Part shown: piece by piece, positions 1 through 64,000 of the stretch
Position numbering within the stretch: position 1 is the stretch's first letter
Layout: every line of letters begins with the position of its first letter
DNA from: a bacterium
GTDB taxonomy: Bacteria > UBA8248
Direction: 5' to 3'
Length of the DNA stretch: 64,000 nucleotides
Assembly (NCBI GenBank): GCA_965203325.1
Contig: OZ241875.1
Location: 1,536,001 to 1,600,000, forward strand
Position numbers and translations under genes: made by a program
Notes under the pieces: generated by a model
Told to the model about the DNA's origin: nothing
Seen by the model: only the letters and a program-made list of their open reading frames with translations
The model's database searches: none

Positions 1-1767
1 CCAGGTTTCGCTCAAGCCGCTTCCGTCCCATATAAGACTTGCAAGCTGGCCACCCGAAATCCCCAGGCCGGGAGCAATGGCGGCGCCGTATTCGTTTTTG
101 ATCACCAGAACCTCGTCCACACCGTCCCCGTCGACGTCATTAAACAGCACGCGCGAGCGGATGGGGAGATCCGGCACATGATCCCCGTCCCCGGTGCTTT
201 CAGTATTGGCCTGGGAGAAGAATTTATGGACGGGCACGCCATAGGTTTCAGAACTGGAGAATATCTCCGAGCCGCTTCTGGAAAAAACCCTCAGCCTGTC
301 GTCTTTCCCGACCTCGATGACTTCCTGCGCGCCGTCCTTGTTGAGGTCCCACAAGCCGAAGCCCAGTATCGTTATATCGGGCGGAAGCGCATAAGGGGCA
401 GCGGGCGTGAGCTTTCCACCCGACCAGCGGTAGCTGCGGATGGGGCCGTCGAAAGCGCTCTCGATCCCTTCGCTCTGTCCCAGAAGCAGATAGGCTTCCG
501 AATCGGGAATCTTCTCACCCCTCTTGGGCCGCCGCATCCGTATCAGGCGATAAAAAGTTCTGTCGTTCCGTACTAGGGGCGTGAACTTCCCGCCCTTGAA
601 CTGCAAGATTATAGAGAACAACTCGTTCGAGCGGTAAGAGGCGAGGTAGAACTCCGGCGCGCCGTCTCCGTTCATGTCGGCGACGTCGAGCCAGCGGAAG
701 TCGTTCGCCGCCCCCTCGTCGAAGCGTGCGACCTCGCGCATCCGGTTTCCCTCGAAGCGGTTGACGATGACCTGCGTCTGCGTGATGAGCACGACTTCGC
801 TTTTTCCGTCCCCGTCCACGTCCGCCAGGGACAGCCCCCGGATGGCGACCTTGTCGAACGAGTAGCTTTTTTGGCCGCCTCCTCTATTTGGTACGCCCTC
901 ACGTGCGAGCACGAAGCTCTCGTTCGCGGGTCCCGCGCGCACACCGTCCCCGCCGCGCCTTAATTCCTGCACCTTGGGCGGGCCCTGCTCGAAGGGCAAC
1001 TCATCCGCAATGGCCACGGCCTTGAAGAGTTCTTCCTTCGTGGTGAGAGATAAAAGACGGGTGGAGAGGATTTTCTTCCCCCGGATTTCGCGGAGTTCGT
1101 TCTCGATCGCCATGTCGCTCCGCACCTGGTTCCGCAGGCGGATGGGGTTCTGATTTTTAAGAATTTCATCGGTGGCGACACCCGTCTCCAGGAGCCATAC
1201 CTGGAGCCTGTCCACGTCGTAGACATCGAAGCGTCCGCTCCTCAGGAGTTGGCGGCTCAGCTCCCTCGTGAGGGTCTCCATGCTGATGGGTTCTTTCGTC
1301 TGGTTCACGAAAGGCAGTATCGCCAGGCGAACCTTCGCGGCGGACATGCGCACCGTGTCCTTGACGCGCGGGGAGAGCCGCCCGCCAGGCGCCAGGCGGA
1401 CCAGACGCGCGATGGAGAATTTCTCCCGCACCTCGACGACCTCGACTTCGCCGATTTCCTCTTCCAGCTTGCCGAGAACGACGCCCGTCGTCGGGTGGCG
1501 AAACGGCGCGCCCTCGCGGTAGACGTTCAGCTTGACGCCCTTCACCACCTCATCCTTCTCTCCGAGGCTCAAGTAAAGATCCGCCCCCCTGACGGCGACC
1601 ACCGCGCCGCGCAGGTTCGGGAATCGCTGGTGCAGCTTTTCGCTGATGAGGCCCAGGGCCTTGCGGTAATCATTCTCCTGGGCATGAACCGAACTGCCGG
1701 ATGCGCAGAGGAGAATCATGAGCGCCGGCAGGACGAGCGACGCCTTCTTGAGGAGGTGAGAGAACAT
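1..1767 (-). CDS. Secreted FG-GAP/VCBS-repeat protein (partial; runs off the window start)
   Basis: Absent from the ORF track because it is truncated. Manual translation from ATG 1767 gives a signal peptide (MFSHLLKKASLVLPALMILLCASGSSVHAQ), an FlgT-C-like segment (FRHPTTGVVLG) and repeated DxDGDG motifs (DVDGDGKSE, DMNGDGAPE, DLNKDGAQE, DVDGDGVDE). Confidence 0.8.
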   Translation of the reverse strand, partial: MFSHLLKKASLVLPALMILLCASGSSVHAQENDYRKALGLISEKLHQRFPNLRGAVVAVRGADLYLSLGEKDEVVKGVKLNVYREGAPFRHPTTGVVLGKLEEEIGEVEVVEVREKFSIARLVRLAPGGRLSPRVKDTVRMSAAKVRLAILPFVNQTKEPISMETLTRELSRQLLRSGRFDVYDVDRLQVWLLETGVATDEILKNQNPIRLRNQVRSDMAIENELREIRGKKILSTRLLSLTTKEELFKAVAIADELPFEQGPPKVQELRRGGDGVRAGPANESFVLAREGVPNRGGGQKSYSFDKVAIRGLSLADVDGDGKSEVVLITQTQVIVNRFEGNRMREVARFDEGAANDFRWLDVADMNGDGAPEFYLASYRSNELFSIILQFKGGKFTPLVRNDRTFYRLIRMRRPKRGEKIPDSEAYLLLGQSEGIESAFDGPIRSYRWSGGKLTPAAPYALPPDITILGFGLWDLNKDGAQEVIEVGKDDRLRVFSRSGSEIFSSSETYGVPVHKFFSQANTESTGDGDHVPDLPIRSRVLFNDVDGDGVDEVLVIKNEYGAAIAPGLGISGGQLASLIWDGSGLSETW

Positions 1768-1989
1768 GAAAAACCCCATATTGGAAATGCGTTCTTAAGA
1801 GACTCCGGCGGCGCCGTTTCCGCTCCGTGACGGAGGATGGCTCTGGATAATCAATCAGCCGTTATATTATCATGATTTCGAAGACAGAATGCCCCCAACA
1901 CCCACAAATATACCGCGTAAGAAGCAGAAAGCAAGTTGAATCCGTCCATGCGGAAAGCCGCTCCGACCCAACGCAGGCCGTGTTTCGCC

Positions 1990-3903
1990 TCAAGGCGCGG
2001 CGAGGCCCAACTCTCTCATCATTTTCGGGTGAAGCGGCGAGCCGAACCTGCCGGCCTCTCTCGCGTGTTTTCGCGCGCCCGTGCGATCGCCTTCCACATA
2101 GAGGGCCAGCGCCAGATTGTGATGGACGCCTCCGTGGCCCGGCTCCAGCCTGAGGGCCGCCCTGAACTGCGCTATCGCCAGCCGCCTCGAACCCGCCTTG
2201 AGGTACAGGGTGCCCAGGTTGAATCGCGCCTCCACCAGCGAGGGTTTGAGGCTTATCGCGCGCTCGAAACGGGGTCTGGCCAGATCGCCGCGACCGGCGC
2301 CCATATACAGCACTCCCAGGGCCAGGTGCGCCTCGGCGTTCTCATCGTTCAGACGCAGGGCGCGCTGCAAGGAAGTTTCGGCGGCGGCCGGGTCGCCGCT
2401 TTGCATCTGCGCTATCCCCAAATCCACCCAGGCGTAATCGTAGACGGGATAGATCTCGACGGATTTCTCGAGCGGCGCAATGGCTTCGCGGAACCTGTTC
2501 CGGTCGATCAGGGCCTGCCCGTACACCCGGAGCGCGCGCGCGCTTTTGGGCGATACCTCCGCCATTCGCCGCCAGAAACGAAGCGCATCGCCCCACTCGT
2601 GGTTTCGCTTTATCGTCAGCGCCCCGAAGGTCAGGCATGCGACTACGAGCAGCGCCGCGCCGACCCGCCAGTCCCTTTGGTTGAGCCAGACGCCCGCTGT
2701 GGGAACGAGGGCGATCAGGAAGCCGGCCGAGGGGATATACAGCACCCGCTCCGCCATGATGGTGCCCATGGGGATTAGCAGGTTGCTCACGGGCAGATAC
2801 GCGCCGATGAAAACGACGAGCCCGAAGGCGATCCACGGCATGTCTTTCCTCAGGCGCCAGGAGGCGTACCCCCACGCCAGAGAGCCCAGTGTCCCAGCCA
2901 GCATCCAAAGCGCGGCCTCAGTCCCCTCCACAGGAATCTGCGCGAAGGAATAATCCATGCTCAAAGGCCACGGCCAGACCAGTAACTTGAAATAGCGGCC
3001 CAGTACGCCGACCGCGCCCAGGATACGTTCGCCGGCCGGCATCAGCGCCAGGACGTTGTCGAGTTTCGACGGGGGATAGGGGCGCGCCAGCATGCCCAGT
3101 GCGGCGTATCGCATCCACACGTAGACGATGAGCACGAGGACGAGCGCGCAGACGGCGGTGAGCGTGTGCTTGAGAGGCGGGCGCTCGGTCTTTCCCAATA
3201 CACAGCGGCTCCAGAGCCACCATAAAAGGGCGCTGAACAGCAGGGCGACGCCGATTTCCTTGGACAAAAGCGCAAAAAGGCAAAGCGCGCATGTGAGGCC
3301 GACGGGCGTGAGCACTCCTCGATAAGAGAGGCCTCCTTCGCCTCCCCTCTCGTGGATCCCCTCCGCAACGCCTGGTTTCGTCCCCGGAAGCGCGACGCCC
3401 ACCAGGAGGCCCAATCCCCCGAACACGCCGGCGGCGGCCATCAGGTCGGCGCGCGCGACGACGGCGTTCACCGCCTCGGTATGCACCGGATGAAGGGCGA
3501 ACAGCAGGGCGCCAGCTCCCGCCGCGCCGCGCGAAAGCCCGAAACGCATGCACAGCCAGAACAGCGCGAGCGAGGCGAGGGCATGAAACAAGGCGTTGGC
3601 GATTCTGTAACCCAAAGGGTTCAGGCCGCCCGCGGCGTGGTTCAGCGCAAAAGAGACGATGGTGAGGGGCCGGTAGAGGCGGTCTCTTCTCTCGTTCGTC
3701 TCTATCACGGCCCAGTAGTCGCGCTGAAAGGCTTCCAGAATGCGGCCGCTCTCGCGAACCAGGGGATTCTCGCCGATGATGGCGATGTCGTCGTGCAGAA
3801 ACGGGTTCGTAAACGCGCCCGCGAAGATGAAAAACGCGGCGCCGGCGATGGCGCAGGCCCAACCCCATTTCACGAGCGACCCCATTCGTCCTGTCTCATC
3901 CAT
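1990..3903 (-). CDS. TMTC-like membrane protein (GT-C/DUF1736 region plus C-terminal TPR repeats)
   Basis: Motifs FLHDD, YRPL, HPVHTEAV, SKE and AERVLYIPS; many TM segments; C-terminal TPRs. Start uncertain (3885/3903/3930). Confidence 0.8.
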   Translation of the reverse strand: MDETGRMGSLVKWGWACAIAGAAFFIFAGAFTNPFLHDDIAIIGENPLVRESGRILEAFQRDYWAVIETNERRDRLYRPLTIVSFALNHAAGGLNPLGYRIANALFHALASLALFWLCMRFGLSRGAAGAGALLFALHPVHTEAVNAVVARADLMAAAGVFGGLGLLVGVALPGTKPGVAEGIHERGGEGGLSYRGVLTPVGLTCALCLFALLSKEIGVALLFSALLWWLWSRCVLGKTERPPLKHTLTAVCALVLVLIVYVWMRYAALGMLARPYPPSKLDNVLALMPAGERILGAVGVLGRYFKLLVWPWPLSMDYSFAQIPVEGTEAALWMLAGTLGSLAWGYASWRLRKDMPWIAFGLVVFIGAYLPVSNLLIPMGTIMAERVLYIPSAGFLIALVPTAGVWLNQRDWRVGAALLVVACLTFGALTIKRNHEWGDALRFWRRMAEVSPKSARALRVYGQALIDRNRFREAIAPLEKSVEIYPVYDYAWVDLGIAQMQSGDPAAAETSLQRALRLNDENAEAHLALGVLYMGAGRGDLARPRFERAISLKPSLVEARFNLGTLYLKAGSRRLAIAQFRAALRLEPGHGGVHHNLALALYVEGDRTGARKHAREAGRFGSPLHPKMMRELGLAAP

Positions 3904-4106
3904 CGCCCGAACTGCCGAGCGTTTCTCCAATGCGCCGTCAACCGCCTGAAAAAGAACGGTATCCGCATGAAAAGACTCCCGATGTCACGGCCCGGCCCCA
4001 GTAATTTCAAAAACATCCGAATCATTGAGCCGCCATCATGACAACAAAACTTCCGCCCCGCCACCGGAAACCTCGATAAAATCGCCCTCCTCGTCCGCTT
4101 TTCCTT

Positions 4107-4135
4107 TTGACTCCCGGCGTAACGACTGATAGTCT
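4107..4135 (+). promoter_or_regulatory. sigma70-type promoter for the TPP riboswitch/thiC
   Basis: TTGACT-N17-TAGTCT immediately upstream of the riboswitch. Confidence 0.6.
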
Positions 4136-4147
4136 TTGAACTTGCAA

Positions 4148-6126
<1,979 letters not shown>

Positions 6127-6152
6127 GCCGTCCGCAGCCGACTCGCCTCATC

Positions 6153-6188
6153 AAACCCCGCTCGGGCCGACGCCCGGGCGGGGTTTTT
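6153..6188 (+). terminator. Rho-independent terminator after thiC
   Basis: AAACCCCGCTCGGGC-CGAC-GCCCGGGCGGGG followed by TTTTT. Confidence 0.8.
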
Positions 6189-6272
6189 CTTATGGCTCGA
6201 TAACCACCACAAGACTTTGACACGGGATTGATGATAGATTCCTCTTATCGTACCAAGTCGATGGGAGCCGCC

Positions 6273-7331
6273 ATGACGCTGAGAATGGGTGTGTGGGCGC
6301 CCGTGTGGGGCACGTTTCTGGGGCGGGTCGAAAAACCCGAGACAGTGAAAGAGGCCTCATTCGCGCACAATGCGCGCTATATCCAGCGCGCCGAGGAGTT
6401 GGGATTCGAGAGCACCCTGTTGCTCGACAGGAGCCTCAACAGCATCAAGGGCGTGGGCGCGCCGGTTCTCGAAGCCTGGATAACGGCGGCGGCGCTGGCA
6501 CCCATTACGAAGAAAATCGAACTCATCATCGCCGCCAAGAGCGCCTACCGCCACCCTTCGCTCGTCGCCCAGATGGGGGCGAACATCGACTGCATCAGCG
6601 GGGGGCGCTTCGCCATCAACATCGTCTCGGGCTGGTGGGCGCTGGAAAACGAGATGGCGGGCATCCCCTTCCCGCCGCACGATGAGCGCTACGATCTATC
6701 CGAAGAGGTCATGCACATCCTCAAATCCTACTGGACGAAGGAGCGCTTCAGCTTCAAGGGCAGGTATTTCCAGATAACAGACGGCGTCACCGCGCCCAAA
6801 CCCGTCCGAAAGCCCTGGCCCACGTTTTATTTCGGGGGCGAATCCACCGCCGCCGTGAAGCTGGCGGGCAAGGCGGCGGACGTTTTCCTGTTCAACGGCC
6901 GTTCGCTCGCGGACGCGAAGGAGTTGATGGCCGCCGTGAACCAGGAAGCGGAAGCAAACGACAGATCCATCCGCCACGGGATGAGCTCGTTCATCGTCTG
7001 CCGCGACACAGACGAGGAGGCCCGGGCGGAACTCGATCGCCTTTTCTCGCTCATCACCGAACCGCCCAAGCTGAAGAGAGTCGACAGGGCCGCCCAGCAC
7101 AGGAAAACGAGCGGGAAGGCCGGCGGCGTCGGCTCGAACGGCGGCACGGCGACGGGCCTCGTCGGCTCGCCTGAGACCATCGCCGAGCGCATCATGGCGT
7201 TTCACGAGGCGGGCGTGGAGTTGTTCCTGCTCCAGTTCCATCCCATGTTCGAGGAGATGGAGCGCTTCGCCTCGGAGGTCATGCCGCTTCTGCCCCTGGG
7301 CGAGAAAGCGCCCGAGGCGGCGAGAGCCTAG
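6273..7331 (+). CDS. LLM-class flavin-dependent oxidoreductase (SsuD/SfnG-like)
   Basis: Motifs AEELGF, LEAWITAAALA, SGGRFAINIVSGW, YFGGES and LVGSPETIAERI. Confidence 0.85.
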   Translation: MTLRMGVWAPVWGTFLGRVEKPETVKEASFAHNARYIQRAEELGFESTLLLDRSLNSIKGVGAPVLEAWITAAALAPITKKIELIIAAKSAYRHPSLVAQMGANIDCISGGRFAINIVSGWWALENEMAGIPFPPHDERYDLSEEVMHILKSYWTKERFSFKGRYFQITDGVTAPKPVRKPWPTFYFGGESTAAVKLAGKAADVFLFNGRSLADAKELMAAVNQEAEANDRSIRHGMSSFIVCRDTDEEARAELDRLFSLITEPPKLKRVDRAAQHRKTSGKAGGVGSNGGTATGLVGSPETIAERIMAFHEAGVELFLLQFHPMFEEMERFASEVMPLLPLGEKAPEAARA

Positions 7332-7338
7332 GCCGCGC

Positions 7339-7827
7339 TCACTCCAGCGATACGCGCGCGCCCAGCCCGAAGCCGTTTCTCAGGAACCAGCCCTGGTTCA
7401 CCTCCAGCACCCGGCGGACCTTGTGGCGGGAGGTGTAGGAGGGAATCCGCGTCCCCGGCTTGTGGGGCTGTAAGTGTATGATTTCCAACACTTCTCCGCT
7501 CTTGTCGATGAAGGCGAGCGAGAGCGGAATCCGCGTGTTCTTCATCCAGAAAAACCGCCGCGCATCATCATCGTAGACGAAGAGCATCCCGGCGTTCTCC
7601 GCCAGCCGCTCCCGGCCCATGAGGCCCTGCGCGCGGGCTTTGGGGGTATTTGCGATCTCGACCGAAAGCGTCGCCTCGCGCCCGTTCTGGGTGATGCGCA
7701 CCACGCCGCGCTCGAAGGTCTGGGCGGCGGCGGATGAGGGCGCGAGCAGGCCCCAGGCGAGGAGCAAGGCGCAGGCGGCGAGACCCCCGAAAACCCTCCG
7801 TTTCACGTATAACCTCAAATAAATCAA
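7339..7827 (-). CDS. DUF192 family exported protein
   Basis: Motifs VEIANTP..RAQGLM, GMLF, FWMKNTRIPL and VLEVNQG; signal peptide. Confidence 0.88.
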   Translation of the reverse strand: MIYLRLYVKRRVFGGLAACALLLAWGLLAPSSAAAQTFERGVVRITQNGREATLSVEIANTPKARAQGLMGRERLAENAGMLFVYDDDARRFFWMKNTRIPLSLAFIDKSGEVLEIIHLQPHKPGTRIPSYTSRHKVRRVLEVNQGWFLRNGFGLGARVSLE

Positions 7828-8054
7828 ATGGATAAATTTTCACTTATTTTCACGAAAACATCGTGAATTTATCGAATTTTTCACTATTTTTCAGCAATTC
7901 GTTTTTCGGGGAAACGTTTTTCGCGCACCGCCACCATACCCGACCCGAACCCCCGCCGCCACGGGCAAATGCGGGAAATTGCGTGATCAACCCCGACCGA
8001 TGAGGGGTCGAACCCGATTGATGAATGAGGGTTCGCCGCGACCGATGAAGGATC

Positions 8055-8207
8055 GATTGCTCCCGGATGACCACCGCGCCCGTTCGCATCAAAACCCGTT
8101 CGGTGAGAAAATACGGTTCAAGTCTCATGGCGCTTGCACCGAGTCCGGTAGAAGCGCCTGAATTTCCGGGCGGGTATCCTGACTCGATCGCACATCGAGG
8201 GAGCATC
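8055..8207 (-). ncRNA. Candidate 6S-like (SsrS) RNA
   Basis: Long irregular rod: GATGCTCCC/GGGAGCAATC closing stem, ACCCGCCCGG/CCGAACGGGT, GGCGCTT/AAGCGCC arm and a central bubble. Contains CTTGAACC and the 3' block GCGGTGGTCATCCGGGA, resembling 6S consensus. Not in the usual zapA/ygfA context. Confidence 0.5.
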
Positions 8208-8274
8208 TAACGGCAAACGGCGGGCGCGCCCGGACGCCGCGCCTTTCATCCGAGTTGAGCCTGGAGGGATTACA

Positions 8275-8742
8275 ATGGCCGAAGATCATCATCACTTCAT
8301 GGGATTGACGCTCGAGGAGTCGCGTCTTGCGCTTGAGGCGGGGAACTCCCCCGTCGGCTCCATCATCGTCAGGGACGGCGAAATCATCGGCAGGGGGCAG
8401 AACCGCGTCATCTCCCACAACGACCCCACCTGCCACGGCGAGACCGACGCCATCCGGAACGCGTGCAGCGCGCTGGGCACGCCCGACCTCTCCGGCGCCA
8501 CGCTCTACACGGCGATGGAGCCCTGCCCGATGTGCTGCTGGTCCATCGTCCTGGCGAAGGTCGAAACGCTCGTCCTGGGCGCGCGCCACGCCGAGATGGG
8601 ACGAACCGACTACGGGGACTATTCCGTCGAGAAACTCCTGGAGATGGGGAACCAGACGATTCGTATCGTCACCGGGGTCCGGGTCGCCGAATGCGAGGCC
8701 TTGAGGCGCAGCTGGTCGGGCTGGGTGGAGCCCGGAGCGTAG
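8275..8742 (+). CDS. Nucleoside/nucleobase deaminase (cytidine deaminase superfamily)
   Basis: Zinc motifs HGE and EPCPMC. Confidence 0.9.
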   Translation: MAEDHHHFMGLTLEESRLALEAGNSPVGSIIVRDGEIIGRGQNRVISHNDPTCHGETDAIRNACSALGTPDLSGATLYTAMEPCPMCCWSIVLAKVETLVLGARHAEMGRTDYGDYSVEKLLEMGNQTIRIVTGVRVAECEALRRSWSGWVEPGA

Positions 8743-8779
8743 CCCTCGGTCGTCGAGCCAAATAGAGGAGAAAGAATTC

Positions 8780-9604
8780 ATGAGCCGCTGGATACAGGAA
8801 CTCACCTGGCCGGACGTGGAGGAATACCTGAAGCGCGGGGATACGGCGCTCGTCCCCGTCGGCGCCACGGAGCAGCACGGGCCGCACTGCCCCATCGGAA
8901 CGGACGCGGCCGAGGCCATCGCGACCGCAGAGGAAGTGGCGGAGCGTGCGGACGCGCTGGTCGCCGCTCCCCTGTGGTTCGGCTGGTCGCCCCATCACCT
9001 CGCGTTCCCGGGGACGATATCGCTCGCCGCGGAGACGCTGACGCGCGTCGTCGAGGACGTATGCAACAGCCTCGTGGTCCACGGCTTCCGGCACATCGTG
9101 ATCCTGAACGGGCACCGGGTCGCGAACCTCCCGCCGCTCGAGATTGCGATCGTAAGGGTCAGGAACGTAACGGGCGCGGCCATAGCCATCGTGGACCTGG
9201 CCCTCATCGCCGGCAAGGAGATTCGCGACGTATGCGAGAGCCCCCCGGGCGGCGTCGGCCACGGGTGCGAATCCGAGACCTCCTTCATGCTGTATAAATA
9301 CGGCGAGCAGGTGAAGATGGAGCGCGCGGTGGACGCCGTCCCCGAGGTGGGCGAATTCGAGCACCGCTTCGTGTCCGTGGACCACGCCGTCAACCGGGTC
9401 GAGAACCCGAAGCTCTCCTTTCCGCCGACGACCGAGGAATACGGGCGGAACCGCGAAGCGATGGGAGTGGGCGGCGCGGCGACCTTCGCATCGGCGGAGA
9501 AGGGGGAGAAAATCTTCGAGGCCATCGCCGCGAACACGACGAGATTCGTAAAGACCTTCCAGAACGTACCCGTCACCATCAAGGCGACCGCCCCGCCCTT
9601 ATAA
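8780..9604 (+). CDS. Creatininase family amidohydrolase
   Basis: Motifs PVGATEQHGPH, GTD, GWSPHH..FPGT, NGH..N and HGCESETS. Confidence 0.9.
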   Translation: MSRWIQELTWPDVEEYLKRGDTALVPVGATEQHGPHCPIGTDAAEAIATAEEVAERADALVAAPLWFGWSPHHLAFPGTISLAAETLTRVVEDVCNSLVVHGFRHIVILNGHRVANLPPLEIAIVRVRNVTGAAIAIVDLALIAGKEIRDVCESPPGGVGHGCESETSFMLYKYGEQVKMERAVDAVPEVGEFEHRFVSVDHAVNRVENPKLSFPPTTEEYGRNREAMGVGGAATFASAEKGEKIFEAIAANTTRFVKTFQNVPVTIKATAPPL

Positions 9605-9616
9605 GAGAAGAGGCGG

Positions 9617-10144
9617 GTGGCAGGGCCGGGTCGCGGCCTCGGACAGGCGCGGGGGGCCTGTCCGCTACGAAACCACTGCGTTTGGGTGCGCTCTCCCCTT
9701 GAGGGTATTTGCCTACCTAGAGCGAGGAAATCAACTCCCCCCTTGAGGGGGAGTCGAGGAAGCCGAGCGTTTTTTGCGAAGGCTGACTCGGTGGGGGGAC
9801 ATGCCACAGATAAAACTCCCCCCACCGAATCGCTTGCGGGCATTCGCCCTTAGCTCTTCGACTCCCCCTCAAGGGGGGAGTTGATCTTGCTCGTTCATCG
9901 GGGTTTTTTACCCCCCTGACAAGGGGGGGTAGGGGGGGTTGGTTTTCCGGCCAATCGGACAACCACGGGGGAGGGTTGTCCCTACGCCCCGCGGCGTATC
10001 GAGACGACCCGTAGGGGCGCTTCGTGAAGCGCCCGTTTCTCCGGCAAGGACCGTTCACGAATGTGGGCGGTTCGCGAACCGCCCCTACGGTGGGTGCGGC
10101 GTTTGTCCGTCATTCCGACCAGGGATGATTTTTTCAACAATCCC
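9617..10144. repeat. Composite REP/MITE-like repeat cluster (copy 1)
   Basis: CTCCCCCTTGAGGGGGAG palindromes, CCCCCCTGACAAGGGGGGGTAGGGGGGG, GTAG-REP doublet at 10011-10088, GTCATTCCG unit and a TTTTTCAACAATCCC end. Confidence 0.85.
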
Positions 10145-10532
10145 CTACTCCCCCGCCCGGTCTCCCCTCGCCTTCTTCGCCCTCATCAGAAACGCGCCCA
10201 GGGCGGGCAGGAGCGCGATGGCGCCCACCATGTTGACGAGGAACATGAACGAGAGCACCGTGCCCATGTCGGCCTGGAGCTTGAGCGGCGCGAATATCCA
10301 AGTCGCCACCCCCACCGCCAGAGTGAGGCCGGTGAGCACCACGCCCGCCCCCATGGTGGCGAGGGTGCGTTCGTAGGCGGCGGCGAAATCGAGTCCCTCC
10401 CTCATATAGGCGAGAAGCCGCCCGCAGATGTATATCCCGTAATCCACGCCGATGCCGACCCCCAGGGCCACCACGGGAAGCGTCGAGACCTTGAGGCCGA
10501 TCTCCAGAAACGCCATCAGGGCGCAGGCCAGG
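10145..10532 (-). pseudogene. Duplicated 3' fragment of the RND/MMPL transporter gene
   Basis: Translates to nearly the same C-terminal ~128 aa as 11896-12283; no matching N-terminus. Confidence 0.9.
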
Positions 10533-10638
10533 GTGGTGAATTTCTTTCCGGCTTGCATTTGTTCTCTTTGAATTGTTCTTGATTTTTGGACCCCAATCAG
10601 ACATATTGTTATTATTTATTTTAATATAAGGACATCAA

Positions 10639-11244
10639 ATGAACCCGCAACTGATTGCACAACCCGAAGATATCTTCCGCAAAAACGGCGGCCAGCTTCG
10701 AATGAGCGAGGCTCTCGCCGGCGGGATGACGCGCTACACCCTGTATGCGCTCAGGGACAGGGGCGTCGTCGAGCAGATCACCAGGGGCGTTTATCGGCTT
10801 CGGGAACTGCCCCCGCTCGGCAATCCGGACCTGGTGACGGTGAGCCTTCGCTTTCCCAGGGCCGTCGTTTGCCTTGTCTCTGCACTTGCCTGGCACGAGA
10901 TCACGACCCAGATACCACGTGAAGTCTCCGTGGCGGTGCCGAAAGACTCTCGGACGCCGGTGCTCGACTATCCCCCCCTCAAGGCGCACAAATTCTCCCA
11001 CGAAGCATACGAACCCGGCATCGAAGTACACCTGCTCGATGGAGCACCCGTCAAGATATACAACCCGGAAAAAACCCTGGCCGACAGCTTCAAGTTCCGC
11101 AACAAGATCGGCATGGACGTGGTGCTTGAGGCGCTGAAACTCCACAAGGAGCGAAACGGGATCAACCTCGGCGAACTTATCAAGTACGCAAAGATTTGCC
11201 GGGTCGAAAACGTGATGCGGCCTTACCTGGAGATGCTCGTATGA
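10639..11244 (+). CDS. Type IV toxin-antitoxin AbiEi-family antitoxin
   Basis: N-terminal wHTH (…QITRGVYRL), VCLVSALAWHEITTQIP, IYNPEKTLADSFKFRNKIG and RVENVMRPYLE. Confidence 0.9.
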   Translation: MNPQLIAQPEDIFRKNGGQLRMSEALAGGMTRYTLYALRDRGVVEQITRGVYRLRELPPLGNPDLVTVSLRFPRAVVCLVSALAWHEITTQIPREVSVAVPKDSRTPVLDYPPLKAHKFSHEAYEPGIEVHLLDGAPVKIYNPEKTLADSFKFRNKIGMDVVLEALKLHKERNGINLGELIKYAKICRVENVMRPYLEMLV

Positions 11245-11324
11245 CGCCTCCGAGAAACGTATCCGCCTCCGTGCAGCAACGCCTCCTGAACCAGGCCAGG
11301 AGCGAAGGACGCCTCTTCGGATGA
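11241..11324 (+). pseudogene. Truncated AbiEii-family nucleotidyltransferase toxin (N-terminal 27 aa only)
   Basis: ATGA overlap with the antitoxin stop; MTPPRNVSASVQQRLLNQARSEGRLFG* matches the typical AbiEii N-terminus (ASVxxRLLN). Confidence 0.75.
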
Positions 11325-11420
11325 GCCGATCCCTGCAAACTGGGCCGCGTCCGGCCCATGGAACTGATCTGGATTTTCTTCACATTTTTCTCATATTGAG
11401 GCTGTCCTTGAGATCGCAGC

Positions 11421-11895
11421 CGTAGGGACAACCCCTTGTCAGGGGGGTAGGTGGGGTACTCCCTCCACCGAGGAGAATCCTAAATTCACTCCCCCCTTTT
11501 TTGAGGGGGAGTCGATGAGGCCGAGCCTTGGCGAAGGCCGATTCGGTGGGGGGACATGCCACAGAAAAACTCCCCCCACCGGTTCGGTTTCGGGCAAAAA
11601 CCCCCTCACCTCACCGACTCCCCCTCAAGGGGGGAGTTGATCTTGCTCGTCCATCGGAGTTTTCATACCCCCCTGACAAGGGGGGGTAGGGGGGGTTGGT
11701 TTTCCGGCCAATCGGACAACCACGGGCGCCTGTCCCTACGCCCCGCGTATCGAGACGACCCGTAGGGGCGCTTCGTGAAGCGCCCGTTTCTCCGGCAAGG
11801 GCCGTTCACGAATGGGGGCGGTTCGCGAACCGCCCCTACGGTGGGTGCGGCGTTTGTCCGTCATTCCGAGCAGGGATGATTTTTTCAACAATCCC
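11421..11895. repeat. Composite REP/MITE-like repeat cluster (copy 2)
   Basis: Same units as 9617-10144, including a GTAG-REP doublet at 11762-11839 and TTTTTCAACAATCCC abutting the MMPL stop codon. Confidence 0.85.
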
Positions 11896-14244
11896 CTACT
11901 CCCCCGCCCGCTCTCCCCTCGCCTTCTTCGCCCTCATCAGAAACGCGCCCAGGGCGGGCAGGAGCGCGATGGCGCCGACCATGTTGACGAGGAACATGAA
12001 CGAGAGCACCGTGCCCATGTCGGCCTGGAGTTTGAGGGGCGCGAATATCCAGGTCGCCACCCCCACCGCCAGAGTGAGGCCGGTGAGCACCACGCCCGCC
12101 CCCGTGGTGGCGAGCGTCCGCTCATAAGCCGCCGCGAAATCGAGACCCTCTCTCATATAGGCGAGTAGCCGCCCGCAGATGTATATCCCGTAATCCACGC
12201 CGATGCCGACGCCTAAGGCCACGACGGGAAGCGTCGAGACCTTGAGGCCGATCTCCAGAAACGCCATGAGGGCGTAGGCGAGGAGCGAGACGAGCGCGAG
12301 GGGCGCGATGATGCAGACGGTCGCCGCCAACGAGCGGAAAGACAGCAGGCAGAGCAGGATGACCGCGGCGTAGACGTAGCCCAAGATCGGGAACTGCGAC
12401 GCCTCTATCTCCTCGTTCGTCGCCGCCATCACCCCGACGTTCCCCGAGGCGAGGCGAAAGGTGGTGCGTTCATCGCGCTCCGCCAGGCTGAAGGCCTTGA
12501 CGGCCGAGACGACCCGGCGGATGGTCTCCGCCTTGTGGTCGGCGGTGTAGATGCGCACCGGCATCGCCGAGCAGTCGCCGTTCAGGAGCCCCGTGCTCGT
12601 CGGCACGAGGGAGACCGACTCGGCGAGCGCGTGGCGGTTGCGCGGCAGCGCGCGCCACTTGAGGCTGCCCTCGTTCCAGCCCGCGTTCAGCTTGCGGACG
12701 ATGCCGGGGAGCGCGACCACCGAGCGCACGCCCTCCACGTTCCGCATGCGCCACTCGAACTCGTCGATGAGGCGCATCACGCGGTAATCGACGCACCCCT
12801 GGGGTATGGTCTCGACGATCACGGTCAACACGTCCACGCCGATGTTGAAGCGCTCGACGATGGCGGCGGTATCGCGGTTGTAGGTGGAAGTCGCGCGCAA
12901 CTCCGGCACGCCCTGGTGCTGGTCGCCCACGCGGACCTCGGGCGCATAGCGCGCGCCGAGAGCGAGCAGGACGGCGGCGACGGCTATCGTCGCGATGGCG
13001 GGGCGCGGCCTGGCCGCCCGCGCGGCGCGCTTCCAGAGACCCGCCAAGAGTCCCGGTGAGGCCGCGCGCCCCCCGCCCTCCCCCGGCTTGAGGAAGGAAA
13101 GCGCCACCGGCAGTAATCCTAAGTTCGTCAGGATGATCGCGGCCACGCCCAGGCTGGCGGTGACGGCGATCTCTTGGATGACGCGCACGGGGATGAGCGC
13201 GATGGCCACGAAGCCGATGGCGTCCGAGGCCAGCGCCACCGAACCCGGCAGCAGCAGGCGGCGGAAACTCGCCCGCGCGGCGCGGACGCCGCCGCCCCCT
13301 TCGGCCCCCACCGCGTTCACCATCTGCACCCCGTGGCTCACCCCGATGGCGAAGACCAGAAACGGCACCAGGATCGACATCGGGTCGACGCCGAAACCCA
13401 GGCCCGTGAGCGCGCCGAGCTGCCAGACGACCGCGACGAGCGAGCACGCCAGGGGCATCGCCGTGAGGCGGACCGAGCGGGTGTAGGCGTACACGAAAAG
13501 GGCGGTGATCACGACGGCGAGGCCGAAGAACAGGAGCACCTGCGCCGCGCCGTCCGCTATCTCTCCCACGACCTTGGCGAACCCGATGATGTGGACGTTC
13601 GCGACGCCGCCGGCTTCTGCGTCGCGGCGGATGACCTCGAGCGCGCGCGCGACTTCGAGATAATCGAGCCGCTCCCCGGTGTCCGGGTGGAACTCCTGGA
13701 GCCTCGCGCTCACGAGCGCGCCCGAGAAGTCGTTCGCCACCAGCCGTCCCACGATGCCCGCCTTGATGATGTTCTCGCGCACTCGCGCGAGGCCGGCCCT
13801 GGTGGGCTTGAAGTCCGCGGGCAGCACGTTGCCCGCGACGATGCCGTCCTCGACCACCTCGTTGTAGCGCACGTTCGGCGTGACCACCGAATAGACCTGG
13901 GTGCGGTCGACGCCCGGCAGGAAGAATACGGCGTCGTTCACCTTCTGGAGCAGGGCGAAGAACTCCGGGCTGAAGATGTCGCCCTTCCGCGCGACGAGCG
14001 CCACCGCCACGCGGTCCGCGCCCCCGAAAGCGGCGCGGTGCTTGAGGAAGGTGCGCATGTACTCGTGTTCGAGCGGAATCAGCTTGGTGAAGCCCGCGTC
14101 GACGCGCAGCCCCGACGCCAGCCAGGCCATCGCCAGCGTGACCAGGAGGAACGCCGCGAGCACCCGCTTGCGGCGCGAGAACAGCGCGCGCTCGAGCCAA
14201 GCCGTCACCGAGGATGTCTTGGGAGAAGCGGAGGCGTCCGGCAT
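11896..14244 (-). CDS. RND/MMPL family transporter
   Basis: Two TM repeats with periplasmic loops; motifs PFLVFAIGVSHGVQ and GVGIGVDYGIY; typical partner of DUF1302/DUF1329. Confidence 0.9.
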   Translation of the reverse strand: MPDASASPKTSSVTAWLERALFSRRKRVLAAFLLVTLAMAWLASGLRVDAGFTKLIPLEHEYMRTFLKHRAAFGGADRVAVALVARKGDIFSPEFFALLQKVNDAVFFLPGVDRTQVYSVVTPNVRYNEVVEDGIVAGNVLPADFKPTRAGLARVRENIIKAGIVGRLVANDFSGALVSARLQEFHPDTGERLDYLEVARALEVIRRDAEAGGVANVHIIGFAKVVGEIADGAAQVLLFFGLAVVITALFVYAYTRSVRLTAMPLACSLVAVVWQLGALTGLGFGVDPMSILVPFLVFAIGVSHGVQMVNAVGAEGGGGVRAARASFRRLLLPGSVALASDAIGFVAIALIPVRVIQEIAVTASLGVAAIILTNLGLLPVALSFLKPGEGGGRAASPGLLAGLWKRAARAARPRPAIATIAVAAVLLALGARYAPEVRVGDQHQGVPELRATSTYNRDTAAIVERFNIGVDVLTVIVETIPQGCVDYRVMRLIDEFEWRMRNVEGVRSVVALPGIVRKLNAGWNEGSLKWRALPRNRHALAESVSLVPTSTGLLNGDCSAMPVRIYTADHKAETIRRVVSAVKAFSLAERDERTTFRLASGNVGVMAATNEEIEASQFPILGYVYAAVILLCLLSFRSLAATVCIIAPLALVSLLAYALMAFLEIGLKVSTLPVVALGVGIGVDYGIYICGRLLAYMREGLDFAAAYERTLATTGAGVVLTGLTLAVGVATWIFAPLKLQADMGTVLSFMFLVNMVGAIALLPALGAFLMRAKKARGERAGE

Positions 14245-14254
14245 GGGAATGCGC

Positions 14255-15229
14255 CTATCGGGCCCCGGGCAGGCGTTTGACCCCGAACTCGCCGAGCAGC
14301 AGCACCCGCCCACCGGAAAGCGCGAGCGCTTTCGAGATTCCCAGGCGGGAGGTCAGGGGTTTGAACTTCGGATCGGTCGATACGCTGCGCCCGCCGTCGC
14401 GGCTGACGAGCAGTGCGCCCTCGAGGCCGGTGACGAGCAACAGACCCGGCTTCACGAGGAGCGCTCCGGTGAGGGTCGCTTTCGTCCGCGTGCGAACGCG
14501 CGTCCAGCTCTCGCCCCCGTCGTCCGAGCGATACATGCTGCCCCGCAAGCCGAACAGCAGCAGCCTGTCCGCATCGAGCGCGAGCGCACCGAACCACGAA
14601 CCCGCATAGGGCGAGGGGAGCTTGCGCCAGGTGGAGCCGCCGTCGTCGCTTCGGTAGATAGCCCCCGCTTCCCCAGCGATGAACAGCCGACCGGCGCCTG
14701 CGGGAACGATGGCGTTCAGGTGGAAATCGTCCCTGTCGATGGTGCGCGGCTTCCAGGTGCGGCCGCCGTCCGAGGTGGCGAGGAAATAGCCGTACGCCCC
14801 CACGGCGAAGCCGTTTCGCTCATCGCGGAACCAGACGTCGAGCAGGGGGCGTTCTTCTTTAGGGGCGTAATGGGCCACGCTCCATGTCGCGCCGCCGTCT
14901 TCGGTGCGCAGGATGAGCGCGTCGTGCCCGACCGCCCAGCCGAGGCGCGCATCGCGCATGTGCACGGCGGTCAGCAAGGCGCGGACGGGAACCCGAGCCT
15001 GCTTCCACTTCAAGCCGCCGTCGTCTGAGACCAGCACGTGGCCGCGCTCGCCCACCACCACCAGGCGCGGGCCTGCGGACGCTCCGCCAATCAGCAGGGA
15101 TTCGGGCGCGAGACGGGCCTGAACGGCCGGTTCGGCGTTCGCCGCGCCAATGGGCAGCAGACAGACGATGAGGGCGGGCAGGAGGCGTCGCCGCCGTTTT
15201 CTCAAAACCCCGAAGGTCGCCGCTATCAT
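14255..15229 (-). CDS. YCF48/BNR-repeat beta-propeller protein
   Basis: C-terminal part of ORF 14255-16423 from ATG 15229 (overlaps the upstream stop); repeated SDDGGxxW Asp-box motifs, VGERGHVL. Confidence 0.88.
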   Translation of the reverse strand: MIAATFGVLRKRRRRLLPALIVCLLPIGAANAEPAVQARLAPESLLIGGASAGPRLVVVGERGHVLVSDDGGLKWKQARVPVRALLTAVHMRDARLGWAVGHDALILRTEDGGATWSVAHYAPKEERPLLDVWFRDERNGFAVGAYGYFLATSDGGRTWKPRTIDRDDFHLNAIVPAGAGRLFIAGEAGAIYRSDDGGSTWRKLPSPYAGSWFGALALDADRLLLFGLRGSMYRSDDGGESWTRVRTRTKATLTGALLVKPGLLLVTGLEGALLVSRDGGRSVSTDPKFKPLTSRLGISKALALSGGRVLLLGEFGVKRLPGAR

Positions 15230-16584
15230 CTCCTGCCCATGCGGCGCAGCGCCGAAGGCGTGAAACCTCTGGACGAGTAGTTCGAGCCGAAGACGTTCAT
15301 GGGATACTCGTTGTTGAGCCCCAGCGCGAGGTAGCGCCCCGCCTGAATATCGGTGTGCACCTCGAGGGTAAAGCCCAGCAAGGGTTTTTCGTAATAGTTG
15401 ACGGAGTGCCCCTCGGATACGCGCCAGAGCTGATCCCGGTTGTCGTAAATGTCGGAGAGCAGGATCATCCACGAGTCCTCGTCCACGTAGAACACCCGTT
15501 TCTTGTAGATGTGGCGCGCCCCTTCCTTGAGCGTCGCCTCGACCACCCAGACCCGGTGCAGCTCGTAGCGCAGATATTTCGGATTGACGTGCAGCGGCTT
15601 CAGAACGTCGGCGAAGGTGATCTTGTCGCTGTGCAGCTTGTAGCTGTTGTAGGGCACGTACATCTCGCGCTTGCCGAGTAGCTTCCAGTCGTAGCGGTCG
15701 AGCGCCCCGTTGAACATGTCGAACTGATCGCTCGTCCTGAGCCCGTCCGCGGCGGTGCCCGGATTGTCGTAGGCGATGTTCGGCGCGCGGCGCACCCGCC
15801 GCTGGCCGGGGTTGTACACCCAGGCGTGGCGCGGCTCGGCGACCTGGTTGAGCGTCTCGTAGGCCAGCAGGATCCTTCCCGCCAGACGCGCCGGCGCCGC
15901 CACCTTCTGCCGGAAGAGGATCATCCGGTTGTCGAGTTTCGCCTCCGTCATGCCCGGCAGGGAATAGCGCGCGAGGTATGCGTCCTCGAGCCGGACGAGG
16001 GTGTAATCGCCCCCCCTGGTGACGGCGGCCTGGCCGATGACGCGCGAGGCGGCCTCGCCCCGGTAGCGCAGCAGGTGATTCCAGATCACCTCTGCTCCGT
16101 TTTTGGGAACCGGAAACGGAATCCCGATCACAGCACCCGTCACGCCGCTGCCGCCCTCGGCGAGTTTCGCGGTGGCGGCGACGCGCCTGGTGGCGTCGTA
16201 GATGCGCTTCGGAAACGCGGCGCTGCGCCGGGTCGGGTAGACCGGCAGCCGGAGCGTCGGGTAAAGCTCCACCATCTTCTGGAGCCCGGCCGAGAGCTTC
16301 CCCCGATATTTGTCGAGGTTCGCGCGGGTGATGGTGAAGAGCGGCTTGTCGCCCGGATAAGGGTCGGGATGGTGGTCGCCCACCTTGTAGCCGGCCGGCG
16401 GGGTCGTGATGCCGCCCTTCCACTCCGGGATGGAGCCTTCGGCGTTGCCCCCCCGCTCCGCGCCGAGGGGGGTCAGGTCCTTCCCGAGCCGGGCGATCTC
16501 GTCGGCGGAAACCGCGGCGGAGGCATTGGTCGCGATGAAGGTGAAAAGCATCGCGACGCTGATTCTCAAGATGATGGTTTTCAT
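15226..16584 (-). CDS. DUF1329 family periplasmic protein
   Basis: Signal peptide; motifs LTPLGAER.GN..G.IP.W.GG, YNPGQRRVRRAP and RYELHRVWVVEATLK. Confidence 0.92.
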   Translation of the reverse strand: MKTIILRISVAMLFTFIATNASAAVSADEIARLGKDLTPLGAERGGNAEGSIPEWKGGITTPPAGYKVGDHHPDPYPGDKPLFTITRANLDKYRGKLSAGLQKMVELYPTLRLPVYPTRRSAAFPKRIYDATRRVAATAKLAEGGSGVTGAVIGIPFPVPKNGAEVIWNHLLRYRGEAASRVIGQAAVTRGGDYTLVRLEDAYLARYSLPGMTEAKLDNRMILFRQKVAAPARLAGRILLAYETLNQVAEPRHAWVYNPGQRRVRRAPNIAYDNPGTAADGLRTSDQFDMFNGALDRYDWKLLGKREMYVPYNSYKLHSDKITFADVLKPLHVNPKYLRYELHRVWVVEATLKEGARHIYKKRVFYVDEDSWMILLSDIYDNRDQLWRVSEGHSVNYYEKPLLGFTLEVHTDIQAGRYLALGLNNEYPMNVFGSNYSSRGFTPSALRRMGRR

Positions 16585-16613
16585 GGCGGTTACCCCATTT
16601 TCATCGCTGTTGG

Positions 16614-18809
16614 TCAGAACAGGTATTTGACGGTGGCGGAGACGAAGTCGCGGTCGTTCGCCTGGTTGTGCCTGCCGGCGCCGCCGAACATGGTGAAGCT
16701 CACGTCGAAATGCCAGCGGTTGAGATAGCTCGCGCCCAGCCCGAGGGTCACGGCGGTCCGGTCTTCTATGAACGGCCCGCCCGGACCGGGGCTGGTGCCC
16801 TTCACGTCGTGCTGGAACGACACGCGCGGCGCGACGTTCACCGCGCCGATGGCGTTGAGATACGACAGCCGCGCCGCCAGCCGATAGCCGTAGGAGGTGG
16901 CGCTCGCGAACCGATCCAGCGGATCCGCCGGGAGGCCGGCGTGCGCGCCCGTCGGCGTGGAATGAAAGGGCTCCCCGCTGGTCTGCGTGCCCGGCCCCTC
17001 GAGGCGAAGCTCGCTCTTGTCCGGCATGTCGTGCACGTACATGAGCGCCGCCTCCGCGACGAACGCCAGGCTGTCCGCCCCCAGGGTGGGGCCGAACACC
17101 TTGGTGGCCGTGGCCTGGATCTGGCTCACGTCGCGCTCGATGTAGCCCTGGACATAGCTTTCGGGGGCAAAGACGCCGACCTGGTTCCGGCAGTAGGGGA
17201 AATCATTCGAGCAAGGCCTGTTGGTTGTGGGGTCGATGGTGAGCGGCGTCAGGGCCGCGAAGAACACTTCGGCGTCGTCTATCTGCAGGGGCGCGTCCAT
17301 GCGGTAGGAGAGTTCTCCCTGCAGCGCCCATCCCGAGGTTCCGAGCACGGTGTTGAAGCTCAGGCCGAAGAGCTGGATGTCTTCGGGATATTCGGCGAAG
17401 TAGCTTGCCGTCTTCGTGTAGCGGTCAATGGCGAGGAGGCCGGCCATCCTGCTCACGTTGCTGGTGACCTGCTTGGCGACCTCGCCGGGGACTATGGCGG
17501 CGACTTGCCTTCGAACCTCCGCCTGAATGATCGCCGGCGGCGTGCCGGGCGGAACTTGCGCCGTAACCGCAGCGGTGACCTGCCGGGTGACCGCCTGTGT
17601 TACCAGCGGGGTGACCGCCTGCGTCACCGCCCGTGCGGTCGTGGAAGTGGGCGAACCGACCGCCGCCGCCGCGAAGAGGCCGTCCTGTATCCCCTGCACG
17701 GTGCCGGTGCGCCCGCTCAGGACGGGCAGGCGGCTGTGGTAGTTGACGAAGTAGACGCCGAACTCGGTGTTGTTGAGACCCTCGGCGAGGTAGCGCAGCG
17801 CGACCCCCCACTGGCCGGAGTCTTCGGGTTCGTTGTCCGCATTGCGGAACACGTTCAGGAAATGGGGGTCGAAGGCCGCCTGCGCTCTCTGGGGCAGGGG
17901 CGTCAGGACGCCCGGCGCCGCGGGGCTGGGGATGCGGAAACCACGGAGGTCGGCGTTGATCGCCTGGGTCAGGCCGGGCCCCAACGCCTCGTAACTGAAT
18001 CCCGTGTCGGGGATGGCCCCCCAGCCGAGCACGACCCTCCTCCCGCCCGCGCCGACGAAGTCGCTCGTCGAGAAGAAGCTGCCGGGCGGGTCGATCTCGG
18101 TCTTCTCCCACTTCACCTGGTAGAAACCCTCCACGGAGAGGCTCTCGTGCAGTGAAGCCGAGACGGAGACCATCGGGACCGGCACGAGCCCGTCGCGCAA
18201 CTCCGCGCCCGGCGTTCTCAGTTTGGTCACGTCGAAGGGGTTGATGACGTTGATGCTGTTCTGGATGAAGGTGCTCTCGCCCCAGCTGAGCACGTGATTG
18301 CCGAGCCGAAGGTCGATCGGCGCGCCGCCCAGATCGAACGAGCCGGTGAGGTAGAGATCGAGCACTTCGAAATCGTTTCCGACCAGATCCTTCGCTTCCG
18401 GCGATAGTTCGTCCCGCGCCCTGTCGCCGTTTTCGTTCTCGAAGTCGAAAAAGCCGTGCACGCGGGCGAAGGCGCCGAAGTTCCGGTAGTTGAGGTCGAG
18501 CTCGCCGATGAACTTCGAAGCGTTGCTCACGACGCCTCTGTCGAAGTTGAGGTTGCCGTCGTCGCTGTTGACGGAGGTCGCCGTGCCTCCGTTGGCGATG
18601 CCGAGCAGGTTCTCGTCGCGCTCCCCGACGCGAAGGGTGACGCCGTGCGAGAGCGTGATGTCGAGGCTGCCTTCGAGTTCGCCGTGGGTGAAATCCTCCG
18701 CGCCCGCGGGCGCAGATGAGAAGGCGAAGACAAGGGCCAACGCGCAGGCCGCAAAACGAAGCGAGCGGGAGATGGATTCGAAATCGCCCCCTCGGGAGAG
18801 GCTGTTCAT
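16614..18809 (-). CDS. DUF1302 family outer-membrane beta-barrel protein
   Basis: Motifs NSDDGNLNF, LSWGESTFIQNSINVINP and NYHSRLP; C-terminal DRDFVSATVKYLF. Confidence 0.92.
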   Translation of the reverse strand: MNSLSRGGDFESISRSLRFAACALALVFAFSSAPAGAEDFTHGELEGSLDITLSHGVTLRVGERDENLLGIANGGTATSVNSDDGNLNFDRGVVSNASKFIGELDLNYRNFGAFARVHGFFDFENENGDRARDELSPEAKDLVGNDFEVLDLYLTGSFDLGGAPIDLRLGNHVLSWGESTFIQNSINVINPFDVTKLRTPGAELRDGLVPVPMVSVSASLHESLSVEGFYQVKWEKTEIDPPGSFFSTSDFVGAGGRRVVLGWGAIPDTGFSYEALGPGLTQAINADLRGFRIPSPAAPGVLTPLPQRAQAAFDPHFLNVFRNADNEPEDSGQWGVALRYLAEGLNNTEFGVYFVNYHSRLPVLSGRTGTVQGIQDGLFAAAAVGSPTSTTARAVTQAVTPLVTQAVTRQVTAAVTAQVPPGTPPAIIQAEVRRQVAAIVPGEVAKQVTSNVSRMAGLLAIDRYTKTASYFAEYPEDIQLFGLSFNTVLGTSGWALQGELSYRMDAPLQIDDAEVFFAALTPLTIDPTTNRPCSNDFPYCRNQVGVFAPESYVQGYIERDVSQIQATATKVFGPTLGADSLAFVAEAALMYVHDMPDKSELRLEGPGTQTSGEPFHSTPTGAHAGLPADPLDRFASATSYGYRLAARLSYLNAIGAVNVAPRVSFQHDVKGTSPGPGGPFIEDRTAVTLGLGASYLNRWHFDVSFTMFGGAGRHNQANDRDFVSATVKYLF

Positions 18810-19126
18810 TGGTCGCCCGGCGCGGGTGCGGCGGGTGAAGTGGCTGGAGCGGGCTGGTTGCATGCCAGTGGGTCCCCCCTCGTTGCAGACAAGGTAATTT
18901 ATTTCCTGGAAGTTCTCTTATCTTGTTTTGATGTGCGCTTCTGCAAGATATAGTTATCGCCTTGAGCTAGTCAAGAGAAATTCGAGCGCAACAAACCAGA
19001 AAATGGCGTTTTACGGATTGATTCCAGGATAGCGGTACGAACGAAGTGCTTCGGCGCTCCTGCACCATGGATCACGCCGATCGCGAGTGACCCGATACTT
19101 TTCGTGCCGGCTCTTTTGAGGAAGTG

Positions 19127-20200
19127 CTAACGTACGCGCGTTCCGTCGGGTTCGAAGAGGTAGACGCGCTCGGAGTCGAAGGTGACGTTCAACCGCTCGC
19201 CTTCCTTGAAGCGATCGCTCGCCTCGATGATCGCGATGGTCGGACGCTCGGCGCCGTGCTCGAAGTAGAGCAGCGTGTCCTTGCCGAGGGGCTCGACGAG
19301 CTGAATGTCGCACGAGAAGGCGGCATCCTGGCTTCCCACCACGATGTGCTCGGGCCGCACGCCCAGGGTGTAGTCCCCCGGAGATACGCCCGCGTAGGCG
19401 TCGGGGAGTCTGAATTCAATTCCGGCGCCCGTGAAGGCGGTGGCGCCGTTCGATCCCTCCACCTTCCCCGCGATGAGGTTCATGGAGGGGCTGCCGAAGA
19501 AATCGGCCACGAAGTAGCTGACCGGGTCGTTGTAGATTTCCAGCGGAGTGCCCACCTGCTCGATGACGCCGTCGCGCATCACCACGATGCGGTCGGCCAG
19601 CGTCATGGCCTCCTCCTGATCGTGCGTGACGTAGACGAAGGTTTTCTTGAGTTCCTCGTGCAGCCTGTCGATCTCGGCGCGCATCTCACGCCTGAGCTTG
19701 GCGTCGAGGCTCGAGAGCGGCTCGTCCAGCAGAAAAGCGGCCGGGTCGGTGATGAGGGTGCGGGCCAGTGCGGCGCGCTGCGCCTCGCCGCCCGAGCATT
19801 CGACGGGCAGCTTGTGGAGAAGGTGTGTGATGCGCACCATGTCGGCCACCTCCCGCACCTGCTGTTTGCGCGTTTCCTCCGGCACCTTCTTCATCCGTGG
19901 GCCGAACTCGATGTTCTCGGCCACCGTCTTGTGCGGGAACAGGGCGTGCGTCTGGAAGACCATGCCGACGCCGCGGTCTCCGGGGTCGACGTCGTTCACG
20001 AGCCGCCCGTCGATCTCGATCTCACCCGCAGTGGGCTCCTCGAAACCCGCGATCATGCGCAGCGTGGTCGTCTTCCCGCATCCCGAAGGGCCGACGATGA
20101 CGACGAACTCGCCTTCCTCGATGGTGAAGTCGAGGTTCTTCACGGCCTCGATGTTCCTGCCGAATACCTTGCGTAAGCCCTTGAGTTCGATTCTCGCCAT
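19127..20200 (-). CDS. ABC transporter ATP-binding protein (MalK-like)
   Basis: GPSGCGKTT, FLLDEPLSSLDAKLR and YVTHDQEEA; TOBE-like tail. Confidence 0.95.
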   Translation of the reverse strand: MARIELKGLRKVFGRNIEAVKNLDFTIEEGEFVVIVGPSGCGKTTTLRMIAGFEEPTAGEIEIDGRLVNDVDPGDRGVGMVFQTHALFPHKTVAENIEFGPRMKKVPEETRKQQVREVADMVRITHLLHKLPVECSGGEAQRAALARTLITDPAAFLLDEPLSSLDAKLRREMRAEIDRLHEELKKTFVYVTHDQEEAMTLADRIVVMRDGVIEQVGTPLEIYNDPVSYFVADFFGSPSMNLIAGKVEGSNGATAFTGAGIEFRLPDAYAGVSPGDYTLGVRPEHIVVGSQDAAFSCDIQLVEPLGKDTLLYFEHGAERPTIAIIEASDRFKEGERLNVTFDSERVYLFEPDGTRVR

Positions 20201-20207
20201 TGTCCTT

Positions 20208-21110
20208 TTACCTCTTCACCATTCCGAAAGTGAAACCTCGCACCAGGTGTTTTCGAATAAAAATGCCGATGACCATGAGCGGCAGCGTGATTCCCACCGC
20301 CAGAGCGGCCTGGTGGCCGTAGACGCGGCCCTCGTCGGAGCCTTCGTATTTCGCCAACTGGACGGGCAGCGTCACCACGTCCACCTTCGACAGCATGAGA
20401 GAGAGCAGATATTCGCTCCACGTCAGGATGAGGATAAACAGGAACGTCGCCACGATGCCGGAGCGTATGAGCGGGAATATCACCTCGCGGATCGCCTGCC
20501 ACTTGGTCGCGCCCAGAATCTCGGCGGCCTGTTCGATCTCGACGGGAACCTCGTCCACGAAGCTCTTCGTCATCCAGACGGAATACGGCAGTGTGGTGAT
20601 GAAATAGACGATAATCAGCCCCAGCGCCGTGTCCATCAGATGGATCGCCGAATAGTAGAGCGTCAGCGGCGCCGCCACCACGATGGGCGGAATCATCCTG
20701 AGCACAAGGAGCTGGAACATCCGTATCTCCGATAATATCCGGTACCGCGAGACCCCATAGGCCAGAATGGCTCCGAATGCGACCGAAAGCGCCGTGGCGG
20801 TGATGGCGATGTAGAGGCTGTTCCAGAGCGCCTGCCAGGGCTTGTTCGCCGAAGCCGACTCGTAGCGGGCCGTCTGTGTTTTCTCTTCGGTGGCGGTGCG
20901 GGGACTTTCGGGCCTGCCCCACACGGCCTGGTAATTGACCCAGGAGGCCTCCTTCGACCAGTAGACCGGCGGCCAGGCGTGCCATTCCCAGTCGGGCTTG
21001 AACGAGGTGGAAACTATCCAGAAAATCGGGAACGCCACGATCACCGACCATATGAAAAGCATGGCGTAGCGGAAGATGGTGAACAGGCGCGCCTTCTGTA
21101 CTCGGTTCAT
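20208..21110 (-). CDS. Carbohydrate ABC transporter permease
   Basis: EAA loop (EIEQAAEILGA); about 6 TM segments. Confidence 0.92.
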   Translation of the reverse strand: MNRVQKARLFTIFRYAMLFIWSVIVAFPIFWIVSTSFKPDWEWHAWPPVYWSKEASWVNYQAVWGRPESPRTATEEKTQTARYESASANKPWQALWNSLYIAITATALSVAFGAILAYGVSRYRILSEIRMFQLLVLRMIPPIVVAAPLTLYYSAIHLMDTALGLIIVYFITTLPYSVWMTKSFVDEVPVEIEQAAEILGATKWQAIREVIFPLIRSGIVATFLFILILTWSEYLLSLMLSKVDVVTLPVQLAKYEGSDEGRVYGHQAALAVGITLPLMVIGIFIRKHLVRGFTFGMVKR

Positions 21111-21112
21111 GT

Positions 21113-22075
21113 CTAGGCCTCCGTGCGCGACGTTTCATGCAGGGCGTCGAGCGCCCGCTTCTCGCGGCGCAGCACGTAGATCGCCGTGAGAACGATGAAT
21201 ATCATGAGCACCATGACTACGTAGGACATCGCCGCGCCCTTCGATATGTCGAACGACACCCAGGTCGTGAAATAGAGATAGATGGGTATCGTCTCTGTAG
21301 CGGTGCCGGGCCCTCCCTGGATTAGGCCCCACGTTTTGGGAAATTCCGCCATGGCCTCCAGGAAGCGCAGGATGAGCGCCAGGAATATGACGGGCCTTAA
21401 AAGCGGAAGCTGGATCTCGCGGAATATCTGCAGGCGGTTCGCCCCCAGAATACGCGCAGCCTCCACCGGTTCGGTCGGCAGCGAGGAGAGGCCGGCCAGC
21501 ATGATGATGAAGACGAAAGGCGTCCAGTTCCATATTTCGAGCAATATAATCGTGAAGATGGCGAAATTGGGATTCGACAGCCAGGTGAACTTCGAGAGGT
21601 CCCCCGGCAGGAAATAACTCAAAAACCCGTTGATGGGCCCTTTCTCGTACAAGAGCATGTCGGCGGTGTAGGCTATCACCACGGGCACCGTCAGCATCGG
21701 GAGGATGAAGAGAATGTAGAAAAACGCCTGTCCCCGGAAGGGCTTGTACATCAACAGCGCCAGAATGAAGCCGCATATGAAACAACCCAGCGTCGAGAGA
21801 CCCGCGAACATGAGCGAGCGCCCCATGGCTCTCCAGAAACGACCTTCGGTCAACACCTCCTGGAACAACTCCAGCCCCACGAACTCCGCGTCGAACCACG
21901 TGGAGAGATAAACCGTCCAGGAATGGAACGAAAAATATATCTGCAAGAGAAAGACGGGTATCAGGAACGCGAACAGGAGAATCAGCGGAGAGAGCACGCT
22001 CCATTTGAATATGCGCACGCCCCGGGCGCGCGTAGAGCGTCTACCCTTGGGTTGCGCAATTGTGGCCGTCGCCAT
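21113..22075 (-). CDS. Carbohydrate ABC transporter permease
   Basis: Motifs WNWTPF, EAARILGAN and GGPGTATET. Confidence 0.92.
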   Translation of the reverse strand: MATATIAQPKGRRSTRARGVRIFKWSVLSPLILLFAFLIPVFLLQIYFSFHSWTVYLSTWFDAEFVGLELFQEVLTEGRFWRAMGRSLMFAGLSTLGCFICGFILALLMYKPFRGQAFFYILFILPMLTVPVVIAYTADMLLYEKGPINGFLSYFLPGDLSKFTWLSNPNFAIFTIILLEIWNWTPFVFIIMLAGLSSLPTEPVEAARILGANRLQIFREIQLPLLRPVIFLALILRFLEAMAEFPKTWGLIQGGPGTATETIPIYLYFTTWVSFDISKGAAMSYVVMVLMIFIVLTAIYVLRREKRALDALHETSRTEA

Positions 22076-22239
22076 TCAACAAGACTCCTGCGGTATCGAA
22101 TGAATCGGAGCGTACGCCGGAAACCATTCGGAAGCGATAATCGCGTCGGCAGCCGGGGCGGGCGATTCCCCGCCCGCCCCAACCGGCGAAACATGAAACC
22201 TCCGCCCCGGAGCCGCGCCCCGGGGAGAGAAGGTTCGTC

Positions 22240-23691
22240 TTACATGGGTTTGTCAACCTTCGGCATCATGGCCTTGTAGAAGGGAATCTCCTTCTTGAGC
22301 TTGCGCTTGCCGACCTTGCGGATGATCTTGGCCCATTCGCTCTGGATGTCGCCCATCACCTTCTTGGCGCCCTTCTTGCGGCCCGCGTAGGCCTCGGAGA
22401 GGTTCCGGTCGACGACTTCCTTGAACTCCTGGTAGCCGGTCACATACGGCGGCGGGCAGGTGACGAGGAGGTTGTCCTCCACGGACTTGATGCCCGGCTT
22501 GGTGTAGACCTTCGTCACCTGCGGGTCGGTCATGTGCTTGGGATGCCAGGGATCGTGGAACGTGAACTTCGGATGGCCCACGACCTCGGCGCTGTTCTTG
22601 TAGGTGCTCATGTACATGGCCCATGCGACGGCCTGTTTCTTGCGCGGGCTGTGACGGTTCACCACCATGGCCATCACCGGAGCGGAGAAGGCGCGGTGGA
22701 TGAGCTTGCCGGAGAATTTCGAACCCGGAACCAGGCCGTAATGCCACATGCCCCTGGTTTTGGTGCCCGCCGTCGGGCTTTCGATAGCGGCGATAATTCC
22801 GTCCCAGTACTGGCAGGAGAAAATCTTGCCGTTGCGGATCCGGGGGATCATCTGCGGCGAACCCCAGGCGCCCGCCTCGGGGTGGGAAACCTGCTTGCGA
22901 GCAAGCCAGGTGTCGAAGGCGTATTCGGCCGCCGGCGTGTTCAGCGTGGGGTTGGCGTCGTCGTCGAACGGGAAGCCGCCCGCGCTGTAGAGATACATCC
23001 AGTACCAGAAGCTGCTGTTCGCCTTGTCGCGCAGGCCGCCGAAGCCGTAGAGTTCCTTGTCGGGCCTGTGGAAGTGTTTCATCATTTCGAGTTCGTCTTC
23101 CCAGGTAACAGGCCACTTGAGAGGCTTGCCGTGCTTGTCGGCGAAGGCCTTGCGCTCATCGGGATTGTCGAACAGGTCCTTGCGGATGAACTGCGGGCAG
23201 ACGTTGCCGTCCGTGGGCATGGCGTAGGTCTTGCCCTGATACGTCATGAAGGTCTCAAAGTTGCCCACCATCTTGAGGTCGAAGCCGGCGGCCTTCATGT
23301 AGTCGTCGAGGGGCTCGAGCATTCCCGCCGCCACGAGGGAGGGAATCATCATGGACTCGACGTGGAAGATGTCGAACTTGCCCGAGCGCGTGATGGCCTC
23401 GGCCATGGCCCGCTGGGGAATCTGCAGGTTGGGAACGTCACTGACCTTGTCCATGGAGATGCCGGTGGCTTTATTGAACTCGCGGTTGAGGTCAGGGTAG
23501 TTCCGCCAGTAGAGGCCCCACATCATACCGTTCAGCTTGGCGCCGCCCAGCTTCTTGCCCGCTTTGATGACGACGTCCTCCTCGGGCCCGGCATGGGATT
23601 TGCCCGCGCCGCCGAGAACGGCGGGACCCGCCACCGCAGTGGCCAGACCGGCCTTGAGGAGGCTTCTTCTTTTAATCTGCTTCTCGCTCAT
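22240..23691 (-). CDS. ABC extracellular solute-binding protein, Tat-exported
   Basis: KRRSLLK Tat motif; LEPLDDYM, YAMP and RKDLF..P..W motifs of family-1 SBPs. Confidence 0.88.
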   Translation of the reverse strand: MSEKQIKRRSLLKAGLATAVAGPAVLGGAGKSHAGPEEDVVIKAGKKLGGAKLNGMMWGLYWRNYPDLNREFNKATGISMDKVSDVPNLQIPQRAMAEAITRSGKFDIFHVESMMIPSLVAAGMLEPLDDYMKAAGFDLKMVGNFETFMTYQGKTYAMPTDGNVCPQFIRKDLFDNPDERKAFADKHGKPLKWPVTWEDELEMMKHFHRPDKELYGFGGLRDKANSSFWYWMYLYSAGGFPFDDDANPTLNTPAAEYAFDTWLARKQVSHPEAGAWGSPQMIPRIRNGKIFSCQYWDGIIAAIESPTAGTKTRGMWHYGLVPGSKFSGKLIHRAFSAPVMAMVVNRHSPRKKQAVAWAMYMSTYKNSAEVVGHPKFTFHDPWHPKHMTDPQVTKVYTKPGIKSVEDNLLVTCPPPYVTGYQEFKEVVDRNLSEAYAGRKKGAKKVMGDIQSEWAKIIRKVGKRKLKKEIPFYKAMMPKVDKPM

Positions 23692-23836
23692 CGGGGTGTT
23701 CCTCCTTCATTCTTGGGGTGACCGAGTGGGCGAATGGAATCCGCGTTAAGCGTCCATCGCACGATGAAACGCCGGCCGGCGGATAAACCCGCCTCTCGGC
23801 CCGTATATGCAACTCATAATGCCTTGGTAACAGCGC

Positions 23837-23864
23837 ATTGTATGAAAGCGTCGTTTTTTGTCAA
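23837..23864 (-). promoter_or_regulatory. sigma70 promoter of the ABC operon
   Basis: TTGACA-N16-TACAAT on the minus strand. Confidence 0.65.
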
Positions 23865-24010
23865 CAAGCGCAGCAAGTCCGTCTCAAGTAATTCGCGAGC
23901 CGCAAACCGAACGACACGCAAAAGGAGACGGCGGCGGGAAACAGGCGCAAAAAACCGCCCTCCCCGGCGAGGTTCCAGAGCCGGAGAGGGCGATGCGGTG
24001 CGGCTTGAAT

Positions 24011-24523
24011 CTAGCCTTCGACCGATTCCGCTTCCATTTCCTCCAGCTTTTTCAGGGCCACCTTGTCCCTCAGCAGGAACACCGGACAGGGCGCGCGCCG
24101 GAGAACCTGCTCGGAGACGCTGCCAATCAGGAAGCGGCTCACCATGTTGTGGCCGTGCGTTCCCATGACGAGGAGGTCGAAATCCCCCGTGTCGGCGAAT
24201 TGCACGATCTCCTTCACCGGTTCGCCGAAAACGACGAGAGTTTCGATGGGCACGGCCGACTCGATCTGTTTCGTCATCACGTCGAGATTGCTCTGCAACT
24301 CGATGCGCGTATCCTCGAGCAGCCGGCTCGGAGAGATGGTGCCCACGAGTTCCGCACCGTAGCCGCCGTATTTGGCCGCGTAGTCGGGGTTTCTGGCCAC
24401 GTGGATGGCCATGACTTCCGCGTTGCGGTTCTCCCCGATCTCCGCCGCGACCTTCAGGACGCCCCGGCTGAGTTCCGAGAAATCGACGGCTGCCAGTACT
24501 TTCTTGGGGTCATATATTCGCAT
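24011..24523 (-). CDS. Universal stress protein
   Basis: Motifs VLAAVDFS, DLLVMGTHG and IGSVSEQVLRRAPCPV. Confidence 0.93.
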   Translation of the reverse strand: MRIYDPKKVLAAVDFSELSRGVLKVAAEIGENRNAEVMAIHVARNPDYAAKYGGYGAELVGTISPSRLLEDTRIELQSNLDVMTKQIESAVPIETLVVFGEPVKEIVQFADTGDFDLLVMGTHGHNMVSRFLIGSVSEQVLRRAPCPVFLLRDKVALKKLEEMEAESVEG

Positions 24524-24802
24524 GGCGTTTCCCTCCGATATGAATGAAATAAGATGTTTCCGTCCTTGCACCAAGCAAAAAGCGGAGCCTTTGGAGGCCC
24601 CGCTTTCCTTCTTGTTTTTTCGCCTGCGGAGGCCTGCCGAATTCCTTGCGCCGGCTGTCTTTTGACATCCCCCGAGAGGCCGGCGCGCTGCTTCAGGGGA
24701 CTAGACTCCATCACTCCATCAACCCCCTATGGTCTGTTTCAAATATAGGCCCTCATGCGCCATCTTTCAAGAAGATTCCGCGCGCAAGCCGCCCCGCCCG
24801 CC

Positions 24803-25786
24803 TTAATCGATCTCCACCACCACGTTACCGACGTTCGCGAAATTCTCCATGATCTCGTGCGCGGCGGCGGTATCCTCCAGGGAAAAGCGCGCAGCGATGT
24901 GGTGGGTGAGCGCCCCCGCCTTGCACGCTGTGTTGATGTCGCTGCACGCCTGATCAATCGCCGCGTCCGGCATGGTGTAGACGAACACCATGCGGATGGC
25001 CGTGTTCCCGGGCATCATCTGGTACCAGGGCAGCACGGGTTCGGGAACGCGCGTGGAGCCGTAAGCGGCGACGGTCCCGTTTCCCTTGAGCACCTTGCGG
25101 GTGACGTCCAGGTTCTCGCCGAAATCCACCTCGCAAATCCTGTCCACGCCCGCGCCGCCGGTGATCTCCAGGATGCGCTCCGCTGCGTCCTCATCGCGGT
25201 AGTTCACCACGTGGTCCGCACCCGCCTCGCGCGCGATCCGCGCCTTCTCCTCGTTGCTGACGGTGGCGATGACATCGGCGCCCCCCCACTTGGCGAGCTG
25301 CACGCCGTAGCGCCCCACGGCGCCCGCCCCGCCGGTGACGAGCGCAGTCTGCCCCATGATTGGCCCGTCGATAAAAAGCGCCCTGTGGGCGGTCATCGCC
25401 GGAATCGCCAGACACGCGCCCTGGGCGAAATCCACCGAATCCGCCAGCGGCACCGCCTGCCGCTCGGGCAGAACGATGAACTCGGCGGCCGTGCCGTAAG
25501 GCCTTTGCCACTGGCCGTTGAATATCCAGACGCGCTCGCCCACGCGGGCCGCGTCCACACCCTCGCCCACGCTCTCGATGACGCCCGCGCCGTCCGAGTG
25601 GGGGATGATTCTCGGCCAGCGCATCTCGCCGCGCGAACCCAGGCGGCCTTTGTAGTCCGAAGGGTTCGCGCCCGAGGCGTGGAGGCGCACGCGCACTTCG
25701 CCCGCGCCGGGCTCGGGGGTATCGAGTTCACCGAATTTCAGCACTTCATTCGCCGGGCCATACGCTTCATACCAGACGGCTCGCAT
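24803..25786 (-). CDS. NADPH:quinone reductase (zeta-crystallin/MDR family)
   Basis: Motifs ASGANPSD, IPHSDGAG and VTGGAGAVG. Confidence 0.92.
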   Translation of the reverse strand: MRAVWYEAYGPANEVLKFGELDTPEPGAGEVRVRLHASGANPSDYKGRLGSRGEMRWPRIIPHSDGAGVIESVGEGVDAARVGERVWIFNGQWQRPYGTAAEFIVLPERQAVPLADSVDFAQGACLAIPAMTAHRALFIDGPIMGQTALVTGGAGAVGRYGVQLAKWGGADVIATVSNEEKARIAREAGADHVVNYRDEDAAERILEITGGAGVDRICEVDFGENLDVTRKVLKGNGTVAAYGSTRVPEPVLPWYQMMPGNTAIRMVFVYTMPDAAIDQACSDINTACKAGALTHHIAARFSLEDTAAAHEIMENFANVGNVVVEID

Positions 25787-25880
25787 GATCTCTCCTTCAT
25801 ATAATCATTATGAATTGCCTGACAGGATAAAGAACGGAAAACGCCTCCCGCCCGTTAAAGCGCAAAACCTTGCGCCGGTC

Positions 25881-26999
25881 TTACGCCGCGGTACGCTCTC
25901 GCTCGATCATCTCCTTGATTCGGGGAATCAGGTCGCGCGCGGCGCGGTGGCATTCCTCCACGTGGGGGTAGCCCGAGAGGATGAACTCATCGATGCCCAA
26001 TCGCCAGTAGCCGAGAAGCTCCTCCGCAATTTGCTGGGGCGTTCCCACGAGCGCGGAGCCGCAGTTCACCCGCACCTGGGAGATGCCGTTCCAAAGATGC
26101 GGCCCGACCCGGAAATCCTCGAACGCGCGCGCCTGTGCGGCGGCGCCGACCATGCTCGTGCCGGCCACCAGCGCGCCGCGCTGCGCCTTCACGGTATCCT
26201 CCGCGCGGCTGAGCAACTCGCGCGTCTCATCCCAGGCATCTTCTTCAGTGTCGCGCATTACCAAGTGGGAGCGCACGCCGAAGACGGGCGTCCGCCCCGC
26301 CTCGGCGAAAGAGGCCCGTGCGCGCTCAAGGTGCTTTCGGGTCTCCTCCACCGGCCCTATCCAACCGAGGTAAACGTCCGACTGCGTTCCCGCGAGCTTG
26401 AGTGCGGCGGGCGATGCGCCGCCGAGATAGAACTGGGGCGTCTCTCCCGCCGGGCCGGGCGAGCAGTGCACATCGCTCAGCTTCACGAACTTCCCGTCGA
26501 AGCTGACGGGCTCGGGTTTTTCCCATAGCTTGCGGATGGCGGCTATGAACTCCTCCGCGCGTTCGTAGCGCGTATCGTGGTCGATCCGCTCGCCCATCTT
26601 CTCGAACTCGCCCTTGATGCCGCCGGGCACGACGTTCAGGTCCACGCGCCCGCCCGTAATCTGGCTGAGCGTGGCCGCCATCTGCGCGAACAGGCCGGGG
26701 TTCACGAAGCCGGGGCGCACGGCGATGAGAAAACGTATCTTCTCGCTCCGCGCGGCCAGCGCCGTCACCATCGTCCAGGTCTCCGCCAGGGGGGCGCCCT
26801 GGTCGAAAAGCCCGTTGGCAAAGCGCGTGGGGATGAGCATGGAGTAGAAGCCGTTCTCCTCCGCCGCCTTCACCACCTCGCTCAGGTATTCAAACGTGGG
26901 CGGACGCTCGGCCCGCAGCGTGCCGATGTGCGCGCCGTCACCGTCGATCGGAATGAACCAGTCGAAGCGCGGCGCCGGACGTTCGTGATTGTTGGCCAT
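25881..26999 (-). CDS. LLM-class monooxygenase, alkanesulfonate monooxygenase (SsuD)-like
   Basis: Motifs WFIP.DGDG, FLIAVRPG, YLGGAS, ALVGTP and FILSGYPH.EE. Confidence 0.85.
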   Translation of the reverse strand: MANNHERPAPRFDWFIPIDGDGAHIGTLRAERPPTFEYLSEVVKAAEENGFYSMLIPTRFANGLFDQGAPLAETWTMVTALAARSEKIRFLIAVRPGFVNPGLFAQMAATLSQITGGRVDLNVVPGGIKGEFEKMGERIDHDTRYERAEEFIAAIRKLWEKPEPVSFDGKFVKLSDVHCSPGPAGETPQFYLGGASPAALKLAGTQSDVYLGWIGPVEETRKHLERARASFAEAGRTPVFGVRSHLVMRDTEEDAWDETRELLSRAEDTVKAQRGALVAGTSMVGAAAQARAFEDFRVGPHLWNGISQVRVNCGSALVGTPQQIAEELLGYWRLGIDEFILSGYPHVEECHRAARDLIPRIKEMIERERTAA

Positions 27000-27122
27000 G
27001 CGGAATACTCCCCTGCGTTTTCAGTATGAAATTCCGGCGATTCTATTACAGAAGCAGGGGGCTTGAAAGGCGGTGGCGCTCCGCAATTCCAGTCACTTCC
27101 GAACCTGCCATTTCTTCATACA

Positions 27123-27149
27123 GCAGGGCGGTTCGCGAACCACCCCTGC
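27123..27149. repeat. Single GTAG-family REP variant
   Basis: GCAGGGCGGTTCGCGAACCACCCCTGC resembles the REP at 10065-10088. Confidence 0.6.
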
Positions 27150-27286
27150 CAAAGGGGGATATCCGTAAAGAATGGAGAACGAGAAACAGGCTGCTTATGA
27201 TGCCCTTTTGACTTTTCGGTCCAAAATCGCTAGTCTCCGTGTAGAGGACCCGTACTCTTTCTTACTCACCGGAGGCGGGGGGAACC

Positions 27287-27736
27287 ATGCAAAAACTCTT
27301 CGATCATTTCAAAACCAACGCCGGCGTATGGACGTTCGGGCTATTCATGGCCGCGATAGCGGGCGGCATCTATCAATTCACGGTATTCATGGTCAGCGCC
27401 CAGGTCACGCCCGTCAGCGAGCGCGTCGATGCGGAAGTCAAGAGGCTCGACGCGGCGGATGGGAACACGAACATCAGAATCGCCGATTTCAAGGAGCACA
27501 TGGACGAGCGTTTCGACGAATTGAAGAGAGGCGTGGGTGACCTCAAAGAAGATGTAAAGCGCAACAGGGAGCGAATCGATCTTCTCGACAAAAAAATCGA
27601 GAGGAAAATAGAATTCCTGGATCGGAAAATAAGCCGTTTGGATGCGAAAATCGACAAGAAATTCGACCTGCTGGATGCGAAAATGGACGAGAAGTTCAAC
27701 CTCATCCTGCTGAGGCTCCCGCCGCTCAAGAAATAG
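27287..27736 (+). CDS. Membrane-anchored coiled-coil repeat protein (Bdr/DUF1640-like)
   Basis: N-terminal hydrophobic segment followed by LDxKI/LDAKM repeats; GGAGG upstream. Confidence 0.65.
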   Translation: MQKLFDHFKTNAGVWTFGLFMAAIAGGIYQFTVFMVSAQVTPVSERVDAEVKRLDAADGNTNIRIADFKEHMDERFDELKRGVGDLKEDVKRNRERIDLLDKKIERKIEFLDRKISRLDAKIDKKFDLLDAKMDEKFNLILLRLPPLKK

Positions 27737-27789
27737 TTTTCAGATATCGGTCTATGAGCGCTCACGCTCGAATACCCGCCGCATAACCC

Positions 27790-28422
27790 TCAAGCCAGCG
27801 TTTCGCCGAGCGCCGCCAGTTCATCGAGCGCATCCCTGGCGAAGGAACTCTGGAAGACGGCCTCCGCTGCAGCCCCCGGATAGACGGCCCACAGCGCGTC
27901 CTTATCGCAGAACAAGATGGTGGTGAGAGGCCGCAAAACGATCGCGCCTACAGTTTCGTGCACGTCGGGCCGGTTGATCCACCTGCGGAACGAGGCTTCG
28001 CAGTCCGCCGCAAGTGTGAGTTCTGAATCCCAGAGCGGATCGCCCGAATAGAAGTTCTGAAGATTCGGGCCGGCGAATTCATTCTCAAGATATGCGCGCT
28101 CAAGCGGCTGGAGGCTTTCCGCTTTCTTGTGGATTCTGAACGAATGAGACGCCGCGCAGGCGACGCCTATCCGCATCGTGGCGGGGCTTTGGCGAGATTG
28201 CGCGCGATACTCGAACCACACGCTCTTGCCCGAATAGCGGCCCCGCAAATGGCCGCCTTCGAGATGCGACGTTCCCGCATCCAGAATTTCTGCCAGCGGC
28301 TTCATCCGGCGGGCGAGCCACACGTCGCGGAAGAAGACGTAATAGACGACTGCGCCGAGAACCACCGCCAGGGCGAGGAGGCTCGGTCCGTCCAAATGCA
28401 CTCCAAAAAGCGACAAACCCAT
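27790..28422 (-). CDS. Hypothetical membrane protein
   Basis: 210-aa ORF with an N-terminal TM helix. Confidence 0.6.
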   Translation of the reverse strand: MGLSLFGVHLDGPSLLALAVVLGAVVYYVFFRDVWLARRMKPLAEILDAGTSHLEGGHLRGRYSGKSVWFEYRAQSRQSPATMRIGVACAASHSFRIHKKAESLQPLERAYLENEFAGPNLQNFYSGDPLWDSELTLAADCEASFRRWINRPDVHETVGAIVLRPLTTILFCDKDALWAVYPGAAAEAVFQSSFARDALDELAALGETLA

Positions 28423-28493
28423 AGGCTCAAAACCTTTTGGTGAACCATCTCACAAGTCTACAAACCATCTTTGAGAATCCTACGCTCCGCGAG

Positions 28494-28521
28494 TCTGGAT
28501 TCCGGCTTTCGCCGGAATGAC
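28494..28521. repeat. Palindromic GATTCCGG..CCGGAATGAC (dRS3-like) repeat
   Basis: TCTGGATTCCGGCTTTCGCCGGAATGAC; related GTCATTCCG units at ~10109, ~11860 and ~41503. Confidence 0.6.
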
Positions 28522-28547
28522 GATGAGAAAAACATTCCCGCAAGAGT

Positions 28548-30896
28548 CTATTCAGCATCACTAAACCTTACTTTTCCTCCGCTAGATTCAACAGCTTCGA
28601 TTATGATCTTCCGTATCTCGGACAGAAACTTTCTTGACAGCGGGGGCATCACAGCTTCGGGAAGCGGTGCCGTCTCGTCATAGATATTGCGGATATCACG
28701 GGTTCGCAGGCGTGTGGAACCCCTGCCGCGACGATCATAGGCAGTCCGCCAATCTTCAAGATGTTCTTTGATCAAACGTCGATGAGCCAAACCATCTATA
28801 GCCCCGGATACTCTTTCCCGCACACTTTCGATCGCCGCTTGCCTCTCTCTTTCATCCCCCTCATTCTTGAGTTCACGAGTCCAACTGGTCGGCTGGTCCA
28901 GAAACCGCGAAATGGATTCAGTCAATCGATCACTCAGATCCGCAACGGGACGAAGTTCAACATATTCGACGTTGAGTTCGTCCGCGATGCGTCGATTGAG
29001 AGCTTTGATACTAGCCCAGTGTGCCTTATTTGTTCCTTCGTAACTGCCGAACCCAAGTATAGCCAGCCAACGATTCTGAAATTTCTCAACCGCTTCTCTC
29101 ACAGCAAGAGCAATGCCGTCTGTGTCGTAGACAGGACAGGCTTCGGACAATGGCGTTGGTGAGATAGCTTGCTCACAGAATTGGGTCAGTCTCTTCATTT
29201 CTTCTTGCACGAAATTGTTTGCCGCTGGAGGTAACTTGGAAAGTTTCTTATCGACGCCGCCGAGTATGAAACATCGGCCGTCAATTTCCTGTTCCATGCT
29301 TCTGGCGACTGGTTCACTTAGAATGTCCATGTCCCTCAAGCTGGATAGAGCATTCCGGACTGAATCCATAACATGGTTCCGCTTGTCGCTGAATGTTCGA
29401 AGATTTTGCCCCTTTATCTGATCAAAGTGAGTAAAAGCGATTGCGGTTTTGCTGTTGTGGCCACGAGTGGCAACAGCGCGGAGCACTGAAAGAGGAGCAG
29501 CCTGCATCGGCTGCTGAGCATTGTCTACGAGGAGAATGACGTCTGCTTGGTTAAACCGCTCGGTGATATGAGTGGGGACACTAGAGGAAGAATCCGCCGT
29601 ATGCCCCAAGCCTTGTCCGTCTATGAGTACTAGTTTTGGTGTATCGTTGGAAAAGTCTGGAAACAAAGGCCCTTTAACGCGAATCCCCTCTACGAGGGGT
29701 GTCAACAATCGACCAAAATCCCGCCAAAAATTGCTGGAGAACCAGCGGATATTGCGAATGAATTCATCCCGGTCTTCTGTGTTGAACAACCAAAATATGG
29801 GCCACCCCTCCGAGGAATGCCGACATATCTCTCCCGCTTTCAAAAGGTCGAACCGCGCCCGGAGCGCATCCAACACATTATGGACAAGCGCATAATAATG
29901 ATCGTCATTGCTGATGTAGGTGTCGAGTTCTTCTTCGATTAACTGCTTCGCTGCATCACGGTCGGGGTTAGCAGGATTATCGAAATCAACGCCGAGGTCG
30001 GCTGATAATCGTTCGCGGGCTCTCTTTGTCAACTGCAAGATCTGATCGATGAACCCTTCAAGAACGTCCCGGTTTTCGGCTCTTTCACCATCCGTGAGAC
30101 CCGTTTCTTCATTAGTGTTTGGGCTCACGCTCACATCTTCCTCATAATCGAAAGAAAACTCATCTTCTTCACTGTGCTGTTCAGTGGCCTCTCGCCATCC
30201 CCCGAGAACATAGCTGAGACGGAATTTTTGGTCGCGATGATTCAGGAAGCGTTCGGCTATTTTGTCTCTGAGAGCACCTTCGTACGCAGCAAGACAGGCA
30301 TCAATGATGCATTCTTCTACGTTCGCTTGAACCTGAAACTCGGTAAAGAATGTAACGACAGCCTCAAAACTGCCCTCTGCCTGCACGACTTCGATGTCGG
30401 CAATCGTAGTCTTGTTAGGGGCTGTTGACGGGAACCGGTCATTATCGGGGTCCGATCCGATAAGTTGCCTTAGCAGCGAAGTCTTTCCGGCCCCGGTCGT
30501 CCCAACGAATAAAACGCGTGAATAGCCATCTTCCTTTCTAGGAAGTGGGATGTGGACTTCTCGCAGGTCTCCCGGCTTGGATCGCCCGGCTTGGATCGCA
30601 TCATAGAATGCGTTGACAATGACCTTTGAGAAGCGTTGCTCCGCTTCGGGACGTTTGGTGCTGTTCCACCAGGATCGGTCAGAAAGAATCGTATTCATTT
30701 CAGCAACTAGACTATCCGCCTCGATTTCGTTTTCCGTCCCCAGACCACGACGCATTTTGAGACCCGTCTTCCCTTTGGCGTCCTTTCGGAGGGGATGACG
30801 AAAGCTGATTGACCATCCTGGACGATTCGTGCGTGATTTCGAGGCGGTATAGGTTCGGTCAGGCGCGTCATTGTTTTTTGCCACTTTTCTCACCAT
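28548..30896 (-). CDS. Dynamin-like P-loop GTPase with N-terminal basic domain; candidate defence protein
   Basis: G1 GTTGAGKTS, G2-like TT, G3 IDGQG split from G1 by a long helical insert, G4 THFD; helical C-terminus; visibly lower GC than neighbours. Confidence 0.75.
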   Translation of the reverse strand: MVRKVAKNNDAPDRTYTASKSRTNRPGWSISFRHPLRKDAKGKTGLKMRRGLGTENEIEADSLVAEMNTILSDRSWWNSTKRPEAEQRFSKVIVNAFYDAIQAGRSKPGDLREVHIPLPRKEDGYSRVLFVGTTGAGKTSLLRQLIGSDPDNDRFPSTAPNKTTIADIEVVQAEGSFEAVVTFFTEFQVQANVEECIIDACLAAYEGALRDKIAERFLNHRDQKFRLSYVLGGWREATEQHSEEDEFSFDYEEDVSVSPNTNEETGLTDGERAENRDVLEGFIDQILQLTKRARERLSADLGVDFDNPANPDRDAAKQLIEEELDTYISNDDHYYALVHNVLDALRARFDLLKAGEICRHSSEGWPIFWLFNTEDRDEFIRNIRWFSSNFWRDFGRLLTPLVEGIRVKGPLFPDFSNDTPKLVLIDGQGLGHTADSSSSVPTHITERFNQADVILLVDNAQQPMQAAPLSVLRAVATRGHNSKTAIAFTHFDQIKGQNLRTFSDKRNHVMDSVRNALSSLRDMDILSEPVARSMEQEIDGRCFILGGVDKKLSKLPPAANNFVQEEMKRLTQFCEQAISPTPLSEACPVYDTDGIALAVREAVEKFQNRWLAILGFGSYEGTNKAHWASIKALNRRIADELNVEYVELRPVADLSDRLTESISRFLDQPTSWTRELKNEGDERERQAAIESVRERVSGAIDGLAHRRLIKEHLEDWRTAYDRRGRGSTRLRTRDIRNIYDETAPLPEAVMPPLSRKFLSEIRKIIIEAVESSGGKVRFSDAE

Positions 30897-30921
30897 TCAA
30901 TCCTCCTAATGAATGTATCCC

Positions 30922-31006
30922 GAAACAACAATGCGTTGTTCCTTGTTGTGGCAATATATGACGAACGCAGGATTTTGTCAAGAATTTTAGTACAACTCGG
31001 AACAAC
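30922..31006 (-). promoter_or_regulatory. sigma70 promoter bracketed by inverted operator-like repeats
   Basis: TTGACA (30981-30976)-N17-TATATT (30958-30953); inverted repeat GTTGTTCCttGTTGT (30935-30949) / ACAACtcGGAACAAC (30992-31006). Confidence 0.7.
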
Positions 31007-31077
31007 ATTTTTAGAATAAATTAAAGAGTAAGTTCATCTCACCAAAAAACAACCCCACCAACCATCCGTGTATGACT

Positions 31078-31581
31078 CTATGAAAGACCCTCCTGCGCAT
31101 CCCGCCAGGCGGGGCGGCTGCCGGGGAACATGTCCGAATCGTGGAACACCTCGATGCGGTTGCCGTCGGGGTCCAGGAAATATATGCCTTCGTGTCCGCC
31201 CCAGAGGCCGTTGCTCGCATCGAGGCGCAAGGGGCCCCAGACGACCTCGATGTCGGGGCGCGAGCGGATGTAGGCCACCGCGTCGTCGAACGCTTGCTGG
31301 TCGGCCACCTCGAACGCGAGGTGGTGCAGGCCTACGTCGCGGCGCGGCACGGTGTCCTCGCCTTCTTCTTCCACCCAGTCTTCGGGCACGCTGAATATCG
31401 CCAGTTGGTGGTGGTAGTCATCCAGATACATGAACGCCGAGCCGAACGGCGCCGCCGGGTGGCTGCCCGCCTCGTGGCGCGAGCGCAGCTTGAAGCCCAG
31501 GACTTCGGAATAGAACTTGATGGCGCGATCCAGATCGCGCACCTTGATGCCCATGTGCTGCAGGCGGATGGAGCGAATCAT
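31078..31581 (-). CDS. VOC (glyoxalase/extradiol dioxygenase) family protein
   Basis: Motifs LQHMGIKVRD, GLHHLAFEV and IYFLDPDGNRIE. Confidence 0.9.
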   Translation of the reverse strand: MIRSIRLQHMGIKVRDLDRAIKFYSEVLGFKLRSRHEAGSHPAAPFGSAFMYLDDYHHQLAIFSVPEDWVEEEGEDTVPRRDVGLHHLAFEVADQQAFDDAVAYIRSRPDIEVVWGPLRLDASNGLWGGHEGIYFLDPDGNRIEVFHDSDMFPGSRPAWRDAQEGLS

Positions 31582-31806
31582 CGAAGGCCTCCCGAGAGTA
31601 TGACCCGATAAGCGAAAGCAGCTCAGCGTTTGGTTCGAGGATACGCGATCCGCCCGCCGGCGTCATCGCCCGGACAGTCCCCTCATGGCCGATCCCCCGC
31701 CGCCCTTGCCGAGATGGCCCAAGTGGAGTATTCCATGAGGGCACGGGAACCCATATCGGTCGATTCCGCAATTTCAGATGTTTTTCCTCGCATGGAGGTC
31801 TTCGCC

Positions 31807-32592
31807 TTGCCCATCATCACGAACGAGACGAAAAGAAAATCCTACGCCGGAGAGGTCACCCTGGGCGCGGGCGTGCGCATGGCGCGAACGGTGGAGGTCG
31901 GCCTCGCCATGAAGGCCGCCGGCTTCGACTGGCTCTTCATCGATCTCGAACACGGACCCTTCGATCTGGAAACCGCACAGCAGATATCCATCGCCGCCCT
32001 GACACAAGGGATCACGCCGCTCGTGCGCGTGGCGTCGCTCGACCCGCACCTGAGCACGCGGATTCTGGACTCAGGCGCGCAGGGCATCGTCCTGCCGCAC
32101 GTGAACAACGCGCAAGAGGCCGAGGAATTCGTCAAAATCTGCAAATTCCCGCCCGAGGGCGGACGCAGCGCGGGCGGGGGGCTGGCCCACGGCCGCTTCG
32201 AGGCCATGGACCCGATGGCGCTTCTGAGCGGCATCAACGACGAGACGCTGCTCGTCGCCATGATCGAGACGCCCGAAGCAGGCGATGAGGCGGACGCCAT
32301 CGCCGCCGTGGAGGGAATCGACGTGCTGCTCATCGGCACGAACGACCTGAGCCTGGGGATGGGCATCGTCGGCCAGCACGACCACCCCAAAGTCAACAAG
32401 GTGTATGACCAGGTGAACGCCGCCTGTCAGAAACACGGCAAGATAGCCGGCATGGGCGGGTCCTATGATCCCAGGATGATCGAGCGCAGAATCAAGGAGG
32501 GGATGCGCTTCATCCTCTCGGGCAGCGACCTGAACTTCATGAGCGCCGGCGCCAAGGCCCAGGCGGACATGATTCGAGAACTCGCGGGTTGA
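31807..32592 (+). CDS. HpcH/HpaI class II aldolase
   Basis: TTG start after GGAGG; motifs GFDWLFIDLEH, MIETPEA and IGTNDLS. Confidence 0.9.
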   Translation: MPIITNETKRKSYAGEVTLGAGVRMARTVEVGLAMKAAGFDWLFIDLEHGPFDLETAQQISIAALTQGITPLVRVASLDPHLSTRILDSGAQGIVLPHVNNAQEAEEFVKICKFPPEGGRSAGGGLAHGRFEAMDPMALLSGINDETLLVAMIETPEAGDEADAIAAVEGIDVLLIGTNDLSLGMGIVGQHDHPKVNKVYDQVNAACQKHGKIAGMGGSYDPRMIERRIKEGMRFILSGSDLNFMSAGAKAQADMIRELAG

Positions 32593-32649
32593 GTTTCCCG
32601 CTCAAACTCCAATTGCCATTCGCAATTTTCATGATAACGGGGAGAAAAA

Positions 32650-33492
32650 ATGAAACTTTTGACTTATGAATCGGATACGGGCCCGCGCGTCGCTGTATTA
32701 ACGGAAAACGGCGTGGAGGACGTCGTCCCCCAGACGGGCGACGCTGCGGAAGTCATCGCCCGGGGCGGGACGCCCGAGACCAGCGGCGAGCCGGTGGCGT
32801 TCGAATCCATCAAAATGCTCCCGCCGGTGGCGAAACTCGCGCGGCCCGTCATCGCCGTGGGGCTCAACTACAAGAAACACGCCGATGAGGGTGCGCGCAA
32901 ATACGGACGCCCGGTGGGCGTCTACCCCGAGATTCCGGTGTTCTTCTGCAAGTGGCCGGGTTCGCACAACAGGCCGGACGGGGAAATCATCATGCACGGG
33001 AACGTGAACGAACTCGACTATGAGTGCGAACTCGTCATCGTGATCGGCAAGGAGGGAATCAACATCTCCGTCGAAGAAGCCATGAATCACGTATACGGCT
33101 ACACCATCATGAACGAGGTATCGGCGCGGGACGTGCAGCGCGCCCACAACCAGTGGTTCAAGGGCAAGGCGCTCGACAGCTTCGGCCCCTTGGGCCCCTG
33201 GATCGTCACCAAGGACGAGGCGGGCGACGGGAACAATCTGGCCGTGATGACGCGCGTGAACGGCCGGACGCGGCAGAGCTCGAACACGAACGACATGATC
33301 TTCGATATCGCCACCGTCGTCTCTGTGCTTTCGGAGAGCTTCACGCTCGTGCCCGGCGACATGATCGCCACCGGCACGCCCGAGGGCGTGGGCTTCGCCA
33401 TGGACCCGCCGGGGCTTCTGAACGTGGGCGACGTGGTGGAGTGCGAGGTCGAGAACATCGGCGTGCTCAGGAGCACCGTCGTCGCGCCGTAA
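32650..33492 (+). CDS. Fumarylacetoacetate hydrolase family protein
   Basis: Motifs VGLNY..H, DYECEL, WFKGK and ATGTPEGVG. Confidence 0.93.
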   Translation: MKLLTYESDTGPRVAVLTENGVEDVVPQTGDAAEVIARGGTPETSGEPVAFESIKMLPPVAKLARPVIAVGLNYKKHADEGARKYGRPVGVYPEIPVFFCKWPGSHNRPDGEIIMHGNVNELDYECELVIVIGKEGINISVEEAMNHVYGYTIMNEVSARDVQRAHNQWFKGKALDSFGPLGPWIVTKDEAGDGNNLAVMTRVNGRTRQSSNTNDMIFDIATVVSVLSESFTLVPGDMIATGTPEGVGFAMDPPGLLNVGDVVECEVENIGVLRSTVVAP

Positions 33493-33583
33493 ACCCTTGA
33501 TGAAGGTGGGCTGATTCCGGCGATTTTGGAGATACGAGCGCACCGAGGACATTCCGTGGAACTTCGCCCCGGCGAATGGGACT

Positions 33584-34084
33584 TTACGTCAGCGTTTGCT
33601 TGAGGTAGGGCACGAGGCCGCCCGCCTTCACCATGTCCATGATGTGGTCGGGCAGGGGCTCGGCTTGTAAGGTCTGGCCCTTCGTGAGGTTCTCGACCCT
33701 GCCCGCGATGGGGTCGACGCGGACGCGGTCGCCCTGCGCTATCGATTCCGCATCGGCGCAGATGAGCACGGGCAGCCCGATGCAAAGAGAATTCCTGAAA
33801 AAATTCCGCGCGAACGTCCGCGCGATGACGGCGCCCACGCCCGCGCCCTTGATGCCGCGCGGGGCCGTCTCGCGGCTCGAGCCGCAGCCGAAGTTCCGCC
33901 CGCCGATGATGACGTCGCCCGCCTGCACGTTTTTGGGGAAATCGGGGTCGACCCCCTCCATGGCGTGCGCGCCCAGTTCCTCATCGGGCAGGCTCGCGTA
34001 TTTGGAAGGCATGATGTAACCCGTATCCACGTTGTCGCCGAACACCCAGGCGCCGCCCTCGATGGTTTGCGTCTCGCCCCTCAT
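33584..34084 (-). CDS. 3-isopropylmalate dehydratase/homoaconitase-like small subunit (LeuD/HacB type)
   Basis: Motifs FGDNVDT, GRNFGCGSSRE and FARNFFRN; ATG overlaps the large-subunit stop. Confidence 0.88.
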   Translation of the reverse strand: MRGETQTIEGGAWVFGDNVDTGYIMPSKYASLPDEELGAHAMEGVDPDFPKNVQAGDVIIGGRNFGCGSSRETAPRGIKGAGVGAVIARTFARNFFRNSLCIGLPVLICADAESIAQGDRVRVDPIAGRVENLTKGQTLQAEPLPDHIMDMVKAGGLVPYLKQTLT

Positions 34085-35346
34085 GAGATGAACTCCCTCG
34101 GGTCGGCCACGCGGCCCTTGACGGCGCTCGCCGCCACCGTGGCGGCCGAGGCCAGGTATATCGACGCCTCGGCGCTTCCCATGCGTCCCTTGTAGTTGCG
34201 GTTGGCCGAGGAGATGCACACCTCCCCGTCCCCGAGTTGTCCCGGCCCCCGGCCCGCGCATACCCCGCACGTGGTGGGCAGGAGCACGCCGCCCGCGTCG
34301 ATGAGCGCGCCGAGCGTTCCGTCCGCCATGGCCTTGCTCATGATGTCCTTGCTCGCGGGCGCGATGAGAAGCTGAAGCCCGTGGGCGACCCGCCTGCCCT
34401 TCAAGACGGCCGCCGCCGCCTGCAGATCGAGGAGCTTCGCGCCCGTACACGAGCCGATGTGCGCGCGATGGAGAGGCGGCGAGTCCACCTCCTCGACCGG
34501 GTAGACGTTGTCCATCCTGTGGGGACACGCCACCTGGGGCGACAGATCCGACACGTCGTAATCGTAGGAGGAAAAGTAAGTCGCATCCGCGTCTGAGCGC
34601 ACGGCCTCCCAGCCGTCCTCCACACCTGCGTCTTTGAGATATTCCGCCGTCGCCTCGTCCACGTCGATGATGGCGCTTTTGGCGCTGAACTCGGCCGCCA
34701 TGTTGGAGAGCGTCATGCGGTCCTCCACGGGCAGCGCCATGAGCGCCTCGCCCTCGAACTGGAGCACTTTATACTCCGCCCCGTCGACCTTGAGGTCCTT
34801 GAGCGCGAGCAGCGCCATGTCCTTCCCGTAAATCCCGGCGGGAACCCGGCCCTTGAAGTGGACCCGTATCGTCTCGGGCACGCGCAGCCAGACCTCGCCC
34901 TTGGCGAGCACGCCGATGCTCTCCGTCGGGCCGATGGCCACACCCAGTGCCCCCAGCGCGCCGGTGTTGGTCGTATGGCTGTCCGTGCCGGTGACGAGAA
35001 CGCCCGGGCGCACGAAGCCCTTCTCCGCCATCAAGATGTGGCAGATGCCCTCCGCGTCGTAGAAATGGGAGAGTTCCTGCTCGGCCGCCCAGGCTCTGGT
35101 GACGTTCAGCACCTTCGACTGCGAGTCGCCGGTGGGCGGGTTGTGGTGGTCGGCCGTGAGCATGAAGCGATCCTTGTTCCAGATGGGGAGGCCGAGTTCG
35201 GCGAAATCCTTCCCCATGCGGAACGGCCCCTGGTTGTCGTGCATGACGTGGGCGTCGACCTTGGCCCATACGATGTCGCCCACGTCCACGCGCTCGCGCC
35301 CGCTGGCGCGGGCCAGGATTTTCTGTGTGGCGGTATCCCCGGACAA
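34081..35346 (-). CDS. 3-isopropylmalate dehydratase/homoaconitase-like large subunit (LeuC/HacA type)
   Basis: Motifs GICH, GTDSHT, IGSCTG, TCGVCAG and NRNYKGRMG. Confidence 0.9.
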   Translation of the reverse strand: MSGDTATQKILARASGRERVDVGDIVWAKVDAHVMHDNQGPFRMGKDFAELGLPIWNKDRFMLTADHHNPPTGDSQSKVLNVTRAWAAEQELSHFYDAEGICHILMAEKGFVRPGVLVTGTDSHTTNTGALGALGVAIGPTESIGVLAKGEVWLRVPETIRVHFKGRVPAGIYGKDMALLALKDLKVDGAEYKVLQFEGEALMALPVEDRMTLSNMAAEFSAKSAIIDVDEATAEYLKDAGVEDGWEAVRSDADATYFSSYDYDVSDLSPQVACPHRMDNVYPVEEVDSPPLHRAHIGSCTGAKLLDLQAAAAVLKGRRVAHGLQLLIAPASKDIMSKAMADGTLGALIDAGGVLLPTTCGVCAGRGPGQLGDGEVCISSANRNYKGRMGSAEASIYLASAATVAASAVKGRVADPREFIS

Positions 35347-35451
35347 AGACGTTCTCCTTCAAATGAGGGGATGCGAAAACGCGACAGTCTTGTATACTCG
35401 CCTTGTCGCATACTATCGGACGCGAAGCAAGACTTGAGAGGTCTTGAGCAA

Positions 35452-36057
35452 ATGGCCGAAGACAAGCAAATCGACCGCAAGGCGTTCTTCACCGAAGGCC
35501 CCCTCTCCTTCATGCGCGCTTTCATGCAGGGGGTGCACCAGGGGGAAACGAGAATCCAGCCCTCGAACCTCGAAGGACCTGTTCTGCGCCCGCCGGGCGC
35601 GGCGGCGGAAGCCGATTTCCTGGACCTCTGCACGGGCAGTGCGCAATGCGCGCTCGCGTGCCCGGCAGACGCCATCCTCATGCTCCCCCGCGAGGACGGC
35701 TCGGGCCTCGAGGCGCCCCGCATCATTCCCGTGGACGGGGCCTGCGTAGTCTGCGACGACCTCTCCTGCATGAAGGTCTGCCCCACGGGCGCGCTCACCC
35801 TCGTCCCCCGCGAGGAGATTCGGGTCGGTCTGGCCGAAGTGAACCTCGAGACGTGCTACGCCTGGAACGGGACGGATGAGGAATGCAACTTCTGCGCGAC
35901 GCGCTGCCCCATCGGCGAGAGCGCGATACGCATCGAGGAGCGAGAGGACGGGAAAGGCCCCGTCATCGGCGATACGTGCGTGGGCTGCGGCACCTGCGAG
36001 CAGCACTGCCCCGAATACCCGGGCGCCGTGCGCGTGTTCCCCATCGAATCTTCCTGA
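35452..36057 (+). CDS. NapG/MauM-like polyferredoxin
   Basis: LRPPGA motif and four Cys-cluster groups (CP ADAI, CP TGAL, CP IGE, CVGCGTCEQHC). Confidence 0.85.
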   Translation: MAEDKQIDRKAFFTEGPLSFMRAFMQGVHQGETRIQPSNLEGPVLRPPGAAAEADFLDLCTGSAQCALACPADAILMLPREDGSGLEAPRIIPVDGACVVCDDLSCMKVCPTGALTLVPREEIRVGLAEVNLETCYAWNGTDEECNFCATRCPIGESAIRIEEREDGKGPVIGDTCVGCGTCEQHCPEYPGAVRVFPIESS

Positions 36058-36060
36058 AAC

Positions 36061-36322
36061 GGGGCTGCTGAAAAAGCCCCCGTCGGTCGGTTTGATTTCC
36101 CCCTCACCGGTATGAAAAGCACCCCCCCCCTACCCCCCCTTGTCAGGGGGGCAAGAAAAAGCAAAACCCCCTCGGCCCGGCGGGGGCGCATCGCCTTTTT
36201 ATACCCCCCTGACAAGGGGGGTAGGGGGGGGTGGTTTCAAAGAGGGAGGTCGAGGGTTCGCGCGAAAGCGGCCTTCCCGCTAAAGGCAATGTCCCCCCGA
36301 CGAGGGGTTTTTCAACAACCCC
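36061..36322. mobile_element. MITE-like element with GGGGCTGCTGAAAAA / TTTTTCAACAACCCC terminal inverted repeats
   Basis: TIRs enclose an inverted pair of CCCCCCTACCCCCCTTGTCAGGGGGG units; core shared with 41459-41788 and 52474-52640. Confidence 0.75.
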
Positions 36323-36350
36323 GATTGCGCCGCAGGTGTGCGGCTTATGA

Positions 36351-36851
36351 TCAGGAAAATTCCTCTTTCAGGATTTCGTGGATGAACCGCTGGACGGCGA
36401 GGGGGTAGAACCGGATGTCCGGCGTTCGGACGACGGCGGTGTCCGTGGTCTCCAGGCGCGCGAGTTCGTTCAGCACCTTTTCCACCAGAACCTCCGGGCT
36501 CCACTCGTGGTGGGTGATCTTCAGGTGCTCGTTCTCGATGTTGAAGTTGCCCGCCGCAACGGCGGGGAACGCGAACACGCGGCCGATGAGGTCGGAATCC
36601 ATCATCTCGGAATCCTCGAAAATCTCGCCGAACGTCTTCTGCGCCTCGGCGGGCGTCCACACCAGCTTGGGAGACACCAGCAGCTTGCCGGATATCTGGA
36701 CCGAACCCGCCTGCTCTTCCACCTCCGGCCCCAGCACCCGGTAGCCGAGTTCGTGATAGCCCGAGACGATGCCCACGTAAGGCCGCTGGAGGATGCGTAT
36801 CTCCTCGCTCACCTGCCTGTGGAAATCGCGCTGCATGTCGTCGTCGAACAT
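36351..36851 (-). CDS. Hypothetical protein
   Basis: Acidic 166-aa ORF with host-like codon usage; GGAG upstream of ATG 36851. Confidence 0.65.
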   Translation of the reverse strand: MFDDDMQRDFHRQVSEEIRILQRPYVGIVSGYHELGYRVLGPEVEEQAGSVQISGKLLVSPKLVWTPAEAQKTFGEIFEDSEMMDSDLIGRVFAFPAVAAGNFNIENEHLKITHHEWSPEVLVEKVLNELARLETTDTAVVRTPDIRFYPLAVQRFIHEILKEEFS

Positions 36852-36976
36852 CGAAACGTCTCCGTCAGGACCGAAAACCAAAAAAACGCAAGCAGGTGTT
36901 GATACCAAATGCCGCCGCGCCGGGTCAAACAAAACGAGACCACGGACGCGCCCCGTCTCTATTCTCTTCTTTTTCC

Positions 36977-38412
36977 TCAGGAATTGATAGCCCGCAAATC
37001 GCCTAAAATCTTCTCCGCCGCATCACCCGCAGATTTCACGCAATCGGGAATCCCGACGCCCCGGTAGGCGTTGCCGGCGAGAGCGAGACCCGGCGTTGCG
37101 CTCAGTCCATCCTCTATTCTGCCCACTTTCTCCAGGTGGCCCACCAGATAATGCGGCAGGGATTCCTCGTAGCGATAAAAGACTTTTCCTTCGGGTTCTC
37201 CCGAAATCCCCAGAATCGGGCGAAGCTCCTCGATCAGCTTGCGAGTCAACTCCTCATCCGTGAGCCCGGCCCGGGAGGCGGCCTCGCCTCCGGCGAAGGC
37301 GCGGATGAGCACCTTGCCCTCGGGCGCTCTGCCCGCGAACTTGGTGCTCGAAAACGAACACGCGAGGAGCGTCTTGTTCTCTATCGCCGGTACGACGAAA
37401 CCCATGGCGTGGAGCGGATTCGCCACCTGCTCGGCCCGGTAGACGAGGTTGAGCGTCGCCAGAGAGCCGCTCGGGATGCTCATCAACTCTGCCGAAATAC
37501 CGGGCGCGGCTTTCTCCAGCATCCGCGCCGCAGCACTTGGCGGCAGGGTGACGCAGACTGCATCGGCATCTATCTCCTCTCCGTCCTCAAGACGAACGCG
37601 CCAGCTTTTTCGTTTCTTTCGAGTGATTCCGCCCGGCATCCCGTCCGAACCATAGCGCCTGAAATCTTCTCCGCCAGCGCGTCCGCCAGGGCGTCCATTC
37701 CACGCTCGAAACTCACGAACAGGCCGTACCTCGGCCCGCTCGCCGAGACGCCCTCGCCAGTTCCTCGCTTTTGCATCCGCTTCCTGAGTCCCAGGATGAG
37801 GCTCCTGTGCTCTCGCTCTATCTCGTGAAACTGCGGCATGGTGGCTTTCAGGCTCAAATGTTCGGGGTCTGCCGAATAGATGCCCGCCACCATGGGCTGC
37901 GCCATTCTTTCCAACGCCTCGCGCCCGAAGCGCCTGCGCACGAAATCGGCCAGGGATTCATCCGCATCCCCACGCCTTCCGGGCAGGAGTACGTCCATCG
38001 CCATCCGGAGCTTGCCGAGCGGGCTGAAGACGGGACTCATCAAGAACGGACCGATTTGGTATGGCGCGAGAAGGTAATATCCCTGGGGCACGGGGAGCAG
38101 TTCGTCGCCCCGCAGGACGAAGCTGCGGCGATGGCGCTCGTTCGTGCCGATGAGTTGACTTCCGAGCCCCAGTTCCTCGCAGAGTTCGACGCCTTCGGGC
38201 TTAGATGCGAGAAAGCAGTCCGGGCCTTTTTCCATCAGGACACCGTCTGAGAACTCGGTCTCGATGACGCCGCCGAGCCGGGAAGACGCCTCGATGAGAT
38301 GAATATCCAGAGAGAGATTCTGCGCCTTCGAGGCCTCAAGGAGCCGGTAACAGGCCACAAGCCCCGTAACGCCTCCGCCAAGCACGACCACCCGCCGGGT
38401 TTTTGCGGTCAA
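36977..38412 (-). CDS. hemY: HemY-type protoporphyrinogen/coproporphyrinogen oxidase, split by a frameshift near 37606-37610
   Basis: N-part has VVVLGGGVTGL, RLGGVI and EKGPDCF; C-part in another frame has GFVVP, FSSTKFAGRAP and AGNAYRGVGIPDC. The frames switch at an A5 run. Confidence 0.85.
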
Positions 38413-39371
38413 CTTCCGCTCTCCGCCATCTTCGCGCGCACCAACTCGGAGAGCATCCCGATAAAGGCGGGGTGCGTGCCCACCGTGGGCGCACGGTAGA
38501 AGCGAAGCCCCGCCGCTTCGGCCGCTTCGCGCGCCTCGATGTCCAAGTCGAAGAGCACCTCCACGTGATCGCATATGAAACCGACCGGGACCACCAGGAC
38601 GGCCTTTGCGCCACCGGCGGCGACGCTTCCGATCACCTCCGTCACGTCCGGGCCGAGCCAGGTGCCGGGAGGAACGTCCGGGCTGCTCTGAAAGCCGACC
38701 TCGTAGCTCTCAAGACCCAGTTTTTGCGCCGCGAGAGCCGCCGTTTCCCGGAATTCCTCCTCATAAGAAGAGGCCTTGGCCATGGAAACGGGTATGGAGT
38801 GGGCCGTAAAGATGACTCTCGCCACATCCGGGCCGTCCTCTTCGGGGAGGGCCTGCCTCATCCGATCGACGACGGCGTCGATGAAGCCCGGATGCTCGTG
38901 CCAGGGTTTTTCGAGAAATTCGACTTCGGGCGCATCTTCGCCCAACTCCTCGCGCGCTGTGGCGACGGCGCCCCGATAAGCCTCCCAGCTTATTTTCGTG
39001 CGATGAGGGGCCAATATGACGCCCAGCGCGCGCCTGAGTCCGCGCCCCCCCATCTCGGCCAGCGTCTCTTCCACGTAAGGCGTCCAGAAGCGATGGCCGG
39101 TATAGACGGGAACGCCCGCACCCGCTTGTTCGAGCGCCATCTCGAGCGCGCCCGCCTGTTTCTGGGAGAAAAACGTGAAGGGCGATACGCCGCCGAAGTA
39201 TTCATAGTGCGCGGCCACCTCCCGGATGCGCTCGGGGCCGCCCGACCTCTGGCCCACGATGCCCTCCACGTAGCAATACGCCTCGCCCGGACATTCCTCG
39301 TAGCGGCGGCAGCAGCCCCGCGTGGGGCCGCCGAAGCCGATCATGATGATGGAATCGAACTTGTCCTTCAT
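38409..39371 (-). CDS. hemH: Ferrochelatase (HemH/CpfC)
   Basis: Motifs GGVSP, FTAHSIP, WLGPD and GFICDHVEVLFDLD. Confidence 0.93.
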   Translation of the reverse strand: MKDKFDSIIMIGFGGPTRGCCRRYEECPGEAYCYVEGIVGQRSGGPERIREVAAHYEYFGGVSPFTFFSQKQAGALEMALEQAGAGVPVYTGHRFWTPYVEETLAEMGGRGLRRALGVILAPHRTKISWEAYRGAVATAREELGEDAPEVEFLEKPWHEHPGFIDAVVDRMRQALPEEDGPDVARVIFTAHSIPVSMAKASSYEEEFRETAALAAQKLGLESYEVGFQSSPDVPPGTWLGPDVTEVIGSVAAGGAKAVLVVPVGFICDHVEVLFDLDIEAREAAEAAGLRFYRAPTVGTHPAFIGMLSELVRAKMAESGS

Positions 39372-40432
39372 TCGGCCTCCGCTTCCCATTCCTGAACGAA
39401 CCCGATGAGTCTCTTGACGTTCTCGACCGGCGTGCCCGGCAATATCCCGTGTCCCAGGTTGAATATGTGGCCCGGACGCGCAGCCCCCTGCCGCAGGACA
39501 TCCTCCGTTCGCTCATAGATACGCTCAGGCGCCGCGAACAGGACGCACGGGTCGAGGTTCCCTTGAACGCCCATATCGCCCAGCCGCTCCCTGGCGTCGG
39601 CCAGTTCCACGCGGAAATCCACCCCCGCCACGTCGCCGCCCGCCCCTGCGAACGCTTCCAGATAGGGCGCGGTTCCCGTGCCGAAGTGGATGACGGGCGC
39701 GCCCTTTTCGATTCCCGCGATCAGCGCGCGGCTGTGCGGCAGGACGAACTCCCGGAAATCAGCGGGCGAGAGGCAACCCACCCAGCTGTCGAAAATCTGC
39801 ACCGCCTGCGCGCCCGCGCGTATCTGTTCGTTCAGGTAGATGGTCAACCCGCGCACGAGCTTTTCCATCAGCGCGTGCCACGCGCCCGAATCGGCGTACA
39901 TGAACCTCTTGGTGTTCTCGAAATTGCGCGAGCCGCCGCCTTCGATCATATAAGACGCGAGCGTGAAGGGCGCGCCGCAGAAGCCGATGAGCGGAAGGGC
40001 GGGGTTCATCTGCTCCCTGGTTTTCCGGACCGCATCGAAGACAAAGCCAAGGCTCTCGCGCGGCTCCGCCTCCCGCAGGCGCTCCACGTCCGAAGCCTCC
40101 CGGACCGGGTTGTGGAGAACGGGGCCTCCCTCCGGGTATTCCAGGTCCATGCCCATGGGTTGCAAGATGAGCAGAATGTCCGAGAACAGGATGGCTGCGT
40201 CCGCCCCGATGGCGTCGAGCGCCGTTACGGCGACCTCGGCGGCCAGATCGGGCGTGCGGCAAAGCTCGATGAAGGAGACCTTCTCGCGAACGGCGCGGTA
40301 CTCGCGCATGTACCTGCCCGCCTGACGCATGAGCCAGACGGGCGTCCTCGCGTTGGGAAGCCCCCGGCAGGCGCGCATGAAGGCGGAATCCGCATACGCG
40401 GGCGCGTTTTCCACTGCTGGATGCGCCGACAT
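39368..40432 (-). CDS. hemE: Uroporphyrinogen decarboxylase
   Basis: Motifs PVWLMRQAGRY, AAILFSDIL, QIFDSW and IFNLGHG. Confidence 0.97.
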   Translation of the reverse strand: MSAHPAVENAPAYADSAFMRACRGLPNARTPVWLMRQAGRYMREYRAVREKVSFIELCRTPDLAAEVAVTALDAIGADAAILFSDILLILQPMGMDLEYPEGGPVLHNPVREASDVERLREAEPRESLGFVFDAVRKTREQMNPALPLIGFCGAPFTLASYMIEGGGSRNFENTKRFMYADSGAWHALMEKLVRGLTIYLNEQIRAGAQAVQIFDSWVGCLSPADFREFVLPHSRALIAGIEKGAPVIHFGTGTAPYLEAFAGAGGDVAGVDFRVELADARERLGDMGVQGNLDPCVLFAAPERIYERTEDVLRQGAARPGHIFNLGHGILPGTPVENVKRLIGFVQEWEAEAE

Positions 40433-40627
40433 GAACCCCTCCTTCAAAACATGTGAGAACCCGTCCTTCCGGGCGGGCCGGATGAAGCCAGTCTAATCCA
40501 AAAACCGCGCCCTCGCCTATCGGGCGAGCCGAATTGACACAAGAGAATGAATGCCGCTCGCTGGACAACGCCGGTTCAGGTAGGATAATAAAGATTCTTG
40601 ATTTCGGGCATCACGCCCCGACACCCC

Positions 40628-40702
40628 GGCGCCATAGCCAAGTGGTAAGGCAGAGGACTGCAAATCCTTTATTCCCCGGTTCGAATCCGGGTGGCGCCTC
40701 CA
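40628..40702 (+). tRNA. tRNA-Cys (GCA)
   Basis: GGCGCCA acceptor stem, D-loop AAGTGGTAA, anticodon loop CTGCAAA, T-arm GGTTCGAATCC, 3' TCCA. Confidence 0.97.
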
Positions 40703-40727
40703 ATATCCCCCGGAGGGAGACGATTCG

Positions 40728-41360
40728 ATGGAGCAGACGACAGCGTCCAGGATAGAAACGAAAGAAGAGCTTCGCGAGTTCTACGGCCCGGCCAACGAGC
40801 GCAGCGTCAAGAAGCAGATGGCGAAGCTCGACGAGCACGCCAGGAATTTCATCGCGCTCTCTCCTTTCATGGTCATCTCCTCCGCCACGCCGGACGGCGC
40901 GGACGCATCTCCTAAAGGGGATCCGCCCGGATTCGTCAAGGTGATCGACGAGAGCACGCTGATCATCCCCGACAGGCCGGGCAACAACCGCGTCGACACC
41001 ATGAGCAACATCGTGGAGAACAACCACGTCGGCCTCCTCTTCCTCGTACCCGGCATGTGCGAGACGCTGCGCGTGAACGGGCGGGCGCGCATCACGACGG
41101 ACCCCGAAGTCCTCGAACCGCACTCGGTGAAGGGCCGGCCCCCCCGGTCGGCGATGATCGTCGACGTGGACGACGTGTATCTCCACTGCGGAAAGGCGCT
41201 CATCCGCGCGGACCTCTGGAACGCGGAAAAACACATCGAGAGAAAGTCTTTTCCCTCGATGGGCCAGATGCTCTCCGATCAGATAGCCGAAGACGGCTAC
41301 GGCGACGGAGAGGAAATGGACAAGGGCATCCAGGAGAGGTACAAGACGGGCCTCTATTAG
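40728..41360 (+). CDS. Pyridoxamine 5'-phosphate oxidase-like (split-barrel flavin-binding) protein
   Basis: Motifs DASPKGDPPGFV, PDRPGNNR, LLFLVPG and YLHCGKA. Confidence 0.88.
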   Translation: MEQTTASRIETKEELREFYGPANERSVKKQMAKLDEHARNFIALSPFMVISSATPDGADASPKGDPPGFVKVIDESTLIIPDRPGNNRVDTMSNIVENNHVGLLFLVPGMCETLRVNGRARITTDPEVLEPHSVKGRPPRSAMIVDVDDVYLHCGKALIRADLWNAEKHIERKSFPSMGQMLSDQIAEDGYGDGEEMDKGIQERYKTGLY

Positions 41361-41420
41361 CCACAAGCAGGGCGGACGCACGGATCCGCCTCTGATAAAA
41401 CATTGCGTTTTCGTTTCTCC

Positions 41421-41444
41421 GTAGGGGCGCTTCGCGAAGCGCCC
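41421..41444. repeat. GTAG-family REP
   Basis: GTAGGGGCGCTTCGCGAAGCGCCC, near-identical to the copies at 10011 and 11762. Confidence 0.8.
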
Positions 41445-41458
41445 AACCCCTCCGACAA

Positions 41459-41788
41459 GGGGCTGTTGAAATAGTCCTCTTCAGTTGGTATTCACCACCG
41501 TCGTCATTCCGGCAATCAATGCCGACTGAGGAGGGAGGGATTGCCCGGAATCCATTTTCAAGCAGAATGACAATACGCCGGCTTTTCATCTCCCCGTCAT
41601 TGGCGGGAACCAATCAGAAAATAAAATACAAAACCAACCCCCCCCTACCCCCCCTTGTCAGGGGGGTATGAAAAGGCGACGGCCGCCACCGGTAGAGGGG
41701 CATTTGTTTTTTCTTGCCCCCCTGACAAGGGGGGGTAGGGGGGGTTGCCTTTATCCCCTGAGGAGGGGGACTTTTTCAACAACTCCCC
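41459..41788. mobile_element. MITE-like element (same family as 36061-36322)
   Basis: GGGGCTGTTGAAA...TTTTTCAACAACTCCC ends; internal GTCATTCCG unit and an inverted G/C-tract pair. Confidence 0.75.
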
Positions 41789-41802
41789 TCAGTCGGGACT
41801 GA

Positions 41803-43719
41803 CTAATGCGTTTCTCTTAGATAAACGACCGCAAGCGGCGGCAGTGTGATCTCTATCGAATAGGGCTGGTCATTCAGGGGCGCCGCCGCCGCGTGGCAGC
41901 CATCCGGATTTCCCATACCGCTGCCCCCGTAGGTTTCCGCATCGCTGTTCAGCACCTCGATCCAATCGCCGTCGGCGGGAACGCCCATCCGGTAGTGCAT
42001 CCGGGGCACGGGCGTCAGGTTCGCCGCCACGAGCAGCATGGGCTCATCCTCCGTGGCGATCCGCACGAACCCCAGCACACTGTCATCGGCCGCATCCGCC
42101 GCCACCCACTTGAAGCCGCTCGGGTCGTAATCCCTCCGGAACAGGGCGCGCTCCTGATGGTACAAGGCGTTCAGGTCGCGCACCCACTTCATCAGCCCCG
42201 CCCTCAGCGGCTCCTGGGTCAAATCCCAGTCGAGCGCGCCGTCGTGGTTCCATTCGCGCCACTGGCCGAATTCACCGCCCATGAAGAGGAGCTTCTTGCC
42301 GGGCTGGGCGAACATCAGCCCGTAGAGCGCGCGAAGGTTCGCGAATTTCCGTCCGTTATCTCCCGGCATCTTCCCGAGCAGGGAACTCTTGCCGTGCACC
42401 ACCTCGTCGTGGGAGAGCGGCAGCACGAAATTCTCGTTATAGGCATAGAGCATCCGGAACGTGAGCAGTTTGTGATGAAATTTCCGGTGGACGGGGTCTT
42501 TTTTCATGTACGCGAGCGAGTCGTGCATCCAGCCCATGTCCCACTTCATGCCGAAACCCAGGCCCCCCGTATCCACGGGTCTCGATACCATCGGCCAGGC
42601 GGTCGATTCTTCCGCGATGGTCTGCACGTCGGGAAACCGGCGATAGACCTCGGTGTTCAGCCGCCTGAGGAAAGAAATGGCATCGAGATTCTCCCGGCCC
42701 CCCTCTTCGTTGGGAAGCCACTCGCCCTCTTTCCTCGAATAATCGAGATAGAGCATCGAGGCCACGCCGTCGACGCGCAGCCCGTCGGCGTGGAAAATTT
42801 CGAGCCAGTACAGGGCGCTGTTTATCAGGAAGGCGGCGACTTCGTTACGCCCGTAATTGAAGATGTGGCTTTGCCAGTCGGGATGAAACCCCCGCCGGGG
42901 GTCGGCGTGCTCGAAGAGATGGGTCCCGTCGAAAAAGCCCAGCCCGTGCCCGTCCGTGGGAAAGTGCGAGGGCACCCAGTCGAGTATCACGCCCAGGCCG
43001 CGCTGGTGGAGATAATCGATGAGATACATCAAGTCCTGAGGCGTCCCGAAGCGGCTCGTGGGCGAGAAGTAACCCGTGATCTGATATCCCCATGAGCCGT
43101 TGAAGGGGTGTTCCATCACCGGGAGAAACTCGACGTGGGTGAACCCCATGTGGAGCATGTGCTCGGCGAGTTGGGGGGCGAGTTCCCGGTAGGTGAGCGG
43201 GCGATCTTCTTCATGCGGCGCCCGTCTCCAGGAGCCGATATGAAGCTCATAGATGGAGATGGGGGCTTCGCGGCCGTTGCACGCTCCCCGGCACTCCATC
43301 CAGTTTCCATCCCCCCATTCGTAGTCGAGGTCCCAGACGACCGAGCCGCTCTTGGGAGGAACCTCGCTGTAGAACCCGAAAGGATCCGCCTTTTCCACGC
43401 GGTAATCGCCGAACTGCGAATGAATCCGGTATTTGTAGACCTCACCCGTCCCCACGCCCGGGATGAACCCCGCCCATATTCCCGAGCTTTCCACCGGAGC
43501 CAGCGCGTGGCTCTCCTCGTCCCAGCCGTTGAAATCCCCGATGACGCTCACCGAATCCGCATTCGGCGCCCATACGGCGAAGTGAACGCCCTCCTCCCCG
43601 TCCACCGTCATCGGATGCGCGCCCATTTTTTCGTACAAGGTGAAGTGCGAGCCCTGGTTGAACAGGTAAATGTCGTAATCCGTGATGTAGGAAAGCGCGG
43701 GGTAGCGGACGACGCTCAT
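41803..43719 (-). CDS. glgB: 1,4-alpha-glucan branching enzyme
   Basis: Motifs FAVWAPNA, SWGYQ, GLRVDGVASMLY and LPLSHDEVVHGK. Confidence 0.97.
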   Translation of the reverse strand: MSVVRYPALSYITDYDIYLFNQGSHFTLYEKMGAHPMTVDGEEGVHFAVWAPNADSVSVIGDFNGWDEESHALAPVESSGIWAGFIPGVGTGEVYKYRIHSQFGDYRVEKADPFGFYSEVPPKSGSVVWDLDYEWGDGNWMECRGACNGREAPISIYELHIGSWRRAPHEEDRPLTYRELAPQLAEHMLHMGFTHVEFLPVMEHPFNGSWGYQITGYFSPTSRFGTPQDLMYLIDYLHQRGLGVILDWVPSHFPTDGHGLGFFDGTHLFEHADPRRGFHPDWQSHIFNYGRNEVAAFLINSALYWLEIFHADGLRVDGVASMLYLDYSRKEGEWLPNEEGGRENLDAISFLRRLNTEVYRRFPDVQTIAEESTAWPMVSRPVDTGGLGFGMKWDMGWMHDSLAYMKKDPVHRKFHHKLLTFRMLYAYNENFVLPLSHDEVVHGKSSLLGKMPGDNGRKFANLRALYGLMFAQPGKKLLFMGGEFGQWREWNHDGALDWDLTQEPLRAGLMKWVRDLNALYHQERALFRRDYDPSGFKWVAADAADDSVLGFVRIATEDEPMLLVAANLTPVPRMHYRMGVPADGDWIEVLNSDAETYGGSGMGNPDGCHAAAAPLNDQPYSIEITLPPLAVVYLRETH

Positions 43720-45854
43720 AGGATCGTTTCCCCCTGCGCCACGGGCGATTCGTTGCGAACTCTCAGCAAGGCCAGGGTCTCTCCGGCGAGGAGGTAGGAA
43801 TCGCCCGAGTGAATCCGCCAGTTCCAGCCTTTTTCATCGACCTGAGACGTATCCATCACGACGGTCCATCTCTTCATTCTGTCTTCTTCGAGGAAAACGA
43901 AGGGTATCGCTTCATGATGGGCGTTCATGAGCACGAGGAAGGTATCACGATTCACATGCTCGTGCCGAGAAAAAAGATTTCCTTCCCGCGCTCCCCACAA
44001 CCTGAAACCCAGACACTTCATGTAATTTACATCCCACTCATTCGCTCCCAACTCATGACCCAAGTGGTGAAGCCAGACGAGCTCGGGTTTTTCCGCCTCG
44101 GCCTGGCTTTGTTGCGGGAAAAACGCCGTGCGCCGAAACGCCTGCCGGGCCCCTCTCCAACGGATGAGGTTTTTCACGAAAAAAAGCAGATTTCCGTTTT
44201 TTTCAACCAAAGCCCAGTCCACCCAGGAGGTCTCGTTGTCCTGGCAATAGGCGTTGTTGTTCCCCGACTGCGTGCGCCCGAACTCGTCTCCCGCCTGGAG
44301 CATCGGCACGCCCTGGGCGAGAAACAGGCTCGCGAGCAGATTCTTCTTGCGCCGCGCGCGCATGGTCGATACGAAGGGGTCGTCCGTCGGGCCCTCCACC
44401 CCGCCGTTCCAGCTATGGTCCTCATCCGCGCCGTCGTTGTTGCCCTCCCTGTTCGCATCATTGTGCTTGTGCTGAAAGCTCACCAGATCCTCGAGCGTGA
44501 ACCCGTCGTGACAGGCGATGAAATTGAGGCTGGCTTGCGGGGCCCGCCCGCCGGTCTCGAAAACGTCGCTGCTCCCCGTCACGCGCGTGGCGAACTCCGC
44601 CGCCTGGTCGAAATCCGCGCGCCAGAACCGGCGCGCCGCATCCCGGAACTTCCCGTTCCACTCCGTCCAGCCTTTCGGGAAATTCCCCAGTTGATAGCCC
44701 TTCTCGCCCAAATCCCAGGGTTCGGCGATGAGCTTGCGCTTCGAGAGAACAGAGTCGTCCGCGACCGCCCTGAAAAACGCGGATTCGGGGTCGAAGCCCC
44801 TCTCCGTCCGCGCGAGAGTGGGAGCGAGGTCGAACCGGAAACCGTCGACGTGAAACTCCTCCGCCCAGCAGCGCAGGCTGTCCACGATGAGGCGCAGGAC
44901 CGCCGGATGCGAGGCGTTCAGCGAATTGCCGCAGCCGGTGGTGTCGACGTAGCGGCTCCCATCCCTCGGATCCAAGCGGTAATAGGCCCTGTTGTCGAGC
45001 CCGCGAAAAGAGAGGTGCGACCCCCGGAACCCCCCCTCCCCGGTGTGGTTGTAGGCCACGTCGAGAATCACCTCGATTCCCGCGCGGTGATACGTCTTCA
45101 CCAATTCCTTGAACTCATCGACCTGCCCGCCCCGATCGCCGCGGCTGGAGAAGCGCGCATCGGGCGCGAAAAAGCCGAGCGTCGCGTACCCCCAATAATT
45201 GGAAAGCCCCAGCATCTGGAGACGCTGCTCCGAGACCCGGTGATGTACGGGCAAAAGCTCGATAGCCGTCACGCCCAGATCTTTCAGGTATTCGACCACG
45301 GACGGGTGGGCCAGGCCCGAATACGTGCCCCGGAGCTCTTCTGGCACGTCGGGATGCCGCATGGTGAAGCCCTTGACGTGCAGCTCGTATACGACGGTCT
45401 CGGACCAGGACGTCCCGGGCGGGGAGACGTCCTCCCAATCGAAGGAAGAATCCACGAGCACGCTCTTGGGCGCCGCGTGGGCGTTGTCCCTTGCATCGAA
45501 ATGGTGGATGTCGCCATCCCGGTAGGCGTACATCTCCTCGCACCAGTGAACCTCGCCCGCAATCGCCCGCGCATACGGGTCCAGCAGCACCTTGTAACCG
45601 TTGAAGCGATGCCCATGCGCGGGGTCATAAGGGCCGTGGACGCGGAATCCATAGGGCAGGCCCGCCCCCAAGCCTTCCACCTCCGCGCGCCAGACGTCGC
45701 CATGCCTTTCGAGAGGGACACGCGCCGTCTCCCTGCCGGGGTCATCCGGGTCGAACAGGCAAAGCTCGACCCCCTCCGCGTGCTCCGAGAAAAGGGAAAA
45801 CCGCACGCCCCCATCCATCCACTCGGCGCCCAGGCGCCCTTCCGGCTGACTCAT
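43716..45854 (-). CDS. glgX: Glycogen debranching enzyme
   Basis: Motifs NYWGY, DGFRFDLA, IAEPWD, ACHDGFTL and GNNNAYCQDN. Confidence 0.96.
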   Translation of the reverse strand: MSQPEGRLGAEWMDGGVRFSLFSEHAEGVELCLFDPDDPGRETARVPLERHGDVWRAEVEGLGAGLPYGFRVHGPYDPAHGHRFNGYKVLLDPYARAIAGEVHWCEEMYAYRDGDIHHFDARDNAHAAPKSVLVDSSFDWEDVSPPGTSWSETVVYELHVKGFTMRHPDVPEELRGTYSGLAHPSVVEYLKDLGVTAIELLPVHHRVSEQRLQMLGLSNYWGYATLGFFAPDARFSSRGDRGGQVDEFKELVKTYHRAGIEVILDVAYNHTGEGGFRGSHLSFRGLDNRAYYRLDPRDGSRYVDTTGCGNSLNASHPAVLRLIVDSLRCWAEEFHVDGFRFDLAPTLARTERGFDPESAFFRAVADDSVLSKRKLIAEPWDLGEKGYQLGNFPKGWTEWNGKFRDAARRFWRADFDQAAEFATRVTGSSDVFETGGRAPQASLNFIACHDGFTLEDLVSFQHKHNDANREGNNDGADEDHSWNGGVEGPTDDPFVSTMRARRKKNLLASLFLAQGVPMLQAGDEFGRTQSGNNNAYCQDNETSWVDWALVEKNGNLLFFVKNLIRWRGARQAFRRTAFFPQQSQAEAEKPELVWLHHLGHELGANEWDVNYMKCLGFRLWGAREGNLFSRHEHVNRDTFLVLMNAHHEAIPFVFLEEDRMKRWTVVMDTSQVDEKGWNWRIHSGDSYLLAGETLALLRVRNESPVAQGETIL

Positions 45855-46118
45855 CTTTCCCCCGCCTGAAAAATTTCATCCCTCACGATGCGCAAAATCG
45901 CGAGCCGTCAAACGCATTCACCATGCGAAGGATCATCATACCCGATTTTTGTTGTGGTTTTATTACACGGACCGTCAAAAACCGGGTTGAATCGCCCTTC
46001 GCCTGTTTCAAGGCTTTTGCGGCGCCCGGCTCCGCTTCACCTTTTCCCCGGATAAGCTGTAGAATCGCCGCGTCCACCGGGAGGTCGAAACGTCGAATCC
46101 ACGCCGAAGGAGAGCGCC

Positions 46119-47288
46119 TTGAAGATCATCGATATCCGCGAGACGGTGGTTCCCATTCAATCGGACCTGAGAAACGCGTTCATCGATTTTTCCCTGATGA
46201 CGGTGAGCGTCGCCGCCCTCGTCACGGACGTGGTGCGCGACGGGAGGCGCGTCGTCGGCTTCGGCTTCAACTCGAACGGACGCTACGCCCAGCAGGGGCT
46301 TTTGCGCGAGCGCTTCATCCCCAGGCTCAGAGAAGCGGCGCCCGAGTCGCTGCTGAACGAGGCGGAATCGAACTTCGAGCCCGCCAGAATCTGGGACTGC
46401 ATGATGAAGAACGAAAAGCCCGGCGGGCACGGCGACCGCTCCGTCGCCGTGGGCATCATCGACATGGCGGTCTGGGACATGGTGGCCAAAATCGAGGAAA
46501 AACCGCTCTACCGCCATCTGGCGGATACCTATCGCGACGGAGAGTGCGATGAGAAGGTATCCGTCTACGCCGCAGGCGGCTATTACTATCCGGGCAAGGA
46601 CCTGAAAGCCCTCCAGAACGAGATGCGAAGCTATCTCGATCGCGGCTACACCACGGTGAAAATGAAGATAGGCGGCGAATCGCTCGACGACGATATCCGG
46701 AGAATCGAGGCGGTGCTCGAGGTCGTGGGCGAGGGCCGGAACCTGGCGGTGGACGCCAACGGGAAATTCGATCTCGAAACCGCCGTCGCCTACGCGGAGG
46801 CGCTGGCGCCCTACAATCTGCATTGGTACGAGGAGGCGGGCGACCCGCTCGATTACGCGCTTCAGGCCGAACTCGCCAAACACTACGACAACCCCATGGC
46901 GACGGGCGAGAACCTCTTCTCCACCCAGGATGCGAGAAACCTGATCCGCTACGGGGGGATGCGGCCGGGCGTGGACATCCTGCAGTTCGACTGCGCTTTG
47001 AGCTACGGCCTGGTGGAATACCTTAGAACGCTCGATATGGCGGAGGAACACGGCTGGTCGTCCCGCTCGTTCATCCCCCACGGCGGACACCAGCTCTCGC
47101 TCAACATCGCGGGCGGGCTGGGCCTGGGAGGCAGCGAGTCCTACCCCGACGTGTTCAAGCCCTTCAACGGCTTCGCCGACTCCGTGGCGGTGGAAGACGG
47201 CTACGTCGGCTTTCCCGACCTGCCGGGCCTCGGCATCGAGGACAAGGCGGCTCTCAAGGACGTGCTGAGGGAGTTGTCTGAAACTTGA
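46119..47288 (+). CDS. Enolase-superfamily dehydratase, D-tartrate dehydratase (TarD)-like
   Basis: Motifs RNAFIDFS.MT.S, GFNSNGRY, KMKIGG, AVDANG, ATGENLF and PHGGH; TTG start after GGAG. Confidence 0.85.
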   Translation: MKIIDIRETVVPIQSDLRNAFIDFSLMTVSVAALVTDVVRDGRRVVGFGFNSNGRYAQQGLLRERFIPRLREAAPESLLNEAESNFEPARIWDCMMKNEKPGGHGDRSVAVGIIDMAVWDMVAKIEEKPLYRHLADTYRDGECDEKVSVYAAGGYYYPGKDLKALQNEMRSYLDRGYTTVKMKIGGESLDDDIRRIEAVLEVVGEGRNLAVDANGKFDLETAVAYAEALAPYNLHWYEEAGDPLDYALQAELAKHYDNPMATGENLFSTQDARNLIRYGGMRPGVDILQFDCALSYGLVEYLRTLDMAEEHGWSSRSFIPHGGHQLSLNIAGGLGLGGSESYPDVFKPFNGFADSVAVEDGYVGFPDLPGLGIEDKAALKDVLRELSET

Positions 47289-47305
47289 ACCCGGGCATCA
47301 CCTCT

Positions 47306-48610
47306 TCACGACACACGAAGCGCGACGCGGTGCATCGTGTTGTTGAGGTATCCCCTCGGGTTCCAGTCGATGGCGTGGGGCTGCATCACCCCCGCGCTGT
47401 CCGTCGCCCGCGCCCAGATCTCGTAGTACCCGGCTTCGGGCAGCCTTACGTCGGCGCGGAAGTTCTGCCAGGCGCCGTCGTTCACGGGGGCGTCCAGCGC
47501 AGCCGGCCTCCAGGTCGCGCCGAAGTCATGGGAGAGGTCGACCGCCGCGACCGTCCGGTCTCCCGACCAGGCATGGCCGCGCACCTCTACGGCGCGCCCC
47601 GCCGCCGCTCCGTTCGCGGGGTGGGTGATCAGCGATTTGACGGGCATCCGCTCGATGATGACGAAATCTTTCTCCTCGACCTTCTCGCCCGGCTCGATCC
47701 TGTATCGCGGCACGCGGTAGGAGGCGCCGGTCATCTTGGGGCCGTCGTGCACGACGTCGCGGAGGTAGATGCGCCGCAGCCATTTCTGCGAGCACGACCC
47801 CGGCCAGCCGGGGACGACGAGCCGCAGCGGCGCCCCGTTCATCGAATGAATGGGGCCGCCGTTCTGGCCGAAGGCGATGAGCACGCCCTCCGTCATCGCC
47901 TTGGCGACCGGCACGCCGCGCGAGATGGGCAGCCTGCCCGGCTCACCGGAGAGGTCCCCGTCTGCGCCGACGTGGGCGGTGTAGACGACGCCGGGCCGCA
48001 CGCCGGCCGCCAAGAGCACGTCCTTGAGCCGTACCCCCGTCCACTGCGAACAGGCGACCGCCCCGTGGGTCCACTGGGTTCCTTTCACCGGCGGTTTGAA
48101 GAAGGCCCGCCCGTTGCCCCCGCATTCGATGACGAGGGCCTTCGTGACGACTTCGAACTTCGAGCGGAGCTCGGCGATCGACAAGGTCATGGGGCGCTCC
48201 ACGAGGCCATCGACGGTGAGGGTCCAGGCGTCCGCCGACGCTTCAGCGGGCGGAACGCCGTTGTTCCGAATGAAGTGGCGCGAAGTCGGGGTGATCGGGT
48301 CGTCGAGCAGATGCGGCGGAGTCTCGGCGTTCATCGGCCGCTCGTTCAGCAGCGTCAGGCCGTCCTTCCCGACCAGCACGCTCTCGTCAGCGAAAGCCGC
48401 CGGAATGAACCCCGCCGGCATGTTGCGGTGAAAGGGGATCGCCGCGCCCACCATCGCCGCCATGGCGGCAAGCCCTGCGCCGCGCAGAAAACCGCGCCGG
48501 TCGAGATACGACTTTCGCCCGAAGAAGGCATAATCCGCCGCCACCGGGTCCTCGGCGAAGAATTCGTGCATATCCGGGTTTTCAGAGGATGCGTATTCCT
48601 CTTTCGGCAT
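47306..48610 (-). CDS. Tat-exported molybdopterin sulfite oxidase-family protein (SorT/SoxC-like)
   Basis: DRRGFL Tat motif; HFIRNNG, ECGGNGR, WTGVRL, GAPLRLVVPGW and WNPRGY. Confidence 0.9.
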   Translation of the reverse strand: MPKEEYASSENPDMHEFFAEDPVAADYAFFGRKSYLDRRGFLRGAGLAAMAAMVGAAIPFHRNMPAGFIPAAFADESVLVGKDGLTLLNERPMNAETPPHLLDDPITPTSRHFIRNNGVPPAEASADAWTLTVDGLVERPMTLSIAELRSKFEVVTKALVIECGGNGRAFFKPPVKGTQWTHGAVACSQWTGVRLKDVLLAAGVRPGVVYTAHVGADGDLSGEPGRLPISRGVPVAKAMTEGVLIAFGQNGGPIHSMNGAPLRLVVPGWPGSCSQKWLRRIYLRDVVHDGPKMTGASYRVPRYRIEPGEKVEEKDFVIIERMPVKSLITHPANGAAAGRAVEVRGHAWSGDRTVAAVDLSHDFGATWRPAALDAPVNDGAWQNFRADVRLPEAGYYEIWARATDSAGVMQPHAIDWNPRGYLNNTMHRVALRVS

Positions 48611-48658
48611 GGCGTCCTCCTCTCGCGGACAACCGCTCAGAGAAAATCGCACTGAATT

Positions 48659-49663
48659 CTAGACGAACGCGGGCATCACCTCTTCGGCGAAGCGCTCGAG
48701 CGTCCTCAGGACGAGTTCCTGCGGCATCCCCGGCCACTGGACGCGGAACGCCATGTGGTCGACGCCCAGTTCGTCGCGGTGGCGTGCGATGTCCTCGGCC
48801 ACGTCCTCCGCCGAGCCGATGAGGAACCTGTCGGAGCGAAGCTCGTCGAGCGGCATCCGTAGCGTGTCGCTGCTCGGCAGCGCCTCGCTCTGGCCCCACT
48901 TCACGTAGACGTCGTATTTCACCGCCAGATAATCCGCGCATTCGCGAAAGGCGCTCTCCCTGTCCTCGCCGATGAACATCTCCTTGATCACTGGCATCGC
49001 ATCGGGCGCGCCTTTTCCTGCAGCTTCGCGCTCTTCGTGGAACATCTCCATCTGGCGCTTCAAGGTGTCGAAGCGCGCATGGGGGTTCAGGAACCAGGCC
49101 TCTCCCATCCTGGCCGCGCGCTTCACCGCGCCGTCGCCGTTCGCCGCTATCCAGATGGGCGGTCTGGGCCGTTGGATGGGCCGCATGGTGAGATTTACGT
49201 CTTCGAGTTGGACGACCTCGCCTTCATAATCGAGCGTCCCCTCTTCGAGCAGGCGGGTGACGGCTTCGAGTTTCTCTTCGAACGCCTTCACGCGCCAGGG
49301 TTTCGTGAGGCCGAACGCGCGGTATTCGGGCTCGCGGTAGCCCAGCCCCACGCCGAGGACGAAGCGGCCCTTCGTCATGGCGTCGAGCGTGGCGACCTGT
49401 TCGGCCACGTCCACCGGGTTGTGGAGCGCGAGCAGGAGGATGCCCGTGCCGACGGTCATATCGCCCGCGTGGGCCGCCACCTGGGCGACGCTCGGCCAGG
49501 TCTGCATCATCCACACGCCCTCGGTGAGGTAGTGCTGGCCGCACCACACGCTGTGAAATCCCAGGTCTCTAATGAGGCGTACCTGCGCGAGATGCTCCTC
49601 CCAGCGCTCTGCAGGGTCGTCCCCCAGGGCGTGCTGGTTCATGACGAACATGCCGAATTTCAT
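48659..49663 (-). CDS. LLM-class flavin-dependent oxidoreductase
   Basis: Motifs GFHSVWCGQH, AEQVATLD..KGRFVLGVGLGY and PIQRPRPPIWIA. Confidence 0.88.
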   Translation of the reverse strand: MKFGMFVMNQHALGDDPAERWEEHLAQVRLIRDLGFHSVWCGQHYLTEGVWMMQTWPSVAQVAAHAGDMTVGTGILLLALHNPVDVAEQVATLDAMTKGRFVLGVGLGYREPEYRAFGLTKPWRVKAFEEKLEAVTRLLEEGTLDYEGEVVQLEDVNLTMRPIQRPRPPIWIAANGDGAVKRAARMGEAWFLNPHARFDTLKRQMEMFHEEREAAGKGAPDAMPVIKEMFIGEDRESAFRECADYLAVKYDVYVKWGQSEALPSSDTLRMPLDELRSDRFLIGSAEDVAEDIARHRDELGVDHMAFRVQWPGMPQELVLRTLERFAEEVMPAFV

Positions 49664-49687
49664 ATCATCCTCGCTCGTGTTTACGAA

Positions 49688-50593
49688 TCAATCCTTGGTT
49701 CCGAAAGCATCGGCCAGGGCGATGACTTTCTCCGCCGCCTCGACCACCGGATAGTCGATCATGCGCCCGCCGACGGAGACGCTCGCCTCCCCGCGCGCCG
49801 TCGCCTCCTCGAATGCCACCACCACCTCGCGCGCCTTTTCGACCTCCTCCTGCGTCGGCGTGAACGCGTGGTTCACGATTTCCACCTGCCTGGGGTGGAT
49901 GCAGAACTTGCCGAACATGCCGAGCGCGCGGCATCTGTCCGCGCTGGCGGCGAGTCCCTCCTGATCGTCCAGGGCAATCCACACCGTGTCGAGCGGCTTT
50001 TCAAGGCCCGCGGAGCGCGAGGCCACCGCGATGCGTGAGCGTGGGTAGTCGAAGGTGAACTCATCGCGCGGCCACTCGACGTCCAGATCGTTGGTGTAAT
50101 CCCCCGCCCCGAAGGCGAGCTGGAATCGCCGCTCCCCCGTATCGGCGGAGGCGATGGCGAAGGCGTCCTCCACGCCCCGGGCGTTCTCGAGGATGGCGAG
50201 CAGGTGCACGCTCCCCGCTTCACAGCCCGCCTCTCTCTCCGCGTCGCGAAGCAGCCTGTCCGCCGCGAGTATCTGCCCGGCGTTCTCCGCCTTGGGCAGC
50301 ACGATTCCCCGGAGCGCCGGCCCCACGACGGCCGCGATGTCCTCTGGCCCGCAGGCGATCGAAAAACCCGTCACGTCGTCCAGAGGATTCACGCGCACGA
50401 AAACGTCCGCCCCGTCTTCTTCGGCTATCGTCTTGACCGCCGCACCGAGCGCATTCCGCGTCGATTTCTTCTCATCGGCGGGCACGGCGTCTTCCAGGTC
50501 CAGAACGACGGCGTCGGCCCCGGCCTTGCCCACCTTCGCGAGCATTCTCTCCCTGTTACCGGGAGCGAACAGAATCGTCCGGTAGAGTTTCAT
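49688..50593 (-). CDS. CitE-like CoA-ester lyase (HpcH/HpaI aldolase/citrate lyase family)
   Basis: Motifs RTILFAPG, DLEDAV, VRVN, LPKAE, IHPRQV and GRMIDYP. Confidence 0.9.
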   Translation of the reverse strand: MKLYRTILFAPGNRERMLAKVGKAGADAVVLDLEDAVPADEKKSTRNALGAAVKTIAEEDGADVFVRVNPLDDVTGFSIACGPEDIAAVVGPALRGIVLPKAENAGQILAADRLLRDAEREAGCEAGSVHLLAILENARGVEDAFAIASADTGERRFQLAFGAGDYTNDLDVEWPRDEFTFDYPRSRIAVASRSAGLEKPLDTVWIALDDQEGLAASADRCRALGMFGKFCIHPRQVEIVNHAFTPTQEEVEKAREVVVAFEEATARGEASVSVGGRMIDYPVVEAAEKVIALADAFGTKD

Positions 50594-50789
50594 GAAAATC
50601 TCCTTCTCGTTCATCGTCTCAGGTGATGTGCTTTTACCCTTGATGGCGGCTCTTGCCAAGCGATAGAGACCGCCCCGGCACACTATGGGCGTCCGCCGCG
50701 CTTCGGGACGAACGCCCGCTTTCGTTTCGGCTCCCCTGCTACCTGGAATATAATCGCGCCAAAAATAACCCCATTTACGGAGCCTCCCC

Positions 50790-52466
50790 ATGAATCCCGA
50801 CGAACTGCTGCACCGCCCCATCACGGAACTGGCCGCCCAGATCAAAAGCGGCGAAGCGAAGCCGAGCGAGGTGCTCGAGGCCCACGTCGCCAGAATCGAG
50901 GCCGCTGACCCGACCATCAACGCTTTCATCAGGACCACCTTCGAACTCGCCGGGGAACAGGCGGAGCGGCTGGATTCCGAACTCGCCGATGGAAACTTCC
51001 GGGGGCCGCTCCACGGGATTCCCATCGCGCTCAAGGACCTGTTCGACCTGGAGGGCCACCCGACCACGGCGGGCAGCCGGATTCTAGGCAAAAGCGCGGC
51101 GAACGAAACGGCGGACTGCGTGCGCAGACTTATAAATGCGGGGGCGGTCATCATCGGGAAGACGAACTTGCAGGAATTCGCGCGCGGCGGGACCGGGGCG
51201 AACAGCGCTTTCGGCCCGGCGCGAAACCCCTGGAGCCTCGAACACACGCCCGGGGGGAGCAGCAGCGGCTCGGCCGCCTGCGTGGCGGCGGGGATGGCGG
51301 CGGCCGCGCTCGGTTCCGACACGGGCGGCTCGGTGCGCCTGCCCGCATCGTTCTGTAATCTGGTGGGCATCCGCTCCACCTATGGCCGGGTGAGCCGGGC
51401 GGGGGCTGTGCCGCTGGGACTCAGCTTCGACAACGTGGGTCCCCTCGCGCGCACAGTGGAGGACGCCGCCCTCATCCTGGGAGCCATCGCAGGCCCCGAC
51501 CCCAAAGACCCGACGACGGGCACGAAACCTGCGCCCGATTTCCTGGAAAGCGTGAACGAGGGCGTGGGCGGCATGACGCTGGGTGTTCCGACCAACCATT
51601 TCTGGCCGGGCGAGGACACAGAAGCGGAAGCGGTCGTCCGCGAGGCCATCGCGCGATACGAGAAGATGGGCGCGAGTCTTGTTGAGGTGGAAATCCCCTG
51701 GGCGAGGCTCGGCCAGGTCGCCTACGCCGCGACGGTGGGGCCCGAGGGTGCGGAATATCACCGCAAATTCCTCGAAAACCACCGGGACGGCTACGTCTCG
51801 CCCGGAGCGGATTTCTTCGAGTACAGCCTGTTCATTCCGGGCTGGCGATACGTGCAGGCGCAAAAGGCCCGCACATTCTTCATCCGCCAGGCGGCGGAGG
51901 TTTTTAGACGTGTGGACGCCGTGCTCACGCCCACCGTCGCCATTGCGCCGCCCACCATCGCGGATTGCCTCGACGGCATGAAAATGTGGCCGATAGTGAG
52001 CGACAACACGGCCGCCTTCAGCACCATCGGCAACCCCGTCCTCCAGGTCCCATGCGGGTTCACGAAAGGGTGCCTGCCCGTCGGACTACAGATTGCGGGG
52101 AGATGGGGGAATGAGGCGCGCCTGTTCCGAATCGGCAAGGCGCTGGAAGACGACAATCCGCTGTGGCAGATGAAGCCGCCCGAGGTCGACGAGCAGCCGC
52201 CTCCCGAACCATTCCCGGGCGAAGGCTCCGCTTCCTCATCCCAAGGAGGATCGGAGTCAGAAGCCGCCGCACAGGTTCTCGCCATGGCGGAAACTATGGG
52301 CTATGCGATCGACAGGAATAAAATATCACCGGAGGCGCTCGCACAAGGCGTTGCGAACATATTCGCGGGACTGGAAAAACTGGACGATCTCGACCTTGAT
52401 GACTGCGAGCGCGCCGAAACGCTGAACCTGCTGGAGATGGACTTCGACTCGATTCCGAGGCCCTAA
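50790..52466 (+). CDS. Amidase signature (GatA/AtzE-like) enzyme with C-terminal extension
   Basis: Motifs GPLHGIPIALKD, GKTN, PGGSSSGS, GSDTGGSVR and LPVGLQI; extra ~90 aa after the usual end. Confidence 0.9.
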   Translation: MNPDELLHRPITELAAQIKSGEAKPSEVLEAHVARIEAADPTINAFIRTTFELAGEQAERLDSELADGNFRGPLHGIPIALKDLFDLEGHPTTAGSRILGKSAANETADCVRRLINAGAVIIGKTNLQEFARGGTGANSAFGPARNPWSLEHTPGGSSSGSAACVAAGMAAAALGSDTGGSVRLPASFCNLVGIRSTYGRVSRAGAVPLGLSFDNVGPLARTVEDAALILGAIAGPDPKDPTTGTKPAPDFLESVNEGVGGMTLGVPTNHFWPGEDTEAEAVVREAIARYEKMGASLVEVEIPWARLGQVAYAATVGPEGAEYHRKFLENHRDGYVSPGADFFEYSLFIPGWRYVQAQKARTFFIRQAAEVFRRVDAVLTPTVAIAPPTIADCLDGMKMWPIVSDNTAAFSTIGNPVLQVPCGFTKGCLPVGLQIAGRWGNEARLFRIGKALEDDNPLWQMKPPEVDEQPPPEPFPGEGSASSSQGGSESEAAAQVLAMAETMGYAIDRNKISPEALAQGVANIFAGLEKLDDLDLDDCERAETLNLLEMDFDSIPRP

Positions 52467-52473
52467 GAAAACC

Positions 52474-52640
52474 ATTGTTAAAGGAGCAACCCCCCCTACC
52501 CCCCCTTGTCAGGGGGGTATAAAAAGGCGATGCACCTCCACCGGGCTGAGGGAGGTTTGCTTTTTCTTGCCCCCCTGACAAGGGGGGGTAGGGGGGGTTG
52601 CCTTAATCCCCTCAGGAGAAGGACTTTTTCAACAACCCCC
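52474..52640. mobile_element. MITE-like element (same family as 41459-41788), left end degenerate
   Basis: Core nearly identical to 41636-41787; right end GGACTTTTTCAACAACCCC. Confidence 0.7.
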
Positions 52641-52651
52641 TCAAGAAAGAC

Positions 52652-53776
52652 CTAATCCGGCTTGAGCAGGACTTTCAGACATTCTCCCGTTCCGGTGACC
52701 TCGATGCCCGCCTGCACCTGGGAGAGGGGCAGACGGTGGGTGAAGATGTCGTCAATCGGCAGGTCCGTTCTCAGGAGCATGTCCATCGCCGGTTCGAACT
52801 GCACCTGAGGATACGCCCATGAGCCGCAGATGTCCACGTCCTTGTTGCACACTTGGTGGGGCCTGATCTCCACCCCGCCCGGGTCGCCGTAATGACCGAC
52901 TTCGACGAGTTTCCCGCCCCGGCGGACGATGTCCAGCCCCTCGGCGAAGGCCGCGGGAACGCCCGCCGCCTCGACCACCACGTCCGGCCCCACCCCGTCC
53001 GTCCAGGAGAGGATCTGCTCTTTTCTCTCCTCTTGTGTAAGCGCCGCCAGGCTCACCGTCTTCGTGGCGCCGAACTTTTTGGAGAACGCGAGTCTTTCCT
53101 CGGTCATGTCCACCGCGATGATCTCGCCCGCCCCCATCGTCTTGAGAGCGGCCACCACGAGCAGTCCGATAGGGCCCACACCCATGACGGCGCAGCGCGC
53201 CCCCACGCCGAACCCTTCCCCCGCGTAGGGGATGCCTGGCGAAAGCGAGCGGCCCGCCGCCCTCTGGGCCACCGCCAGGGGTTCGCAGAGCGTGGCCCGC
53301 TCGAGCGAGAGACCCTCGGGCAACTTCAACACGAAGGAGTTTCCGGGAATGTACATGTATTCGGAAAACGCCCCGAAAAGGTGCGGCGCCTCGGCGGAGG
53401 TGCGGAAGCCGAACACCGTGCGGTTCGGGCACAACTGGGGCCGGTGCGGCACGTGAATGCAGAACCAGCATTTTCCGCACGCCTGGCTGCCCGGCGTCAC
53501 GGTGATGGCGTCGCCCTCCTTGATGGGGCCGCCCACGACTTTCATGTTCGAATTCGCCTGTGGCCCCAACTTCTCAACGATGCCGCTGAACTCATGGCCC
53601 GGAATGACGGGCCACGCCAGATCCAAGTTGCCCCCGTACATGTGCTTGTCCGAACCACAGACGCCGACGGCGGCCACCCGCATCAAAAGGGCGTCGTCCT
53701 CAATCTCGGGCATGGGATATTCGCGCAGGGCGATTTCGCCCGGCTGTAGAATCGTGGCGGCCTGAACGGTGGACAT
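52652..53776 (-). CDS. Zinc-binding alcohol dehydrogenase (MDR)
   Basis: Motifs GVCGSD, GHEFSG, CGKCWFC..C and GVGPIG. Confidence 0.93.
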   Translation of the reverse strand: MSTVQAATILQPGEIALREYPMPEIEDDALLMRVAAVGVCGSDKHMYGGNLDLAWPVIPGHEFSGIVEKLGPQANSNMKVVGGPIKEGDAITVTPGSQACGKCWFCIHVPHRPQLCPNRTVFGFRTSAEAPHLFGAFSEYMYIPGNSFVLKLPEGLSLERATLCEPLAVAQRAAGRSLSPGIPYAGEGFGVGARCAVMGVGPIGLLVVAALKTMGAGEIIAVDMTEERLAFSKKFGATKTVSLAALTQEERKEQILSWTDGVGPDVVVEAAGVPAAFAEGLDIVRRGGKLVEVGHYGDPGGVEIRPHQVCNKDVDICGSWAYPQVQFEPAMDMLLRTDLPIDDIFTHRLPLSQVQAGIEVTGTGECLKVLLKPD

Positions 53777-53926
53777 CGAATCCGTCTCCTCGAAATAATG
53801 GCTGTACGCTTAAGAAAAATCGGCGTGAGCCTCTCTGGATGTTGTGATGAACGCCACTTTAGCGTATCTCTGATTCGCGCCACAACGAACGCAGTGGAAG
53901 CGAACCCCGAATCTTTTGAGGAGCCC

Positions 53927-54790
53927 ATGCCGCTCGAGAAGACGCTCGCCATCTTCGGCTATCCCCTGGGGCACACGCTCTCGCCCGTCATGCACAACGC
54001 GGCGGCGCAGGCGCTGGGTCTGCCCTACCGCTTCCAGGCGTACGAGGTTCACCCGGACAAGTACGAAGAAGCGGTGCGCGGCGCGGGCGCGATGGGTTTC
54101 GCGGGCTTTTGCGTCACCATCCCCCACAAGGTGGCCACCTTCCGGCTGGTGGACGAGTTGAGCGAGGACGCGAGACTCATGGGCGCGGTGAACATGGTGA
54201 CCTTCGAGGAGGGCGGCACGCTCAAGGGCCACAACACCGACGGCGCGGGCTGGCTGCGCTCCCTGGAAGAGGAAACGGGCGTTTCGCCTGAGGGGAAAAG
54301 GTGCCTCCTTCTCGGCGCGGGCGGGGCCGCGCGGGCCATCGCCATCAAGCTCGCGCAAACAGGGGCGGCGCACGTCGAGATCAGGAACCGCACGGCGGAA
54401 AAAGCGGTGGCGCTGGCGAGCGAGGTGAAATCGCATTTCCCGGAAGTCGAAATACACGGAGACGGCCTGGAGGAGCTTGAATCCGCCGCCAGTGGGCGGG
54501 ATATTATCGTCAACACGACGAGCCTGGGGATGACCGGCGACAAGGCGCGGGAGGCGGCCTGCTGCCTGCCCGAGGAGTTCATACCGCCTGCGAGCATTTG
54601 CGCCGACGCGGTCTACAACCCGCTCGACACCCCGTTCCTGAAAGCCGCCCGCCGGAGAGGCGCGCGCGCCGTCTCGGGGGTCGGCTGGCTTTTGCACCAG
54701 GGCGCCCTGGGCTGGGAGCTTTGGACCGGCACGCAGATGCCGGTCGAGCACGTGCGCGAGAAGATGCTCGAAGCGCTTCGGAACCGATAG
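53927..54790 (+). CDS. aroE: Shikimate dehydrogenase
   Basis: Motifs GYPLGHTLSP.MHN, VTIPHK, GAVN, NTD and GAGGAARA. Confidence 0.9.
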   Translation: MPLEKTLAIFGYPLGHTLSPVMHNAAAQALGLPYRFQAYEVHPDKYEEAVRGAGAMGFAGFCVTIPHKVATFRLVDELSEDARLMGAVNMVTFEEGGTLKGHNTDGAGWLRSLEEETGVSPEGKRCLLLGAGGAARAIAIKLAQTGAAHVEIRNRTAEKAVALASEVKSHFPEVEIHGDGLEELESAASGRDIIVNTTSLGMTGDKAREAACCLPEEFIPPASICADAVYNPLDTPFLKAARRRGARAVSGVGWLLHQGALGWELWTGTQMPVEHVREKMLEALRNR

Positions 54791-54823
54791 TATCTACATA
54801 AGAAAAGGAGCCAGAGAGATTCC

Positions 54824-56014
54824 ATGAGTATGCCGCTTGAGGGGATTCGCGTCCTCGATCTTTCCAGAATACTGGCGGGGCCGTTCTGCACGATGATGCT
54901 CGGCGACATGGGGGCCGAAGTCATCAAGGTCGAAAACCCCGTCGGTGGAGACGACACACGCGGCTGGCCGCCTTTTTACGAGGGGGGCGAAAGCAGCTAT
55001 TTCCAGTCCGTGAACCGCAACAAGAAAAGCCTCACGCTGAACCTGAAAGCCGATGAAGGAAAAGAGGTTTTAAGAGCGCTCGTCGAGAAATCGGACGTCC
55101 TCATCCAGAATTTCCGGCCCGGCGCCATCGAGCGGCTCGGCTTCGACTGGGATACCTGCCACGCCCTCAACCCCCGGCTCATCTACGCCAGCGTCTCGGG
55201 CTACGGCCAGAGCGGCCCCTCCAAGGAGAGACCCGCCTACGACATTCTCTTACAAGGCGAAGGCGGACTCATGAGCATCACGGGCGCCGAGGCAGGCGGC
55301 GGCTTCAAGACGGGCATCGCCATCGCCGACCTCACCACCGCCATGTTCGCGACCCAGGGGATCCTGCTGGCCATCATCGCCCGCGAGAGGACGGGGGAGG
55401 GCCAATACGTCGACACAGCGATCCAGGACGGGCAGGCCGCGCTGATGAGCCACGCAGCGGGGAACTTCTTCGCCACGGGCACCCCGCCCGGACGCCTCGG
55501 GAACCGCCATCCGAGCATCGCGCCGTACCGCGATTTTCCCTGCTCGGACGGGGAACTCATCGTCGCGGCGGCCAACGACTCCTTGTGGCAGCGCTTCGCC
55601 CGCGCCATCGGCAGGGCAGATCTGGCGGACGACCCCAAATGGGATACGAACGCGGCGCGCGTCTCGGGGCGCGATGAACTCGAAGCCGAGATCGAGGAGA
55701 CCATGCGGGCCAGAACCCGCGCTGAGTGGGCTGAAATCGTATCGGATGCGGGCGTGCCCTGTGGGCCGGTGCGGACGATCGAGGAGTTGTGCGCGGACCC
55801 GCAGATCCATCACCGCGAGATGGTGGTCGAGATGGAGCACGCGAGGACCGGCGCCCTGAAGGTGATGGGAAACCCCATGAAGCTCTCGGACACGCCCGGC
55901 GAACTCCGCCTTCCCCCTCCCCTGCTGGGCGAGCACACCGAAGAAGTTCTCTCGGGCCTGCTCGGCAAGTCGGGCGAGGAGATCGCCGCGCTGAAAGAAA
56001 AGGGCGTCGCCTAG
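54824..56014 (+). CDS. CaiB/BaiF class III CoA-transferase
   Basis: Motifs LEGIRVLDLSRILAGP, NRNKKS, NFRPG and PLLGEHT. Confidence 0.94.
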   Translation: MSMPLEGIRVLDLSRILAGPFCTMMLGDMGAEVIKVENPVGGDDTRGWPPFYEGGESSYFQSVNRNKKSLTLNLKADEGKEVLRALVEKSDVLIQNFRPGAIERLGFDWDTCHALNPRLIYASVSGYGQSGPSKERPAYDILLQGEGGLMSITGAEAGGGFKTGIAIADLTTAMFATQGILLAIIARERTGEGQYVDTAIQDGQAALMSHAAGNFFATGTPPGRLGNRHPSIAPYRDFPCSDGELIVAAANDSLWQRFARAIGRADLADDPKWDTNAARVSGRDELEAEIEETMRARTRAEWAEIVSDAGVPCGPVRTIEELCADPQIHHREMVVEMEHARTGALKVMGNPMKLSDTPGELRLPPPLLGEHTEEVLSGLLGKSGEEIAALKEKGVA

Positions 56015-56034
56015 CGTTCATGAGGAGCCAAGCC

Positions 56035-56063
56035 TTGTCAGACGCGGCCCTCGCCGATAGGAT
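56035..56063 (+). promoter_or_regulatory. Candidate sigma70 promoter of the F420 operon
   Basis: TTGTCA-N17-TAGGAT. Confidence 0.5.
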
Positions 56064-56107
56064 GCGGGAGAAATCGCGGACTTGACTCGAAAATACGGAG
56101 AAACGTC

Positions 56108-57109
56108 CTGAGAACGGTCACGTATTCATTCAACTTCACCCTGCCCATCACGAACTGGTGCGTGAACCACTGCGGCTATTGCAGCTTCCGCAGCAGCGTT
56201 CCCCTCCTGCTCTCCATGGAGGAGTGCGAGCGGCTCGCGAGGGGGGCATTCGAGCAGGGCGTCGTCGAGGCGCTCGTCATGACGGGCGAGGGAATCGACC
56301 GGCACAAGGGCCTCAAGAATCAGCTCAAAGAATGGGGGTATGACTCCTACGCCGCCTATACGGCCGAGGTATGCAGAATGTGCCTCGACGTGGGTCTGCT
56401 GCCCCACGCCAACATCGGCACGCTGGAGGAGTGGGAATACGAGATTCTAAAACCCTACAACGTCTCGATGGGCATGATGATGGAGACCGTCAGCGCAGAA
56501 GCCACACGTATCGCCCACCGGGCGGCGCCGACGAAAACGCCCGAAGTCCGGCTCGCCTCGCTCGAGGCGGCGGGCAAGCTCGGAATCGCGTTCACGACGG
56601 GAATCCTCGTCGGCATCGGGGAATCGCCCCAAGAGCGCGTCGAGACGCTGGAAGCCATCGCCGGGGTGCACAGCCGTTACGGGCACATTCAGGAGATTAT
56701 TTTGCAGCCCTTGAACCCCCAGCCCATGACCCCCATGGCCAGATGGACCCGTCCGCCGGATGAGGATATCGCGGCGCTTATCCCGGAAGTGCAAAGGCTC
56801 ATGCCGGGCGTGCACATCCAGGTGCCGCCGAACCTGGTGGACGATCTGCTCGGCCTCATCATGGCGGGGGCGGACGACATCGGCGGCATTGCGCCGGAAC
56901 CGGATCACATCAACCCGAACCGCGGCTGGCCCAAACTGGGGAATCTCGACCAGTCCCTCCACCAGGAGGACATCGCGCTGCGCCTGCGGATGCCGGTGTA
57001 CGATGAATTCATCGAGGCGGGCTGGTGCCCGCCCGAGACTATGCCCGCGCTCCGCCGGATGCTGGAGCGGCGCGAAGCGCAGGAAGCCCTGCCCGTGGAG
57101 ATCGCATGA
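56108..57109 (+). CDS. cofG: FO synthase subunit CofG (radical SAM), probable CTG start
   Basis: In-frame upstream extension VTYSFNFTLPITNWC completes the CxxxCxxC motif; GLLPHANIG, SMGMMME, FTTGILVGIGE, HIQEII and QVPPNL. Confidence 0.88.
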   Translation: MRTVTYSFNFTLPITNWCVNHCGYCSFRSSVPLLLSMEECERLARGAFEQGVVEALVMTGEGIDRHKGLKNQLKEWGYDSYAAYTAEVCRMCLDVGLLPHANIGTLEEWEYEILKPYNVSMGMMMETVSAEATRIAHRAAPTKTPEVRLASLEAAGKLGIAFTTGILVGIGESPQERVETLEAIAGVHSRYGHIQEIILQPLNPQPMTPMARWTRPPDEDIAALIPEVQRLMPGVHIQVPPNLVDDLLGLIMAGADDIGGIAPEPDHINPNRGWPKLGNLDQSLHQEDIALRLRMPVYDEFIEAGWCPPETMPALRRMLERREAQEALPVEIA

Positions 57110-58359
57110 ACGCCCTTTTCGCCCATGAAATTCTGGACGCCTTCGAGACGGGGGAGGAAATCTCGCGCGAGGGCGCGACCGCCCTGCTCGCCGAGCAGGA
57201 TGCGGAGTTCACCGAGCGTCTTTACGCGACGGCGGACGCGGAGAGGAAGAAAACCGTCGGCGATGAGGTGAGCTACGTCATCAACGCGAACGTGAACTTC
57301 ACGAACGTATGCTACACGGACTGCAAATACTGCGGTTTCTGGCGGCGGCCGAACGCGCCTGACGCCTATACGCACGACGACGACGTGCTGCGCGAAAAAT
57401 TCGAGCGCGCCAGGGACTTCGGCGTGCGCGAAATCTGCATGCAGGGGGGGCTGAACCCCCAGATATCGATCGACCGCTACGAGGAAGTGCTCCGGCTCGC
57501 GCGCGAAATCATTCCCGGCGTCCACATGCACGCCTATTCGCCCGCGGAGGTCGACCACATCCAGCGGAAAACCAGGCTGCCCCTCGAAGTGGTGCTCACG
57601 CGGCTCAAGGAAGCGGGTCTCGGCTCCGTCCCCGGAACGGCGGCGGAGATACTCGTGGAGAGGGTGAAGAAGCTCATCAGTCCGGGGAGAATCCCCGTCG
57701 AGAGGTGGTGCGAGATCATCCGGACCGCCCACGCCGTGGGCATCCCGACGACGTCCACCGTCATGTACGGCCACATCGAGAGCAGCTCCGATCTGGCCGA
57801 GCACATGGATATCCTCCGAAAAATGCAGAAAGACTCGCTCCAGACGGACGGAGAGGGCCGGTTCACGGAGTTCGTTCCCCTCCCCTTCATCCCGTACGAC
57901 AACAAGATGGGCGAGGAGTTCGGCATCGAGAAGATGGCGGACCTGGAAACCATCTTCAGGCTCCACGCCGTGGCGCGGCTGTTCTTCCGGGGGACCATCG
58001 CCAACATCCAGGTGGCGTGGCCCAAGATCGGAATCGACGCGGCCCAGAAGGCGCTCTCCCTCGGGGTGAACGACCTGGGCGGGACGCTGATCGAGGAGAA
58101 CATCTCGCGCGAGTCGGGTTCCGAATACGGGCAAAGCCTGAGCCCCAAACAGTTCAACGACGCCATCCTGGGAGCGGGGCGCACTCCCGTTCAGCGCACG
58201 ACCACCTACGACATCATCCGCGAAGACGACCCGCGTTACCGTCACCCCCGCGCGGATGACGAGGCGCTGCTTGGCGCAGGCTTCTCCGGCGGGCAAAAGG
58301 CCGGCGACTTCATCCCGGAAACCCTCTTGGGCGTCTCGAACACCGAGCGCCCCCGCTAA
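57106..58359 (+). CDS. cofH: FO synthase subunit CofH (radical SAM)
   Basis: Motifs NVNFTNVCYTDCKYCGF, EICMQGG, PGTAAEIL, FTEFVPLPF, NIQVAWPKIG and NDLGGTL.EENISR; adjacent to cofG. Confidence 0.9.
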   Translation: MNALFAHEILDAFETGEEISREGATALLAEQDAEFTERLYATADAERKKTVGDEVSYVINANVNFTNVCYTDCKYCGFWRRPNAPDAYTHDDDVLREKFERARDFGVREICMQGGLNPQISIDRYEEVLRLAREIIPGVHMHAYSPAEVDHIQRKTRLPLEVVLTRLKEAGLGSVPGTAAEILVERVKKLISPGRIPVERWCEIIRTAHAVGIPTTSTVMYGHIESSSDLAEHMDILRKMQKDSLQTDGEGRFTEFVPLPFIPYDNKMGEEFGIEKMADLETIFRLHAVARLFFRGTIANIQVAWPKIGIDAAQKALSLGVNDLGGTLIEENISRESGSEYGQSLSPKQFNDAILGAGRTPVQRTTTYDIIREDDPRYRHPRADDEALLGAGFSGGQKAGDFIPETLLGVSNTERPR

Positions 58360-58378
58360 CAGGCCGGAGAAAGAATCC

Positions 58379-59821
58379 TTGAACGAACTTCACCATCACT
58401 CCTTCAAAGACATGATGAACGACGTGGTGGACGCGGGCAGTTGCTGCGAGTGCGGAAGCTGCGTCCTCGTCTGCCCGCACAACGTCATCGAATACATCGA
58501 CGCCAAGCCCAAGCAGACGGCCAAGGCGAAGGCCGACTTCGATTTCTGCGGCATCAGCGTTGGGGTGGGCTGCGACGTATGCGCGTCGGTGTGCCCGAGG
58601 CTCTGGCCGAGGGAGAACCACCTGAAAGACGCCACCTTCGGCGAGACGAGAAGCGAGACGTACGAGGGCATCTTCGGCCCATACCAGCACATCTTCATGG
58701 CGAGGACCAAGCGCGACGACGTGATGGAGCGCGCCCAGGACGGCGGCATCGTCACGGCACTACTCGCATGGGCGCTCGAGGCCGGCGTCATCGACGGGGC
58801 GGTGGTTTCCGCCGTCGGTGAGGACGACCCGCCGTGCGACCCGAGCCCCAAGGTCGCCACGACGTATGAGGAGATTCGCGCGAGCGCAGGCAGCTGGTAC
58901 ACCTACTGCGCGAACAACCTCGCGCTCGAGGAAGTGAAAGAAAGGGATTTGAAGAAAGTTGGCTTCGTGGGCGTTCCCTGCCAGATCACGCCCATTCGCA
59001 AGATGGAGCTCATCGACCCCGCCTTTCTGGTCTCACACAAGAAAAGGCCCCAGCACATCGAGAAACAGCGCGGCTTCCTGAGAGGCTTCTCGGATCGCGT
59101 GGCGTTCCAGATCGGCCTGTTCTGCACGGAGGTCTTCACCTTCGATCTGATGACGGAAAAAATCGAAAAGGACCTCGGCATTCCCCTCACGGACGTGGCG
59201 AAGTTCAACGTGAAGGGCGAGGTGCTCGTCCACAAGAAAGACGGAGAACTCGTCACCTTCTCGCTCCAGGAGGCGATGGAGAACTACCAGCGCCCCGAAT
59301 GCCAGCACTGCGCGGATTTCTCCGCCGAACTCGCGGACATCGCCTGCGGCGGCGTGGGCACGCGGGGGTGGACCATCGTCGTCCTGCGCACCGAGAAGGG
59401 CAAGGAGATCTGGAGCGAATTCGAAAAAGAGGGCCTCGTGGAGATTCAGCCGATACAGGAGAACCGGCGGGCCTGGAACATCCTGCACATCCTGGCAAGA
59501 AGACAGCGCAACCGCGTGCCGACGATGGGAACCAGGAGCGGCACGCCGGAGGGCCTTCCCCAGTACGACCCGTTCGACGGCGCCGGTTTCGCCGCGCAAA
59601 GAATGGTCGACAGCCCCAAGACGCCCGAGGAACTGGAAGAATGCCTCGACACGGCTTACGGGGATGAGGCGCGCCCCGCCGGCGTGCGCGGTTTCCTCGC
59701 GGGCCAGCCGATTCCGGATGACCCGGGAGACCCCCCTCCCGGGGAGAAGCGCAAACTTCCACCGCCCCCGAGCCCGGCCCAGGGCGGCGCGCCGCCGGGC
59801 TGGAAGGTCCAAGAGTCATAA
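58379..59821 (+). CDS. FrhB/FpoF-family F420-interacting flavo-iron-sulfur protein
   Basis: Ferredoxin CCECGSCVLVCP..CDVCASVCP, AQDGGIVT, VGVPCQ, IGLFCTE and CQHCADF.AELADI; TTG start. Confidence 0.88.
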   Translation: MNELHHHSFKDMMNDVVDAGSCCECGSCVLVCPHNVIEYIDAKPKQTAKAKADFDFCGISVGVGCDVCASVCPRLWPRENHLKDATFGETRSETYEGIFGPYQHIFMARTKRDDVMERAQDGGIVTALLAWALEAGVIDGAVVSAVGEDDPPCDPSPKVATTYEEIRASAGSWYTYCANNLALEEVKERDLKKVGFVGVPCQITPIRKMELIDPAFLVSHKKRPQHIEKQRGFLRGFSDRVAFQIGLFCTEVFTFDLMTEKIEKDLGIPLTDVAKFNVKGEVLVHKKDGELVTFSLQEAMENYQRPECQHCADFSAELADIACGGVGTRGWTIVVLRTEKGKEIWSEFEKEGLVEIQPIQENRRAWNILHILARRQRNRVPTMGTRSGTPEGLPQYDPFDGAGFAAQRMVDSPKTPEELEECLDTAYGDEARPAGVRGFLAGQPIPDDPGDPPPGEKRKLPPPPSPAQGGAPPGWKVQES

Positions 59822-59822
59822 G

Positions 59823-60458
59823 TTGGATACCCCCGGACTCACAGATAAAACATCGGCGCTGAGCATTCCTCTCGATGAGGCGCTGCGCAAAAGGCGCTCC
59901 ATCCGGCATTTCACGGCTGAACCCGTCCCGATGGAGATACTGAAAACCGCCCTCGCCGCCGCGTGTCTGGCCCCCAGCCCGCACGGCACGAACCCCTGGC
60001 GGTTTTGCATACTCGATTCCAAAGAGGCGAAAGAAACCCTCGCCGCCGAGATGGGCAAGGACTTTCTGCGCGACATGGAAGCGGAGGGCGTTCCCGAAGA
60101 AGAACGCCGACGCCGCCACCAGGGGAGCATCCGCCTGCTGACAGGTGCGCCCGCCCTCATCATGGCGTCGCTCTCCTTCGCGGATTTAGACGAGTACGAA
60201 GAACCCGCGAAACAGGCCAATGAATACATGATGGCCGAACACAGCCTGGGCGGCGCTCTCCAGAACCTGATGATGGCCCTAGCAGCCCAGGGGGTGGGCT
60301 CCGTGTGGCGCTGCGCTCCCCTGTTCTGCCCCGAGACGGCCCGTAAGGCCCTGGAATTGCCCACCGACTGGGTCCCCAGGGCGCTCATCGTGGCGGGTTA
60401 CCCCTCGCAGCAGCCCGCTCCCAAAGAAACACCCGAGCCGGTGCTGATCGTCCGATGA
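59823..60458 (+). CDS. Nitroreductase resembling the FbiB C-terminal domain (candidate dehydro-F420 reductase)
   Basis: Motifs RRSIRHF, APSPHGTNPWRF, GGALQNL and WRCAPLFCP; located inside the cof operon. Confidence 0.82.
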   Translation: MDTPGLTDKTSALSIPLDEALRKRRSIRHFTAEPVPMEILKTALAAACLAPSPHGTNPWRFCILDSKEAKETLAAEMGKDFLRDMEAEGVPEEERRRRHQGSIRLLTGAPALIMASLSFADLDEYEEPAKQANEYMMAEHSLGGALQNLMMALAAQGVGSVWRCAPLFCPETARKALELPTDWVPRALIVAGYPSQQPAPKETPEPVLIVR

Positions 60459-61411
60459 GTTTTTCCGGTCCTGTCGTTGCGCTCGCAGGCGGAGTGGGAG
60501 GCGCCAAGCTCGCCGTCGGTCTCGCCCACGAGCTGCCCGAGGGGGCGCTCACCGTCGTCGTAAACACCGCCGACGACCTGGTGCTGCACGGCCTGCACAT
60601 CAGCCCGGACATCGACACCGTGATGTACAACCTCGCGGGCATGTCCAATCCCGAGACGGGCTGGGGCATCGACGGCGACGGGACGAGTGCGCTCGATCTG
60701 CTGGGGCGCTACGGGGGGCCGACCTGGTTCCGGCTCGGCGACAAGGATCTCGCGACCCACATTCGCCGAACCCAGCGTCTGGCCGAGGGCGCGCGCCTGA
60801 CGGAAGTGACGCGCGAGCTCGCCGCCTCCCTGGGCATTAAAGCGAACATATTGCCCATGACGGATTCTTCCATCGCCACGCGCGTGAAGACGCCCGAGGG
60901 CGAACTCGAGTTTCAGGATTACTTCGTGGCCAGGGGAACGAGGCCGAGCGTGTGCGGCGTGCGCTTTCAGGGAGCGGATGAGGCGCGTGCCACGCCCGAG
61001 GTCATGCGCGCGTTCGATGAGGCGAGCGCCATCGTTTTTTGCCCGTCCAATCCGATTGTGAGCATCGGCCCCATTCTCGCGATCTCGGACATCTATGAGA
61101 GGCTCCGCAGTGCGTCCACGCCGCGCGTGGGGGTCAGCCCCATCGTCGGGGGCGCGGCCTTGAGAGGACCCGCCGCCGAGATGCTGAAAAGCCTGGGGCA
61201 TGAGGTGTCGGCTCTGGGCGTCGCCCGGATTCTCGAAGACGTGCTCGACGGGTTCGTCGTGGACACCGAGGATGAGGCGCTGGTTTCACCCATCGAAGAG
61301 ATGGGGCTTCGGAGCATCGCGCTGCCCAGCATCATGACCGACGTTGATTCCAAGAAAAAACTTGCGCAAGGCGTTTTGGCGTTCGCCTCATCGGTGCAAA
61401 AGATGGCATAA
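60455..61411 (+). CDS. cofD: 2-phospho-L-lactate/PEP transferase CofD (FbiA)
   Basis: Motifs LAGGVGGAK, NTADD, SPDIDTVMY, WFRLGDKDLATH, FQDYFV and PSNPIVSIGPIL. Confidence 0.95.
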   Translation: MSFSGPVVALAGGVGGAKLAVGLAHELPEGALTVVVNTADDLVLHGLHISPDIDTVMYNLAGMSNPETGWGIDGDGTSALDLLGRYGGPTWFRLGDKDLATHIRRTQRLAEGARLTEVTRELAASLGIKANILPMTDSSIATRVKTPEGELEFQDYFVARGTRPSVCGVRFQGADEARATPEVMRAFDEASAIVFCPSNPIVSIGPILAISDIYERLRSASTPRVGVSPIVGGAALRGPAAEMLKSLGHEVSALGVARILEDVLDGFVVDTEDEALVSPIEEMGLRSIALPSIMTDVDSKKKLAQGVLAFASSVQKMA

Positions 61412-61447
61412 GAAGTTTCAGGTATACTCAAAATAATTTATCTCTTT

Positions 61448-62119
61448 ATGACCCCGGGAAGGATGATGAGTCTTTCGAGCCACTGCGTCGCCCTGATACC
61501 GGTTCGCGATTTCAGAACCGGAAAATCGAGGCTCGCGCAGACCCTGGATGAAAACGCCAGAAACGAATTGGGCCGCTGGATGCTCGAACGCGTCCTGAAG
61601 GCGGTCGGCGCTGCGGAACGGGTCGACGAGATCGCGGTGCTGAGCGATTCCGCGGAAGTCCTGACGCTCGCCGGTGAATACGGCGCGGTGGGCTTGCTCC
61701 ACGAATCAGGCGGCCTGAACCACGATCTGGAAATCGGCCGCTCCTGGGCGAGGGGGAGAAACGCCCGTTCCTTGTTGATCGTCCACGGAGATTTGCCGTT
61801 TCTGACGACGGAAGAAGTGAATGATCTTCTCCAGGGACTCGAACCATCAAAAAACTCCGGGCGCGAGGTGCGCATCGCCCGCTCGAAGGACGGCGGCACG
61901 ACCGGGCTGTCCATTCAGCCGATCGACGCGATTCCCTTCTCCTTCGGCGAGCGGAGCTTCGAGAAGCACCGCGCCGCAGCGAGGAAATACGGCTGCGAGG
62001 CGCAATCCTGTGAATCGTTCGGATTCGCGCACGACATCGACTCGCCCGAAGACCTCGAATTCCTGCTCTCCCGCGAAAAAGAAGCGCCCGCGTGGCTCGC
62101 TTCCGCTCCCATGAGATGA
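61448..62119 (+). CDS. cofC: 2-phospho-L-lactate/PEP guanylyltransferase CofC (FbiD)
   Basis: Motifs IPV....GKSRL, GLN, HGDLP, DGGT, FGERSFEKH and DIDSPEDL. Confidence 0.92.
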   Translation: MTPGRMMSLSSHCVALIPVRDFRTGKSRLAQTLDENARNELGRWMLERVLKAVGAAERVDEIAVLSDSAEVLTLAGEYGAVGLLHESGGLNHDLEIGRSWARGRNARSLLIVHGDLPFLTTEEVNDLLQGLEPSKNSGREVRIARSKDGGTTGLSIQPIDAIPFSFGERSFEKHRAAARKYGCEAQSCESFGFAHDIDSPEDLEFLLSREKEAPAWLASAPMR

Positions 62120-62877
62120 ACAACGTCGAAATCATCCCCGTCACCGGTTTGCCGGAAATCAAGGAGGGCGACGCGCTCGCCCCCCTGATCCTGGAAGCGA
62201 TTGAGACGGGCGGCATGAGGATCCGGGATCGGGACGTCCTCGTCCTCGCGCAAAAAATCGTCAGCAAGGCCGAAGGCAGGGTTCTGGATTTGAAAAGCGT
62301 CGAGCCGTCCCCCGAAGCGATCGATATCGCGAACCGCGACGGGCGCGACCCGAGGCTCGTGGAGGCGGTGCTCAGAGAATCGAACGAGATCGTCGTTGCG
62401 TCTGAGCGCGCGCTCATCGTGGAGCACCGCACGGGCGCGGTATGCGCCCACGCAGGCATCGATCGCTCAAACGTCGGGGGGGATGAAGACCACGTGCTGC
62501 TTCTGCCTCAGGACGCCGACGCTTCCGCCCGGAAATTTCATGATGAGATCAAGCGCACAACGGGTATGTTCGTTCCCGTCCTCATCGTCGACACGCAGGG
62601 ACGCGCCTTTCGCCGGGGTGTCGTCGGCGTGGCGATAGGGTGCGCCGGCCTGGAGCCCCTGGTGGACTTGAGGGGCGAGAAAGACCGCAGCGGCCGAATG
62701 CTTGAAATCACCGTACTCGCCCATGCGGATGAAATCGCGGCGGCGGCGAGCCTGGTGATGGGCCAGGACAAGCAGGGCGTTCCCGCCGTCCTGATTCGCG
62801 GGCTTGAGTATCACGGGGGAAACGCCCCCGCGCGCACGCTCTACCGCACGAAAGAAGAAGACTTGTTTCGCCCATGA
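62116..62877 (+). CDS. cofE: F420-0:gamma-glutamyl ligase CofE
   Basis: Motifs GLPEIKEGD, QKIVSKAEG, AGIDRSN, DTQGRAFR and ADEIAAAA. Confidence 0.95.
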   Translation: MNNVEIIPVTGLPEIKEGDALAPLILEAIETGGMRIRDRDVLVLAQKIVSKAEGRVLDLKSVEPSPEAIDIANRDGRDPRLVEAVLRESNEIVVASERALIVEHRTGAVCAHAGIDRSNVGGDEDHVLLLPQDADASARKFHDEIKRTTGMFVPVLIVDTQGRAFRRGVVGVAIGCAGLEPLVDLRGEKDRSGRMLEITVLAHADEIAAAASLVMGQDKQGVPAVLIRGLEYHGGNAPARTLYRTKEEDLFRP

Positions 62878-62907
62878 AACCAGGACTTTTCATATAAGGA
62901 TGCGCCC

Positions 62908-63240
62908 ATGGCCATACTCCATTGGAACGACGTCGAGGAAAGACAACTGAACAACATCATCCGGGGCAGAATCGTCAAGACGGACAACGTGATGGCGTGC
63001 CGGATCACGGCGAAGACCGGAAGCCCCATCAAGACCCACACCCACGAGTTCGACCAGATAACGCATATGATTCGGGGAAAGCTGAAGTTCCACTCGGGAG
63101 ACGAGGATTACAAAGTCGTAGAAGCAGGGGATGTCATGATCTTTCCGGCGGGCACCCCGCACGGCGGGGAAGTTCTTGAGGAAGCGGAGTACATCGACAT
63201 GTTCTCGCCGCCGAACCCGGATTTTCAGTGGGATAAATAA
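62908..63240 (+). CDS. Cupin domain protein
   Basis: Motifs HTHEFDQ, GD..IFPAGTPH and DMFSPP. Confidence 0.9.
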   Translation: MAILHWNDVEERQLNNIIRGRIVKTDNVMACRITAKTGSPIKTHTHEFDQITHMIRGKLKFHSGDEDYKVVEAGDVMIFPAGTPHGGEVLEEAEYIDMFSPPNPDFQWDK

Positions 63241-63294
63241 AAGGCGGGCTGGAATCGCTCTCTTTACCGGGAAGACATCAAGCGCCTGGCAAGA

Positions 63295-63330
63295 AGAGCC
63301 GGCCCTCCCCGAGTCGGGAGAGCCGGCTCT
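63295..63330. terminator. GC-rich hairpin between convergent genes
   Basis: AGAGCCGGC..CTCCC-GAGTC-GGGAG..GCCGGCTCT. Confidence 0.55.
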
Positions 63331-63537
63331 CTAGCTCTTGAACCGTCTGAGGTTCGTGCTTTTCCCCGGCTCCCGCCGGCTCATCCGCTCCAGCGCCAAG
63401 CCCGCTTCGAGCACCTCCTGGTTGAAGCGAAACTCCTCCCAGGAGCATCTGGCCAGCAGGTGCGGCGGGAGGCCATAGGTCTTCGCCTGGAAATGAATGA
63501 CCGCCAGCAGCTCCTTTCTACGCCTGCGGAAACGCAT
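63331..63537 (-). CDS. Small ORF, candidate gpGT-like extension of a tail assembly chaperone
   Basis: Overlaps the 3' end of 63518-63910 in the +1 frame; LLAVIHFQAKTYGLPP..L..EFRFN pattern. Confidence 0.45.
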   Translation of the reverse strand: MRFRRRRKELLAVIHFQAKTYGLPPHLLARCSWEEFRFNQEVLEAGLALERMSRREPGKSTNLRRFKS

Positions 63538-63910
63538 CGCCTCCCGGCGCGCCCTCCCCGGAAACAGGAGCCGCCGCTTCGTTCTGCATGGCCGTGACGG
63601 CGGTGAAAATGGCGTCGGCATCCGCCGGGGCGAGTTCATGGATGCTCAGTTCATCCGGCAGGCATCGGCCCGGTTCTTTCTCCGTCATCGAGCCGCGCTC
63701 GGGTACGAAGCAGCGCCTCAGGATGCAGTGCACCCATTCCCCGGTAAGCGCATATTGCTCTTCCTCGCCCGCAGCGCCGTTAGCGGCGCCCGCGAAGAGC
63801 TTCGGATACGCCGCCATGTCCAGGAGATTCGGCGCGCGCACGAAACCCTTGAGCCCCGACGGCAGGGCGATGGGCTTGCGTCCATGGTTTCTGTATTCTG
63901 ATATTTCCAC
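63518..63910 (-). CDS. Hypothetical protein resembling a phage tail assembly chaperone (gpG-like)
   Basis: GGAGG-GTG start; 130 aa; motifs IALPSG..FVR.P.L.D, CFVP and IHEL...D..AIF; ends in ..AFPQA. Confidence 0.5.
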   Translation of the reverse strand: MEISEYRNHGRKPIALPSGLKGFVRAPNLLDMAAYPKLFAGAANGAAGEEEQYALTGEWVHCILRRCFVPERGSMTEKEPGRCLPDELSIHELAPADADAIFTAVTAMQNEAAAPVSGEGAPGGDAFPQA

Positions 63911-63977
63911 GATTCCTCCCGTTCGTTCTCGCTGAATGAGACTTGACCAAGGTGAAGAAGAAGCCGCCTTTATTGGC

Positions 63978-64000
63978 GGCTGTTGAAAAACCCCTCGCCG
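63978..64000. mobile_element. Terminal inverted repeat of another MITE (continues beyond the window)
   Basis: GGCTGTTGAAAAACCCCTCG is close to the reverse complement of the 36301-36322 end. Confidence 0.55.

Follow-up and report, generated by a model that had tools for sequence, protein, structure and literature searches.

A one-gene cassette for a predicted dynamin-like GTPase with a putative operator-binding domain, a candidate bacterial defence gene

A small insertion in the window, the stretch of 64,000 nucleotides analysed here, holds a single gene, which encodes a predicted dynamin-like GTPase with a basic N-terminal domain of DNA-binding type. On balance, we think that this insertion is probably a self-contained one-gene cassette, whose autoregulated, DNA-binding GTPase would act in defence against phages or mobile elements. 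A horizontally acquired, apparently self-regulated gene with relatives among anti-phage and mobile genes makes a good candidate for a one-gene defence system; the defence role itself we infer from the gene neighbours. The proposed regulatory design is unusually clear and testable, consisting of a single protein, a single promoter and four 8-bp sites. Natural samples contain the same site with and without the cassette, which makes it a traceable case of one-gene transfer without a recombinase. If protection against phages proved true, the gene would also serve as a compact single-gene model of how a mechanochemical GTPase detects an invader and stops it, and as a case of a defence effector that represses itself.

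The open reading frame of 782 codons described in an earlier note was found on the minus strand with an ATG start (Table 1), and a search of the source genome revealed a single copy. Its lower GC content, also claimed in the note, was confirmed, with values of 0.49-0.51 over positions 28500-31000 compared with 0.58-0.69 in the flanks and 0.604 in the whole genome, that is, around 50% for the gene and 60% for the genome. The motifs GTTGAGKTS (G1, at residue 132), DGQG (G3, 426) and THFD (G4, 489), as well as the segment HWASIKALNRR (626), occupy the places originally assigned to them, and their conservation in 91 family members argues against chance. In the alignment of these members, residues G132, G137, K138, T164, D426 and G429 are invariant, whereas T489, H490 and D492 are conserved in at least 90%; the G4 motif has His in the usual Lys position, and Walker B reads LVLIDGQG. 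The insert of about 290 residues proposed between G1 and G3 stood as a spacing, with 288 residues from the G1 lysine to the G3 aspartate, but not as a single simple insert: in the predicted structure G1 is followed by the conserved switch-I T164, by two strands (167-183), and then by a helical insertion (approximately 186-350) with a net charge of -23 and an acidic disordered loop at 242-254.

Table 1. Features of the GTPase gene, its promoter region and the inserted cassette, in window coordinates.
Feature	Position	Strand	Remarks
Inserted one-gene cassette	28393..31089		2,697 bp; from comparison with empty sites
Hairpin-forming repeat	28494..28537		11 bp past the stop codon; possible terminator
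Dynamin-like GTPase ORF	28548..30896	-	782 aa, ATG start
Stalk-like helical tail, codons 586-782	28551..29141	-	conserved HWASIKALNRR segment; hydrophobic segment absent
GTPase domain, codons 119-585	29142..30542	-	G1 132-140, T164, G3 426-429, G4 489-492
Basic N-terminal domain, codons 1-118	30543..30896	-	net charge +9
Extra inverted copy GTTGTTTC	30922..30929	-	small palindrome with the preceding site, before the ribosome-binding site
Downstream site pair GCCACAAC, 2 nt, GGAACAAC	30935..30952	-	right after the -10; inverted relative to the upstream pair
Sigma-70-type promoter TTGACA-17-TATATT	30953..30981	-	11/12 matches
Upstream site pair GTTGTTCC, 2 nt, GTTGTACT	30989..31006	-	10-bp register; 7 nt before the -35

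The AF2 model of the 782-residue protein (pLDDT 91, pTM 0.91) gave 26 Foldseek matches at E ≤ 1e-3, the best with the Campylobacter DLP 5oxf (E 4.7e-6). All of them are dynamin-superfamily proteins, so that the dynamin-like identity suggested for the GTPase part from its motifs held. VIA-align Z scores were 16.2 for MFN1, 16.1 for MFN2, 15.7 for Fzo1, 15.4 for 5oxf, 15.0 for SynDLP, 14.5 for IniA, 13.5 for EHD2 and 12.8 for BDLP, compared with approximately 11.5 for Toc34 and EF2; MxA and MxB also appeared among the structural matches. The best matches, namely, bacterial DLPs and mitofusins (5oxf, which is Campylobacter DLP1/2; SynDLP, 9em9/7zw6; IniA, 6j72; Nostoc BDLP, 2j69; MFN1/2; and Fzo1), share with the window protein a large G1-G4 domain followed by helical bundles (Z 12.5-16.2, 220-390 residues aligned). 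Unlike these DLPs, the window protein has a G domain extended by a helical insert of some 165 residues, a THxD G4 motif and the N-terminal domain of DNA-binding type; its gene is a mobile accessory one, with a sequence similarity below every Pfam threshold. It also differs from the BDLP/mitofusin class in having no membrane paddle or transmembrane segment, since a hydropathy search over the whole protein found none (no 19-residue Kyte-Doolittle mean exceeds 0.92) and the tail carries many charges. Pfam, NCBIfam and PADLOC profiles gave only sub-threshold matches at the level of the P-loop; for instance, Dynamin_N scored 22.0 bits against a gathering cut-off of 27 and covered only residues 128-150. 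A prediction of the G-domain homodimer, using two copies of residues 119-585, scored 0.02 against a mark of 0.42, a result that we weigh neither for nor against such a dimer. A lead from a protein atlas towards SrfC/Virul_Fac (score 0.92) was dropped, as PF10139 gave no Pfam match at E ≤ 1. Overall, the model supports a predicted soluble GTPase of the dynamin superfamily, closest to mitofusins and bacterial DLPs.

The N-terminal domain, which includes the segments WSISFRHP (at residue 28) and KMRRGLGTENEIEADSLVAEMN (at 47), is predicted to consist of three strands (18-22, 28-38 and 44-51), a helix (57-72) and further helices (79-103). The earlier note had compared it with the arm-binding domains of tyrosine integrases, and the resemblance may hold for the fold only: those of lambda Int (1z1b/2wcc) and Arm-DNA-bind_3, as well as AP2 domains, have a three-stranded sheet on a helix, the topology predicted here. 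A relationship in sequence did not stand, as Arm-DNA-bind family profiles matched none of 43 N-domains and hhalign of the N-domain profile with 23 Arm-DNA-bind_3 domains gave a probability of 0.09% (E 0.58). The structural matches themselves are weak, with a Z of 4.2 for the lambda Int N-domain (rmsd 2.3 Å over 51 residues), a value in the noise range for small domains, and of 3.6-4.3 for AP2 domains, and Foldseek with the N-domain alone gave no match at E ≤ 1e-3. In a wide VIA search the best match was with capping domains of the enolase superfamily (Z 6.2), which we take to reflect a widespread small alpha+beta arrangement. Weak sub-threshold matches with DUF6538, a domain that heads integrases, were seen in 11 of the 43 N-domains; a genome search for this family returned one above-threshold match, in an ORF of 126 aa. 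The window protein also differs from tyrosine integrases in that no recombinase domain follows its N-domain, whereas integrase arm sites and the putative targets of the N-domain are both short tandem direct repeats.

These putative targets are four 8-bp sites, with the consensus GGAACAAC, arranged around the promoter as two tandem pairs in inverted orientation. A TTGAC element lies at the same place in relatives. Of 52 full-length loci, 43 have sites flanking the promoter, and 28 of these 43 have two on each side; the background is 0.34 sites per kb. The order site, 2 nt, site, 6-9 nt, TTGAC, and then site, 2 nt, site was found in 32 of the 43 upstream regions, the window included, and this architecture extends over Alpha- and Gammaproteobacteria, Acidobacteriota, Nitrospirota, Verrucomicrobiota, Chloroflexota and one actinomycete MAG. 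Throughout the genome of 4.39 Mb only two tandem site pairs were found, one of them at this promoter. The sites are absent from all 25 loci in which the match does not include residues 1-80; as defined here, they are also missing from nine of the 52 full-length loci and from three loci of Rhodococcus (L055, L066 and L067) in which the N-terminal part does match. The co-variation of the N-domain with the four sites points to autoregulation, and thus the suggestion that the protein is an autoregulated DNA binder gained support, with conserved sites that bracket the promoter only where the N-domain occurs. Most likely, judging from these sequences, the N-domain binds the four putative sites and would repress its own promoter.

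Comparison with related genomes supports a probable horizontal acquisition of the gene, as had been proposed. The flanks of the cassette, with metabolic genes on both sides, lie only 11-22 bp apart in eight of 12 congeners, which thus lack it, and 43 of the 44 genomes of the order are without the insertion, the gene being found in just one. The cassette takes the place of 13-22 bp that relatives have at this position. Contigs from four sequencing runs that hold this DNA join position 28389/28392 to 31089-31097 with 13-21 other letters between, and both the filled and the empty site are present among contigs of the same runs. Congener comparison, junctions and run contigs agree that this gene is the only one in the cassette. 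An ORF of 210 aa downstream (27790-28422) was rejected as a partner: congeners without the cassette have it too, so it does not belong to the cassette. The hairpin-forming repeat is a multi-copy element of the genus, with many matches of 28-44 nt (84-100% identity) in the source genome and congeners, and its words reach depths of thousands to tens of thousands in each of the four runs. A search for terminal repeats or a target duplication at the window's insertion found none; a 9-nt inverted match near both cassette ends is probably due to chance. In the family as a whole, the gene is poorer in GC than its flanks at 40 of 46 full-length loci, homologues reside on 12 plasmids, conjugative and mobilisable ones among them, and duplications of target genes flank several loci. 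These duplications, together with the presence of both alleles, filled and empty, in a single sample, may point to a homology-driven insertion that would need no recombinase of its own.

The family comprises 1,235 clusters at 50% identity from many phyla, and the annotated records examined read 'hypothetical protein' throughout, apart from one source name, 'predicted GTPase'. No neighbour family was common to more than 10 of 80 loci, which agrees with the earlier view of a stand-alone gene. The neighbour counts that follow are raw, without a matched control, and rest on crude longest-ORF calls with Pfam families sorted by hand into 'defence' and 'mobile'. A defence-type domain occurs within two ORFs of the gene in 22 of the 80 loci, including CBASS SMODS+S_4TM, type I R-M, DarTG, AbiE, TIR and BrxA, and also GmrSD, XhoI, Schlafen, PIN and HEPN; a transposase, recombinase, relaxase or phage-head gene lies near it in 19. 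Counted in this way, 38 loci have a defence or mobile neighbour and 42 have neither. On a Caballeronia plasmid the gene adjoins a patatin and nucleotidyltransferase pair, an antitoxin and TniQ, and six loci adjoin phage head genes (L034, L037-L039, L041 and L046), while a search of 50,697 phage records for homologues gave no match.

Taken as a one-gene defence cassette, the 2.7-kb insertion would carry its own promoter, operator, gene and hairpin. The basic three-strand-plus-helix N-domain would bind the four 8-bp sites, whose tandem pairs are one helical turn apart, and, with one pair upstream of the -35 and the other, inverted, downstream of the -10, an oligomer of the GTPase would be expected to occupy or loop its own promoter and so to keep the protein level low. 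Infection may then release or induce the GTPase, which, by assembling with itself under GTP as Mx and other dynamin-like proteins do, could block the invader or the infected cell. This effector step is a guess, because the protein shows no recognisable nuclease, toxin or membrane-active module.

To our knowledge, the dynamin-like GTPases of bacterial defence amount to a two-gene system and the housekeeping DynA. The former, related to LeoA/LeoBC, is called 'Eleos'. According to the available text of its description, it is a dynamin-like system located in defence islands, whose P-loop mutants lose protection (Millman et al., 2022; 10.1101/2022.05.11.491447). The window family shares with it the occurrence of dynamin-like GTPases in such islands but has one gene, in one copy per genome and without a conserved partner, and that text mentions no DNA-binding domain or operator. 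The PADLOC LeoA model matched only residues 126-150 (25 residues, E 0.014), and the best match in PADLOC-DB v2.0.0 was mad8 (E 1.9e-4, residues 127-177), again the P-loop region. Thus, the family could not be assigned to a named system, as the earlier note had supposed, the matches in PADLOC-DB v2.0.0, Pfam and NCBIfam being sub-threshold. The DO-GTPase-GAP1 systems, TRAFAC-class GTPases predicted to be anti-invader switches, have, according to the excerpted source (Kaur et al., 2020; PMC7159879), N-terminal zinc ribbons and a glutamate in Walker B, and are accompanied by a partner gene, GAP1, and in many cases by a second paralogue; in contrast, the window protein has LVLIDGQG as Walker B, no conserved partner and no zinc ribbon. 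Our literature search found no single-gene DNA-binding dynamin-like defence protein, although supplementary tables could list the family among candidates, and one study excluded single-gene systems according to its accessible part (PMC13069673). Mx proteins, in the consulted portion of 10.1101/2022.05.11.491447, are soluble GTPases of the dynamin superfamily that act in immunity without an additional enzyme as effector, a description that would also fit the window family. They are induced by interferon, whereas the window gene appears to control its own promoter; we see no sign of common descent beyond the superfamily. It is tempting to speculate, though we consider it unlikely, that the family is a prokaryotic counterpart of the Mx-type antiviral GTPases, equipped with a guard circuit of its own and spreading as a naked single gene by homology-driven insertion. 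Its GTPase would be parked as a repressor on the four promoter sites until infection removes it from there or greatly raises its amount in the cell, and its GTP-driven polymerisation on invader DNA or particles would stop the infection without a separate enzyme.

Four other explanations compete with this reading. In the first, the gene would serve mobile elements, selfishly or in competition, by excluding rival plasmids or prophages or by stabilising its carrier, and autoregulation would keep its cost low. This agrees with the homologues on conjugative and mobilisable plasmids, with the relaxase, recombinase and transposase neighbours and the loci inside phage head modules, and with the sporadic distribution within the clade. 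However, in the window and at many other loci the gene stands alone in the chromosome, with no surrounding element, and defence genes are equally common as neighbours, which makes us regard it as rather improbable. In practice, the mobile-element and defence readings overlap. A still smaller chance is left for an organiser or segregator of DNA, in which the GTPase would load on tandem sites as in a partition system, with the operator as centromere, or as in CrfC, the clamp-binding dynamin-like protein of E. coli. The tandem direct repeats beside the gene do recall centromere or operator sites, and the protein lacks a membrane-binding segment; but most copies lie singly in the chromosome, in surroundings that have nothing in common, and there is no partner gene, the sites bracket the -35 and -10 exactly like those of a repressor, and the genome has only one other such site pair.

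We give slightly less credit still to a dynamin for membrane remodelling or repair, like B. subtilis DynA or Nostoc BDLP, with the N-domain as a mere regulator. Its nearest solved folds are indeed membrane-fusion or tethering dynamin-like proteins, and cells without DynA lysed efficiently after phage infection, according to the excerpt available of PMC8844932. Nevertheless, the protein has a highly charged tail and no hydrophobic or paddle-like stretch, and a gene in one of 44 genomes of the order is accessory rather than housekeeping. The faintest prospect is that the gene is one part of a multi-gene system with partners nearby, given that the full-length form has no neighbour cluster in more than 10 of the 80 loci and that the window's insertion holds only this gene. 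What favours such partners are the DUF4352 gene that precedes the GTPase gene in four Actinomadura-type loci and, before the Acidimicrobiia homologues that lack the N-domain, a conserved gene of about 305-367 aa, six of the eight ORFs compared being 50-89% identical.

The gene under study is the only one in an insertion of 2,697 bp (window positions 28393-31089; see table), and its GC content of 0.49-0.51, as against 0.58-0.69 beside it and 0.604 genome-wide, bears out the lowered value pointed to in the earlier note. A DNA search for the insertion-site flanks, covering 20 relatives, placed the stretches 25881-28392 and 31087-32592 only 11-22 bp apart in eight of 12 congeners (G002, G003, G004, G007, G009, G010, G011 and G012). 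In these empty-site genomes the stop codon of a glyoxalase gene abuts the start of a 210-aa ORF, so the cassette split this gene pair and changed the ends of both. The protein occurs in one of 44 genomes of the order, is absent from the other 22 congeners searched, and is encoded by a single-copy gene in the window's own genome (G000). Thus, the one-gene insertion, the empty sites, the sporadic occurrence and the low GC all favour the proposed horizontal acquisition.

Features of the gene, its promoter, its predicted protein and the repeats flanking related genes
Feature	Position or size	Strand	Basis or detail
Dynamin-like GTPase ORF, 782 aa	28548-30896	-	ORF call
Near-consensus promoter TTGACA-17-TATATT	30981-30953	-	sequence
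Upstream site pair GTTGTTCC, 2 nt, GTTGTACT	ends 7 nt before -35		sequence
Inverted downstream site pair GCCACAAC, 2 nt, GGAACAAC	directly after -10		sequence
Further inverted site copy	beyond downstream pair		sequence
Three strands and helix, then helices to about 115	residues 18-72		AlphaFold2 model
G domain	residues 126 to about 582		AlphaFold2 model
Helical insertion in G domain, with disordered acidic loop	residues about 186-350		AlphaFold2 model
Helical tail	residues 592-771		AlphaFold2 model
Direct repeat, locus L035 (Bradyrhizobium groEL)	557 bp, 95% identity		3' part of groEL
Direct repeat, locus L002	271 bp, 86% identity		3' part of dcd
Direct repeats, loci L016, L028, L049, L011	86-180 bp

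Both allelic states were found in public sequencing runs. Two of these (X1 and X2) hold 83-96% of sampled words of the window and yield two kinds of contig each. The filled contigs span the insert without difference (28498-31146; depth 8.7 in X1, 6-8 in X2), and in the empty contig 14 other letters link 28392 to 31090 (depth 13.1 and 19.7, respectively). To the left of this junction, 493 nt of the empty contig are identical to the window in X1 and carry four differences in X2; to the right, seven of 57 positions differ in both. Two further runs, X3 and X4, hold the empty form only. Because the source sample of the genome may be among these runs, they do not provide evidence independent of the assembly, but they do show filled and cassette-free variants of this locus in coexistence.

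Inspection of the window insertion site turned up no integrase or transposase, no tRNA gene and no duplicated target. Among related genes, GC lies below that of the flanks in 40 of 46 full-length loci (median difference -5 points). In a Bradyrhizobium genome, the gene sits within an insertion of about 4.6-5 kb adjoining groEL, a place that holds about 460-490 bp in two relatives. In six loci the gene stands between direct repeats of local DNA (86-557 bp, 79-95% identity), the pattern to be expected if a circle bearing foreign homology had inserted by a single crossover. Together with the uneven flanks of the two window alleles in X1, identical on the left but differing at 7/57 positions on the right, these observations suggest, as a lead rather than a finding, that the cassette would enter by recombination through flanking homology brought from its previous host, without a dedicated recombinase. 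Inside the insertion, just past the stop codon, lies a hairpin repeat of ~44 nt (28494-28537, core TTCCGGC-GAAA-GCCGGAA), with many copies in G000 and congeners. All four runs show it at word depths from thousands up to tens of thousands, and it has the look of a REP-like element of the whole genus.

The G1, G3 and G4 motifs of the protein, and those noted in its tail and N-terminus, were all located (residues 28, 47, 132, 426, 489 and 626). Across an alignment of 91 relatives, no variation occurs in the G1 residues, T164 or the G3 residues, and THxD is conserved to at least 90%, which indicates that the GTPase motifs are real and under selection. Searches of Pfam, PADLOC-DB v2 and NCBIfam returned only sub-threshold P-loop matches, at about residues 126-177, including AAA_22 (23 bits), Dynamin_N (22 bits, cut-off 27), mad8 (E 1.9e-4) and LeoA (E 0.014), in agreement with the earlier failure to assign the gene to a named system. 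From the 91-sequence alignment, AlphaFold2 produced a confident model (pLDDT 91, pTM 0.91), which gave 26 Foldseek matches at E<=1e-3, every one a dynamin-superfamily protein. With VIA-align, mitofusins, Fzo1, Campylobacter DLP1/2, SynDLP, IniA, EHD and BDLP scored Z 12.5-16.2, above Toc34 or EF2 (Z about 11.5). No hydrophobic segment was found in the 782 residues (best 19-residue hydropathy mean, 0.92); the N-terminal domain (residues 1-118) is basic, with a net charge of +9, and the helical insertion acidic, at -23. We read the protein as a soluble dynamin-like GTPase, which very probably belongs to the dynamin superfamily on the basis of motifs and predicted fold rather than of a curated profile.

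Relatives at E<=1e-3 numbered 2,059 of 8,000 scored candidates, the best 120 of them being 59-76% identical and nearly all 760-770 aa long, and a library of 50%-identity clusters has 1,235 matching representatives. Their source names read 'hypothetical protein', once 'predicted GTPase', and all 12 plasmid copies are hypothetical or unannotated. The family draws interest by its wide distribution, by having no name and by lending itself to direct tests.

Eight-bp sites bracket the promoter, an arrangement that is also present upstream of the gene in relatives from six or more phyla, with the full strict pattern in 32 of 43 upstream regions. Under the looser definition used for 80 homologous loci, sites stand on both sides in 43 of the 52 full-length loci (two plus two in 28) and in none of the remaining 28, one of which has a single site. 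In twenty-five of the latter the match to the query starts at residue 84 or beyond, so that the N-terminal domain is missing; the other three, from Rhodococcus (L055, L066 and L067), keep a diverged one, and L066 and L067 have a different palindrome upstream. Elsewhere in the locus DNA (1.2 Mb), such sites occur at a background of 0.34 per kb, and same-strand pairs at 9-11 bp spacing occur only twice in the 4.39-Mb genome, once at this promoter. In many relatives a Shine-Dalgarno-like GAGGAA falls within the downstream pair, whose end lies 3 nt upstream of the ATG. Given this co-occurrence and the repressor-type positions of the sites, the N-terminal domain probably binds the four sites, so that the protein would repress itself, as the proposal of an autoregulated GTPase had it.

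The likeness of the N-terminus to integrase arm-binding domains stood only in part. In the predicted model it has three strands and a helix, a topology known from integrase arm-binding and AP2 domains, and its putative targets are tandem direct repeats. Lambda Int aligned over 51 residues (2.3 A) at Z 4.2, which is within noise for small domains and lower than the Z of about 6 for unrelated enolase capping domains. Foldseek found nothing with this domain; the Arm-DNA-bind Pfam families matched none of 43 N-terminal domains, 11 of which gave weak DUF6538 matches (best E 0.018); and profile-profile comparison with 23 Arm-DNA-bind_3 domains from G000 and relatives returned a probability of 0.09%. 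What is shared is shape and target type, and homology is not demonstrable. Separately, G000 holds 21 Arm-DNA-bind_3 matches, several as adjacent pairs ~1.2 kb apart (for example C1:971742/972934, 1220022/1221209, 2553680/2554861, 3278799/3280052 and 3830968/3832149), an arrangement as in multi-recombinase mobile elements.

Neighbours were surveyed at the 80 loci, taken from species-representative genomes, as the two closest ORFs of 100 aa or more per side, from longest-ORF calls; 279 of 285 were scanned with Pfam, six being dropped (one for out-of-range coordinates, five as very long). The largest neighbour family is common to at most 10 loci, as expected of a stand-alone gene. By our own sorting of Pfam families, defence-type domains lie near the gene in 22 loci (SMODS with S_4TM, type I R-M subunits, DarT with NADAR, AbiEi/AbiEii, TIR_2, BrxA, GmrSD, XhoI, MrcB_N/NOV_C, Z1, Schlafen, PIN toxins, HEPN-NTase, Cas1, reverse transcriptase and MORC-like ATPases) and mobile genes in 19 (transposase, IstB, TniQ, recombinase, integrase, relaxase or phage-head), with either class in 38 and neither in 42; because these counts have no matched control, they are suggestive only. 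Annotated plasmid neighbourhoods agree with the survey: a Caballeronia copy adjoins patatin with nucleotidyltransferase, antitoxin and TniQ, an Azospirillum copy DUF3883, helicase, DUF4258 and GIY-YIG nuclease, and a Bradyrhizobium copy has metabolic genes around it. Seven Acidimicrobiia homologues without the N-terminal domain (L063, L065, L069, L071, L073, L075 and L080) have a conserved gene of 305-367 aa ~90 bp upstream on the same strand, which has no Pfam match (six of eight compared ORFs 50-89% identical) and may be a partner replacing that domain. A DUF4352-containing gene lies upstream of the Actinomadura/Spirillospora-type homologues L053, L056, L061 and L077.

The family was compared with known bacterial systems. 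A two-gene dynamin-like system related to LeoA/LeoBC is reported to have defence systems as neighbours in 60% of cases and to make B. subtilis resist jumbo phages, for which it needs its P-loops (10.1101/2022.05.11.491447); the present family, a single gene with no LeoA-model match, does not fit it. DynA, the other known bacterial case, is housekeeping (PMC8844932), whereas the present family is accessory and lacks any membrane segment. DO-GTPases, as described in PMC7159879, have a glutamate in Walker B and a GAP1 partner, which rules them out. Nothing in the literature passages searched describes a dynamin-like protein that is encoded by a single gene, binds DNA and regulates itself. Overall, the finding of the earlier note is real and its interpretation supported; as the biological role of this dynamin-like protein, defence against phages or other mobile DNA is slightly favoured.

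Two other features of the window deserve mention. A flavin amine oxidase is split over two overlapping ORFs (36977-38574, minus strand), the 220-aa one C-terminal (profile 235-443) and the 334-aa one N-terminal (2-233), which is probably a frameshift or an assembly error. In a 149-aa ORF (27287-27736, plus strand), the N-terminal part includes a hydrophobic stretch, and three 31-nt direct repeats (27585-27702) encode a charged, repetitive tail; its matches to DUF5798 and apolipoprotein are weak, and most of the congeners searched share conserved DNA here.
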